From Phallusia mammillata (lineage: Eukaryota): 64,000 bases of DNA. Positions 1-64,000 of the stretch are shown here, one piece after another. The notes below the pieces were generated by a model. The model searched no databases. It saw only the letters and a list, made by a program, of their open reading frames with translations, and was not told the DNA's origin. Each line of letters begins with the position of its first letter. Position 1 is the stretch's first letter. A program made the translations under genes and the position numbers. Where the stretch lies: assembly GCA_965637545.1 (NCBI GenBank), contig OZ281495.1, forward strand, positions 24,056,001-24,120,000, read 5' to 3'.

Positions 1-694
1 AAATACAATAGTGTCTTGTGATGCTAATAAATTTTGCACAAACAAATAATTCAAAACAACAACACATAGTAAGTTACACTTGATCCCTCCATTGTGATTC
101 TACCTTGATGTTTCCTTGCATTTATTCTTCTGCAAGTAAGTCCTCACAGGTTTGCCTGTCAGGAGTAGCGAGAAAGTTTCTGGTACACACAATGAAATGG
201 CACAGCACATTTTAACACTTAACAGTATTTGGTAATGGACAGTTAGTCTAACATAGTAAGTTATCTGTCATCATTACATGGTTGCAATGTGTTTAAAAAT
301 GTCACATGTAATATTTTTTAACAATGTTATATTTCTGTGTTTCTTGAATTTATACACAAACAAATTACTTCAATTATGGGGCTTATTATTATGCCTTATT
401 AATGTTTTTTACAGCACTATATGTACCGAATTTACAATCATTTAAAAGCCTTAGTAAGAAATGGAGATTCTGGCTGTTTGGTAAACGTTTAGTTTAGTAC
501 CTTTATGTCAACTGTGTGACTTTTATTAAAGAACCAACAAATGTAATTTATCGCAAAGCCCTCGGGCGTTTTTTTCCGCAGTCTACGTTAGCCGACAAAG
601 ATGGTAACTAACAACAGTCCAGTTCTATACATATTTCATGTAGCTCATTATTGTAAATAGGCCAAGTAACTGCGCGCGAACGTGGTTGACTCAC

Positions 695-3381
695 CAGTTG
701 TCTTCGCAAACTGTTGCAAGCTTCGTCCCGTCGCTTGAAAAGCATACTGACGTCACCCACGATCCGTTTGCACCGCCAACGTAAATCGGACAGGGCATCG
801 GGTATTGGTGCCTAAACATGACGCAACATTTACGTAAGCTGACATCATCTGAATCGAGCGACAGGCTAAACAATCACTTACGCAAGAAGTGCAATTTGAC
901 TTCCGGTGAAAGGGTCCCAAACAATGGCTGTTGTGTCGTGAGAAGCTGTGGCCAGCAAAGCCCCATCCGGTGACCACGAACATGCAACTACGTCATTGTT
1001 GTGACCCCGTAACCTTAGCGCCAGTTCGAACGACCGTTTGTGTATTAGTTTCCACACTATAACCTAATAAAAAGATTACTTGTTAACCCTTGTAATAACA
1101 TGGAACGTAAAAATGAAAGTAATGAACTCAACAAAGGAACATATTGGCCTTAAATATTTTTGATGCCAACTTAGTTTGAGGCAAATGGCAGCGTGCTAAC
1201 ACATGGTCGAATGTTCTAAATTTGTAAACTATGACAATACAACAATGAAATAAGAGACACTCTGTCATAAACCACTTATGTAATGTCATTTGTCAAGCAA
1301 TGCACATGACTTAAAATAGGTATGGGTTTAAAAATCACACTATCTTGAAGTTTGAGACATAACTTGTGTTAGAATAAAAAGATGGGTTCTTTCAGGGGGC
1401 CCATGAAAATGATGAAAACTTGATAGAAACTTTCAACAAGATTAGGAATTAAAAAAGGTGTTCTACGAGAAAGTTTTGATGTTATAAATTTACTGTCATA
1501 AAAAAATCCCGTTGCAAACATGTTCACCTAGCTTATCATAGTGCTACGTAGACATATGTAGCAACACAGACATTGCCTGTCACTGTCAAGTGGCTGTCTG
1601 CTAGAGCATATGTGTGCTGTTATCAAACAAATTTAACATCAGTTAGCATACAGCATGCTTCTAGCCAGTGTCAAACGAGGATGAACAAATAATGTCTGTT
1701 CGGAAGGCTTAAGGAGTATGATGCAATAGTTTGGCTTGTTTGATTTTTATACCATACACAGCTAATACCAACATGCTATTTTGTTAACACAAGTCAGGCT
1801 TGTCAAAGTGCCTCCAGCTATGCCTCAATCAAGGCTATACAAGGTCATAGAGTGCCACAAAAACAACTTTACATGCCGTTCAAATTGATGATCATTTTTG
1901 AGCCACCATAAATTTTCAGCAACATAATACCCAACTGCTGCAAAGTACATGTTGTTGGGCAAATATGATATACCACCCAAGGTAATCATAAATTTGGAGT
2001 CTTTTTGTTTTTATGACAAAACTCAACTCATTAACACTGTTAGGTTGCAAAAGGACTTACAGACTTTCCCATTCCAACTGAGGCCAACATGTGTGGATTA
2101 GTGGGGGAGAAGGCACAGTCACTAATTGGCAGTTTGTGACCTGTGATTGTCAGTGACATGTTTCCATCATCACCTAAATCCCAAACCTGAAAGGTGTGTA
2201 CACATTTAATAAATAATAAACAATTCATGAAGGTATTACTTACCTATTTGAAGAATAAAGAGATTGTAACACTAAAAGTAAACTACTGACCTTAAGAGTT
2301 TTGTCCAAAGAACAAGACACCAGGATAGGAAGACCGCATGGGGAAAATGTCAAACCATTTATGCGACTTTCATGATCAGATAGGTTAAAAACCATTTCCC
2401 CTACAACAGATAGTAAAAATTATAATTGGGTTTTCAATGCTTTGGTTATGCAATGTATGCAGGCTTGTAGCACACAACACAACATATCTAATTTATACAT
2501 TAATTACCTTTGTCACACAATATAGTTGACTTGACTGGGGGTAGAAAAGGCAAGCTACCTAACTTGCATGCTTGTGATTAAAAGACATATATAATACTAA
2601 CCAGTGTCAGTGTTCCAAATCTTGATTTGACCCCCTTCCAAGCCAGTGGCCAACAGGGCAGATGAATTTGCTAGTATTGGAAGGCTGGGAGCAAATTCCA
2701 TGGATACCACATTGCTACTACAGTCAATAATTCTACCAGTGCTATAATAAAAAAACATACTGTGTATGAAATGTATGCCTACAACTGATTAAATACCATG
2801 AGCTTTGTATCAACGTGCAAATAACACAATCAATCTATTAAAAGGTGATTTCTTCTTGTGTTTCATAGTTTACACCCTTTCACATAGCATAATTAAATTG
2901 TTCTGTTTGCACACTATGACCTCAATAACAGTAACCACAAAAGAAACCAACAGAATTTATTCAGTTTATTACCTGCCCTTCCTTAAAATTTCTCTTCAAC
3001 TAATATGTATTGCATGCAGTAAACAAATCACTAAGAAGGTTTAAAACATATTGCTTACCTATTGGATTCAACAAAATCAGAAACTTCTTTGAAAGCTTGC
3101 AAATGGCTCTCCACCTTTACTTGCCCGTAGCCTACAGACCAAGCAAACTTTAATCCATCTTTTGAGAAGGCACAGCATCTTGCTTCTCTACCAGGCTTCC
3201 ATCTTGTATTTCCATAAAGACTTGAAATCTGACCCACATCAGCAAACTTTTCTGCAAAAAATTGAGTATCAGTCAGTTTGTGTATCATTAAGTAAACTTT
3301 GTTATCACATAAAATGTGAGACCTACCTGTGGCTGTTATTTGAGCGTATGTGATTTTTCCAGTTTCTTCTGAGTTAACCAT
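695..3381 (-). CDS. WSB1: WD repeat and SOCS box-containing protein (WSB1/2-like), partial. Exons 3327-3381, 3059-3251, 2602-2741, 2291-2400, 2061-2186, 882-1063, 695-811. The last WD repeat and SOCS box were not located and probably lie left of the window.
   Basis: Phase-consistent GT-AG splicing gives KPGREARCCAFSKDGLKFAWSVG, IIDC..LLATGLEGGQIKIWNT, VWDLGDDGNM, GHNNDVVACSWSPDGALLATASHDT and HQYPMPCPIYVGGANGSWVTSVCFS. These match remembered vertebrate WSB1 blocks in order. Confidence 0.9.
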
Positions 3382-5689
3382 AATCTGCTAGTATCTCCGT
3401 TTAATAAACTTGACTTGTTAACTTCACTGTCAATTTATTGAGGTAGTTTTGTACAATCAATCGATAAGCAGACGTATAAGCAGTAGAATGCCACGTTTAC
3501 AAGACAACACAGCAGAATAAAACAAAAAAGCCAACAAGCAATATATACGTTTTCACGAAACTTCTAAAAACAGTAAAAAGTACAGTTATTTCTTCCTAAA
3601 ACAGTAACGTCCCTAAACACACCCACGGCGACAGCATCTAAAGCCGATTTGAATGCATGTAGTTGTAAAATCGTGAAACTGAGTGTGGTTCAGTCGACGA
3701 ACTACGCAGACATACATCACCGAAAGAGAATAAAGAAACCAATGCGTCCTTCTCACATCATCGGCGCTGTTTTTCAACAACTACTCAGTTCTGATTGGCT
3801 TAAAGCTGGACATATCAACACGCCCCCTTTTGTAGTAAATTAATGCGTTGAAGTTTTGTTTGCAATGTTCTGGAAAGACTGGTGATAATTGTAGCATAAT
3901 GCTGCTTCTAGCATTTCAAGCTGGTGACGCTGCCGATATTAAAGAATTTATCGTTAAGTTTGTTCAGTAAAAATGCTACGAAAGTACAATATATCTATGT
4001 TCGAAAGCACGCATGAAAAAAGATTGTTGTTGACTTTCAACGAAAATCTACAAATTCCATTCATTTTTACCACATTTAAAGCCAACACAAAACCGAACAA
4101 AGGACCAGAAACATATGGTGAAAACATCCAATTGTCTTTATTAACCAACAAGCTCAATAAAAAATTTGTGATGCTCAAAAAACTTTGTATTAGCTGATTT
4201 TACTGATAACTTTTCGACACTTTTGACGACCGATCTTTGCTCGATATACGCGCGGTAGGCTAAATCAAAAGTGCTACCTGCTGGTTGACGTTTTTTCAAG
4301 AGCGCTTGTACATAAATAGGTTGCAAACAGATACGATGGGCAAGGTATGTGGTCAGCTAATAGTTTTCGTTGTTCGATTTTCGATCATTTCAGTGTCTGA
4401 TACAAATTAGTAAAATGTTTCCGGTCACGAGGATTTTTCAAAAACATTGCACAAACAAAAGCAACAATACTAAAATTGGAACATCATTATTTTACATGAC
4501 AGGTGACTACCCGGTAGAACTTCGTTGCCAATGGCGCAGCATGGAAAAGGGCACTGTTTGCGGATCATGATGAACAAACATGCTGCAGCTATTATACAAT
4601 ATTAATAAGCGTTCATCAAGTTTATAGAGCTTTCTGGCAAATGTAATAATAAGCGTCCATGTTGGTGATGGAAGCTCACCGCCGTCGACACATCGATGAC
4701 GAGAGTATGGCTCATGGTTTGTAGCTCACTCAGATGCGACACCTTGTGCGCAATCTTTTTACATTTCAATTGTAAGATTTTTGTCGTCACAAAAGTATGA
4801 CTGTTCATTGGCAATCAATATCTACGCCTGCGACGAGACGCATTATTTGTGACATAATAATTACGTTTCTGTCACATATTATTTGTGACAACTTAACAAA
4901 CATAAAAATCCGTAGTTTATTGCTAAACCTTGCCATTCCGAGGCTACTTTGACATGTCCAAGCTATGTTTAAGAAGTTTTTTTGTAAAAAAGTGTATTTC
5001 TACGTCCACCAAATTGGGGTAGTTACGCTATCGCACAACATTCGTATCATGCATAGCTGTTGTTCAAAATTGGGTCTGCCAGAATAAATTCTGCAATCTC
5101 GATGAAAAACAAGACTTTTCGACATACGTCACATCTCATGTATACGTTTTCATGTCTGTAGAATACTTTCTGGTGATGTCAAGCTATTTGTAAATCTGTG
5201 ACATCCGGGTCTAAAACTCTGGTAAGCTTTTGCCGGCGTAAACTAATTTCTGTTTCCCATGTTTTGAGCGTATGTCTTTTTCACAAAAAAACGTGTCGAA
5301 CGTGTTGACCGTGTTTACGTCAGCCACATGATTGACGTGATTGTGACTGCGTGTGCTCAAATAAAATTCACGCTTTTCCAGAAATTGGACTTCTAGTGTG
5401 ACGCCAGCATCAAATCCCTGACGTTACAACACATTTGTTGCAAATTAACTAAACGTGTCAACCACGTTTGAAATCTATCAACCGCGTGCAAGATTGGGCT
5501 CCAACTGTGCGTTGAAATCTCCATATCACCACTGGGAACATGTTGCAAAGGTAAGTGAACTAAGCTAAGAATTAGAAATGGTTACGCATAATTTATGTAT
5601 GCAATGTTGGACAAAAAGAAATAACTTAGTTATGAAAACTTTAGGATCGACGTAAAGCAAATCTATTTGAAGTTCCAGTCCAAGAAAAG

Positions 5690-7588
5690 ATGGTGGTGGG
5701 CAAATTGAAACGGAATGTTTTCTGGCTAACTGTTATCGGTATCACTTTGGGTGCTTGGTCATGGAACTTGTTGCCCTTAATAATAGTCAAAAAGAAGTTA
5801 AATAAACATGAAGCTGGATTTGTAAAAACTCATTGCAGCACGGATGTTACCACGCAGCCTCAAAACTTCAACAGTCCCACTTTCGAAACAGTACCTGTGT
5901 CAAAAACCTTGAAAGTTTGCCCAGCAATTTCCGACTTATTGAAAGGAAAGTTGAACGTGACTTTTACAGGTAAGTTAAAACATTGCGGAAAGTAATTTTT
6001 TGTATACGTGAATTGAAAATAACTCGACAGAAAAGAACACGGGGAGACGCAATTGGCCACCGACTCTGGAGGAAATAGCAGTTAACAATCCAGATCTCCA
6101 AGTTGGTGGGTACTACCCGGGACCAAGGCACTGCAAACCAAGCGACAATCTTGTCATCATTATTCCGTTTAGAGATCGCGACAAGCACATGAGGTAACAC
6201 AGCTATAACAACAGTGATCGTTAGGTCACATTAGTATGAGAAAAAGTTTTTTTGAGACAATATTAACATGAGCAACGAAAGTGATATTTGTAAAATCACA
6301 TCTAGGTACCTGTTGCACTTTCTTCATCTTATTCTACAACGTCAGCAAGCTCGGTATATGATCATAGTGGCCGAACAGGACAACTCAGCCATATTTAACA
6401 AAGGGCAGTTGATGAACGCTGCGTTTGATTATGCATCCAAGCTTCCTGGTCATGATTTCAATTGTTACTTCTTTCACGATGTCGACCTAATCAGCGAAAA
6501 TGACAGGCTGTTATACCGGTGTCAAGGTAGGCTAAATCATACGGTTTTGCTTTAAACACTTTTTTGTTTGGGATATTATTTATTTTCTTGCAAACAAAAC
6601 AATTAAGATATTCATTCATTAATATTCTGCTAAATGCATTATAAGTGCAACATGTCATTTTGCAGGGGAAGATAAAGTCGTGCATCTAGCCGCCCACATA
6701 GACAAATACAACTATTTGTTTTGTTGTGGACTTACTGTCGGAGGAGTTTTGGGTCTAACGAAGCAACAGTTTAGAAAAGTGAATGGATTTTCAAACGCTT
6801 ACTACGTAAGTCTGTGTTATCCTTTTGACATTGCAGAGTTACAACGTTCACAAATTTAACCCAGTCCAAATTCGACTAGAGCACAACCAAAAAAGACCTG
6901 TTCTCTGAGCTTTTGTTCCTTAATTATAAGAAGAATAGCTAACTCACAGACTTTATGGGTTGTTTATGTAGTTTTTGTATCACGTTTTACGTCGACGTGG
7001 GTTGTTGCAACACCTCTGACAACAATCAGAAGGCGAAGACCACTTTTCCAAAAAAAATTGCAAACGCACGAACGTAACCAATCATACGACTGGTTGTTTT
7101 GAAAATAGAGTTTGTCTTCTTTAAATAGAGCAGCTTCTCCAGCTCTTTTACTCCATGGTTGGTTTTGACGTTTTGCTTTGTGGGGTAAAGTTGCGTTTTT
7201 CTAAAGGCTAATAATGTAATATCTGACATTGTATCATTTTTGTTAAAACCAGGGCTGGGGAGGAGAAGATGATGACATAAATGCACGGATTTTATATGTA
7301 GGAAAATACAAAATTTACCGTCCCGGTGAAAAGTTTGCAAGGTACAGAAAAATAGGTTTAAACTATGCTATTGTATTCCTATCAGTCTATGTTGCCAGGT
7401 TTCGGATGGTATCTCACAAATCAGATTCAGCCAACCCTAAAAATCCCCAACGTAGAAGGTTGCTGCAAAACTGGCGAGCACGTCAACCCAAGGATGGAAT
7501 AAATTCACTTGAAGCAAAAGTTACAAGTGTAGTCAAACACCTAACACACACTCGTATGTTGATTAAAATTAAACCGGAACCAAAATAA
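5690..7588 (+). CDS. B4GALT: Beta-1,4-galactosyltransferase (GT7) family type II membrane glycosyltransferase, 360 aa. Exons 5690-5969, 6031-6193, 6306-6526, 6666-6805, 7253-7341, 7399-7588.
   Basis: N-terminal TM anchor followed by IIIPFRDR, FNKGQLMN, FHDVDL (DxD), GWGGEDDD and MVSH motifs. Exon lengths sum to 1083 nt with no internal stop. Confidence 0.93.
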
Positions 7589-7750
7589 AAGCGAAAACAC
7601 CTCCTTGTATTTGACTTCTAATCTATGCATGCTTACCAGTACATCAGGTTACAGGGCTACCTGATTGATGCATTTGACAAACATGTATTAACAGTTGTGT
7701 GTATCCGAAGTGCCAGTATGTTCTGCTTTCACGCGAGCAGGAAACATCAA

Positions 7751-7825
7751 AATAAATTCTTCAAAAAAAAATCCCTAGACCGCGTGTAACCATGGTCACG
7801 AAATATATGTAAGTTGAAGTTTATT
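7751..7825. terminator. Candidate convergent polyadenylation signals: + AATAAA at 7751-7756 (B4GALT) and - AATAAA at 7820-7825 (PDZ scaffold gene)
   Basis: Each hexamer lies about 160-200 nt downstream of its gene's stop codon. Confidence 0.5.
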
Positions 7826-8020
7826 TAGACTTGAGAGGCAAGGAGCACAAGATTAGTGAACAAACTCGAATGAAACCACTAAAGAATCGAAATTATTCGA
7901 CCGAAAAAAACAAACAATTAGTAGCGGGCGAAAACATATAAAGGCCTGAGGATGTTCAAAGATAACTACACTGGTTTTCAATTGCTTATGACCAAATTTG
8001 AAGTTGGTGTGAAAGAGCAA

Positions 8021-11000
8021 TCAGGTCGAATCGGTCTGCGCCAAGCGACAGGCCTTTTGCAGTTCTGTGACCATGGCACGTAATCGCACATTTTCGCTTT
8101 CAAGCACAACATCTTGGTTACGTTTGCGCGCCATGTCACGCTCGAGCTCCCTTTTGGCGCGTGAAGTGACCTCCAACTCACGCATGAGCATGGACAGGTC
8201 ACTTTTGAGTGCGGTCATTTCTCGCCAGTCTGCCATTTCTTCGCTGCCCGGCCTTGCTGGCTTCAACGCGTCAAAGTCTTTCATGATGACGTCATCGTCG
8301 TCGGTGTCTTCGGACCTGGTGCTCGGACTGGCTGATGACGTCAGCTGCGAGTCTTTGGGCAGGTTGAGTATGCATCTGTTGCACTCTTGGGCAGGCGTTT
8401 CACGGCGTCTCATCACTACTAAGCGCGCAGATATAGTTTCCTTGAGAATTCGTGCCACAAATTCAACTCCGACGGACTGGACGTTAACTCCGTTTACCTC
8501 GAGTAATCGGTCACCTAAAGGTAAAGGAAAAAGATGTTAGGTCAGATCCCAGCCAATCAACAGAAACTTTAATGGTTTAGCTCCAACTTGGTTTTTCATT
8601 GTCTTACCTTTTAAAAGTCGTCCCTGTTCGTAGTTGCAGTTTACAATAGTGCCTCGGACACGGCCGTTGTTGCGAGTGGTGTCAACTTCATCTTTGAGCG
8701 ACAATCCGTATCCCGAGTTGCCAGCGAATACCTCGCAACTGTGTATCGAGTAACCGGGGTGCTCTGATATAAACTGGGATGCCATTTCCATATTGTTTCC
8801 ATTACATCTATGAGTTTCTGATGGAGAGACGATGCTGTAGAGGCTGCTGTGTATCATGTTGCGAAACTTCTCTGCTTTGCGTTGTGCTACGAACAGCGAC
8901 ACCTGGAAAAATACATTCATGTTTGCTGGTTGTTCGTGTTCATATAGCTATTAGTGTAAAAAGTCGTGCTAAAACTGCCAATTGGCGACTGCTGCGTGTT
9001 CAGAACTGAAAACTCACCTTCATATCTAGAACTTGATGTTTATGTTTCAGTGCAAGAAGATCAGCTTGATGAACAGCAATCTGAAGATCAACGTCGGCTA
9101 ATGCTGCACTGTCCACATTTTCCAATTCCATAGTGCCCAGTGCGGTTGTCACTTGCTCGTCACCCGAGCTTGTCACCGAGTCATTTCGCTTCTGACGTGC
9201 AAGTAGCTGGCGCTGATGACGAAACAACTGACCCAGCATGTCTTCTGTACTACTGATCATTTGTTCAGTAGACCTAAAACGATAACATGGCATTTAGATA
9301 TATTGTTACATGGTTTGGCGAAGGGTTTTTGTTGGCGTGTCTTACTTTAACTCTTGCTCCAGAGCCAAAGATGACCCGTTGTTTATTTCGCTTTGCTGAT
9401 TGACTGATTCATGATAACGTTGAAGACCTGATTCTAACATGCACCTCACTTGCGACACCTTGCGGTGCACTTCATCAAACTGTTCGTCTCTTTCTCTCAG
9501 CTGAGAACGCAGCATTGAGTTGTCAACGGTTAGCGAGTCGGCTTTTTGTTGATCCTATCAAACAGAAAGACATTTTGTTTATTATGAAATCGATTATTAT
9601 CGTGAAAAACGGTTGTATGGAGGTTTAACTTACAGCTGACAACAATACGCTTTCGCTGCAACTGCCCAGTCGAGATTGGAAAGAGGTCGCCTCGGAAGAT
9701 CTTCTACTTTCACTCGTTAATGGCATGACATCCTCAACCATTACATCATCATTGGACGAGTCGTCTTTAGTCAGTCTTTCTTTCTCATGCTCCAGAAGTT
9801 CCTCTGTAAGACGCCCGATCTTGTCAAGGTTGTATGGTGTCCAGGAATCGGAACCATTTGAACAGCGGCTTTCCTGAAATGTTAGCGAACGTTGTTATCC
9901 ACTTGTTTCGCGGTAAACCAACACAAAAGTGCTTCGCCCGCTACAAGTTTACATTGCAAGAAATTAGAGCCACAATCCACGCAAACAGCACAAGATGTCA
10001 AAACGTAATGCCCCGGGGCGCTAATGATGCCTGAAGTAATTTTATTGGTTCAAAAAAGTTCCAAAAGAGTTCAGACCTTTGTGTGCACATATAAAAATAC
10101 TTCTGAGTCATGAAATTTTTTATCTAAAAGTGGCAATTTACGGAAATATGCACTTGAAATAAGGCAAAGTATTTACCGAGGAAAGGTTCGATGTCATGGA
10201 GCATGATCGTTTGAAGTCAGGAATCCCATTGTTTGCGTTACCTTTACCAAAAAAATCGCAAGTTAATAAATTCACGCCCAACAAAATAACTTGTAAGCAC
10301 CAGGCGATGAGCTCGTAAAGAATCTCGCTTATACCTGTGTTGATGTCTTTCAACGTGACACGATCACACAGGAGCAGTGATGTCCCATTTCTCCACACAG
10401 GCTTTCTTGTGTCGGGAATCTCCGCTACATCTGAAAATGCGGTCACGATTATATTTGAGAACATCGAATTTAAACCGTAAAGATATTGGATACTGGGAAA
10501 TATTGGACACAGAGCATTTACATGTAAGCATTACTCGCCAAGATAGGGTATACGATGAATCTCCTTTTTACTAACATTGCAACAATTGTAGCACACACTA
10601 GTAGCTATGTTAAGTTATGGCGGTTATGTTTTCATTAACAGGTTTGCGCAGCCAACTGTTTCAAAGTACAAGATGGCAAAATAAAGTAGCGGTCTTGCAC
10701 ATTCAGTTGAATAACAATACGAACCTCCGGAGACTGATATCTCGCATAGAGCGAAAAGACTTGGTTCCACATTGCGCAGTCGAAATTTGCGTAGTGCCAA
10801 TCGCATCACGTGATCCACTGAAGTCTGCGTTGAAACCCGAAATTGTTTCCCTTTTGGTCGGTGCTTGCCGATTCGACAGATCACCTGTAACCGAATATGA
10901 CCAATTACACATCAAGATAACAAACTAAGGCATAAAATAATATTTATTTCCAAAAGAGGTTTTGTAAACCCTTTTCTACAGTTAAAAATGGTGAACCGAT

Positions 11001-12823
11001 AAAACTTTGTGCAGATTCTGCATGGTTGAAGTATGCAAGGCAGAAATAACCGTATCACTAATAGAAAGTTCAAGCATTTATATGTGTTTCCCCCCCCAAA
11101 TAGTGTTCACTGGGTATAGTAAATGATTGACGAGAAAAACGTGGTGGCAAATTATCCCATTACGTTCACCTACCTTCATTACAACTCCTCTCAGTTGGCT
11201 GAGTTCCAATCTTCTTGTTACATTGCGTCTTGTCGAAGTTGTGATTGCTCTATACACAGCGAGTGGACATTCGTCCGATTCCAGCATCCGACGGGATGAC
11301 ATAATCCCACGATTCTTGTGCTTCTTATCTGTGAAAACACGATTCCACCGGTAAAGTCAGTTTACCGCGAAGCTTAAGACAAATGCGAGTGCTTATTAAT
11401 ATACCTTTGGCGTCCACATCGGGAACAGTGACATCGTTTATCACGAACAAGTTGATGTCGTCATTGATGGCGGCGCTGTCCAGAAACAATTGAATAAGTT
11501 CTCCTGTTGTCGTCGTTTCGGTGATTTGCAACTCGGTGGGCGTAAACTGGTCTGAGCAACAATGACACATGATTTAAACTTAAAGCTAACCTAAATGCAG
11601 ACTTTGAACGCCCGGGTAATTTGAAATATATCTGTACCTTGTGAATTGATGTCTGAATGGATGACAATAGAATGAAGCAACGAAGTTTCAGGAGCGGCTT
11701 GAGATACCACTACTTTCGGTTTAGAGATAGCATGCCTGATTTGTGTCAGGGTTTTCTTGACTTTGTTTGATGACGTCGCGCTTGATGACGTGGTGGATTC
11801 TTCGCCGTTACTTTGGTCGTGTTCAGAAGAAGACGACGCAGGCACAGTTGCACTGGTTGATGACGTAGAAGATCCACTGACGTAGTCCGAAGAGGTCACC
11901 ATTGACTCTGCATGGCTGATAGATGAAGGCGGGCGAATTCGTTGTTTAGACTTTGGGTGTGAATCTGTTTTTGTCGCTTTGGGGACGGTTTTGGCTTCGC
12001 GAAAACACTCGGCAAGTTTCAGCAGAACATCCTGCTTTTGCCGGCTGTTCTGGAAGTTGAGTCTGTTCATACTGTTCCAAGCCGTCTCAGGATCAGCCAA
12101 GTGTCGCCCACATATACGAGAAACACGGAACTGTACTGAGAGTTTGCCATCGTCGTCCAATTGGTTTGCCTTTAACCAATCGCAGGCGTCTTCTGTCGTC
12201 CACTCACTAATTGGCTTTGGGTTCTTGAATTGCATAAACTTGCGCATTCTTGATTTATTAAGCTTGCTTGTGTCGTAGGACTTTTTTGAGTCGCTTAGGA
12301 ATTCATCCGTGCTCGTGGACGCGATGTAAACGCTGCTTGCTTTTATGCGCTGAGAGTGGGCGTTTCTTCGATTACACTTCTGCACCACAGTTCCCTCGCG
12401 TTGCGTTTTGTTTCGGTGTTTTACAGATCGACTGTACTGGCCTACAAAAGACACACAGATTAATATTGAACGCGGTCATAGAAATATTCAATTAAGGGTA
12501 ATTTTATGGTTAATTTGACAACATTTCCGCGTGTTTCAGATGGTCATGCGAGGTTATTTTGACCGACGCCGTAAGTTTGTTATTACGCGGCTCGTGTTTA
12601 AATTCAACTTGACAACGCTGCCGGGCAGTTCGGACGTGCGCCAAAAGATTTTCGCTGAAGACTGGACAAGATCGGTTTATCGGACGCCCAATCTGGTTTC
12701 CTCGCAGATTATCCACTGTCGTTACATCGCTAAAATATATTACCTGGAGTTTTCCTGCTGCTTTTTTCGTTCGACTGGGAGTAGTTGGTCAAAGTCGGGT
12801 CCGTCGTAACAACACTTGAAGTG
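8021..12823 (-). CDS. Multidomain scaffold SAM - Ser-rich - RA - RA - coiled coil - PDZ - coiled coil, over 950 aa, true start upstream. Exons 12744-12823, 11638-12441, 11405-11551, 11174-11328, 10725-10884, 10335-10430, 9634-9803, 9346-9554, 9018-9273, 8608-8902, 8021-8514.
   Basis: All junctions are GT-AG and phase-compatible. SAM-like EWTTEDACDWLKANQL; RA1 TTTGELIQLFLD...RRMLESDECPLAV; RA2 VSTQTSVDHVMRLALRKFRL..PSLFALCEI; PDZ GNSGYGLSL...LKGDRLLEVNG...VARILK; heptad-rich segments on both sides of the PDZ. Confidence 0.85.
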
Positions 12824-15800
12824 CTAGAATCAGTCAACAGGCTTAGAGAACGCCTATGGGCCGAGTGCTGCAAAAAACATGACACGATCACGTTAAAACC
12901 ATGTCACGTTTAAATCTCTCACGAAACAACCTTCAAAGCACATTTAAATCGCAAAAACTCCACGCCCTGCTGCAATATACTACTGACACACAAAAAAGAT
13001 ACTGAACGTGAAAAGCTTTGTGGTGCAGTTTTCAAGATAATGGCCTGGTGCCCCGAGCTATACCACCAAAATTGGTCGGGCACTTCAAAATATTGAACTT
13101 GTTACAAAATGCCTGTGCGCTAAGCTTCAAACTAGTAAAGTACATCCACACTTGGGGCAATACTGTTTTGTCTCAATCATCAACTCAAGTACCGCAATCA
13201 AAGGATTTCAAACGTCGCAGACATTCTTTATAAAATGAGCGGGAACGCCCGAATGACACGGACAAGAGTCGCGACTTTGGATGATACCGCATGGAAATCG
13301 CCTAAACACGCATCCGCAATTTTTCTAAATCACTTAACTGTCGCTTGCGGTAATTGACGTCATTAAGCACCGGCCTACGCAGTCCGAGTTTATTTGGCCT
13401 CGACGGTGGACGTTTGATGGTAAGCACCGCGTAATGATACGTCAGCGAGGATTTCAAGTTCAATTTTCGATTAAGCCTCGCTAATTCGTCCACCACTCGA
13501 CGTGTCCACCGTAAACAGCGGCTATTTCGGCTACTTTGCAGGTAAACACAAGCGGTGACGCATTTACGCGATGGTCAAGTCGCCTGACCTAAACAACACA
13601 CGGCGCACGTCAGCGCTCGAAACTGTTGTGCCGTGCTGTGCAGAAGGAAGCACATGGTACAATCCATTATCGTTGACTCGATCGAAAAGGTCCTTGGAGG
13701 GCATTAACTTTTGCCCTGTGGGACACAAGCATGGCTGTTTTACAAAGTGTCAGGTGTCGGCAACAGACGTCGTTTGTCAACTAAAGTTTTAGGGGCAAAA
13801 GCGTTACCCAACATAAAACATACTTGTCGGCACTTTACAAACTCGATGCCAACGCCAAATATACACACTATCTATTGAAACTGGTTAAACATTGTAATCA
13901 ACTGTAACTCTAAAAAACTTTCCCACCCAATCACATTTGCAATGTGTTTGTATCTAAAACACGTAAACGACATCTGTGTTTATTATTAATACATACAACG
14001 CTATAAGTAACCTCTCAATCACAATATCAATCCATACATCTGGATTCTGATCTCGCATTGATAAATAATGACTATAGCGGTCATTGAGCCAAGTTCGCAC
14101 CCACCAGGCACGCTAACAGCTCACAATTATTTTTTTGCCTTGCGTGCGCTCGCGTCTGTCATTAATCAAGGCGCGGGTCAAAGTCTGTCGTGTCGCGTAC
14201 CTCCAGTCAAAATTACAACTCTTCAGCACGGTAGCAACACCACAAAAATCTCGCCTCGCCCTTGATTCCAGATGGAACAAAATACTCGCGACAATCACAG
14301 CCGTCGCGCGACCTCGCTACAATCGGTTAGAGCAGGTATAATTTAACTTTTGACTTCGGTAAGAATCGGTTTAATTTAAGTTCACCGCATCCGTTTGCAA
14401 ATCAGTTCGAGGCCATCGCCTGAACACGAACCTCCCTGGCGCGAAGCCTTGGGAATTCGGAATGGAATCCCAATGGCCTTCGTCCACGCAGCAAATCGGA
14501 TTTTTAAACATCCCAATGCGAATTACAAGCGACGGGACATTGGCCCTATTTGCACTTGCGCTGCATGCGGCATTCGGCAAACGCTTCAGACACGTTATAA
14601 GATTTTTCATGTTTTTCTGTTTTAAAGCCTGCGGGCAAAGCAACCACATTGACAATGTTTTGCCACAGTCGAGATAATATGACGCACAACGCCTTGTCAC
14701 TCTCTCCCATCAACGTACGTTCGTCACAAACGCACCGAATGACCTCATTGCCTTCCTACATGACAGTAACAAGCAGCCAATTACAAACGTCAACGCTCGG
14801 GCTGTCATATCACGAGATGCAAATCCACTTGCTACGTTCACGTTGCGACAATAACAACACGTTGCAGCGGACGACTGGACCAACGGGGGTTATAACAGTG
14901 GCAACCTGACAGACTTCCAAGTTAATCCGCTTGAATGTTGACACCTTCGCTTTTCACCAAACCCGGCGCCGTGGGAACACCTAACGATCACAATGCCCCC
15001 TGCGCCGCCCTGTTCCAACAAATAATATTGGGTTAAGTGCCAGTTATCTGCTATTTGCCATCTCGTTCTCGGCACTTACACCTCTGATCGTTCGATATTC
15101 GGGAAGAGAACTGCGTTAAATTCACCGCACTGACATTTTGCACTCGATTTTATCAATAGCGTTTCGGCAAGTGAAAGCGATTTTACAAGTATCTACCTTT
15201 TCTGAGGGGACACGCAGATATATATTTTTGAATTGCGCTCTATTCAAATCAAGGCATTGTGTCTCAATAGTCGCTTAGCATATCAAATCCAAAATAGCTC
15301 TGACGCTATCTGCGAACACCAGGCTGTTGATTTAATTCTGTAAATGATAGATTTAAGATCGATCGATTCTGGCACAAATAATACCGACAATTGCGTCTGC
15401 TTAATAATCAATTCCTAAAGCATTTCTAATCGTCCTAATCGAACCTGGCCCAATTACCAATCACCATCGACTTTTACACAGCGCAAATAGCAAACAGAGG
15501 TAATCGCAATTAGGAAGTCATGACATCGATTTTAACATGAACGCAGCTCGCCTGTACAACTTAATATCTTTAAACGTAAACTAATCTACGGTGCTAAAGG
15601 CGAACGTCCTATGGTACGCTTGTGCTCTTCGCTGCAAACTGTTCTTGCCGCGGTACCACCTAGACTGAATATGTTTTCCGTTATCGTTACTACCGTATGC
15701 CGACATAACCGCAACAACACACTACGACGAGTTGGCTCTGGCGCAATTAAAATTCAAGCCTCGCAATTACACGTTGATTGTGCCAGGCCGTCGCGGCCCA

Positions 15801-18800
15801 GGACGGCAGGCAGCACCCTTGACCGCCAAACGTCCGAGTTACAACAAGAGTCCAGTTTGCGGACAAATATCGGGTATCGGAAATTCTTGTATCGTGGTAG
15901 GTGTTGATCATGAGTGACACCCAAAAATAGCGGGCCGGGCTAAATTTACAAGGTCACACGTCCACGAGGTAATTGAGGGATCTGAGAAGGCGTGTGAACC
16001 TACGCCCTTAACTTTCAATTCGCCAGATGTTTTTCAGCCTATCCTGTTCAACGCAGTGGGTGATCCAGAATTGACAGCGACTGGTCGAAGCATGCGCTAC
16101 AAACGAAATGTTAAACGTCTGAGGGTCACGCTGCCTTTACAGCTTCGCCACAGTAAATAGTAGACAAAATTCAAATTGAGTAGCGATGGACACGAACGTA
16201 TATGGGTTGCCGGTGGCACGTTTAATTAACAACCGTCCGCGGCTACGTTCGTTTAGGAGCAACGTGCAATTTAAAAAAAAGAATTTCGTGATATACAGCA
16301 TAGATGCATTTGTAACATAGCGTTACAGACAATTACATTTACATTGTATAGCATAATAATTAGGACAATTAGAAAACAGACAGCTACGCATTTGTTTCTG
16401 ACGCAATAAACATAAACCGTAATTGTCTAACCCACCTTTTCTTACTTTTGCTCAATAACCAAACAATTAACAACCCTTGCGTGGAATAGCTTAACGATAA
16501 ACTGTCCTGGTGGTCAACCTACGCACTTATTACACACCTCACACGGATGGATAAAGCAATTTTCTCTGCAATCAGGCTCAAATTATTAATCCCTTTACCG
16601 TCTTCGCACATGTTAAATCGACCTAAACCAAGTCCGGTTTACCCGGGAAACGTAAACAGGCATTAACTATCGGTTTGACTATTAATTGCCGAAGAACGGA
16701 GCCAAATACAAGACTGGCCTCCGCGATCAAATTGATTAACAGCTGTTAACTGGATCGGAAGGTCAGATGGTTATTTCGCGCCTGATTGTCTGTTTGCTGA
16801 CTAATGAGATTGCCAAACGTTCGTGCCCTGTCAGCCAATCATCCTGCCGAAGTCCATCACGTGCAAAACACCCAGGCAATAACACCCACAGATAAAAAAC
16901 AAACAAATTGAAAGTAAGCATTCCCAAACAAGACTAAGATAGAAAATCCGCTTTTTTGCGTTTCATAAACTTCAACGTTTTGCAGTTAACCTATTTTCGA
17001 CTTCTTCTTTTATAATTGTGTCCCTATGTTTTCTTCCAATCAAAATATTCTTAACTCAAAGTAACTTGGGCTCTTACTTACTGAACTGGAGTCTGTCTTC
17101 ACCTAGGAAAAACACTCCTCTGAAAGTCTAACACAATATTCGTGCCTTTTGCGATGTGTCCGCTATGGGAATAGATTGAGACGACCACGGAGCGACTTCC
17201 GCAAAGTGTCGAGACGAGGTGTGCTCTTTACGACTACAATCCACTTCAGAACGACAAGTTCAAGTCGGCGAATGCGACTGCGACCACCGCATCGCACATA
17301 TTTGTGGAGCATTGTGTTGTAGCCGGGGATCGGAATGTCATTCCATCATACTTAAACTGTACGCGAAGGCCAAAGCATACTGGCCGTCAGACTGGGGTGA
17401 CCTTAGAACGGCTTGGTGTGAATTTGCATGTCAAAGTCGGAACCATTAGTAAACGATTGCCGGACAGAGTACGACACCAGAAATGTAAACGTTAACTCGC
17501 TCAAACTCCCGCCTACGATGGTTTGCGCATGTTGGGCGTAATTGTTGTCATATACGTTAACGTGTGGGCTAAAACATGTTGCCCGACATATAATCCAAAT
17601 AAAGCACGAATTGCAATGTAGGTTATACATTGCTATTATTAAACGAACTGGGTCAAGGATTAAAATAAATAAAACGCCATACTTGTGCGACTGTATTGAC
17701 GTTAATCTAAGTTTCTTATTAATCAAACTAATTAGCCAACTCGATCTAACAAAAAATATATTTTTGATAAAATCAATAGAAAGAAAACTTAAAACATTTA
17801 GTTTACAAATAAATCGGTTAGATTTCTTTTAAATTTTTCTTTCACTTTGTGCTGCCAATGACTTTCAACTTAAATAATTCTAACAAATATATCATTTGGA
17901 CGAGAAACCGAAAAAAAACACAGGTATAGTTCAGTGTTTGTAAAGCACAGAAAAATAAGAAAATGTACAACATTTTTTGTTCTGGTAATACATCGTCAAT
18001 TACCAACGAATTTATCCAGACAGGACATGTAATCACTTAAAGGGGGCTCATTTGTTCGCAATGCCAATGTTCGCCCCGAAGCAATTGAATTTACGACACT
18101 TGAGAAGATGTCGACGACAACTGTCGGAACACTCGAAAGATACTAACCAAGTGCTTGAGCATTCTTAGCAGATGTCGCCCAGTCAAGAGGAAAGTCTTCG
18201 ATCTCCTTGTTTAGCGCGTAAAGTCAAAAAATGCGGTGCTGCAAATACACACATTTACTTAAATACACAAATTCTGACATTGGTGTCGTTTAGATTGTAA
18301 TAATAATAGATTACCTGTTTTTTCTGCTTTGATCCCTTCTATATCAATCAGTACGTTGATCCTTAATGCATCAGTGCATAAACAATTTGTGTTTTATTAC
18401 ACAGCCTGCCAATAAATGCAAACACATTATTCTATTTTACAACTTCACATTTTGGACTTCGAATCACACGTAAGACTTTAAAACTAAACTGGCTGACTGG
18501 ACGAAACTGCGTCGTCTTATGGACTCATGAACGGGATAAATTTACAAGTCCTGCTCGTATTCGTTCCTAGCACAGGCGCCACGCCCGTATTACAGCTCTT
18601 TAACTCAGATATTGTGATGGAATCTGGTGGAAACCAATCACGGTTTCGAATAATCCGTGATCAGGAACGCAAATAAACCTGTCACCTTATCCTGGCTTCT
18701 TACATTCAAGCAAAAAAAGCGTCCATGATTGGCCTTGGCGTAGCAACAAGCCGATTTATCTAAACAACGTCCGCTCGCCGATGCTGGCCCTGAACAGAGC

Positions 18801-21800
18801 GCAAACAAGCTGCTGATGTCACTAGATCAATCCCAAATCGAAGCAAACTTCACAGCAAGTTAAACAATTAGAGCGTAAAATCTATTCGCCAAGATCAGCG
18901 TGTGACACCGGATGATCAACAAGAAAAAGCGCATGACTTAACAATGCACAAACAGCGGCAGTCCAGCGATATACAAAGGCCTATAGAACGAACAAGCAAC
19001 GTCTTAAAAAATCTGTTACACAAGGTTCACAGTGGAAGTCATTTGTCAATGGAAGGTCGTTCCTTCCCGGTGTTCTTAAAGACGCGCTGGGCTGACGCGG
19101 GTCCGGAAAATAAGATATCCGCTATAGGTAGCTTTTCAAATTTACACGTTTGATAGTCGGCGATTAGCCCTGATCGATCGGGAAAATTGGGTGCCGTTTG
19201 TTAATCTCCCTCGATAATCGAATGTCAAAATAGCTTTAAACGGCGCAAGGCCTCAAACTGTAAGATTTCGAACCAAAAGTTTTACTACATGAAACTTAAT
19301 TGCATGCCATAATAGTTGTATTTTTCGTATTTTATTTACACTCATCGGTTGCAACAAGACTTATACTTCCATGGCACAAAAATAACATAACAGGCATTCA
19401 AATAAAGTGCAAACTAAACTGATCGCCAATTGGTAATTTTTTAACCTTCCGTAAGACATAATTAGATGCAAAGATAGGTACGTGAACCTTGTGCAAGTTA
19501 AACTTCAGCTCTGAACTGATTACGAAAGAAATCTGATCCACAATAACTACCTTGCTGCATTCCGTTACATCACCCTCTGTCGTGCAGTGTCACATCAACA
19601 CCCTGTATAGTTGTCTTGCAGCGTCCTGTGTAAGATACGGATATGCGCAACAGGCGTAATGACTTGACTGACAGGCTTTTGTATGCGAAATATATCTTCT
19701 CAATTTTCTGAGCCTGTGTTTTCAACCTCAACAAGTTATCCAAAAAACGGATCGATAACGCAAAGTGTTCGTCGTCAAATGATCGAGCACATTTTGAGTG
19801 GGGCGCATGTAAGCCCACTGACGTTGCGTATTGTTTGTGACGTCATTGACCAATCGAAGACACCTCCGCTCGGAAGAGCAGAGACTGGAAAGAGTCGCGT
19901 CACGACACGCCGCTCTGTCGCGATGTTGATTTAGTTCAGAAAGCGTGTATTTTACAAAACATGCCTTCAAATGCCCCGGTTTAATGCAAAAAGTGCCCTT
20001 ATTAGATGAACATTTTAACAAAGGGTCAAATGCTGACAAATGCTGTAATATTTGCAAGTGTTTGAGTTTTGCATCAGACGTTTGGAAAGTTCTGCGCCGC
20101 AGGCGTAAGTGGGCACACGCGAATCGCTTATTACTATAAGGATCTTGAAAACACCCACCTGTCCAAGCAACGGCACGTGCCATTGCTAATTGACGTCCAA
20201 TTACACTTTTCGGATTATTATCCTAAAGATTTCCTACTTTGGAAAAATTAGCCACAAAGCTGCCAATCACATTTGCGATCTTTATATGGTCACCATAAAC
20301 TTTATTGTTGACTTCTAACAATAATTGCCATACAGTGACCAAATTCACTTTGCTTGTCTATTACAACATGGAAAAAATTCAAACCTACTTTTCACATCGT
20401 TATGAATTATGCAATGTACTTACAAATTTGTCTACCTGCCATTGGTAAAATCTAACCAACTTATAAAAACAAATCTATTTATAACTAGCGCTCTGTTTCA
20501 GAACAAAGCAACTGACTCCCTGAGCATGTCGGTGACCAGCGTTTGACCTGCTAATACTATTCAAATTTACGCCTCGAAATATCTTAATAACGAACAGTTT
20601 CGCGACAGCTGCTCCAAGTTTGCGAAACGCCTCCAAAGGGCGATTGTCAATAACAACGACAAACGGATGACGACATTTATCATAATTCAAAGGAATCAGT
20701 CATATTCGCTTTAGACCGCAAGCACCACTGTTAGAGACGTTGCTTACCAACGCGCAATCAATAACGCAGGCTAATAGGAACAAGGCCCTTGAAACTGCCG
20801 TGTTACAACACTTATAGCTTAGGTGTGTTGTAATGAATGCATCCCACGTAGCTTTAAAAGCACAAACTGCAACCGACCACATCCGTCTGTTGAACTAATA
20901 ATAATTTTCCTGCACTCGGGAATAGAACTAGTGTCAACAAAGCACGGAAGTACGTCCAAGGTGGGCTAGGTCCGTATGTATATTTATGTATTTAAGGAAC
21001 ATAAATTAGTTGCTTATTCTTAACTGGCGTAAAACAATTCGTGTGCCGTTGTTTATATTAGATCCACCTACGTTTAATTAATCTTTTGGTGTTCACCGGT
21101 TTACGTTTTTGCGTTTGCGATCGATTTGTATTCACAATCTCACAATATATTTAAATTGTTAGTTTTGTAACAAATGTGTAAATCTCACTTATTGGGAAAG
21201 TTTTCCACAACATTGGACTAGCTCTGCGCTTTTTAATCTGGGCGCATAGTGATCCCGATGGGTGCGCCTGTATTGATATAATCTGTGGCTAATCGAATTA
21301 CAAATAACCGCTGTCGGCCCTCTAGCGCCAGACGTGGTAATATCTCGTAGTAAAAGCAGTTTGGGGTAACCACCTATTTAGCAACTATGTTCTAAAGATG
21401 CAAGTTTATCCAAACCAATATTTCATCAAACAATGTATAAAAGCGGCAAATTAAGCACATAAGCTTATCGCAAGTGAAAAACAACGTCATACGTTCAGTT
21501 TGCAAAAAAAATCAACTGCCGCAACGAACCCATAAATTATACATTACAGAAAATCAGCAGGTAAAACGAAGTGGTTACGCAGATCAAACTTCTCTTATTC
21601 TTTTTCTTCTCACAACTAAGACGACCTCATAAAATTGTCCTGACAAGATTTTCCCTGAATTCTTCAAACGTCATAATGACTGCGTGAACAGTTTTAAGCG
21701 TCCTTGTGTCTTTCAAGTGTCGCCTTACCTTCGGCATATAATTTCGCTTTGTTGGCTTCTCTGAACACAATTCAAACATACACTTTCTCAACAGTCACTA

Positions 21801-22302
21801 TCTGAGGTTACCAGCATCAGCCATGCTACCCAGTTCGTACAGGCTTCAGTCTCAATCAGCAGGGTTGTAAACAGTCTTACAGGAGTTGTTTACTCACCAA
21901 AAGGGCAGGTTTGTTTTTTCGCTACAAATACACCTACGAAGTGACCGTGGCTTAGAGGGTTTGATTGATGGTCTGTGAAATGTACGAAGGGTTTACGACC
22001 GTCCAGTGCTGCCGTAAAAGCTGTGTTTGCTTGATGTTGCCAAATCAGTTGGCTAGCAAATTGCATGTCGCACTGTCCCGGGGCTGACTAGGCGCGCAAG
22101 AGGTCAACACCAGTGCCTTTATGGCGCTTTATACGACGACTGATAGCAGGCAATTTGTTGTTGTTAGCTCCCGCGCAATGAACTTGTGCCTTTATAATTT
22201 TATGACCAACAACATTAATATTAGCTTATATTGAGTCTTACTGTGCATTACATAGAAGTATAGGATTACAGGCGAACTGTTAGGCTTGTGAATGGTAAAA
22301 AC

Positions 22303-23481
22303 ATGGAGTCAGTTTGGAATTCTTTACGGAGTTGCTGCCAGGGGAGGCGTAAAGTTTCAAAATTAGACCATGGTAAGTGATTTGTTGTTCGATGTTCTGC
22401 CGTGTCGACGTCGATTAAACATTTTAACTTGTGTGCAGCCGAAAACCAAAGGCAAACAGCGAACCTTATCAAAGTCAACAGTCAGGATTCCGATGGTTCC
22501 ACGATACAGAATATAAACCAGTTACATGGAAACGGTCGGCAAATTACTGCACTACTTGACAACGCTGTTGCTGTTAGCAGTTCCGTTTCTTCTGACACTT
22601 ACATCAACTCTTCCTCGAGTAACAGCGTAAACCGCACTCCTGATGCATCAAAGAATCACGCGAGTGCAGCATTTACGCGTCTTATGGCTTGTTTTCCAAA
22701 ACGAACAAAATCAGACAAAAACAAATCCAAAAAATACAAAGCATCCGACAGGGAGGTATTTTTGCAAGGACAAAATAAACCGCGACCAAATGTTATGGGA
22801 AATCAACCGCCCTGCACAGAACAAACGGACGTGACGGGAACTGAGACTTGTGGTTTCAACTCTGTAGTACAGATTGACAGTTCAGCTTTACCACAACAGC
22901 ACGATTCAGTGGCAAACGACAGTAAAACGAAAAACACATGCATTCCTTCGAAGGGAGTTATTGCCGCCCAACGTTTATGCGCAACATCACTTGATGCTAA
23001 AGTCGACCGGGAAAGCTGTTGCACAGTTGACGGCGCAGCTTTTGACCTTTCCCAGGACAAAGACCATGGGGATATTTCCGACGTAGAGTCCTATTATTCT
23101 TGTGGATCAACCGGCAGCGTCATTTCATTGTGTAATCACGCAGAAATCGAACCAGGTCATCAAGTAATCAGCCACTGCCAGCATAAGCACCCCAGCGAAA
23201 TGAACGCGGGTAATCTGGGAAAAGGAGCCCGTGAAGCTACAATCGTGGAGGGTGAAGTTTTAGCTGCAAACGGACGAAAAAGAGAAAGCAAGCCTGAGGA
23301 CGATTGCTTGCAGGATGATGTTTTCGTGCCGGATCCAAAAGACAGAAATGGAAACAACTTTGCGTCTCTGAATTGGAGAAATGCCAAGCAACCCTCGTTC
23401 GGAGAACTAGAAAGAGATTTCGGGGCGTTTGTGCAGAAAACTAAATTAAAGAAGCAAAACAATTTCCGTACAACCAAATAA
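22303..23481 (+). CDS. Two-exon orphan, 370 aa, predicted largely disordered. Exon 22303-22372, intron 22373-22438, exon 22439-23481.
   Basis: Open second exon of 1043 nt. ATG at 22303 splices in frame through GTAAGT...TGCAG (70+1043=1113 nt), and AATAAA follows the stop. No recognisable folded domain. Confidence 0.75.
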
Positions 23482-23842
23482 TTGGTTTAAACAATGCTTT
23501 CTTTTACATTAAATCTACGTCGTATTTGTTGTATGGTGAATAAAAAAGCTTTTCTTGTACTGTTGGTACAAAATGTCCGTGAAGTGTAAAGATGATAAAA
23601 CGCTGGTGTCGCATGCAAAATATACTTGAATATGTTCCAAAATACGTTGTCGTCGATAAAGTTTCCTGTATATTTCTATTTCTGATTAAGATTTCATTCA
23701 TGACCAAAAAGAAAGTTTTTATTAAATGGAACTACATATCATTTATTTTCTACGTGTCTGGAACAATAATACTTATTTTGATATGATACTTACATAGAAC
23801 CTATAATGGTTTATATTGCATTGGGTTGTCCTACTATAAAAA

Positions 23843-23856
23843 ACACACACACACAC
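23843..23856. repeat. (AC)7 microsatellite
   Basis: Read directly from the sequence. Confidence 0.9.
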
Positions 23857-24295
23857 AAAACTTCGCTGTTGTAGGCTAAAAGTTTAATATAAATCTTAAG
23901 AAATTTATTGCAAAAAAAAGTTGAAAGTCAAGCAGCTTGAATGTTAAGGAAATTTTAGCAACCTTTCTCTCGAAAAAGAAAAGAAATCAACACCAAACAT
24001 TTGAAAAATGGTAACTTGCGAATTAGGAACTGTTAATATACTTTATTATTGGCATAAATATGCCAAGGCAAGAACAAAGTTAATGCTGCCTTGGTAAGGA
24101 ACAGTGAATGGTGGCCTTCTTAAAAGGGTCGAAAACTATACACTGTATTCACTATCAGGAATGTACCTCAATATCGGCTTTTAATTCGGTACCTCTTATG
24201 TATTATTTATATTATGTGTGATAGTAATTTTAAAGTGCAAGTCTCAATCACCAATACAAATCAAAGTAGTTAGCCCCAACCAAGACTCTTTAATG

Positions 24296-24592
24296 CAGTG
24301 GTTCTCAACTCGTTTTGGGCCATGGACCACCGGCCCAGTAAAAATAATATCATGGACCATTTCGTTTTTGAGCAAGATTGAAGTACGCATACAAAACAAC
24401 CATTTGGGTTTGAAACATACTTCTTTAAAACTAATTTTCAAGAAGTGAGATACATTTATTAACAGCTAGCATTTTGATACTCTTTCAACATGTAATATGT
24501 AATCATCTCTAGTTTATTACTAAATTTAGTGGACGTCCTGTGGGACCATCATCACCACTAGTGGTCCATTGACCACCAGTTGAGAACCACTG
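24296..24592. mobile_element. Non-autonomous hAT (Charlie-like) MITE, 297 bp
   Basis: TIRs CAGTGGTTCTCAAC / GTTGAGAACCACTG and a perfect 8-bp TSD CTTTAATG (24288-24295, 24593-24600). Confidence 0.92.
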
Positions 24593-25708
24593 CTTTAATG
24601 GCTCACATACGAAACCTAGTTATCGGTTGCAAGAAGAAATGGTTTGCTTACCGCCAGGTATCGCTGTTGAGACGCGTGAGAAAATTTACTTATGAATGGA
24701 CCATTAATCACATGGCTCAGTGACGTAACAAACATGCACTTGTTTTGGTCAGTAGTTGAAGTTGCAATTGTTGCTTATAATGGCTATTTCCTGTGTTTCG
24801 CTTTTGAAGTGTATGGAAAGTTGCAGAGTTACTGTTGTTTAGTTGCAGTGCTAAACGTTCACAGATCTGGAACTGGTGCATGGGGATTTGGGTCCTTCAG
24901 TAAGTAATCGACCGTATGTAATGCCGATGTTAATTGTTTTGAAAGCTTAAGCCGATTTGTAAGCACATGCAATATCGCTAAGTGGGTTAGCAAGCCTATC
25001 CAGATTTTCAACGCATTTTAGCAAGAAAAAGGCGATCATACGGTTCATAAGAATCATAAAGTCATAGCATGCTGTAAAGTGTAAACCGAACCTTATCGAA
25101 TTCAAACATAGTAAGCGTAGCGTTGTAAACAAAAACAATTTACACGCAAAATCGAGCCTTTCTCAATTGTTTTGTATTTCGCACAGGCAAAGGGAACTAT
25201 ATCAGTACATTTTGTCAATCTTAGGCCTAAGGTCGACGACAGAAACCAGATTTTTGTGGCTGTCTGTTGCGCAAGAGTGATAGAAAAGAGAGAGGGCGTG
25301 GAGATACAAATATCCCCGTTACCGAGGTAGAGTCGGCTACACTCAGAACACTTGAGGTGCGATCGACTACACAGCAGTGGGTAGTAGCACCGAAAGTGCG
25401 TCGAACATTGCCTTGTTTGCAAGAATTGTGTGCCGCATAGCCCCAGGTGAAGGTTAGAGTCTTAATTAGTGTTTGTATGTAACCGCAGGAGGTAAAGAAT
25501 ATGTCAACCAAAACTGAACAAATACTACTTTACGCTACGCAAGCTAATTGAAAACGCCAGAAATAACAAAACAGTTGCGAATTTCGAGAATAGTATGATG
25601 CTATCATAGTTCTTTACATCCGCTTTGGAATTTTGAGGAGGATTTCCAGTGATTGACAGGCCGAAATTTGTTTACAGGAATACTCCCCTCTGCAAGTGTG
25701 TGGGTGCA

Positions 25709-25736
25709 GTAGTTAGTTTAGAACTAGATCGGCTAG
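25709..25736 (+). promoter_or_regulatory. Cluster of Musashi-binding elements in the predicted Musashi 5'UTR
   Basis: GTAGTTAGTTTAGAACTAGATCGGCTAG: five UAG cores in 28 nt, ending 17 nt before the ATG. Confidence 0.5.
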
Positions 25737-25753
25737 AACACTGCCCGTTGAAA

Positions 25754-28700
25754 ATGGCTGCGGAAGCAACACAGCCGCCTTCATTGACTGACACAACGGA
25801 ACATCCGCTTGACCCAGGGTAAGGTCATCTCTATGAACTTCCATGCTATCTTCATTACCCTAAAAAAGCTAAGTGCTCAATACATAGGTCTGCTTTAAGA
25901 TTCATCTTAAATATATTGGAGCACTCCTTGAGCCTTGCCAATGTTTTGATATGTGTTGAAGTTTGCACAATAATATTTTAGCCAGTTTTACGATCAACGG
26001 GAGCTAAAACGCATCTTATGAATCTGCGAGGTCACTTTAGGGCAGTTTAGAAACTGTTCAACCTAGTTTTCCAACATTTTATCGTTTGCTTTGCAGGAAA
26101 ATGTTTATCGGGGGTCTGAGTTGGCAAACAACGGCTGGTAAGTTTCAAAATGCACGATTTGGTAATAAAAACGTTAAGGTGAAAAATTACAATAAATATG
26201 GTTGGGTGTTACTTGTGACGTCACCTTCCAAATCTCCCTACGATAAGTGTTAACTGCGTGGTATGCAGCTTTATTTGGGATTTACTTTGCCAAGGTTGTT
26301 TGTTCAAATTGTTTGGGTGAGAAGTAGCCACCATGTTTGAATTGAAAGTTTTCTTTCCGAATCCCACTCTATATCTAAAACGAACTGAAATCAGTATTCA
26401 GTCATAGGCATTTGTATCACCATGGTTGTTCATAAGTTTTTGGTCTCTCGAACATTCAAGCTTTTCTGCTCGGCTTCGATGCGTGTTTGTATTGTGCAGA
26501 TGGCCTGAAAGAGTACTTCAGTCGATTCGGAGAGGTATCTGACGCTATGGTGATGCGAGACCCGGCCACTAAGCGCTCCAGGTGTGTATTTAACTCGCGT
26601 TGTATTTCTGTTTTCGCGTCCGTGCTCGTGGGGTCACATCCGTGTTTCGAATGCCCTCGAAAACGAGTTAAGCCCAACTTAAGCCCTCCTTGTTGCATCG
26701 ACGTATGGGTTATCTCTCTGTAGGAAACGATTCTGCGATATTAAAACAACTGTTATAAGTCATGTACAGCTGTGTTATTTTCTAACGCTGTTGTGTTGGC
26801 TTATTTCATGGGTTATCTATGTTTGGCATGCCAAATCAATTATGGTTCGTCCCTAACAAGAAAAAATGCCTCCAAAAAGCTTATAACCTCCTTTATCCTT
26901 CACTAAAATAATAGTCAACGTCAACATATAGGGATGAAGTCAATAGTCGCAAATGGTGTACAAGTCGACGTAAGATGTTTTAATTACATTGGCGGTTCCT
27001 TGGGATACGTCAGAGCTGTTAGTCGGGCCGGGTTTTTCCAGTTGGGTTCGGGCTTAATTTGAATACAACATGCTTGATTTTGGCCTGACTTCACATCAGC
27101 CACATTAGTTATTTTACTTTGTTAAATCTAAATTCAGGCTTTATTTTTCGAAATCAAGTTCGGGCTTAAGTTTCTGACCACTTACATTTCTGAGACACGC
27201 AAGTCAGAAATAATATCACATGCGGTTAATAAGCCGCGGGATTACCCTAGTTTTACTTATTCCTTGTATCACTGTTATTTTTTTATTTTATTCAACTGTT
27301 TACCAACATGTTTTACCCAAACCAATAGTTTTGCAACCCGCCTAGCACAACTTTTAAAGTTTGACTGTAGTAACCACTATCTTGGACTTTTTTGTTAATA
27401 ATAGCGTAAGATTTTTATAATATAATGAGTTTTAAAGCGTACTAGGACGATTTCGTTTTCACTTAATACCGCTAGACGGTGCTATAGAGCCCTAAATAAC
27501 TGGCCTTTGCTCAAATGTGCCCCGACAAACGCATTGTGGCGGTTTGTCGCTTATCCTGACCTTGATAATCGCTGCGAAGGCGTGTTGTTTATTCACCATA
27601 CAACAGAGGATTCGGATTCGTGACTTACAACGACGCGAAAGACGTGGATAAAGTGTTGCGCAACGGACAGCATACCCTCGACCAGAAAGAGGTGAGACGA
27701 AATATGCGAAAACTTTAATCCACCTTGGATTGCGGAACTTTTTATGAAAGTGTAGGGATATAAATAGACACCACCCGTAACAAAAGTAGGGTTTATTGTT
27801 TGGCTAATTAGAAGCGACAAAATGCAAATCCGAGCAGCGTTTGTTCTCATTCGGGTTTATGGGGAGATGACGCTGCAAGTCATTGTGGCTGTAAACTATA
27901 TATTAACTCATCTGCAATATTTGTTCTTTTTATATAGGGTATGGATTCTATGTCCCTTATGTAACGGCTGCTGCCATAGTATCTTTGAATAATTTTCTAT
28001 ACTTGATCCGGGTGCCTATCAGGACTTATGGGAGTCGTTTTAAGTCAAGTTGTGCATACATAACAGTAGAAATGTAAACTCAGCGTTGAACACGTGTATC
28101 CGCGTTGTCAAAAGTCCACTGCGATAAGGTTGGCACGGCCTAAACACAATGCAGCAAAATGTGCCTTGCTGAAAACCTGAAAAAAAACTTTTGTAGTGAG
28201 ACGGAGTAGGGCACATCCAAAGTCAATAAGTCTCGTATCGTTTGTTCAAACTATAAGACTCAAGTCCAACCAAAAACAAATAGACCTTTTTGTACGATAA
28301 CGTCGCCGTCGCAGGTTTATGCCACGTCGGTGAATTTATAGGCGAGGAAGTCCTTGTGTTATATTGTTGTGGCGTTTTGTATAGTCAACTTCTTCGTACT
28401 TTTGTTTCAGATCGATCCGAAGGTCGCCATCCCTCGCAAAGTTCAAACGAAGGTAAGCCTAGTTGACCTAGGCCATAACTTTTGTGGTTTCGCGCTAAAC
28501 CCCGCAAACAAACCGTTGGGTTTCCACGACACTAATCAACATTGCGTGCGACACACGACACTTTTACTGCTGACTTGTATCAGTGATCCAAGGGCTTTAG
28601 GCAAACACACTACTATCATCAAAATTGTCTCATTAATTTCTTTGAACTTCACATCACATCTTAAAATGTCCAGTTTCCACAAAAGATTTTTAAAAATACA

Positions 28701-31700
28701 CGCCCAACATTGGACTCGGATGGCCTCACCGTAGGCGCATAAAATTGCAGTAAAACTGACATTTTCCCAAGTATCACATACCAACGGTCTAAAGTTAAGC
28801 TCGCAGTTTGGAGGCTTCGGGGAACTGGGAGAAAAGTGGGTTCGCGCATGGTTTGGGTCTGCACCTGCGATGCCCCCGCCCTCTCCTAATAACGCTTCAG
28901 TATTCCGGGTTGACAGAAATAGGTTGTTTCTTGTCGTCGGTCGAGGACTGTGCAAAGTTTGCTCATGAATGGGGCGTGCCGTGTCTTTTCTTCAACTGTC
29001 GCGCTCAATCCAGCAAACCCCATTTTCCGTTCCTTTCATGCTATTTACCCTGGCGGCGACGCTGGAGTGGACCCGAAAATCTTTTCTTATCGAGACTCCA
29101 TCCAGTGCGCGGCCGCACCCGCCCTCCACGCAGCTTTCCTTTTGTGTGGCGAGGGGCGCTCGACAAAGGCCATAAAGAGAGACTGCGCGAGAGAGTCGGT
29201 GTTTGAATAGGTCTGATATGAATGGTGCGCCCGTTATTATTGCCACGCCGTGAAGTGCTAGTTTGCCAGTACACGTCAGCCATACCTTGGTAGCGCAGGG
29301 CCGGTTGGCAACACAGAAAGTGCTACAAGCATAGCGGTGAGCAGAAGTTCCCACGTTCTGAGAATACGCGAGTAAAAGACATCCAGATTTTGTTTGGGAA
29401 AGCACAGGCTAGCCATGACACGAAACGAAGGCAATGCAGCTTGAGTTTGAGCAGATAATTCGCGGCTGTGGAACCAATTCGAGTTAACGCCCCGGATAAA
29501 ACTGAATTCCTTTCAAAGGATTCCGTTTTATTTATCGCTGGTGAACGAAGCGTGACGTTTGGTTGGTGATATTGGCAGTTGGTTCAGCAGCCATGTTGCG
29601 TTATGTGGGATAAAAACAAGAGTTTGATGGAATGCTCAATGCAGACAAAGATTTCTCGATCTCCGACGAAACCGCGAATCTCGCACGATTTTATTAAGTT
29701 GCGGTTTGATAGCAGTGTGTGAAAGCCACCGCGCTTTGACCTTACGATGCAAAACTGTTTTAACAAAGCCTGGAAGGCGGTTTGGTCTATAGGTGCACCA
29801 TGCAAATTCGCGAGAAGCAGCATAAGGTCGAAGCAGTAGAGTAAAAATGCAGTGTGAAGTATTAAGTTAAGTACGTAGTAAAGTTGAAGCGGGCCTTCCC
29901 GTAAATGTTAACGCTTAAATGCGCGTCTAAATACGTTTCCGCAGTCAAAAGCTCGACGACTGTTATTAAGAGATAAGGGCGGTCATTGCTTGGCAGTACG
30001 CGTAACGCCAGCCCCGTCGTTTTGGTCAACTTCATTCGTCAAGCAACGTCGACACTCGCCGTTCGAAAGTGACTTCGTCATTATCCTCAAGCCTTTGGCA
30101 GACCCGGGGTTTTGAGTTACTCTCGCGACAGGGCGCCACTTGTCAGCACGTTAGTCACCAGGATGCGTTGTCTGATTCGCTTGTTGGACAGCCTTTGTGT
30201 TTTTGGGGTGTAGTAAGTGCGGACAGTGGGTAAGGCACGTGGGTTGGGTCCTAGCACCTTTATGTTACTGAGTCGGCCTCTCGGTCATGCGTTTCCATCC
30301 AAAAGTAACGTTATTGCAAATATGCGAGAATCAAGGTTTCTTAAATCAGTCACGCGTAGAAGAATCAGTCGTCGGATCATTTACCGTATCACCCCGCGTG
30401 TTTGTAGTGTCAAATCGGCGAGTTGTTCAAGTATGTATCAAAGCATCAGGCGACAAAGATCGTTAAGTCCTCGTTAGGGTTTAGAATCGCGCAACCACAG
30501 AGTTTAGTGAGATTTCTGCTAGTAAGAACATTTGACCGTATAGAAGTGGAACATATATATACACTGAAGAAGGTCCAACGGTCGTGTATGGTTGTTGTTT
30601 TGCTTGAGTTAGCGTAAAAGACAAACGCCTTATAACCAGAGCCCCACCCGTGCTGGAGTTTAGTTGTCAAGAGGAGAGTTCGTGGACACAGAATAGTCAG
30701 TAATGTTGGCGAACGGAAACTTTGTCTGCAAAGATGCTTACGCCTGACAGTAGCTCAGACGAATTTTAAATCGAGTCTTGTCAAAGGTGGTGATTAAGCC
30801 ATGCATAAACCGCCGCGAGTATCAAGGTTTTAGTTTTGCTTTTGTTTCACTGCTTCTGTTCATGCACATGTCAGATGCGACAGCAAGTGCAAGTGGGTGA
30901 AGACTTGTGTTGTCGCCAGTAGAATGCCTTGGGCGCTGGCTCGCTCGCTTTCTGTACAAGGTGATATTCAATACACTCTTAAAATGAACAGTCACGGCTG
31001 TACCAATGAGTCTCTCGCTTCTGTTTGACAGGCATTGCCCCGTTGATGTAGTTGGAGTCACGTAGTTGTGTAGTTTGGTGTGCAACCTGTTGCGGCGGTA
31101 GCGTCCAAAGTTCTGTATAGATTCAGGTAGATTTTTATCCCTCTGTCTGCGCATTGTTTCTGTGTGAAGCCAAGCAGCCAAGAAGAGAGCAGACGGCAAG
31201 ATTAAGGTACGCATGGTGCCTTCTACCAATAACCTATCCCTTGAGTTTTTTTGAATTGGCATTGGAGCGTAGCCCGGCGGTTGGCAACTAAACGTGACGT
31301 TAGTTATAAAATTTTGGTGTTTGCCCAAAGTCAAATGCTCTGTTTGTCTTTAAGGCAAGTTTTCAGGGTACGATAAAGGTCCAGTGCATGGAATGGTAAA
31401 CGGGTAAAAAACAAATAATTCTATAGTCCCATTTCCTCTTGGCCATTGTCGCTAACAATCGTCAATAAATCAAGCGATGGGAAATATGCGCCTGGTTTAA
31501 AAGCTTTGCGCGAATAGAGAGCAGTAAAAGAGGTCGGCGAATCCACGTCGCTTTGTCTTGGAGCAAGGGCGGTCGGTTGTCAAACAGGAAACTTTCTTTG
31601 AATGTGGTGCAATGCGAGATACAAGCAACTAGCTCGTGTTCCGCCTCTGCTTGTCCGAAACAAAAAACTTCCAGCACTGGTTCTGTGATTTTCGCCACTT

Positions 31701-34700
31701 TGGTTACAAGACACCTGTTGACGTCACAGCGCGGTGAAACGCCACCAACCGAGGCCCTCTATCTATCGGTTGGTGATGTCATAGTCATGCGCATCATATA
31801 ACACCTAATAATGTTCGTTTCTGGGGATAAAACGCTCCGAGCCATCCACAAAAATGCCCGAGTCCTTTCGACGTAATTACACTCCACATAAGAGTGGCCG
31901 ATTACTAATGGACAGGTGACGCACAGGGGGTGACGTAGCGACATGCAAATTACGAATTGCGGTTGAAGGAAGCGCTCGAGACCAAAGCGGTGACAACCAA
32001 TCCGCTCCCGGGTCCCAACCAATGAAAATTGGCACGTTCGCATCAATGCCTTTCGGGATTGTGCTTCATTGCGTATAAGCATAGTGCGGACCACAGTAAC
32101 ACGTTAAATGCGAAAAATCTAGATAGAATATTCTAATATGGTGTTGATAACATAATAAACAGGTTTTTTTTCTTCTTGTAGATGGTTACAAGGACAAAGA
32201 AAATTTTCGTCGGGGGCCTTTCTGCAAACACCGTTGTTGAAGACCTCAAAGCGTACTTCGGCACATATGGCAAGGTGAGTAGAACAAGTCGACGCATTCT
32301 GGTTAAAATGCGGTAATTTACGAACTATAGGGTCATTGAAGGCTTTATGTGCATACATGAGGTTAATTTGTCAATTTCCGTTAGCTGTTTTGTTACAAGT
32401 GAATTAGTGAAAAGGTTTTTTCAGTTCGTGATCGCAAATGCGGATATAATCGGCTCGACTAAATAGCACAGCTACCAGTGTTACCGCGACTAACGATCGT
32501 TGGAACGTCGCCGTTTCCACCGCGACACCTATAAAAACAAGTTGATTCAGCAACGGCTTCGCGTGATCGCTTTAATATTGTACCGAATGCCGATATCAAC
32601 TGTAATGAACGGCGTTTCTCTGTGTTTAGAGCAAAACTCACCTATTGTATTCTGTAATCCATTCGTAAATAATTTAATCACGCGCCTTTGTCGCGTTTTG
32701 CTTCGCGGCCCAGCAGCATATTCATGCGTTGTCCGGTTCGATTGCGAAGCTTTGTGGAAATAAAAGCAAGACTTTTGTATGAATATGACGTCAGGGTATT
32801 GTTCCCCGGCCCAACGGACGGTATATTTTAACGCGTGCCGCCTGAAGCAGCGTATAGATCTTTGGTATTTACGTCCCGCTTCTAGACAATGCGAGTTGAT
32901 GATAATCTGTTATCAACGTCAATTCGATGATGTCAAGTTTACTTTCAGCGCCAAACAAAAGTCAGTCAGAACAAAAATGCAACGAATGTGGTCACGTGAG
33001 CGGCCGAATCAGCAACCGCAAGTTCCCTCCGGCAATTTGCGACAATTTCATGGCAGGATCTGATCCGAGTTCACCCTGTCATTGAGGCGCTTGTTTTTAT
33101 CAGTCACGTGGGCTGTCACGCATTTATGAACGCGCGTGCTTTAAACGAGGCTCGGTGTGCGTCCAGAAATTTTTGTGGCATTTTGCTGGTGTTCTATGTC
33201 GTGATATGCCGCATTAGTAACATGATTCTGGCGCTTTGGGCGCTGGCGATGTAAGGGATTCTTCGTCAACCATTCAACGCTTTATATTCACGAACTTATG
33301 CGCTGCTGAGAGTTCCCGAAGCAGATTCATGGTTAGTCATGAACGAATTCTTTAACAGTGGTTGCTATTTTTAGGTTGAAGACGCCATGCTGATGTTCGA
33401 CAAGCAGACGAACCGCCATCGAGGTTGGTAATTCCACATGCTTTAGAAATCTTGCCCTTCTCATTAGTGACCTTGCGCCACGTTGGGCAGCGTTTGTCAA
33501 AATCCTTTTGTGACTCTGTAGGGGTTTAACAGCAAGGCCTTGAAAGGATTGGTGCACAGCGCAGCACACACGTAAGTGGGGACACCGTAGCCAACCGTAG
33601 CTAGCCGAGTTTTTTTGTTACGTTTTTGAGTCGGTCCTGGCAGTTGTAGACCATGTAACAACCCCTAGTTTCACCAGAGTTCAAGAGTAGCCCTGGCCTC
33701 ACGCGACGCAAGCCTCTGAACAACACACGGTTGCATAAAACAGCTCAAAAACAACCCGTGATCTTTGAAAACCAAAATGTTAACTTCGTAAGCGTCGAAA
33801 TGTCATCTAATTCTGTAACCTTGATTCGATAGTTGTGTAAACAAGACAGCTTTTACGATATGCGATTTGGCCGCCTCTAAGTCTTGCGAAGATAGATTAT
33901 TTCTGACGCAAAGAAAAGGATTGTGGCGAAATTCATTCCACTTGGTTTTGTAACCGATGTGTTGTGTTGAAGGAGGATGTGTCGCGCTGGCTGTAATACG
34001 ACTGCTTATACCCAGTTTGATTGTTGTGTATTCGGCCAGCGTTGCTGAATAGAATGAATAGCGTACACACGGCCGATTTTGATTTACAGTTAGATCTAAT
34101 AAACACCGTTTGACGTGGGTTCTTAGCTTTAGAAATGATTAGTCATTTAGTTTTTTTTGTGTTGTTCTCAAACCGAGGCCTATTTTTGTGTTGTTTATCT
34201 CCCAAATCAAATTACCTCATACTTAACCAATGATATTCCATCTTGACCATAAGCTTTTTTTCCGCTCCTCGGGCTGTACTCACACGCACAATTAGCATCA
34301 GTTTTTGTTGTGTGTCGTATAACCTAGCAGCTTGGTAATTCTTAGTATTAGAGATGTTAGCTCGAATTTTATTGCCCACCATTAGTGTGTACTGTGTGCC
34401 ACGAAACATAGTTCTTAGCCTGGCAATCCTCACAGCAATTTGAACTTCGGTTGCCTAGCTTCAACACGTAATTATACTGCTGTGCACGTACTTGTGTGTG
34501 GTGCTTTTCAGCGCTTGAAATGATTAATGTTAACCTAGTGACATGGTGGTGTTGAAAAGGCGTATACGCCTATGTTGGTTTAACCGGTATAAAGAAACAC
34601 CTGTGACGCAGGTTATCGTCAACTCCCACGTTTCAACTGTTTCTATATCAAACACAGACAAATAACAGTGCTCCTGGTAGACGAGCCCGAACACGACTAC

Positions 34701-37700
34701 CAATAATTGGTGACTTTTGTGTTTTTAACAATGGGGGGTTGCTAGCCGTCCGGGTACTTTAGCCACCGCGTTGCGACGGTTATTGTGTCCGTGCTATGTG
34801 AAAGGATCGACGATATAATCAACTCTCCTTTCTACTTACCTATACCCGTTACAATAAAGGCGTATAATAGAGTCAGTAATAACACAGCGCTGCATTAATG
34901 GCGACGAGCCAACAATAGTCTTGTTTTTGAGCTTGCCCGGTAACTGTTGGCAACTGTACAATGTTGGTTAGAAAATCGATTCAGGAGCTCGACTAACTCC
35001 TAATATAGCGCCGGGCAAGTTTGTTTAAGGTTGTGGGAAGCTTTTACGCGCAGACCCTCGTACCGGTGAGCACTACTTGTCGTGAATTGCCTCGCGATAC
35101 TTAACCCAGTGTTGGGGAAGGACAAGAGCCCTCCAGCAGCGCCGGGAGCCGTTGCGCGCGCCCAGCCTGTTATTTGTTCAAAGTTGCGTAAACGTTTTCC
35201 GCCCAAGCGCTCGCAACAGTGTTCGACAACGAGTAAAAACGAGTAATTTGGTTCGCCCGAGTACTGCTCCGGTTTTTCTGGAGTGGACTCGAGCGGACAG
35301 CTGCAAGCTTACAAGCATCGCCTCTTGACGTCACCAAGCACCGCGTCACTACCTCGAAATCGATTGTACAGTTCTGTTTCGTATTATTACGCCGCAATGG
35401 ATTGTTTCAGTTTTTGCGATGCCACGTGTACAAGGCGAGAGGTCTCAATCTGTTTCTATTGATTTCCTTCGAAAGCAACTTAAATCTAAACACGCCAGCT
35501 TTATAAGCCAAGTGCGCCCCTACCAGATGATTGCACTGGATAGTGGTTAATTCATTACAAATCAATATCGCAAAATTGTTAACTTGTGATTGTGTGCGAT
35601 TTATTGGGTCGCCTGTGAAAAATTGATTGTTTTATTCTAAAAATAGATGAGGTCTACAAACAAAAAATTCAGCTGGTTCAACCCACGTAATGATTTCCGT
35701 GCTTCACTTACGCAAGTGCCAATTAGCAAGAAATAGGCCCAATCACGGTTAAGGTATATCAAACAAACGCAGGCACCGTATCGCGTTATTTCGTCGGCGG
35801 GTCTTACAATTAACACCTGTCGACTCAGTCGGCAAAGCAACGGGCAGCCTAAAAAACTCTCCTTACGCAAAGACAAAAGGCGTTGCCTGACGACAAATCG
35901 AATCGTACACGGGCAAATTCACTAGCGGAAACGGCTTAACCGGATAATTGCTCGTAATGATTGGGGACGACGGGAAGGCTCGTCGGTGCGTTTGGCCTTG
36001 ATGTGTCGGAAATAAGAGACTGATTATTATGTTCGTGGTAACCTCGCACCGTTCGACGTTGGTGCTTGTAACTGGCATTTATACCCGAAGTGCGACTGCA
36101 ACTTCCTATCAACGGCGGACTTATAATGGCAGTTAACCAACGTCGTTAACCTTACGACATTGTGTTACAAAATTAGTATCACACTTCGTAACTACATCAC
36201 GTAAACTGCGGCAATTACGTTTACCGTTTTAATACGCAAATCTCTTTACACGTATAGGGGCTTGGCTAACGCGTTCACTGCCAAAGTAGTGTTGTGTGAA
36301 TACCTCAAACGCCATTCTGTGGTGATTCCGGTTCCTTTATCCCGGATCTCAGTATCCAAGATAAGCGAAGCGGGGTTGTCTCGACCTGCCTTACCAAACA
36401 ATACCAACGGTAGCAGGGTGTTGATCTAAGGCGGAGGTGAAGCGTTTCCATTCTATTTTGCGATCTATCAAGTTTCACGCTGTACCTTCTTCGGCGCCCG
36501 TTAAACCGCTTTGGCTTTTGAGCAAACATCTCTTTCACAACTCAGGCCGCGTGTCTTCAAAATTCCGTTTTATGAACAATAAATCTCGGAGTGTGACACA
36601 TGCCATTAACGATCGAGCTGCGCTAACGTTTGCAATGTTTTCGGTCTTTGTTTGTGAGGAACGGCCTAGGTCAACCTTCCGACAATTCAACGTATCAGGT
36701 TACGAGTATGCCATTTCAGCTGGCCAAAACTCTTGACTGACATTGGGAATTTACACATTAAAATTCATGGGTCCACATTTAGATGTAAAAGGCTATTATA
36801 TGACTCCCAATGGTCGTGAAATGTAACACTTTCCATTGGGTATGGAAAACGTGTTAGTCTACATTGTTTTTTTCGCAAGGCAAGTTTAAACAAAGAATGT
36901 GCAACTCTTGGCAAATACGAAATGCTTAAAGCACGTTGAAAACGTTATGGGTTGAAGGTCGAAGCTTTATGCTTCAACTGCTGTGAATGTTGGCCAGCGA
37001 CCCGCATGGAAACGCCTCAAACAAGCCACAGTGACGGGGCAATGTGAGCACAATACCTCGCCTTCATCGCAAATTGAAAATCAATCTCTTGCGTGTAGAC
37101 CAACGAACATTGGTGATTAAACGTACCGTGCTTTCAAGTCGAACGGCGCCCGGGACCATTGCTGGCTGTTAAAACACGGATGTCATGTTTGCTCTGTGCC
37201 CGATCATAAAAGGCCCTACGTCAGTAGTGCGCGCGAAGCCATCAAACAGCTACGACGGAAAACAAATTTGTTGAGTAGACCGCCGGGTCGAAGGGGGTTC
37301 TTTCGCCCTGTTCTCGTTTTGTTGCGCATTGCGCGAAATATGTGCCACAAGTGAAATTTCCCCACACACTTGGAATTTCTCAAGCCAAACTTCCAACTTG
37401 CGGCTAGTTTCACTATCTAACTCTGTCCCGATTTGGGAAGTTAAATTGACCTTATCCCAAGCATGGGAGCAGTGTCAGGTGTGACCTCTCTAACGCACTT
37501 ACTTTGTGTTTTAGGATTCGGCTTCGTCACTTTCGATAACGAAGATCCAGTCGAAAAGGTCTGCGACATTCACTTTCATGAAATCAACAACAAAATGGTA
37601 AGTAGCCCTCTCCAAATAAACTCAATATTGTTAACAATAGATTGCGACTGCGCTAGTTGGTGCCGGGGTTAGCCACCAACGACAATGGTGACGGTTACAT

Positions 37701-39916
37701 TCAAATTCACATTGCGCGAACGACAAGGCGTTATAGGTGAGCGCGCTTCCCTTCCGGAATGCCTTTGTTTGCAATTCGCCTTCCATCACAGCAACGGGGT
37801 GTAACATAACTTATTGATTTGCTGCGGTGCTCCAAATAAAACTGCGTTACGCCCTTCTGCCAACAACAACCTCTACACACGCAGATGCATTAAATTGTGA
37901 TTGAGTTGAAATAGTTAAACTGTCGCATATGGAAAACAGCATTTAGCACACACAATGTATAATGTCGGGGCAAGAATGTCCGCTATTTATTACCTTGGTT
38001 TAATAGGTGGTATCGTAAAACATTTAATGGGGATGGGAACGTATACTGGTAACTACATATGTTACCGTCGTGACGTTTTCAGCAGACCTACTTCAAAAGA
38101 AAAAGAATTAAAGGGTCTATGCTTTTGAACATAAATATGTACTTAAATCTAGGCTTTCAGAATCCAAAATCAAAGGCGATATGTACAAATATATATTCCA
38201 GATTAAGTGTTTACAGCTCCAAATGTCCATACAGTTTATACTTCAACAACGTTCCACATTGTCCTCATATCAAATATACAAAGAGGGTAAATTGCTTGAT
38301 TGTGATTCCTTATGCAGGTGGAGTGCAAAAAAGCCCAGCCGAAAGAGGTGATGCTGCCGACCTTGACACGGACGGCGCGAACTAGAAGTTATCCCTACGT
38401 TGACCCCTCGGCTTATGTGTTGGGAATTCCCGGTCTTACGTACGCCAGGCCAGCAACAGCGGGTTACGCCACCTATCCTTCAGCATACGCCTACCCTGGA
38501 GCCCTAAGTAAGTCGATTGATTTGTTTGGGGTGTCGCCAATTTGCTATGAGTTTAAATGCAGCATAGAACCCACGTAGGTGCCGTGTATCATAAACAATA
38601 ACGTGCACTAACATTGCTCGTGCTTGTAGAGAGCGTAACATTGTAGATGGTGCCTAGTTGTCTCACCCTTACTGGTGACTTTGGTGAAAAGTAGCGGCTA
38701 AGAGCACCGGACATAGCAGACAATGCCTTTCGTGGCACTCATTGTTGGTGATTTTGTAATCCCTTTCTAAAGCTGTCGCGACATTTCTTAATCGCCCATT
38801 TGCGGATTAACCCTAATTGGTAATCTGTCGCCGTCCCACTTCGTCCGCTACTTTACAATGTGGCACGTTAAGAACTGGCATTAATCAGCCCTTGTCCGGA
38901 ATGGCCATATCCAAATCCTCCTGTGACAATATGGCGTGTTTGTGCAAGAAAATAGTATCCCCATGTTGCACAAAAAGTTCAAATAAAGAGACTGACTGGA
39001 GTCTTTCTGATCCCAAGGCTTCGTTGATCCGGCCCAGGCGGCCACTGCAGCACAAGGGACGCCAGCGTTCTATCACCCCAACATCGCCCTGGCGCCGTCG
39101 CCAACAACGCATGCCCTCAGCTACCCGCAGGACGCGGCAGCCGCAATGGCGGGTCTTGCTCGGGTCGGTATGGCCATGACGCCTGGAACCCGTTTGGAAA
39201 CGCTAGCGTCCGCAAACCAAGCGGCGGCAGCGGCGTCCGGCCTGCAGCAAGTTCCAGTGTCAGCGACAACCGACTTGAAACGGGATTTTGTAGCTTCAGG
39301 TGCGCTTGCTTCTTGACATCTTTGGTTTATGTGACGCTGATCTATAATTGGTTTGTGTACGGGCTCATTCTTACATAGTTTTGGTGGTGGTGGCAAAGTA
39401 TTGCATAGAATGCATTAACCATGTTTCCTATTGTAATTTGCATGGCGCAGGGATGTACATTAGGTTTGCAACATACACATTGTATCTTGCAAGCGTAGCT
39501 TTACCATCCTACGCACGATCTAAACCGTTTCTGTCTTTTTTGCAGTTCTAAACAGTTATGCTCCTAATGGTGCGATCGCAAGTTACCATCCATCGCCATC
39601 TCCCGGTGCCAGAACCTTGACTGAGGCGACTACTGGTGAACTGATCACTGATCCTGCATTTGCGCAACATCTCATGGGGCAAACCACTTCTCCCCATACA
39701 GGAGTCGCAACGATCCCCGGAGGTCTTGCAGGACACTTTCCATCGGTGAGGACTTGTTTTACTTATATTCCGGACGGTGTGTTGAAACTGGATGCATGAT
39801 TAAGTAAAATTTGAATAGTTTTACCAGTCACAACCAATGTTAGCTTTCGTAGCACATTTTGAACAATATTTTTTTACTTACAGGGTCAGCTGATCGCCGG
39901 TATCTCTTACCCCTAG
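25754..39916 (+). CDS. MSI: Musashi RNA-binding protein (2 RRM), 414 aa. Exons 25754-25818, 26097-26137, 26500-26581, 27607-27691, 28411-28452, 32182-32274, 33375-33423, 37515-37597, 38318-38507, 39018-39299, 39546-39745, 39884-39916.
   Basis: [92 protein letters not shown] and C-terminal GQLIAG are Musashi hallmarks. 1245 nt, all phases consistent. Confidence 0.97.
27011..27192. mobile_element. Decayed MITE, probably the same family as 57359-57529
   Basis: Imperfect TIRs CAGAGCTGTTAG / CTTACATTTCTG, repeated TTCGGGC motifs, and 8-mer flanks matching at 5 of 8 positions. Confidence 0.4.
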
Positions 39917-41972
39917 TCATTCTCACGTGACCCGCTGTGCCCGATCCCAAACAGGCGCCTGTAAATACTCTCTAGCGCCACTTTGCGTCGATACAATATT
40001 GCTTGCGTGTTTTGTTTTGCTTTCCCTATTTGAAACTGCTTTGTTTTTGTGGCAATTTTCTTCGATCGCAAAGCTCACTAACTCAGGCCTGGCGATAAGC
40101 GACGATACATGTTTTATTTGTTAAGACCTTTACCGCTCCCCAGGCCTGTTGGGTGAGAACCCATGCGCTGTTGTTTGCAAGTCCAACTTACACACGTCGA
40201 AAACATATAGACAAATAGGCCACTGTGAACTTACCACTGCAATAAGTGCATGAACAAATAGCGGATGAATTCTGCGCTGTACAGCCCTCAACTGTAGTGG
40301 CTTATTTTCTCTCGCACCCCTAATAAGCGCACCTTAAAACAGCGAGCAAGCCCTAATCTACAACTTGCTTACTTTTGGACTTTTCCCTATACCACCCTAA
40401 TCGAATAAAGTAGTCTGTTTTGTCCAGAGAAATATCGGTGATTAGCTGGTTTATGGCTTGCATGGGTGTTGTGGTAATGGTTTTGCGAGGTAAATGACTG
40501 TATACTTGGTTTTGACCTTGCGATTTCTGAAGTGTGCGTTTCATTCCGTTTTTTACAGCTTTCACGCGATAGAATTCCTTATGGCTTATTAAAGAGTCAC
40601 AAATCGCAATACACAAGTGGCAGCGTTAGAGACATCAACCCATTGTGTTGCGACGCGTTTGCGTTGTCTTACATTCCCGCATCTCCCCTGTACACATTTT
40701 CTCGTAGTGAGTAGTCGTTTTTTGAGCTTTTCTCATCGCTTTCATCCCCAATTGCTTTGTTTTGCTCCGCGTCCGGCTCCGTATCCTGTTTGAGCGTACT
40801 AACAAAGTAGATAACTAACCGACTCTTACTGTTTTCCGTTGGGGCGACACGTGGAGCCAGCATGCTTCATTTGCTCCGCTTAAGGCACGTGTACAGTCCC
40901 CCTTTTTTCCATGTTTAGACAACCGAGATGCTGGCGAGCCAAATGTCTCTATAGCATCCCAGCTTGCTTTTTCCGAATGTATATTCTCAAAAACCGCGCA
41001 CCTGGCTACGTACGACGATATTTATTTGCACGTACTCATTAGACGTCGCCCAATGTTCCGATTAGCGGAATTATAACTTTGTAGTTGATTAAAAACACGG
41101 TAGCGGCCGTCAGGGTGTGGCTTGAAAACTTTAGGCTGTCCGCGTTCGTAGCTGATTTCAATGCGACACTGTGCAACGTCAAAACATAGCGAGTGCTCGA
41201 TCAGCGACGACTTCTTCATTCCTCGCACGTTGTCGTCTGAGACGCAAATTTGTATTTAAATTTGTTGCATGAAAATGGTGCACGCATAAATCCTGGCACC
41301 TGTCCTTTCGTTGTTGTTTTTTGTTCGCTTGCTTTTCCTTTTCAGTCGTGAAAATTTGTACATATCAACGCCGCTCGTTTAATTTGTACGTCGTAACTTG
41401 TTTTACCTTACGGGCCGCGTTGGCGCGCTCCTTTACCTGGATTCTAAGATGTCAAAAACAATCCTTTTTATAGGCGCCGTCGGGTGGCTCCTGTTCGCGA
41501 CTTCTCCCTAACGGGAACTCTTCACTGTAGCGCCGCAGCGCCACCCGCCGGTCGCGTCTTCATTAGATTAGTTTGGTAGAGTAGCACTACAGCAGAAAGT
41601 GCAATCAACGTTTACAGTTTGATATATATCAAGTGCCCGCAATCCTGTCGCGGCGCCACCACAAGTTTTCGAACGTTTTTCCCCCGTTCCGTGCTGTACA
41701 TAAACCTGTCGTTATTTTTCTAAGTTCTTGAGTTTCTGAAAAATAAAATATTTGCTGAAACCAGCTGGTTGTGGTTTTTATACTTGTACATGCTTTTATA
41801 GCAGTAAGAGCAGTTTTTGGGCAGTATAGCCTGGTCATAAAAAGACTGGTAACGTTGAGTACAAGTAAGATTCACTGAGCTTTTCTTCAAGTTCACACCC
41901 CTGTTGTTGAAGATTTTTGCCCAGTGGGAGGAAACAACAATTGTTAATTTTTTCAGTTTTGATTCCGCCATT

Positions 41973-42154
41973 CAGTAAACCTCGGTTAAACCGGACCGTT
42001 TGGACCCAAAAAATGTCCGGATTATGCGAAGATCCGGATTAACCGATGTCGATTAGGAAAGCCTTGTCACGTTTCAAATCATTTATACCTCGAGTTGTGT
42101 CCAAAATGGGCGAAGATCCGTATTTACCGAATCCGGTTCAACCGAGGTTTACTG
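41973..42154. mobile_element. pogo/Tigger-like (Tc1-mariner superfamily) MITE, 182 bp
   Basis: 23-bp TIRs CAGTAAACCTCGGTT(A/G)AACCGGA matching at 22 of 23 positions, with internal repeat GCGAAGATCCG twice. The TA TSD is decayed (TT / CA). Confidence 0.85.
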
Positions 42155-42320
42155 CATTACCAAAACAGTCTTGTGGCTACTTCGCGAGAAACATTTGGTC
42201 ACGTAAGGACGGTAGAGAGTGTAACTTGTCGCAAGTTTTGAGTAGGCAGGAACTTTGCCGAAGGTCCGGCGCGCCTGACTCATATGCTGACATAAATAAC
42301 CTTGGAGCGGGAGCGTTCTG

Positions 42321-42380
42321 GGTTCGAATCCCGTCTAACATTCTACGAACACCCGGAAGTGTCCTAGGTTCGAATCCCGT
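42321..42380 (+). promoter_or_regulatory. Twin RNA Pol III B-box-like motifs GGTTCGAATCCCGT (42321-42334, 42367-42380)
   Basis: Exact 14-bp direct repeat at 46-bp period matching the tRNA T-loop/B-box consensus. No complete cloverleaf could be built. Confidence 0.5.
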
Positions 42381-45300
42381 GAAAAAATAGCTTCGAGTTT
42401 ACACTGAAATTAAAATACAAAAGACAGCTATAATCTAACGAACACTTTAAGCTATTTTAGCATTCAGTTTTATTATTTCACCAGCCTACTGTACTTTGAA
42501 TACGAAAAACTATTTTCGCCACCCAAACAACATACTGTTTGATTCGAGAGTCATCGACCTGCAAGTCGCAAACACTAAGCTCCTTGAATCTAATGTTTGC
42601 AAAGGGCACATTTTACACGAAATATATCTACCCACAGGTTGCAGGGCACGTGGAGCCCTTTTGGGTGAGGACAGTCCACCTAGAAGGTAACCCAAGCTAA
42701 TATTCTTTACAATGTTGCACAATCATAAGCTTATTTATTCATGAAACCTGAAATTGGAAGGGAGGCTTTCATTTGGTGCTATCCCAGTTTTTCGCATGGC
42801 GTGCTGTAATTTAGTCTTCTTTGAAGTTTTATATGATGTTTCTCCTTAGGAAGATGACGTAAGTTAGGTCACGCCACCGCAGTTCTGCCCGAAGGCATTT
42901 TTTAAACATTTCTCAGCCAATAAACGCAGCTGGTGCAAAACTTCGCTCAACTTTCTCCAGGACCCTCTTTGTTTCCACCTAACTTCAATAGAACAAGCAG
43001 GTCATTCATTGCGGACAAGGTTTGACTGAATCACAGAAGAATAGAACGGCTAATGTTAGAACGCACGTGCACGGCCAAATTTAACAGGCAAAGTTTACAA
43101 ATCGGATTAACATTTGCTTGTCGCACGATTTTCGAAAGCCGGAAGTGAGAATGTTAACTGCCACTTGTCGGAGCTGGCATCACCCGCCTTAGACATTCTT
43201 ATCTTTTATACATGAAAAAATTTGCATGTGCCCCGATAACGTGCAAGGTTGCGGCCATGTTTAGTCTGCATCTGGCAAGAACCACATCAAAACCTCAAAA
43301 CTCCATGAGACGTGGGAGTTTAGGTACTGCTACTTCCTTAAAGTCCAAGGTTCGGTATTTACGTATTTTGTCGTAATTAGGATGTAACATCTTAATAAAT
43401 CACTTAGCAAAATGATCCCATATAAAACAAAGGAGAAAGGCAAACTTTTTGTTCGACGGCCACTTGCAATGATCAATGCTGAGTATGTGGTTTCAGACAA
43501 AATTAAACTTGCTATAGATCTTAAATTGATTCCAGAAACAGGAGAATCTAATTTTCTTTCCAGTGCACTAAAGTTTTATTAAATAAACTAGGCTAAAATT
43601 CTCAATTCCAGTAAACGGGCAGAGAATGACAACGAACACTGAAACGATCCAAGAAAAAGCTAATGGCTTCGATACAGACATTGTATATTTGATCAAGATC
43701 TTAATCCTGTTGCACATCACGACTACATCACCATGCTGAAATCAAACAACAACAGCATTGTCGGTTATGTACGGTTCTGGTATCTGGGTTGGTAAAACGC
43801 GGTGTATATCAATAAGCGATTTTCTTTGAAGGCCGACGATTCTTATCTTTAGTTGCCGAACCACCACACCAGGCCTCAACCCAGGGTACACTATACAATC
43901 AAGTCTTTGTGGCCAATGTAGCCGGTCTAGACGTTGTACGGAAACGAGGTGGTAGGTTTGTCTTGCCGAAACACCGTCTTGTAAACATGTAGCATCGAGC
44001 CTGACTCACGGATTCAACCAAGTAAACAAATTGAGACTTTCGCTAAAAGCAAACCCCAGGGAACGATGCGAAAGTCGGAAGCCGAAATTCCAAACTTGTC
44101 TCTTGAGCCCAAACCGCTAATTGTCAACGGGAAAAAGTCTTTTTCAGCGTCTTCAACCTTCCAAGAGGACAACAAGGTCAGTGACGAAAGATTAGATAAA
44201 CATCTTCATATGCCACCCACTTACCAAATTACCCGACATCATCAGTTACTGTCAAAAACTTTCGCTGTCGCGTTTGCGGAGTTATAACAACTTGCGGGGG
44301 CGTCAGAGGTGTGAATTTTCTTCTCCAACAATTTATAGTTCCAAGTATTGACGGAAGGTTGCAGATTGTCAATGATGTGTGCTGGTTTAGTTATGACGCA
44401 AGCTCGCTTTTGGTGCGGTCTCGGGTGCCCACTTATTGAGTTAGGTGAGATGCGTCAACAGCCAATAAAGAATTGGCAACTACATGTTATTTTCACCGTT
44501 TCACCACCAAGTAAATTATCTGCATCCATTTTGACTGCAATTGAATCATGATGGGTTTGTGGACTTTTCGACACGAATTTTCCGTGCAAGAAATTCTGCC
44601 ATTGCAATCCTACATGCATACAATAGCATTTGAAGTGGATGGAATTTATTGACCCAACATTGATGCAAGTCGCCTTGTTGCTGCCAAACACTTCGTGAAC
44701 AGTGGAAACGCACGCTTGCACATAAAAGTCGGCACAAGAGTGACCTGCTAACTAGAGCGGATCGCTCCGTTGGTTACAGCAACGACCGCGTGGGATTTAA
44801 CTCTTTAGCATGTTTTTGCATTCCACTTACATCCACGTAGGTTCGGATCTTGCACGTCGTGCGGTGAACCGATCCCATGACCCCGTTTTGTCGATGTCAG
44901 GGAGAAAGATGCATCGTGTGTATTTGATTACGGCGTAAGGATTTAACCTTTGCTGTGGATTTGCCAAATATACTTTAATATTTCACGGTTTGTGTCATCT
45001 ATAAACATTCAACGCGGTTTGTGTTCATAGAGCAGACACAAGTATAAGCTCAAAGTGGCCCAAACGATTCACCTATTTCCGAGTGTCAAAGCGGCAGTGG
45101 GGACGGACCAGCAAGCGATTAAAGTTAGTCAGTCAAACTTTTTGAGGGAAGGCACGACCCAGTGCGCACAACGGTTTCCTCAAGCGGCGGAGACGAGCAA
45201 AAGTTCGCTTTTCCGCATGATTTGCTTGACAGTTTGGGTTGCCGGCCTATCGTCCCCAAACGCAGTGGACCAATCGCGGTGTGACGTCGGTGTCGTAACG

Positions 45301-45993
45301 TGATCCGGTGACAATTGCAAACTTGCAGACTGCTAGCATCAACATATTGTCCTGCAGCAGCCAGCCTATGCAGAAACCACAGCCTTTTTTCGGCGAAAAG
45401 AAAAAAAAAGCAACGTGACGAAGTAGCGAAGGAAAATCGTTGCTGTTTCATGCGCTCCAGAAAAAGGGAGGTATTTGCTGGTGGGATAATCAAACGCCAC
45501 AATGTAGCGCATTCAACAAGAACATAATCGACTATGATAGACGATACTTGAAAAGCAGTAAAGCAGATGCATTTTGCAAAGGTGGTGCTGCGTCGAGATA
45601 ATAGACGTTCCCTGAGGAGGCATTCAATCTCAAGGTTTTAGCGCGCCGCGGTGTACATCAGGAGACCGTAATAAGCGCATACGGGCTTCGATGACAGCTG
45701 AAAGCTGCACTTGACTGCCGGCCAGACTAACTTTTTAACCTGAATTTAACTTAAGCCGAGCTCTGGTTGGTAGGGAACGTGTAATTTCACGCGTCTGGAG
45801 GAAACCCGAATGATGTTTAATTGTTTTATAGAGAAAGGTGCTCAGTTGTAAATGCTCTAGCCTGATACTTCCGAAGACATTCAAATTTGTAACAAATATT
45901 CTTCTACAGGAGTCTGTGATTAGTTCGCTAGAAAATTATCACAGCACTTAGCTGTTGTTTTTTTGAACTTTTTTGGCTTCCAGCTAGCCAGAG

Positions 45994-48900
45994 ATGATGT
46001 GGACCGTATTGCTCTCGCTGGTAGCTCTCGCGCAATATTCATCAACTCAAGAATATTACAACTACGAAGACAACTACGAACCAGAACCAATAGGCAACGG
46101 TAAGAGGATATGTTGACTTCAGTCGATTGTTTGTAACAACACAGACAGCATGTAACAAAACCTTACCTTCAACATTATTTTTAGATCCCTTTGGGGGAGA
46201 CTACACGACGTGGGGCAGTGGATCTGGGGTACGTTCAGATTTGTGCACTACACATGCTTTAAAATATTTGATTATAATACTAATTACAAGTATTTTATAT
46301 TATTCAACGTTATGGGAACAAGCTATGATCATTATCATAGACTTGGTTTCTGGCATCAGACAGATTCGATTTAAGCCATTATGTTTTTCTAGTACCTTGT
46401 ATGTTGTGTTTTAACTATGTGTTGATCTGATACCAATACAGATTTAAGGTGGTTTTGTATATTTGCTAATAAGACTTTTTTAATATAGGACGGTGAAGTT
46501 GCAAGAGGTAAGACATTTCTTCTTCCAAGCATGATTTTTAAATTTCGTAGTGTGCTTCCGGCTAGACATACGATTATTGACTTTGGCTTTACACTGACCG
46601 CGGAACAGCGTCAGGCTTGTTGAACATAAACATCTTGTGTCATTCCTTATCAAACTTAAATCTTGAGGTTCAGTTGGTTACAGATGTGTAAGACGCAGAA
46701 TGTTTGCCAAATGCCAAAATAGTGAATCTCTTTGTATGATATTTTGCACTTGTTATCTCTGTTTTACCGTGAAAACTACTCAACAGGTCAATTCGCAATC
46801 ACCATTAAGCAAAAGTTTAGACCTCAGTTGCTCAACCCAGCCAGTCCCTTGTTTACACGGGTGTCCAATGATCTTGTGTCAGCAGTAAGTACAAATCCTG
46901 CCTTAGAACCTTAACCACACCGGCGCTGCAACAATTACCGTGCATGCAGCTCACCATTTACCTTAGCAACTCAATCTACGTGAGTGAAGGCGACTTTACC
47001 GTGGAGGTGCTGAAATTTGAACCGGGCCCTGGCATTGGTCGCACTCAAACGCGCGCTATTGTCGACGTTGAGTTCTTGTCACCGCACAGCGCTCAACAGA
47101 GCGAGCTGGAGTACAGCATGGAGCAGCTCATTGGCACTCGCCTCGGAAGGACTCGAGTTATTGACGTCACAAGTAAGTCGTTCGATGACGTCGCAAATTG
47201 TGTCAACGCGTCCTAGCCAAAAAGCATAAAATGTTTATTAAAAACTGGGTAACTGAACATGAAAAAGCACATTACATTGCCATCTTTTAGCAAACGTTTA
47301 ACGACGTGTAAACCAGTGGTCGGCAACCGCCAGTCCGCGGCCCGATACCGGTCCGCAACGAGTTTGTTACCGGTCCGTACAACTTTTCAGGTAAAATGCT
47401 CTAAAATATTTTGCCCATAGATCCCGGGGATGATAAACTAATTTAGGCGTTTTCGTTGTTAAATATTTAAAGTTTTCTGAAGACCGGTCCGCGATAAAAT
47501 TTCAGTTTCAAAAACGGTCCGCAGTAGAAAAAAGGTTACCGACCCCTGGTGTAAACGATTCAATGCAAAGCAGAATCAGGTTAGATCAGTTGCTTCTTAA
47601 ATGAATTTTAAATCACATGTACACATCATATTTTCATGCAACATGCGATATCGTTTTGCTTTACATTTTGCAGTGATCCCAATATTGGTTGATGTCCCCG
47701 CTCCGGTGGTAAGTGTGAGATCGGTTCTGTTAAAAAAAATCGATTTCACCCATACTAATATCAATACAACACTAGGTGGAGTACCAAGCCTTGATCACCT
47801 ACAGCAAGCCGTTTAACAGACAATTAAAAGACAATACATCTAGGACTTTTAGACGGGAAAAGAAGGCTGTTGAAGCTGAGGTAAAAAATATGGAAAATAC
47901 AAAAGAAATTTGATAACAAAGTTATTGTTTCCAAACTTCACCAAACCTGTTTCTTAGATTCTTCTTCAAATGGTGATCAAACACACTCTGCCAGAATCCG
48001 ACATTGTAAGTAGAAGAAAACAAAAAAATAGATTTTTCACACTTAAAGTGAACTTTGTAAATATACGTAAACTGTTTTAGAATGCACGTACTGCAGATTT
48101 TGATTGTAAATCTGTTTGGATAAAAAAAAATCATTGATAAAAATTTAGGATTAAACACAATAGGGTTCGACCGTTCTCGCCAACGCCCTTGTATGATAAG
48201 GATAACTAAAAAATAAATCAACAGACCTCGAAATGTACGCATACCCATGTAGCAAAGCATTTTACTCGAAACATACCTATAAAAGCCATCCTCTATTCCC
48301 AAGCCCTTTAAGTTATTCGTACATTGTGAGACTACGGTGGCAAACTCCCTGATCTTATTTAGGATTCTATCGAAGTGGAGAGCTTCAGGGCAGCACGAGG
48401 TCGGCGTAGTACTTCGGCTGTGGTCAACATGCGTCTTTCCAACATGGACGAGAGCACTGTTCAGCTTGCGTTGTCCAAGCTTGTAGGACTTCCCATCACA
48501 AGGCACCGGATCACTCGAGCAGGTTTGGACATCAGGGATGATTGAGATCAAATACATGACTTCGTTTATCATGCAGAATAAGGCATGCGCGTAACATACC
48601 AGAGACCCAAGTTTTGCTCATTCCACCGCATAGAACTGTGCTCCGCAACTGATGTAACATAAAACGATGTCCGTGACCTAAGAACCTTTATCGGAACAAA
48701 AATCAATTATTTAGGGCAAATTTAAACATTACCGCTGATTAGCAATTACAGTAGTTGTGCTTATTGAAACAAACACTCATTAAAGTAGAGTAAATAACGA
48801 AAAGTCACGCAGCACTGGTGTAGAATATGTAATTGATCTATGCACAGAATCAGTAATGACTTTGTGATATGTGAACGTGTTTTGTTTTCATTTTCAGCAT

Positions 48901-51900
48901 TCCTCAGAGTCGGTAAGTACTTCAGTTCAATCATATAAGATGCATGCGTAAGGTTGTTGACTTCTTTAGTTTTTTTGTAATTCTTATGTCCTTAAGTTCC
49001 TGAAGATGAAGGTCCTCCACGTGGGGATGTAGATCCAGAGCCAACTCCACCTCGAGAAGTTGAACCTACACCCCCGGATGTTGAACCGATTCCTCCAGAT
49101 GCCGGTAAGTAGAAACATTAGATAAAAACAATTTTGTTTCCCCCAAAACTCCGCTAGTATGCCATGTAGTATGAGAAAGAGGTGCATGCAACACTTTTTC
49201 CTTGTTACCTAAACATCATGAAAACGTGTCAGACATTAGTCGAATCATACATTAGTCATTTGTAGATACACAATTGCATTTTGATAATACTTGCGAAGAG
49301 CATACTTCAAACACACAAATTTCCATCTGCACCTAATGTACTGTTGGGTGAATTTACACCATAGTGCCGCTTGAAAACCAAAACTTGTTTAGTGCTGCCA
49401 ATCTAAGAACTCCATTGACAGAATCTTAGCTGCCCATATGTACAACACATCTGCGAAAAATCAATATTTATTCATGTTTTCAGAGCCCACACCTGAGGTA
49501 CCTGATCATTGTAAGGTAATTCGCGATCCTGAACACGGTGGCGTTCGCTGTAACGATACCAATGCTATCTACTCGGCGTGTACGTTCTGGTGTGGCCCTG
49601 GAACTTACTTGGCCGGTGCCAATCAAATCACGTGCGCTGAAGATGGACATTGGTCACGTGATGCTCCGTATTGTATTCGTAAGTGATCTAAGACAAAGAT
49701 TGTGTCCTCAAACCTATAGTAACACTTAGATACTGCCGCACATGTCATGTAAGTTGGCATCCCTAGTTTTTTCGTTGGAAATATAACCAACAATCCATAT
49801 ATGAGTCGACATGATATAATAGTAAAAACCTGCACGTTTTTTTCCTTCATCTCGTCACGCTTTTTTATATATGTGTGTTGGAAGAGGAAGTAGATACTCC
49901 TATACGGAGTCCCACTTAAAAAAATAAAAGTTACCACGTTGCGCTGTTGGCTTTATGTAGCTTTTACAATGATGTTTTAAGCTAAAAAATACTATTAGAT
50001 GTTATGTGTAAAACAATGAAATGCGTTCTTTAACCACAAACGCAGCATTGACGGCATTTGCGACGTAAAATTTCAGGTGTGTTTTGCGAACCTCATTTCC
50101 AAGAGCTGGTAAACGGCTACTTTACTTGCACGTCGCACAACGAATACGACTCGTTCTGCACATTTGAGTGCAACGATGGTTACCAGCTGATTGGTGAACC
50201 AATTTCAACCTGCCAATCAACTGGCCAGTGGTCTTCACCTCTACCAGTATGCGAACTGAGTGAGTAGATTTCCAAACTGTTACTGTTTAATTGAAATACC
50301 AGTACTTATGAGCATGTGAATTAAATAACATTTTTTAATACGAGTTAACAGTAACTATAAGGGATAAGCTGTATTTAAAGTTTCATCAAATCCATATAAA
50401 GGTTAGAAGCTATGTACAAGTAATCTTTTGTTTATTTCCTTCACTGATATCAGTTCCACACTCGTATCAGGACCAATTTGCAATGCATTTAACCCCTCTT
50501 AAAGCCCCGCAGTTATGTAATGTTTGTTGATCTTAACTCCTAAAGTTATCTACTAATAAGAGCAAAAAAATCAGAGCCAATTTTTGGTGTGTAAACATTT
50601 TTTTGCTCAGATTATTCAAAACCGTGAATAGTGTACCTTAGTGTATCTACTAATAAATGTATGACAGTGCTATCACAAGACCCTTGTGTTAATTTTTCAC
50701 ATTTGCAACGTTTCTACAGTTCCCATTGACTGTGTTGTGAGGTTTGGCAACTGGAGTGGCTGTCAGGAGGGTGGTGTACGAATTCGTGAGTCGTATGTGG
50801 CGGTGCAAGCTAACGATGCTGGTATTCCATGTCCGGATACATTACCGGTTGACACCAGAGGTAAAACAGAACCAAATGTAGAATAAAAACAAGCTGACAC
50901 GTGTGTTTGATGTTACATAAATCATACGTACCTCCTCTGTGTACATTAAACATTCTCTTGTAAACCTGTGGCGGATTGTTAAGTTAGAGTCACAGAGTAG
51001 TATTTCAGTTAAAGTCACAGAATACAAACGGATTTCAAGGAAGTTCTACATAGTTTATTAACTCTACTTTGCTCGCAGCGTGTTCAAACTGCGTTGTGGA
51101 GTGGGAGCCTTGGGGTGCGTGTGGCAGCGGTATAAGATCCCGAGCGCAAGTGATCACCACACCAGCAAGTGGTGGCGGAACGGCTTGTCCAACCGAGCTG
51201 GAGTCGGAAGATGAACGTAAGTTTTTGATATATTCATGGGCTGTGCCAGGTCAATTTCATTCATGTTTGGATTATAGTAGCGTATCAGCTTGTTGCAGCA
51301 ATTAAGAATCGCATTTGTATGTTGTCCACGCAAAAAATGTATATTCTCTGAGTAGTATATTGTGCAATCACGAGTCACCAGCGACACGGTGTGAGCAAGA
51401 CACCAGTCGCGTATAAAAACAGACTGAAAACTTTCATAGTCCTAAAGTCATTAAAGTTACCGTTTGTTTATTAGGTGTGTATATATATATCACATACTTG
51501 ATAGGCATCTTTCGTATTTTATTCAAAATAGACTTTCGGACTCTTTTTCTCAGTTTGTTTCGACTGTGTTGTCGAGTGGCAAGACTGGAGTGAATGCGTA
51601 AACGATGCTCGATCGCGTCGTCAGCAAGTAGTCCAGGCTGCAGTTGGTGCCGGAGTTTCGTGTCCCGAGCTCCAAGTCGAAGCTGAAGAATGCATCCACT
51701 GTGAGATTGGCTGGGGTGAGTGGGAAGAGTGCTCCAATGATGTAAGAAGAAGACCCCAGGTAGTCGTCAGACCAGCGGTAGGAGCAGGAAATTCATGTCC
51801 TTCTCTTGATTCGGAGTCCGAGGCTTGCATCGACTGTCTGGTGGACTGGGGTGCTTGGGGTGAATGTGCAAATAACCAACGGGAGCGCAGCGAGTATGTT

Positions 51901-54900
51901 CTAGTTAACCAAGTTGGAGCTGGAAGGGCGTGTCCGGATTTGCGCACAGAACAAGAAGGTGCGGTGTATACACTTTAAATATACTGTTTGGAAATGAAAA
52001 GCTAAAATGATATTGTGTTGCTTTTTGTGATTATATTGCTAATCGTAATATAGCCATCGCGGTGAAATTTAACACCAGGATGCTGTGCACAATTTACGGC
52101 ACAGAGTTGGCCAACTACTCGAATTTTAAGTGGTCTGCAATGTATTATACTTTGCATACCTGTATTAACAGATTGCGTCGACTGTGCTGTGAGCTGGGGC
52201 GAGTGGTCAGAGTGTTCTCTCGATGTACGAACCAGAACCCAAGTAGTTACCACGGCAAACGTGGGAGCAGGCAAGGAATGTCCAGAACTACAAACAGAAT
52301 CGGAGATTTGTATCGATTGTCGGGTCGAATGGGGAGCATGGGAAGCATGCTCGAATGGACAGAGATCAAGAAGTGAGAAAGTGGTGATTGAAAAAGCGGG
52401 AGCTGGCGCCGATTGTCCGGATCTGAACGTCGAGTCCGAAGGTAATCTATGTTTTGTTCCGATAGATGTTGCACGTAGTTTGTTGATTAGTAGCTGTTGT
52501 GGGAAACATTTACAAAATGTGTGGTATACAAACGGTAGCGGCAAACTGGAAGTTTACAATTTTTCGTTTTAATTTGGCGACTTCTGTGCTAGTTCGCGAC
52601 GTTGCTTATCAATCCAATATGTCATAGGTCCAGGTTAAAACACGAAAACACGATGTTGCCATTTCAGATTGCTTAGACTGTGTTGTCGCATGGGATAACT
52701 GGGGCGAATGCGCGAACAATGTACGCAGTCGGTCACAAGTTATCGTCGCTGAAGCTATCGGGGCAGGAAGGGTTTGTCCAGCACTTGGCTCCGAATCAGA
52801 ACCTTGCATCGACTGCCAAGTGGATTGGGACGAGTGGAGTCAATGCGCTGAAGGAAGCAGGACCCGAAGTCAGAGAGTTTTGGTCGAACAGGTCGGGGCT
52901 GGAGCCGCTTGTCCAACGCTTCAAGACGAAGTGGAAGGTAAATATCGGTAAAGAGTACTGGAAGAGAAAAGCGGATGTTTTTTAAATGCGTCAGTTACAA
53001 TGACATAACCTTGTTATCGCTAGGGGACGATTAGGTTCGTTCAAAACAAGTCTCGTGTTCAGCAGATAATGAGACAATAGCAAGATCGGTTTCCTTTTCG
53101 AAATCTGTTGCACGGTTTGCTGCCCAGCGTCAATAACCACATGCCTACTTCCTCTTTGCAGATTGCTCTGATTGCGTGGTCGAATGGACAGAGTGGAGCA
53201 AGTGCGTGGATTACCTGTCGGAACGCACGCAGGTTGTTGTTCAGGAACCAGTTGGTGCAGGAGCTGCCTGTCCTGAACTTCAAACAGAGAGTGAAGGTAA
53301 TAATATAATTTCAGGCGGCTTAACCGAAATTCAAACGCTATAGTTAGGTAAAGAAGTCTAATGGGTAAAGCTACTATATTTATGGGTCCCCTTCCCTGAA
53401 GGGGACACATATTGTTTTTGTCCGTATTTTTTTTTTTCTTTTTTCTTTTTTCTTTTTTTCTTTTTTTCTTTTTTTCCGTCTAACGCGGATTTGTTCCCAC
53501 GTTTTGGTCAAGAAAGAAGGGTTCAAACTTTTTCAAATTTACACACATTACAGATATTGGTCTAAAGATGGTCCATGTGAATTTTGACCCCGTTTGATCC
53601 CTCGGTTCACCCACAGGCCCCCGAAACGTAAAATTTTTAACGCTGGTTTGTAATGCTCGTTTGGTAAAGAAGGAGTGCTTCAAATTGATTCAAATTTGGA
53701 CATATGTTAGTTATTAATCCAAACTTGATCCTCCAGAAGTTTAACCCCGAATCACCCAGCGATTCACCCACAGGCCCCCGAAACATAAAATTTTTAACGC
53801 TGGTTTGTAACGCTCGTTTGGTAAAGAAGGAGTGCTTCAAATTTATTCAAATTTGGACATATGTTAGTTATCAATCTGAACTTGATCCCCTAGAAGTTTG
53901 ACCCCGAATTACCCAGCGGTTCACCCACAGGCCCCCGAAACGTAAATGTGTCTAACGCTCGTTTGGTCAAGAAAGACACTGTAGGCAGAAGTACCAAGAG
54001 AGTAACTCACTGGTTTACGATAGCGGGAGGGCTCAGCTTGACGTCGGACAGACGTTTTACGAGACGTCGTTTCAGTGATTAGAAATCAGCTGTTTTGCAC
54101 AGCAATGCTATGTCGTTTTATTAAGTTATCACCCACATTTTTGGTTTTGGCGAAGGTTTTACACCTATGGCGTGATTTAAACCTAATAACCGTGCTTTGG
54201 TTTTGTATATGTCAAGCAAAACTTTGTTAATCAAAGTAAAGATGAAAAAATGAACTTGACTTTTTTGCCAAATAAATGTTTTTTTAAATGTTCGTTGTCA
54301 GGTTGGCCGCCGCATGATTACGGGTTACTTAAGGTCAACTAGTAGGTATTACAAACACTGTTCAGAACTTTCTTTCGTCATAAGGTAGCGTTTTTTTTTG
54401 ACAATCAATTTAGGAGTCAATGCTCAAGGCATGTAAAAATTAGGCTTAACGGTATTGTTGAACACTCAGCACGGCGTGCTATTGAAAACGGTGTCAAAAG
54501 GTCAAACAGTCCTTTGGCGTGTGCACCCTGAGAGGTTACTACAGGTCAATGGTATTCGTTTTGGGAAACAAAGTTAAATGAAAAACAATTTGTTATGTAT
54601 ACACTTGCAGCAAATTGCTTTTTAATTTAAAGTGCCTGTAACACAACTGTTACAGCTTTCTAAAAAAATTGTGTTCAAAACCCGACCTTGGACGACAATA
54701 TCTGGGTCAAAGCAAGAGATTAAATTAAAGTATTTGTTACGTTTTTTTTAATGTTTTTGTAATTATATGACAATAATAGTGCAAAAAGAATATGAACAAT
54801 TTGTTTTATTGTTGGGTTAATGCTTTCTAAAAATTTGTCCTTAAGAATATAAAAATCACCGCAACATTTTTATACTGTCAATCCGCACAAACACGCGTGT

Positions 54901-57900
54901 GGGGACCCATTTGTTTTTGTGTACAAAAACAATCATACGTGTAGATTAAATGATGTGTATAGTAAATTGGTAAATATCATGTAGAATATATAAAATGGAA
55001 GTATATCAGAAAGCCACTCTTCTAATTTACATTTTGAAGTAGTCAACCTATATCAAAGCCAACGTAAAGTTATTAAACTAGAACAACTGTCAATAAGGAT
55101 AGGGCGTTTAGCAATATATTTTCCAATTAACGACGAGGCAAATTTTATTTCTGCAGATTGCTTTGATTGCGAAGTAGCTTGGGAGAATTGGAGCGGGTGC
55201 AACGAAAACGGCGTCAGAACGAGACAAACAATAATATTGGCGGAAGAAATTGGAGGTGGCGCACCTTGTCCGCCTTTGGAGACCGAGGAAGAAGGTAAGT
55301 GACTTGAATGGACACCTTGTAGGGAAGATAAAACTTAAAAAATACTCCTTTGCATACAGCTTGCCAAAACTGTACTGTCGAGTGGGGACCGTGGGAGGAA
55401 TGCATCAACGGTGAAAGAGCAAGAGCCCAAGTGGTCGCTAATCCTTCTATCGGCCAGGGGGCACCTTGTCCATTACTCAACCGCGAAACCGAAGGTATTG
55501 GTATAAAACTATATCGCGTCTCATCAAAATCAAATGTACGTTACGAACTAACTTTTTTAGCGTGTGGTGACTGCGTGTTGGAATGGGGCGAGTGGGGAGT
55601 TTGTAGCAACGGACAGCGGGAACGTACGCAAACTGTTTCACAAAACAAGATAGGAGCAGGAGAGGATTGTCCCGAGCCAAGCATAGATACCGAAGGTGTG
55701 TTATATGTCAAACTACACATTTGAATGTCGGAGCCAGGATTTTTAAATGTATTGCACGCAATCCTAACAAATTGAAAATCTTATATTCCAAGTTTTATTG
55801 AAACACTTCAAAGACATTATCAATAGAAAACGTATCAGTAACAGAACCTTGTTCAATTTTATGGAATATTTCGTGTCGTATAAAGTATGTGACCTAACTT
55901 AACAGTACAACTTTTTTGTAGTCTGTATCGATTGCGAAGTAGGCTGGGCAGATTGGAGCGAATGTCTTGATGGAGTTCGCGTTCGCTTGCAATACGTCAC
56001 GCAAGAAGCGGTTGGAGCTGGATTACAATGTCCAGAATTGGATACAGAGTCAGAAGGTACTACGTTTAATTTAATGTTCACGCCAAAACCTTGTTTCTTG
56101 AGTTTGTTTGAAAACAAACGTTTATAGTAAATTTAACACGGCCATTTTCGACAAAGAAGTTTCAACTTTTAAGCCAGAGATTTTACTATGTGGCTGAAAG
56201 TACAAATTTTTGGAAGTGTGCAATTGCAGAAGTCGATTATGATAAAATATCGGGGTTTAATAAAATCTGAAATAACAGGATGTGTCAACTGCGTTGTTGA
56301 ATGGGGAGAATGGGGAGAATGCGACGGCAGCAATCGTCAGAGAACAATGTTTGTGAAGGTGCAACCAGTTGGATCAGGGACTGCATGCCCGGAACTACGA
56401 ACTGAAACCGAAAGTAAGATTCCAAAATGTTTTAAACAAATTTCGTTTGTGTAGGCTATAGTTGTAAAGCGATTTGTCAACCAAAACTAAACAATAAACT
56501 GTTTTAGTTTGCCGCAATTGCGTACTGGAATGGGGAGATTACGGTTCGTGTATAAACAACAAGATGTCAAGAAGTCAATTCGTATCCGTGCCAGCAATTG
56601 GAGCGGGTGCCCCTTGTCCATCAATCCAAGCCGAATCAAACCGTTAGTACAGTCTCCTTGCCACCAGGGCAAATTATTTAATTTGTTTAACAAATACTTT
56701 TGCACAGCTTGTGCCAACTGCGTCGTTGAGTGGGGTGAATGGTCCGAATGTACCACTGGAAGGGCAAGCAGAACACAATTGATTGCTGTTGAAGCGCTAG
56801 GAACGGGAAGAGCGTGTCCAACGCGTCTTCGCACAGAGAACAAATGTGAATTTTTCTGTGCTAAGGAATAGTACCACTGACCAGAGCTCATATTTGTGTG
56901 TAAAGGCTATATTAAACCACCTGTATAGCTTGATCAACAAAATCACTGTCAAAAAGCTTTAATTTGTTGAATGCCTTTACAGTTTGTATCGCCAAAATAC
57001 AATCAACGGAAGCTGCTCCAATCACCGACGCTTCGAGTACTGTGGCTCCAAGCACTGAGCCAACGCCAAGCACTGTCATTGCGGGAGATACCCGAGAGGA
57101 TGTTCTCTGCAGATTCGTCCGCACCTTTTTGGGATACGGTTCGAACCCAAAACTACGCGACATTCTGCTTCTTGCGGACGAATCTGGTAGTATCGGATGG
57201 CATAACTACGAGAAGATTAAAGCCAGCTTTAAGGTTTGAAAACTTTGGGTTAAGATTAATGAAACTTGTTTAACACTACTCGTTACTCACAAACTTTCCA
57301 TCGATTTTATTTTCCATTTGCTTCGTCACTATATTGTTAAAAGGGATCTACTTTGTCTCAGAGTTGTCAATCCGGCTCGGCTTTTAGGGTCGGGTTTCGA
57401 TTAGGGCTTGAGTTCATTAAAGTGGACCAGTTTGCATCTGATTTTGCACTCGGCATCTGTATTGCCACAAAAAAAAGGTTTAGGTCGTTTCGGGCCATTA
57501 ACTTCGGGTTCGGCAAGCTTACAACTTTGCAATGGCCGCACTGAAAATATCTACATCGCAGATGGTTGCCAGAAGCATACAAGGTGGAATCGGGGAGCAG
57601 GAATCACAGATTGGTATGATGTCGTTCTCTCGATGGGCAGACATTGACTTCAACTTCGACTCTGGTCGCACCACGGACGATGTGGTCAATGCCATCGATC
57701 GAACAGTATTCCGTGGTGGCTACCGCTCCAACATCGGATTCGCCTTACAGAATGCAAACAAATGGATGTTCCAACAATCAGCAGGTTAGTTGTTAAGCGC
57801 TACAACCAAGCAATAGCAAACTGAAGCTTTCGTTACTGAACTAGCAAGCAATAAACGATTTCTGCACAAGCACAGTTTTACAGACAAGGAAATTAGTTTT

Positions 57901-58363
57901 GAAGCCCGCGATATCATGAGTAGGTTCGGTTAGCAATGTCAGGGGCGGGTTAACCAGCGGTTTTTGTCTAGGTATGCGCGGCTTCCCTGGCAGAGACGAC
58001 AATATTGACCATGAAATTCTCATCGCTACTGATGGTTGCCGGACCTCAACTGGATACTACTTGGATCGGGCGTTAAAGAAAATAAAGAAACGAGGAATAA
58101 AGGTGAAATATGCATGAAGTTTCAGAAACCTGGTTAATGTGTCCAATGTGTTAAAATCCTTCACAAATTTAAACTGGAAAAGCGGCCATTAACATAGTCT
58201 TTCCTGGTAGCTTTCGGTGATGGCTGTTTATGCTCGCGACCCACGTTGCCAGGAGACAGTGCGCAGTATGGTGGACGACCCAAGCGAACTGTACGAAATC
58301 GGCAACTGGAGCGAGCTGGAAAACTTCAACAAGCGCATAGAGAATGGCGAGTGTAGGCCATAA
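45994..58363 (+). CDS. Secreted mosaic ECM protein, 1468 aa, 30 exons: signal peptide - SGSG site - 2xSEA - Pro-rich RGD hinge - 2xCCP/sushi - 17 short TSP1 repeats - Thr/Pro linker - VWA
   Basis: Hand-spliced CDS of 4407 nt, all junctions GT-AG and phase-consistent. MMWTVLLSLVALAQ signal; SEA-like FRPQLLNPASPLF and FNRQLKDNTSRTF; CCP exons 49484-49678 and 50077-50259; TSR exons 50720-56845; VWA DILLLADESGSIG...ATDG at 56983-58363. Confidence 0.9.
47314..47548. mobile_element. Non-autonomous hAT MITE, 235 bp, in an intron of the ECM gene
   Basis: TIRs CAGTGGTCGGCAACC / GGTTACCGACCCCTG, perfect 8-bp TSD GTGTAAAC (47306-47313, 47549-47556), and repeated subterminal CGGTCCG motifs. Confidence 0.92.
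53386..53980. mobile_element. Helentron-type non-autonomous element (HINE/DINE-1-like) carrying a tandem array; right boundary approximate
   Basis: Terminal 9-bp hairpin GTCCCCTTC-cct-GAAGGGGAC, then ATATTGTTTTTGTCCGT, a (T5-7C)n microsatellite and CCGTC, then 157-bp tandem units. A second similar terminus lies at about 54881-54920. Confidence 0.6.
53504..53976. repeat. Tandem repeat, 3 copies of a 157-bp unit (third copy shortened by 12 bp)
   Basis: TTCACCCACAGGCCCCCGAAAC starts at 53606, 53763 and 53920. Confidence 0.95.
57359..57529. mobile_element. Decayed MITE in a VWA-domain intron
   Basis: Imperfect TIRs CAGAGTTGTCA / TTACAACTTTG; GC-rich TCGGG motifs shared with 27011-27192. Confidence 0.45.
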
Positions 58364-59239
58364 AACGACAATCCAATTTTCAAGCCTTCCCCCACAAAAG
58401 CTTCCAAGTCGTCGTCAAATGCATGCTTTCGGCTGATTGATGGCTCATTGTCGTGCGGGACACTTTGCTTATTATTTCAATTAGTTCCAGTTTAATGTGT
58501 ACATAGCAGCTTCGTCGCAGTAAAATGCGAATTTTTCCACTCGCTTTGCAAAACTACAATCTTTCTTGGCACCCTCGGCAACCACAGCGTATTTAGGCAA
58601 ATATGGTAACGCCGCAACGGTGAACAGTTCTTGTAGCTGTGTTTAATTGAGTGGTACGTCATGCTTTCCATGTATATATAAGTGCTCTTTTGGCGGCATA
58701 ATGTTCAACTTGTTTCTATTAAATATCGACGGACAAACAGGCATTTACAAACTTTTTTAACTCGCCAATAAAAGCTTTCATTGAAATCGCAAGCATCGTC
58801 GTCGTTCATAAGGTTCATTCATATATAAGGCATAGGAAACAAAAAATGCTGATCATGCCTTAAGGTATATGTCCAGTGGTGAACATTAACCATATTCGCC
58901 GAAACATTCATTCGCACAAGAAGCGACCCAACATCTGGTGTTGTGTGAATGTCAGCTTAATGACCATGTGGTAAGTCAAACCAGAAACAAATAGGTCAGA
59001 ATGGGAACACCGATCGATAATGACCGAAAGACCAACATCACCAATCGTATATCCTTGAGAAAAGTAGGTCATGAATCGAACAAATATGTATTGTATTGGT
59101 TTTTCACAGTCAAAGCAATTAGGACAGAAACAACACGCACCAAAGAATGTGACGCACAAAAAATAACAACACGATGCATATTGACTTTTTTGTTTGTTCA
59201 AATAAGTATTCGGCCTTGGATATTTTAGCTGACATGACA

Positions 59240-60618
59240 TCAATCATTCTTTTTCGACTTTTTCGCTTTCAATTTGGATATTTCCAATGCCTTATTATGC
59301 AACTGTTGCATACCAAAATCACGTTTCATATTTTCCTGAAAAAAAGAATTTTTAACTGGGTCTGAAAACAACAGAAATCTTTATGAATTTACACAAACCT
59401 CAGAAAAAACATATTTGATAAACTTTTTCTTTGGTCCAATCATCGGGCGCCAGTCAGCCATTTTACCATCCTCAAAGACAATGACAGTAGGGAGTTGGGA
59501 TGACAACGTAGATGTGCTAACACCATACCTAGAAAAATTGCAACTTGGTTGGTGTTTGTTCTGTTGTAAAGAATGTGTATTGATATGTTTATGTCCTACT
59601 CTTTGGCAGCATCAGGATATTTCCCAACGTCAACTTTTCCAAAGCGCAAGTATTCAATAGCAAATTCATTAGAGAGTGCAGAAAATGCAGGAGAAACTGC
59701 TCGGCAAGGTGGAGACCATGTGGCATGAAAAAGAACAACCCATGTCACTTTGGGATCTTCTACCAACACATCCTGCAAAGTAATTCCATAATCCTAATTT
59801 TTAACCCCAAGAGCAAGATAGTACTGGCAAAATGTTTGGAGTAGAAGCACACACCAAAAATGACAGATTGTTTAAATGCTGTAAACAATTTTTCAAATCT
59901 TACCTTGAGAGTTTTATCACTAAAATATGTGATTTCCTCAGGACCATCCTCAAAGTTTTCCGGAAACATCCACAATCGCACTATATAGAACACAAGCAAA
60001 TGAATTTCACAACTAATAAGGCATATAGATTGTTCCCCAAATAAAATTATATTAAATATCAATACATTTATCTCAACATATTGTTATAATGTGGATATAA
60101 CACAACACTCACCTAAACATAGTGCAGTGTAAATTATACAAAGTCTAACATCGAGACGATAGAAAAGAACTGCATTGGCAAGCTTTGAATACATAAGTAC
60201 TGTGGTGATCATCTGTTCCAATGATACTGCAGTTCGATTTTTCAAAACCATTAAGCACATAAAGAACATAAACATCTCAACTTCTCTCTGAAATAGTAAA
60301 CAAAACGGCTCATGTCAAGTTGGACTAAATTAACAAAGTTTTAGGGTTTTGCATTTAATCATGTATAAATGAAGAATGTTTTTACATTTGTAATCGCTAA
60401 AGTTTATTGCATCAGCTACTGCAGAAAATACAACATACCCAGTCAAAGGTGCACAATTCATCTTGCTCTGAAGGAAGGTATGAACACATCGGCCAAACTT
60501 TTCGCACAAATACAAACATGATGCTTAGTAGAAGACTTGATATTAGTCCCGGTGTAAGTGATTTCTTCCATGATTTGGAGTTTTTCAGAAAAAGCAGCAA
60601 GGGCGTTATAATTGCCAT
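59240..60618 (-). CDS. TMX2: Thioredoxin-related transmembrane protein 2, 276 aa. Exons 60439-60618, 60113-60287, 59904-59980, 59600-59772, 59399-59528, 59240-59335.
   Basis: FVRKVWPMC..LP...CTFDWREVE, LKNRTAVSLEQ, SKLANAVLFYRLDVR, GPEEITYFSDKT, TWVVLFHATWSPPC, FGKVDVGKY, QLPTVIVF and a C-terminal KKND ER-retrieval signal. 831 nt. Confidence 0.95.
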
Positions 60619-61720
60619 TGGAGAGTCCTATTTATCACAACCCTTATTCCTTGAACCTATTGCAACGTCTTTCACTACAATCTACAAATAACACCCTTAA
60701 TATACAAATAACAAGATGTTTATGCCATTGCCAGCAAGAAGCACGTAAAACTGCCATTAAAAACAATCTGTTACTATAATACGCAATCGCCTTTATACAT
60801 AATCATCAACTTAATACTAATGAACACAGGCTAAATCGCAACAATCGCATGCAAAAAATGCCAAAAATAAACTGCAGTTGAATTGATAACGAAAAATAAC
60901 TTGGCTGTTTAAACGACCCCACCATGTCTGAACTAATACATGATTAACCGAGTCATGAAAAACTAAAGATAATCTTATTAGCACGCGAATAAACCTTTCA
61001 CAGCGGCTGCTGTCCCAATTAGCACAGTCGCATTTTATTCACAGCGAAATTTGCCCAATGGCCGGCATGAAAATTATTCATGCGAATCAATGAAAAGTGC
61101 TGATTTCTATTTTATACGTTTCAATAAACCTAAAAAAGTATAATATTTGGCTATTCTTTGATTGAGCCAATTTAAAGCATTTCAGTTGGGTAATTTTTAC
61201 ATTAGGATTTACAAAATATAATTTATAAGAATGTCCAAAAGCACCTCGGTTTCGAAACATTTAGCTTCTTCAGCTTTTAGGTAGAAAAGTAGGTATAAGC
61301 CTAGGTTTGTTAACGTTTACAAAACTTAATTTTCTGCAGACCATGCGACTTCTGAAACACGGGGTGTATGGAATTAAGTGGAGTTGTCGTCCAAATTGGA
61401 ACTACCCATTGTGTTGTGATTGTTAACATGCAATTATACAAAAATAAACTAGGTTTGATGAATTGCCAGGCTATTCATTACTCAGCAAAACCTTGTTGCA
61501 AGTCATGCTCGAACAGTAACGTTGGAATCTACCTGCGAATCTTCAGTTTCTTTGATACTGACCCGACTTGCTCCATTGGGCCGAGACACAAGAACCTTAC
61601 GCAGCACAAATTTTTGCCCGTGAGTTTCGGGAAAAAAGGATAGTCTTTGTGACACAGCAGAAAGTCTGTTACGTTTCCTTTCGCAAACTGGTTGACGAAC
61701 ATACACATTTTTTATACATC

Positions 61721-64000
61721 ATGGAAAACAACGTGACATCAAAAGATGAAGGAAAGAAGAATAAGAAGTGCAATAAATCGCTTCTGCAAAGATACAGAGA
61801 AGCTACGTATGAGGAGATTTTTAACAAAGTGTTGGTCCCAATATTGTGTGAATTCTGTGCCACGTTGCTACACACTTTCTACGGTTCTATGATCTCGCCA
61901 CCAACATCACCAATTGTACACGCTTCAATAAACAGGTATGATATTAATTAATAAAGGCGTATGACGTGTGTTTGTGCAAAGCGTGTTTTGTTTTTCGTAA
62001 ATTGCCATCGGGCTGCAATCTTGTTTTCTTTTGCAGAACAATACTACCTGGAGAAAATGCAGCAGATTACGTTGTTAGTGCCCTAATGCCCGCCTTGCAA
62101 GCTGGTTTTGCTGTATGGATGATCATTGTTGTCTTCATCAAAATCACGTAAGTTATGTCTTTATTGCGCGTAATTCGATTTACATTGACACTACAGGTTT
62201 TTTGACCATATTTCTACAGAGTGATTCAATTCAACCCGGTAATGTCGTTTTCGTTCATGTTAGTGGGTCTGCTCTCGCCATATATGTTCATACCGTACGT
62301 GATTGCACAACTTTTTGGATCAGCTACCGGAGCGTGGATTGCTCAGGTCTGTCCGACAGTAGGCTACACTTAGGCTAAGTTATAAATGTGTCTATTAGTA
62401 TATCCGTTTTGTTTAGTAATAAAAGCTTTCTGTAGCTTTTTAGTTGACAGCTTTTCGTTAAACAAACGAAATATTTTGATTAATTGAACGCATTTCGCGC
62501 AGTCAATCAAGGGAGATGAGCCCGGACCATTTCGAATTGCAGAAGGCCTGAACGTTGGTGCAGTGGTTGGTGCCGAAGTAATGAGCACTGGTGTAATGGT
62601 GTTTTTCGGTCTAGCTATGACATTTGACAAAAAATATGATCAGGCAACAGGTCCAATGGCAATCGGCTTTACTATATTTCAAGGAATACTGGCAGGGTAA
62701 GCGCAACGTCGTTTTTTCGGTAAATCTGTGCGCGTTTGTAAAAGTTGTAACATGTTAGCCAAGTTTATGAACGAGTGTGGCATACGCCATGCTTTTTTAA
62801 ATGTTTAAATAGCGTTACGGGAGAGCTTTAATTTAAACCTGTTGCAAAGTCAACAACGCATGGCAATCACCATAGTGATACTTAGTTCGAGTTACGAATC
62901 AACAACGGCGGACCAAAACCCCTATAGCCTACAACAAGTCTTCGTAAAAAAATGACTGCTGACTACAGCTGATATTAAGGCTGTACTGACCCTGGGGTTA
63001 GACAATTCCTACAAGGCTAAAACCGAATACTGCTTGCTTTCGTTATTTTAAATAACATGAACAAAAAACATTTTTGGCATTTTTTGCTACAACATAACAT
63101 ATGTTATAAATAAGCTATTACTGCCAGCCATAATGTTTTTACAAACGGATGGCTCTTTCAGCAGTTTTATTATAATAAGCCGACGTTAAGACGTCCCAAA
63201 CAAGACATCATCAGGGTATTGACATAAATTACAACACTGTGCTTTATATCGCCTTTATTTCGTAATGATAACTTTGTGTTGTAAGTTATGTCATTACCCT
63301 GATGAAGGTAGTCTCGTATGGGACGTCGAAACGTCGGCTTGTTTTGGTAAAAGCTACTGGAAAAGACACCTATTTGTTAATAACATGTTATGTTTCGGAA
63401 AAAAATAACTCGGTGTTAAATTGTCTTTGAAACCAAGTGTAGCTGCACAAATAAACTCAGCTATCGCACTTAGGGCGGATTAAAGTTATTTGGGCGCCTG
63501 GCTTAAACTTGGGAAAAGATCCCATGCACTCACTTTCATTTGTACAAACAATGGGGCAAAAAACTTGGGGATTGCCATCCTTGGTGATGTAGGGCCCTCC
63601 TTGTAACCCAGTCAGCATCCCCATTTATCCACCACTACCAGGGCCTAAATGCTATTTTATTGTGTGCAGGAGATGGGTAGGTTCCAGTTGCTTTAACCCA
63701 TCACGAGCATTTGGACCATCACTTGTGATTGGAGACTGGAAGCATCACTGGGTGTGGTGGGTTGGACCCGGAGCTGGTTCCCTGATTTTTACAATAGTGT
63801 ACATGTAAGTTATAATAGCAGGTCTTAACAGAGTAACTTAGCCTACATGTAAAATGCAATAAGTTTATTACGTTTAGCGACAGCTTCGCCTATAAGTAGT
63901 TTTAACACAAAGACAAATTTAAATTAGACGAGCATTTTCTTTTGCGTAGGACATTTTTTGCACCAGAGGGAAAAGCCTGGGGCGTTCGTATTCCAAACAA
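61721..64000 (+). CDS. AQP8: Aquaporin-8-like MIP channel, 3' end outside the window. Exons 61721-61935, 62037-62147, 62220-62346, 62503-62696, 63670-63804, 63950->64000.
   Basis: Phase-consistent splicing gives ILCEFCATLL, PALQAGFAV, QFNPV, PYVIAQLFG, GAEV, PMAIGF...GILAG and CFNPSRAFGP..W..HWVWWVGP. The PAL-x-x-G and (G/S)C(M/F)NP features are AQP8-like. Confidence 0.88.
63080..63405. mobile_element. Long imperfect inverted repeat resembling Penelope-like element termini, in aquaporin intron 4
   Basis: Arm 63179-63237 is the reverse complement of 63276-63338, with weaker similarity continuing to about 63080 and 63405. Both arms carry CCCTGATGA...GGGACGTC(GAAA/TTAA)CGTCGGC. Confidence 0.65.
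63297..63337 (+). ncRNA. Minimal type I hammerhead-ribozyme-like motif, probably degenerate
   Basis: CUGAUGA (63299-63305), hairpin GUCUC-guau-GGGAC, GAAA (63328-63331), then C-GUC. Stem I is only 2 bp and the stem II base is imperfect. Confidence 0.4.
63471..63637. mobile_element. Possible decayed MITE
   Basis: Weak inverted ends TAGGGCGGAT / ATCCACCACTA; no TSD found. Confidence 0.25.

What the first reader, a model, noticed from the sequence alone, without database searches (positions are those of the whole stretch)
61721..63804. AQP8-like channel with both NPA boxes altered and a plant boric-acid-channel-like filter
Loop B is NPV (62233-62241) and loop E is NPS (63695-63703); the usual SGGH before NPA1 is TVIQ. 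By positional alignment the ar/R filter is H2=Ala (PALQAGF; His in AQP8), H5=Ile, LE1=Ser, LE2=Arg, i.e. A/I/S/R. Established: Arabidopsis NIP5;1, a boric acid/arsenite channel, has NPS/NPV and A/I/G/R. A wide-pore animal AQP8 converging on this signature could carry metalloids or other bulky neutral solutes. Loop A is also extended and has an NRT sequon. Substrate is inference only.
Basis: partly seen in the sequence, partly recalled or inferred. Interest (0 to 1): 0.7.

Follow-up and report, generated by a model that had tools for sequence, protein, structure and literature searches.

The report
Sea-squirt AQP8-type channel, remodelled pore
This is a real, selection-maintained aquaporin gene from a sea-squirt-specific offshoot of the AQP8 family that has swapped the usual pore-lining residues for small non-aromatic ones, so it probably passes more than water, but what it carries is untested.

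Summary
A six-exon GT-AG gene at 61721-64000+ (C-terminus cut by the window end) encodes a MIP channel with NPV in loop B, NPS in loop E, TVIQ in place of SGGH, and an A/I/S/R filter.

It is AQP8-derived by three tests:
- its nearest non-tunicate relatives in an exhaustive search;
- a tree placing it in the AQP8 grade (100/99);
- four of its five introns shared in position and phase with an amphioxus AQP8-like gene, and none with Aqp14.

It belongs to a divergent clade whose named members are all tunicates. That clade has Ala at H2, lacks SGGH, has a long glycosylatable loop A and a short loop C. Most close relatives are A/I/G/R, the tetrad reported for AtNIP5;1. NPV and Ser at LE1 are particular to this lineage.

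A sister-species contig shows strong purifying selection (pN/pS 0.036, synonymous sites saturated) and keeps SSCFNPSR.

The metalloid reading is analogy only:
- grafting NPS/NPV/AIGR into AtNIP1;2 gave no boron transport;
- canonical AQP8s already conduct boric acid;
- fish Aqp14, which has a non-aromatic filter, is a polytransporter.

I found no RNA evidence and could not model the pore. I rate it a new variant of a known kind, of moderate interest.

The parts
61721..61935 (+). Exon 1: start codon, cytoplasmic N-terminus, TM1 and the first part of the extended loop A. N71 of the NRT sequon is at 61931-61933.
   Evidence: for the model. The exon is collinear with tunicate homologues from residue ~18. 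The intron position and phase are identical in Clavelina P0001.
62037..62147 (+). Exon 2: rest of loop A (predicted beta-hairpin) and TM2. The ar/R H2 residue Ala94 is at 62101-62103, in PALQAGF.
   Evidence: A91 and G95 are nearly invariant anchors in the 56-sequence alignment.
62220..62346 (+). Exon 3: loop B, half-helix HB and TM3. VIQ occupies 62221-62229 (T109 is split across the intron). NPV is at 62233-62241.
   Evidence: The sequence is identical in the contigs of DNA runs X1 and X2. The intron before it is shared with amphioxus and fish AQP8.
62503..62696 (+). Exon 4: short loop C, TM4, loop D and TM5. The ar/R H5 residue Ile213 is at 62686-62688.
   Evidence: The sister-species contig L001 is 94% identical in protein but only 76% in DNA over this exon.
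63670..63804 (+). Exon 5: loop E, half-helix HE and TM6. LE1 Ser222 is at 63686-63688, NPS at 63695-63703 and LE2 Arg228 at 63704-63706.
   Evidence: SSCFNPSR is conserved in sister contig L001. A synonymous A>G difference lies at 63721.
63950..64000 (+). Exon 6, start only: the cytoplasmic C-terminus (FFAPEGKAWGVRIPN...), cut by the window end.
   Evidence: Relatives continue about 20-30 residues further.
63079..63406 (.). MITE-like nested inverted repeat inside intron 4. It is not part of the protein and explains why this intron is long.
   Evidence: Inverted repeats. Contig word depth here is 20-70 times the flanks in X1 and X2. The sister species' intron 4 is 303 nt against 973 nt here.

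Best explanation
An intact, functional gene for a MIP channel of AQP8-type ancestry. It belongs to a divergent clade whose named members are all tunicates.

Shown:
- The clade replaced the AQP8 filter histidine on helix 2 with alanine.
- It replaced the loop-B S-G-G-H with bulky residues (C/T-V-I-N/Q).
- It lengthened loop A into a hairpin that carries a glycosylation sequon, and it shortened loop C.
- This lineage further changed NPA to NPV in loop B, glycine to serine at LE1, and carries NPS in loop E.
- Arg at LE2 and both Asn-Pro pairs are kept.
- The protein is under strong purifying selection.

Inferred:
- The protein still forms a proton-excluding pore for neutral solutes.
- Because the constriction is small and non-aromatic (A/I/S/R), it is wider and less selective than AQP8's H/I/G/R.
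- It therefore acts as a secretory-pathway or plasma-membrane channel for water plus small neutral solutes (ammonia, urea, H2O2, possibly glycerol or boric acid). This is functionally nearer to fish Aqp14 or plant NIP-II than to a water-selective aquaporin.

The actual substrate is not established.
For: It is a MIP with a confident fold:
- Pfam E 3.7e-28.
- The AF2 model has pLDDT 90.6, with six TM helices and two half-helices.
- The best fold match is the ammonia-permeable AtTIP2;1, followed by AQP1, AQP0, AQP2 and AQP4.

It has AQP8 ancestry:
- In the exhaustive profile search only 10 cluster representatives reach E<=1e-30. The named non-tunicate proteins among the next hits that I labelled are mostly AQP8 or AQP8-like, from amphioxus, Haliotis, Polypterus and a bird.
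- In the ML tree the AQP8 grade has support 100/99, the presumed tunicate clade 99/91, and the classical grade including Aqp14 is separate at 97/96.
- Introns at residues 109 (phase 2), 151 (phase 0), 216 (phase 2) and 261 (phase 2) are shared with amphioxus AQP8-like. Three are shared with a fish Aqp8. None of the four Aqp14 introns is shared.

The pore features are clade-wide: Ala at H2, Ile/Val at H5, Arg at LE2, and no SGGH.

It is under selection. Over 123 codons against sister contig L001, pS is 0.79, pN is 0.028 and pN/pS is 0.036, with the exon boundaries conserved.

Functional precedents for small non-aromatic filters:
- NIP-II channels have Ala at H2, described as giving a broader constriction (PMC9208765).
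Against: - There is no transcript evidence for this species. The runs that hold the locus are DNA, and the possible RNA runs cover only the intronic repeat.
- No pore radius could be computed, because model coordinates are not exposed.
- Filter residues alone predict substrates poorly. The NPS/NPV/AIGR quintuple mutant of AtNIP1;2 carried no boron.
- Loop-B carbonyls normally line the pore. Replacing SGG with beta-branched residues could narrow or close the cytoplasmic half.
- The extended loop A could cap the vestibule.
- Conservation of NPV in the sister species could not be checked, because L001 starts after it.
Confidence: 0.55

Rival explanations
1. The protein is a NIP5;1-like, water-poor channel specialised for metalloids (boric acid, arsenite, silicic acid), reached by convergence.
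For: - The filter is A/I/S/R here and A/I/G/R in most close relatives, identical to AtNIP5;1.
- NPS and NPV boxes are both present.
- The sea squirts named among its relatives live in seawater, which contains about 0.4 mM boric acid (PMC10040401).
Against: - The box order is reversed relative to NIP5;1.
- Transplanting NPS/NPV/AIGR into AtNIP1;2 gave no boron transport.
- Human AQP8 and Takifugu Aqp8bb, with ordinary His filters, already carry boric acid. The altered filter is therefore not needed for that function.
- Aqp14, whose Astyanax sequence aligns as A/I/G/R here, is reported as a general polytransporter rather than a metalloid channel.
Confidence: 0.15
2. The protein is functionally an ordinary AQP8-type channel (water, ammonia, H2O2, urea). 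The motif changes are tolerated drift in a fast-evolving tunicate lineage.
For: - NPV, NPS and NPP variants occur in working teleost Aqp8 paralogues (PMC13163493). Examples seen here are fish P0130 with NPV and P0028 with NPS.
- The second box varies freely across the clade: NPA, NPS, NAA, NIA, NVS, NVA and SPS.
- The window protein has a long terminal branch of 0.74.
Against: - His to Ala at H2 and the loss of SGGH hold throughout the close relatives (subclade A), with Ser or Thr at H2 only in two deeper members. The lineage-specific residues in exons 4-5 are held by strong purifying selection. That is not drift.
- The H2 His is conserved in the vertebrate AQP8, Aqp8aa and Aqp8ba channels surveyed.
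Confidence: 0.22
3. The protein has an impaired or non-channel role, like the unorthodox AQP11/12 or a junctional protein. The remodelled loop B and the NPV pack the pore shut.
For: - Four of the nine clade-conserved loop B/HB positions are changed in this protein (Fisher p 0.027).
- The loop-B glycines are lost.
- The extracellular hairpin is large.
Against: Both Asn-Pro pairs, the LE2 Arg, the helix-packing glycines and the AQP-type TM6 WW motif are kept. The AF2 model keeps the canonical half-helix geometry at high confidence.
Confidence: 0.06
4. The locus is a pseudogene, or the gene model is wrong.
For: No RNA evidence was obtained. The terminal branch is long.
Against: - The reading frame is open across six exons with canonical splice sites.
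- The exon structure is identical to the annotated Clavelina gene.
- pN/pS is 0.036.
- The only exonic difference from the species' own DNA contigs is synonymous.
Confidence: 0.02

Closest known systems
AQP8-type aquaporins (aquaammoniaporins; vertebrate AQP8/Aqp8aa-bb, amphioxus and mollusc AQP8-like)
   Same: - It falls in the same phylogenetic grade.
- Four intron positions and phases are shared.
- The PAL-x-x-G motif on TM2, Ile at H5 and Arg at LE2 are kept.
- Its relatives in Ciona, Styela and Clavelina are auto-named 'aquaporin-8-like'.
- NPV and NPS variants also occur in fish Aqp8 paralogues.
   Different: - H2 is Ala, not the conserved His.
- Loop B has TVIQ (CVIN in the clade) instead of SGGH.
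- Loop A is about 15-20 residues longer and carries a conserved sequon.
- Loop C, which the Aqp14 paper says supplies a fifth filter residue in AQP8 and TIP2;1, is about 5-15 residues shorter.
Plant NIP-II boric acid channels (AtNIP5;1: NPS/NPV, A/I/G/R)
   Same: Both have a small non-aromatic filter with Ala at H2, Ile at H5 and Arg at LE2. The clade relatives are exactly A/I/G/R. Both have one NPS and one NPV box.
   Different: - There is no close relationship (NIP2;1 structures at E about 2e-5).
- The boxes are in the opposite order.
- LE1 is Ser here.
- The signature is not sufficient for boron transport in a NIP-I background.
Vertebrate Aqp14 polytransporter
   Same: It is an animal MIP with non-aromatic constriction residues. 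Astyanax Aqp14 aligns as A/I/G/R. [quoted passage not shown]
   Different: Aqp14 sits in the classical AQP4-related grade, shares none of its four introns, and keeps an SGAQ loop B and NPA/NPA boxes.
AtTIP2;1 (PDB 5i32)
   Same: It is the top Foldseek match to the model, with target-normalised TM-score 0.83. It is the plant ammonia channel.
   Different: Sequence identity is 27%. TIP2;1 has His at H2, which this protein lacks.

Membership tests
MIP / aquaporin superfamily (PF00230) | Profile match above the curated cut-off | tested here: met
   99.3 bits against a cut-off of 25, E 3.7e-28.
MIP / aquaporin superfamily (PF00230) | Six TM helices plus two re-entrant half-helices | tested here: met
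   AF2 model at pLDDT 90.6 with the expected helices. 128 PDB matches at E<=0.001; all 50 listed are aquaporins.
MIP / aquaporin superfamily (PF00230) | Two Asn-Pro-x boxes and Arg after the second | tested here: met
   N114-P115-V116 and N225-P226-S227-R228. Only the third position departs from NPA.
AQP8-type grade | Phylogenetic placement with named AQP8 / AQP8-like proteins | tested here: met
   A 41-row clade with support 100/99, separate from the classical grade. The named hits nearest in the exhaustive search are mostly AQP8-like.
AQP8-type grade | AQP8-type intron positions and phases | tested here: met
   Four of five introns are shared with amphioxus P0131 and three with fish P0028. 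None of the four Aqp14 introns is shared.
AQP8-type grade | ar/R filter H-(I/V)-(A/G/T)-R with His on TM2 | tested here: not met
   The filter is A94/I213/S222/R228. The canonical pattern is taken from PMC13163493.
AQP8-type grade | Loop B S-G-G-H before NPA | tested here: not met
   TVIQF here and CVINF or SVVHF in the clade, against SGGHF in the AQP8s.
AQP8-type grade | Permeability to water, ammonia, H2O2 and urea | not testable with these tools
   Needs oocyte, yeast or liposome assays.
Plant NIP-II (NIP5;1-like) | Membership of the NIP lineage | tested here: not met
   NIP2;1 structures match at E about 2e-5 against 7e-21 for AQP1. The protein lies in the animal AQP8 grade. No NIP was included in the tree.
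Plant NIP-II (NIP5;1-like) | A-(I/V)-(G/A)-R filter | tested here: inconclusive
   Three of the four positions match. LE1 is Ser here. Clade relatives P0001-P0005 and P0007 are exactly AIGR.
Plant NIP-II (NIP5;1-like) | Boric acid / metalloid transport | not testable with these tools
   Needs uptake assays. The literature shows the signature alone is not sufficient.
Aqp14 | Placement in the AQP4-related classical grade and Aqp14 gene structure | tested here: not met
Aquaglyceroporins (GLP) | Asp after the loop-E Arg (NPARD) and non-aromatic TM6 positions (own knowledge, Froger positions) | tested here: not met
   The sequence reads NPSRAFGP and HWVWWVGP.

The most novel reading that the evidence does not exclude
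Tunicates as a group may have given up the canonical AQP8 histidine filter. Every tunicate-clade AQP8-type sequence recovered here has A, T, S, D or N at H2, and some even lack the LE2 arginine.

On this reading the window's lineage evolved, under strong constraint, a dedicated low-water channel for a bulky neutral solute. Candidates are boric acid, arsenite, silicic acid, urea or glycerol, or a tunicate-specific metabolite. That would be a chordate counterpart of plant NIP-II reached by convergence.
Probability: 0.15. Interest if true: 0.7.

Novelty: new variant of a known kind. Interest (0 to 1): 0.45.

Why it matters
Aquaporin substrate selectivity is usually read from the ar/R tetrad and the NPA boxes. 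Here a chordate AQP8 lineage has independently arrived at the tetrad of plant boric-acid channels. It has also rebuilt loop B, loop A and loop C, all under purifying selection.

This is a natural experiment on which of these elements set selectivity. It is directly testable in oocytes with a handful of reversion mutants.

It also suggests that sea squirts have no ordinary AQP8 filter at all. That bears on how they handle ammonia, peroxide and seawater boric acid.

I found no functional study of these tunicate channels in the searchable literature. "Aquaporin 8" appears there only as a marker or differentially expressed gene in Ciona and Styela.

Tried and rejected
- **RNA evidence.** The one run search found only two holders, both of which carry the introns as well, so they are DNA. 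The four runs laid gave no spliced joints. The 'RNA?' runs touched only the intronic repeat. Expression and splicing in this species remain unshown.
- **NPV in the sister species.** Contig L001 begins 15 codons before the end of exon 3 and so misses the motif. A word search with the exon-3 peptide found nothing.
- **Second MIP copy in the window.** A weak tblastn hit on the minus strand at 60207-60657 was checked with a six-frame profile scan and is not significant (E 3.5-5.7).
- **Synteny with Clavelina P0001.** Its neighbours are ATP-synt_E and a reelin-repeat gene. The scan's notes describe different neighbours here. This does not settle orthology against paralogy.
- **Earlier scan notes.** None mention aquaporins in this genome.
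- **Pore-radius modelling** was not possible, because the tools return a model id and no coordinates.
- **Pseudogene and mis-splicing readings** were rejected.
- **Relationship to Aqp14**, which shares the AIGR tetrad, was rejected.
- **Species.** It was not identified. Run and organism names were coded.

Full report
**1. What is in the sequence**

Reading 61400-64000 and assembling the exons gives a plus-strand gene with six exons: 61721-61935, 62037-62147, 62220-62346, 62503-62696, 63670-63804 and 63950-64000+. Every intron is GT-AG. The window yields 277 residues, and the window end cuts the C-terminal tail.

The protein matches Pfam MIP at 99.3 bits, E 3.7e-28.
- NPV at 62233-62241.
- NPS at 63695-63703.
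- T-V-I-Q-F before the first Asn, where other MIPs have S-G-G-H-F.
- An N71-R72-T73 sequon in loop A.

A six-frame profile scan finds no other MIP in the window.

**2. Filter assignment**

HMMER alignments to AQP1 structures pair A94 with the Phe of the LAFG motif (Phe56 by human AQP1 numbering, from my own knowledge), I213 with the H5 His, S222 with the LE1 Cys, and R228 with the LE2 Arg.

The method returns HIAR or HIGR for named AQP8s and FH(C/S/T/A)R for classical aquaporins. The A/I/S/R reading for this protein is therefore sound. No other sequence in the set is AISR.

**3. It is one member of a tunicate clade**

The word-indexed search found relatives at 43-58% identity, all of them tunicate where named: Clavelina, Ciona ('aquaporin-8-like isoform X2', 'aquaporin-like') and Styela ('aquaporin-8-like'). 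Everything else is at 31% identity or less.

The profile search and the exhaustive 1.84-billion-protein search agree. Only 10 cluster representatives reach E<=1e-30. Scores then fall from 240 bits to a continuum at about 125 bits and below.

Several features hold throughout the close relatives (subclade A):
- H2 is Ala, in the motif PA(F/L)QAG. Two deeper members have Ser or Thr.
- H5 is Ile or Val, and LE2 is Arg.
- Loop B reads K-I-C-V-I-N-F-N-P-A (or S-V-V-H-F), never SGGH.
- Loop A is about 30 residues and always carries a sequon. Loop C is short, at 19 residues against 23-36.

LE1 is Gly in most members. The Ciona, Styela and Clavelina orthologue group is therefore A/I/G/R, the tetrad of AtNIP5;1.

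The second box is highly variable: NPA, NPS, NAA, NIA, NVS, NVA, SPS and NPT. The first box is NPA in every clade relative examined. NPV is unique to the window's lineage.

The window protein differs at 15 of about 100 clade-conserved columns. Four of those fall in the nine conserved columns of loop B/HB (W106I, C109T, A116V, I117M; Fisher p 0.027).

**4. Ancestry**

Three tests agree that the gene is AQP8-derived.

- *Nearest relatives.* I labelled the best non-clade hits of the exhaustive search. They are amphioxus AQP8 / AQP8-like, Haliotis 'aquaporin 8.2', Polypterus and Siganus Aqp8-like, a bird AQP8, and one Aqp14.
- *Tree.* A 62-row ML tree (LG+C20+F+G4) puts the tunicate sequences inside the AQP8 grade (100/99). 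They lie in a 26-row, presumably all-tunicate clade (99/91). The classical grade, including Astyanax Aqp14 and a Mytilus AIGR protein, is separate (97/96). The window protein sits in a 10-row clade (99/93) on a long terminal branch of 0.74, against 0.13-0.4 for its neighbours.
- *Gene structure.* The five introns fall at residues 72 (phase 2), 109 (2), 151 (0), 216 (2) and 261 (2). This is exactly as in the annotated Clavelina gene. The last four are shared in position and phase with amphioxus AQP8-like, and three with a fish Aqp8. Aqp14's four phase-0 introns are all elsewhere.

The A/I/G/R of Aqp14 and of the Mytilus protein is therefore convergent. So is the resemblance to NIPs, whose structures match only at E about 2e-5.

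**5. The gene is maintained by selection**

One hit of the exhaustive search, P0193 (76 aa), is 94% identical to exon 4. Its source contig is L001, 1178 nt, from Logan run DRR090687. It carries the last 15 codons of exon 3, then exon 4 and exon 5, with AG/GT boundaries at the same places.

Over 123 codons, pS is 0.79 (saturated) and pN is 0.028, so pN/pS is 0.036. Third codon positions are 46% identical against 96% for first and second positions. SSCFNPSRAFGPSLVIGDWKHHWVWWVGPGAGSL is unchanged. NPS, Ser at LE1 and the VGPG reversion are therefore old and constrained in this lineage.

Within the species, contigs of two DNA runs are identical at both motifs. The only exonic difference is a synonymous A>G at 63721. 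Five single-base differences and one 2-bp deletion lie in introns.

**6. Structure**

An AF2 model built on a 56-sequence alignment has pLDDT 90.6 and pTM 0.88. It shows the canonical helices and a beta-hairpin (65-67, 72-74) in loop A bearing the sequon.

The best Foldseek match is the ammonia-permeable AtTIP2;1 (5i32). AQP1, AQP0, AQP2 and AQP4 follow.

Coordinates are not exposed, so no pore radius could be computed. Widening of the filter is inferred only from replacing His with Ala.

**7. What the literature says about the functional inference**

- AtNIP5;1 is NPS/NPV with AIGR, and Ala at H2 is held to broaden the NIP-II constriction. But an AtNIP1;2 quintuple mutant carrying NPS/NPV/AIGR transported no boron (PMC9208765).
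- Human AQP8 and Takifugu Aqp8bb already act as boric acid channels (PMC10040401).
- NPV, NPS and NPP in the first box are documented in teleost Aqp8 paralogues, while His at H2 stays conserved. [quoted passage not shown]
- 'Aquaporin 8' is used as a marker of Ciona brain-vesicle ependymal cells and as a tail-regression gene in Styela. I could not tell which paralogue is meant.
- I found no description of the tunicate filter and no assay of these channels.

**8. Verdict**

The altered pore is largely a property of a tunicate clade, not a singular event. This lineage added NPV and Ser at LE1.

The most likely function is a glycosylated plasma-membrane or secretory-pathway channel for water and several small neutral solutes. 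A metalloid specialisation is possible but has no specific support.

No RNA evidence was obtained. The species was not identified, because run and organism names were coded.

Noticed in passing
P0141 (Clavelina 'aquaporin-8-like'), P0142, P0155, P0133; not in the window: The sister group of the clade has still stranger pores. The filters are D/I/A/L, D/I/G/I or N/I/G/L, so the ar/R arginine is missing. The boxes are NFA/NPI, NSA/NPS and NFA/NPT. MIPs without the LE2 Arg are rare and may deserve their own look.
   Followed up: partly
P0022-P0027 (unnamed JGI/Logan proteins, subclade B of the tunicate clade): The second box is SPS, and the LE2 Arg is replaced by Asn or Phe (ISPSNAFGP, ISPSFAIG). 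Loop B here reads GAAHF or GKAHF.
   Followed up: partly
window 63079-63406 (intron 4): A MITE-like element with three nested inverted-repeat pairs. Contig word depth in the species' DNA runs is 20-70 times that of the flanks, and many contigs break there. The sister species' intron 4 is 303 nt against 973 nt here.
   Followed up: partly
L003 (Branchiostoma floridae CM022898.1, 17.19-17.25 Mb): Amphioxus has a tandem array of three MIP genes. UniProt entry C3YWG6 (P0138), whose gene-model number lies two away from that of the canonical H/I/A/R AQP8-like P0131, has a T/I/G/R filter and NPV in loop B. Diversification of the AQP8 filter by tandem duplication therefore also occurs outside tunicates.
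   Followed up: partly
P0144 (Mytilus 'aquaporin-like') and P0135 (Astyanax Aqp14): Both align as A/I/G/R but fall in the classical grade. The NIP5;1-type tetrad has thus arisen at least three times among the animal MIPs sampled.
   Followed up: partly
P0189 cluster (ENA metagenome contigs, 155 aa fragments): The loop B reads DICVIQFNPCVT, so it has the same V-I-Q-F as the window protein but with NPC. The origin is unknown, and it could be another tunicate lineage with an altered first box.
   Followed up: no
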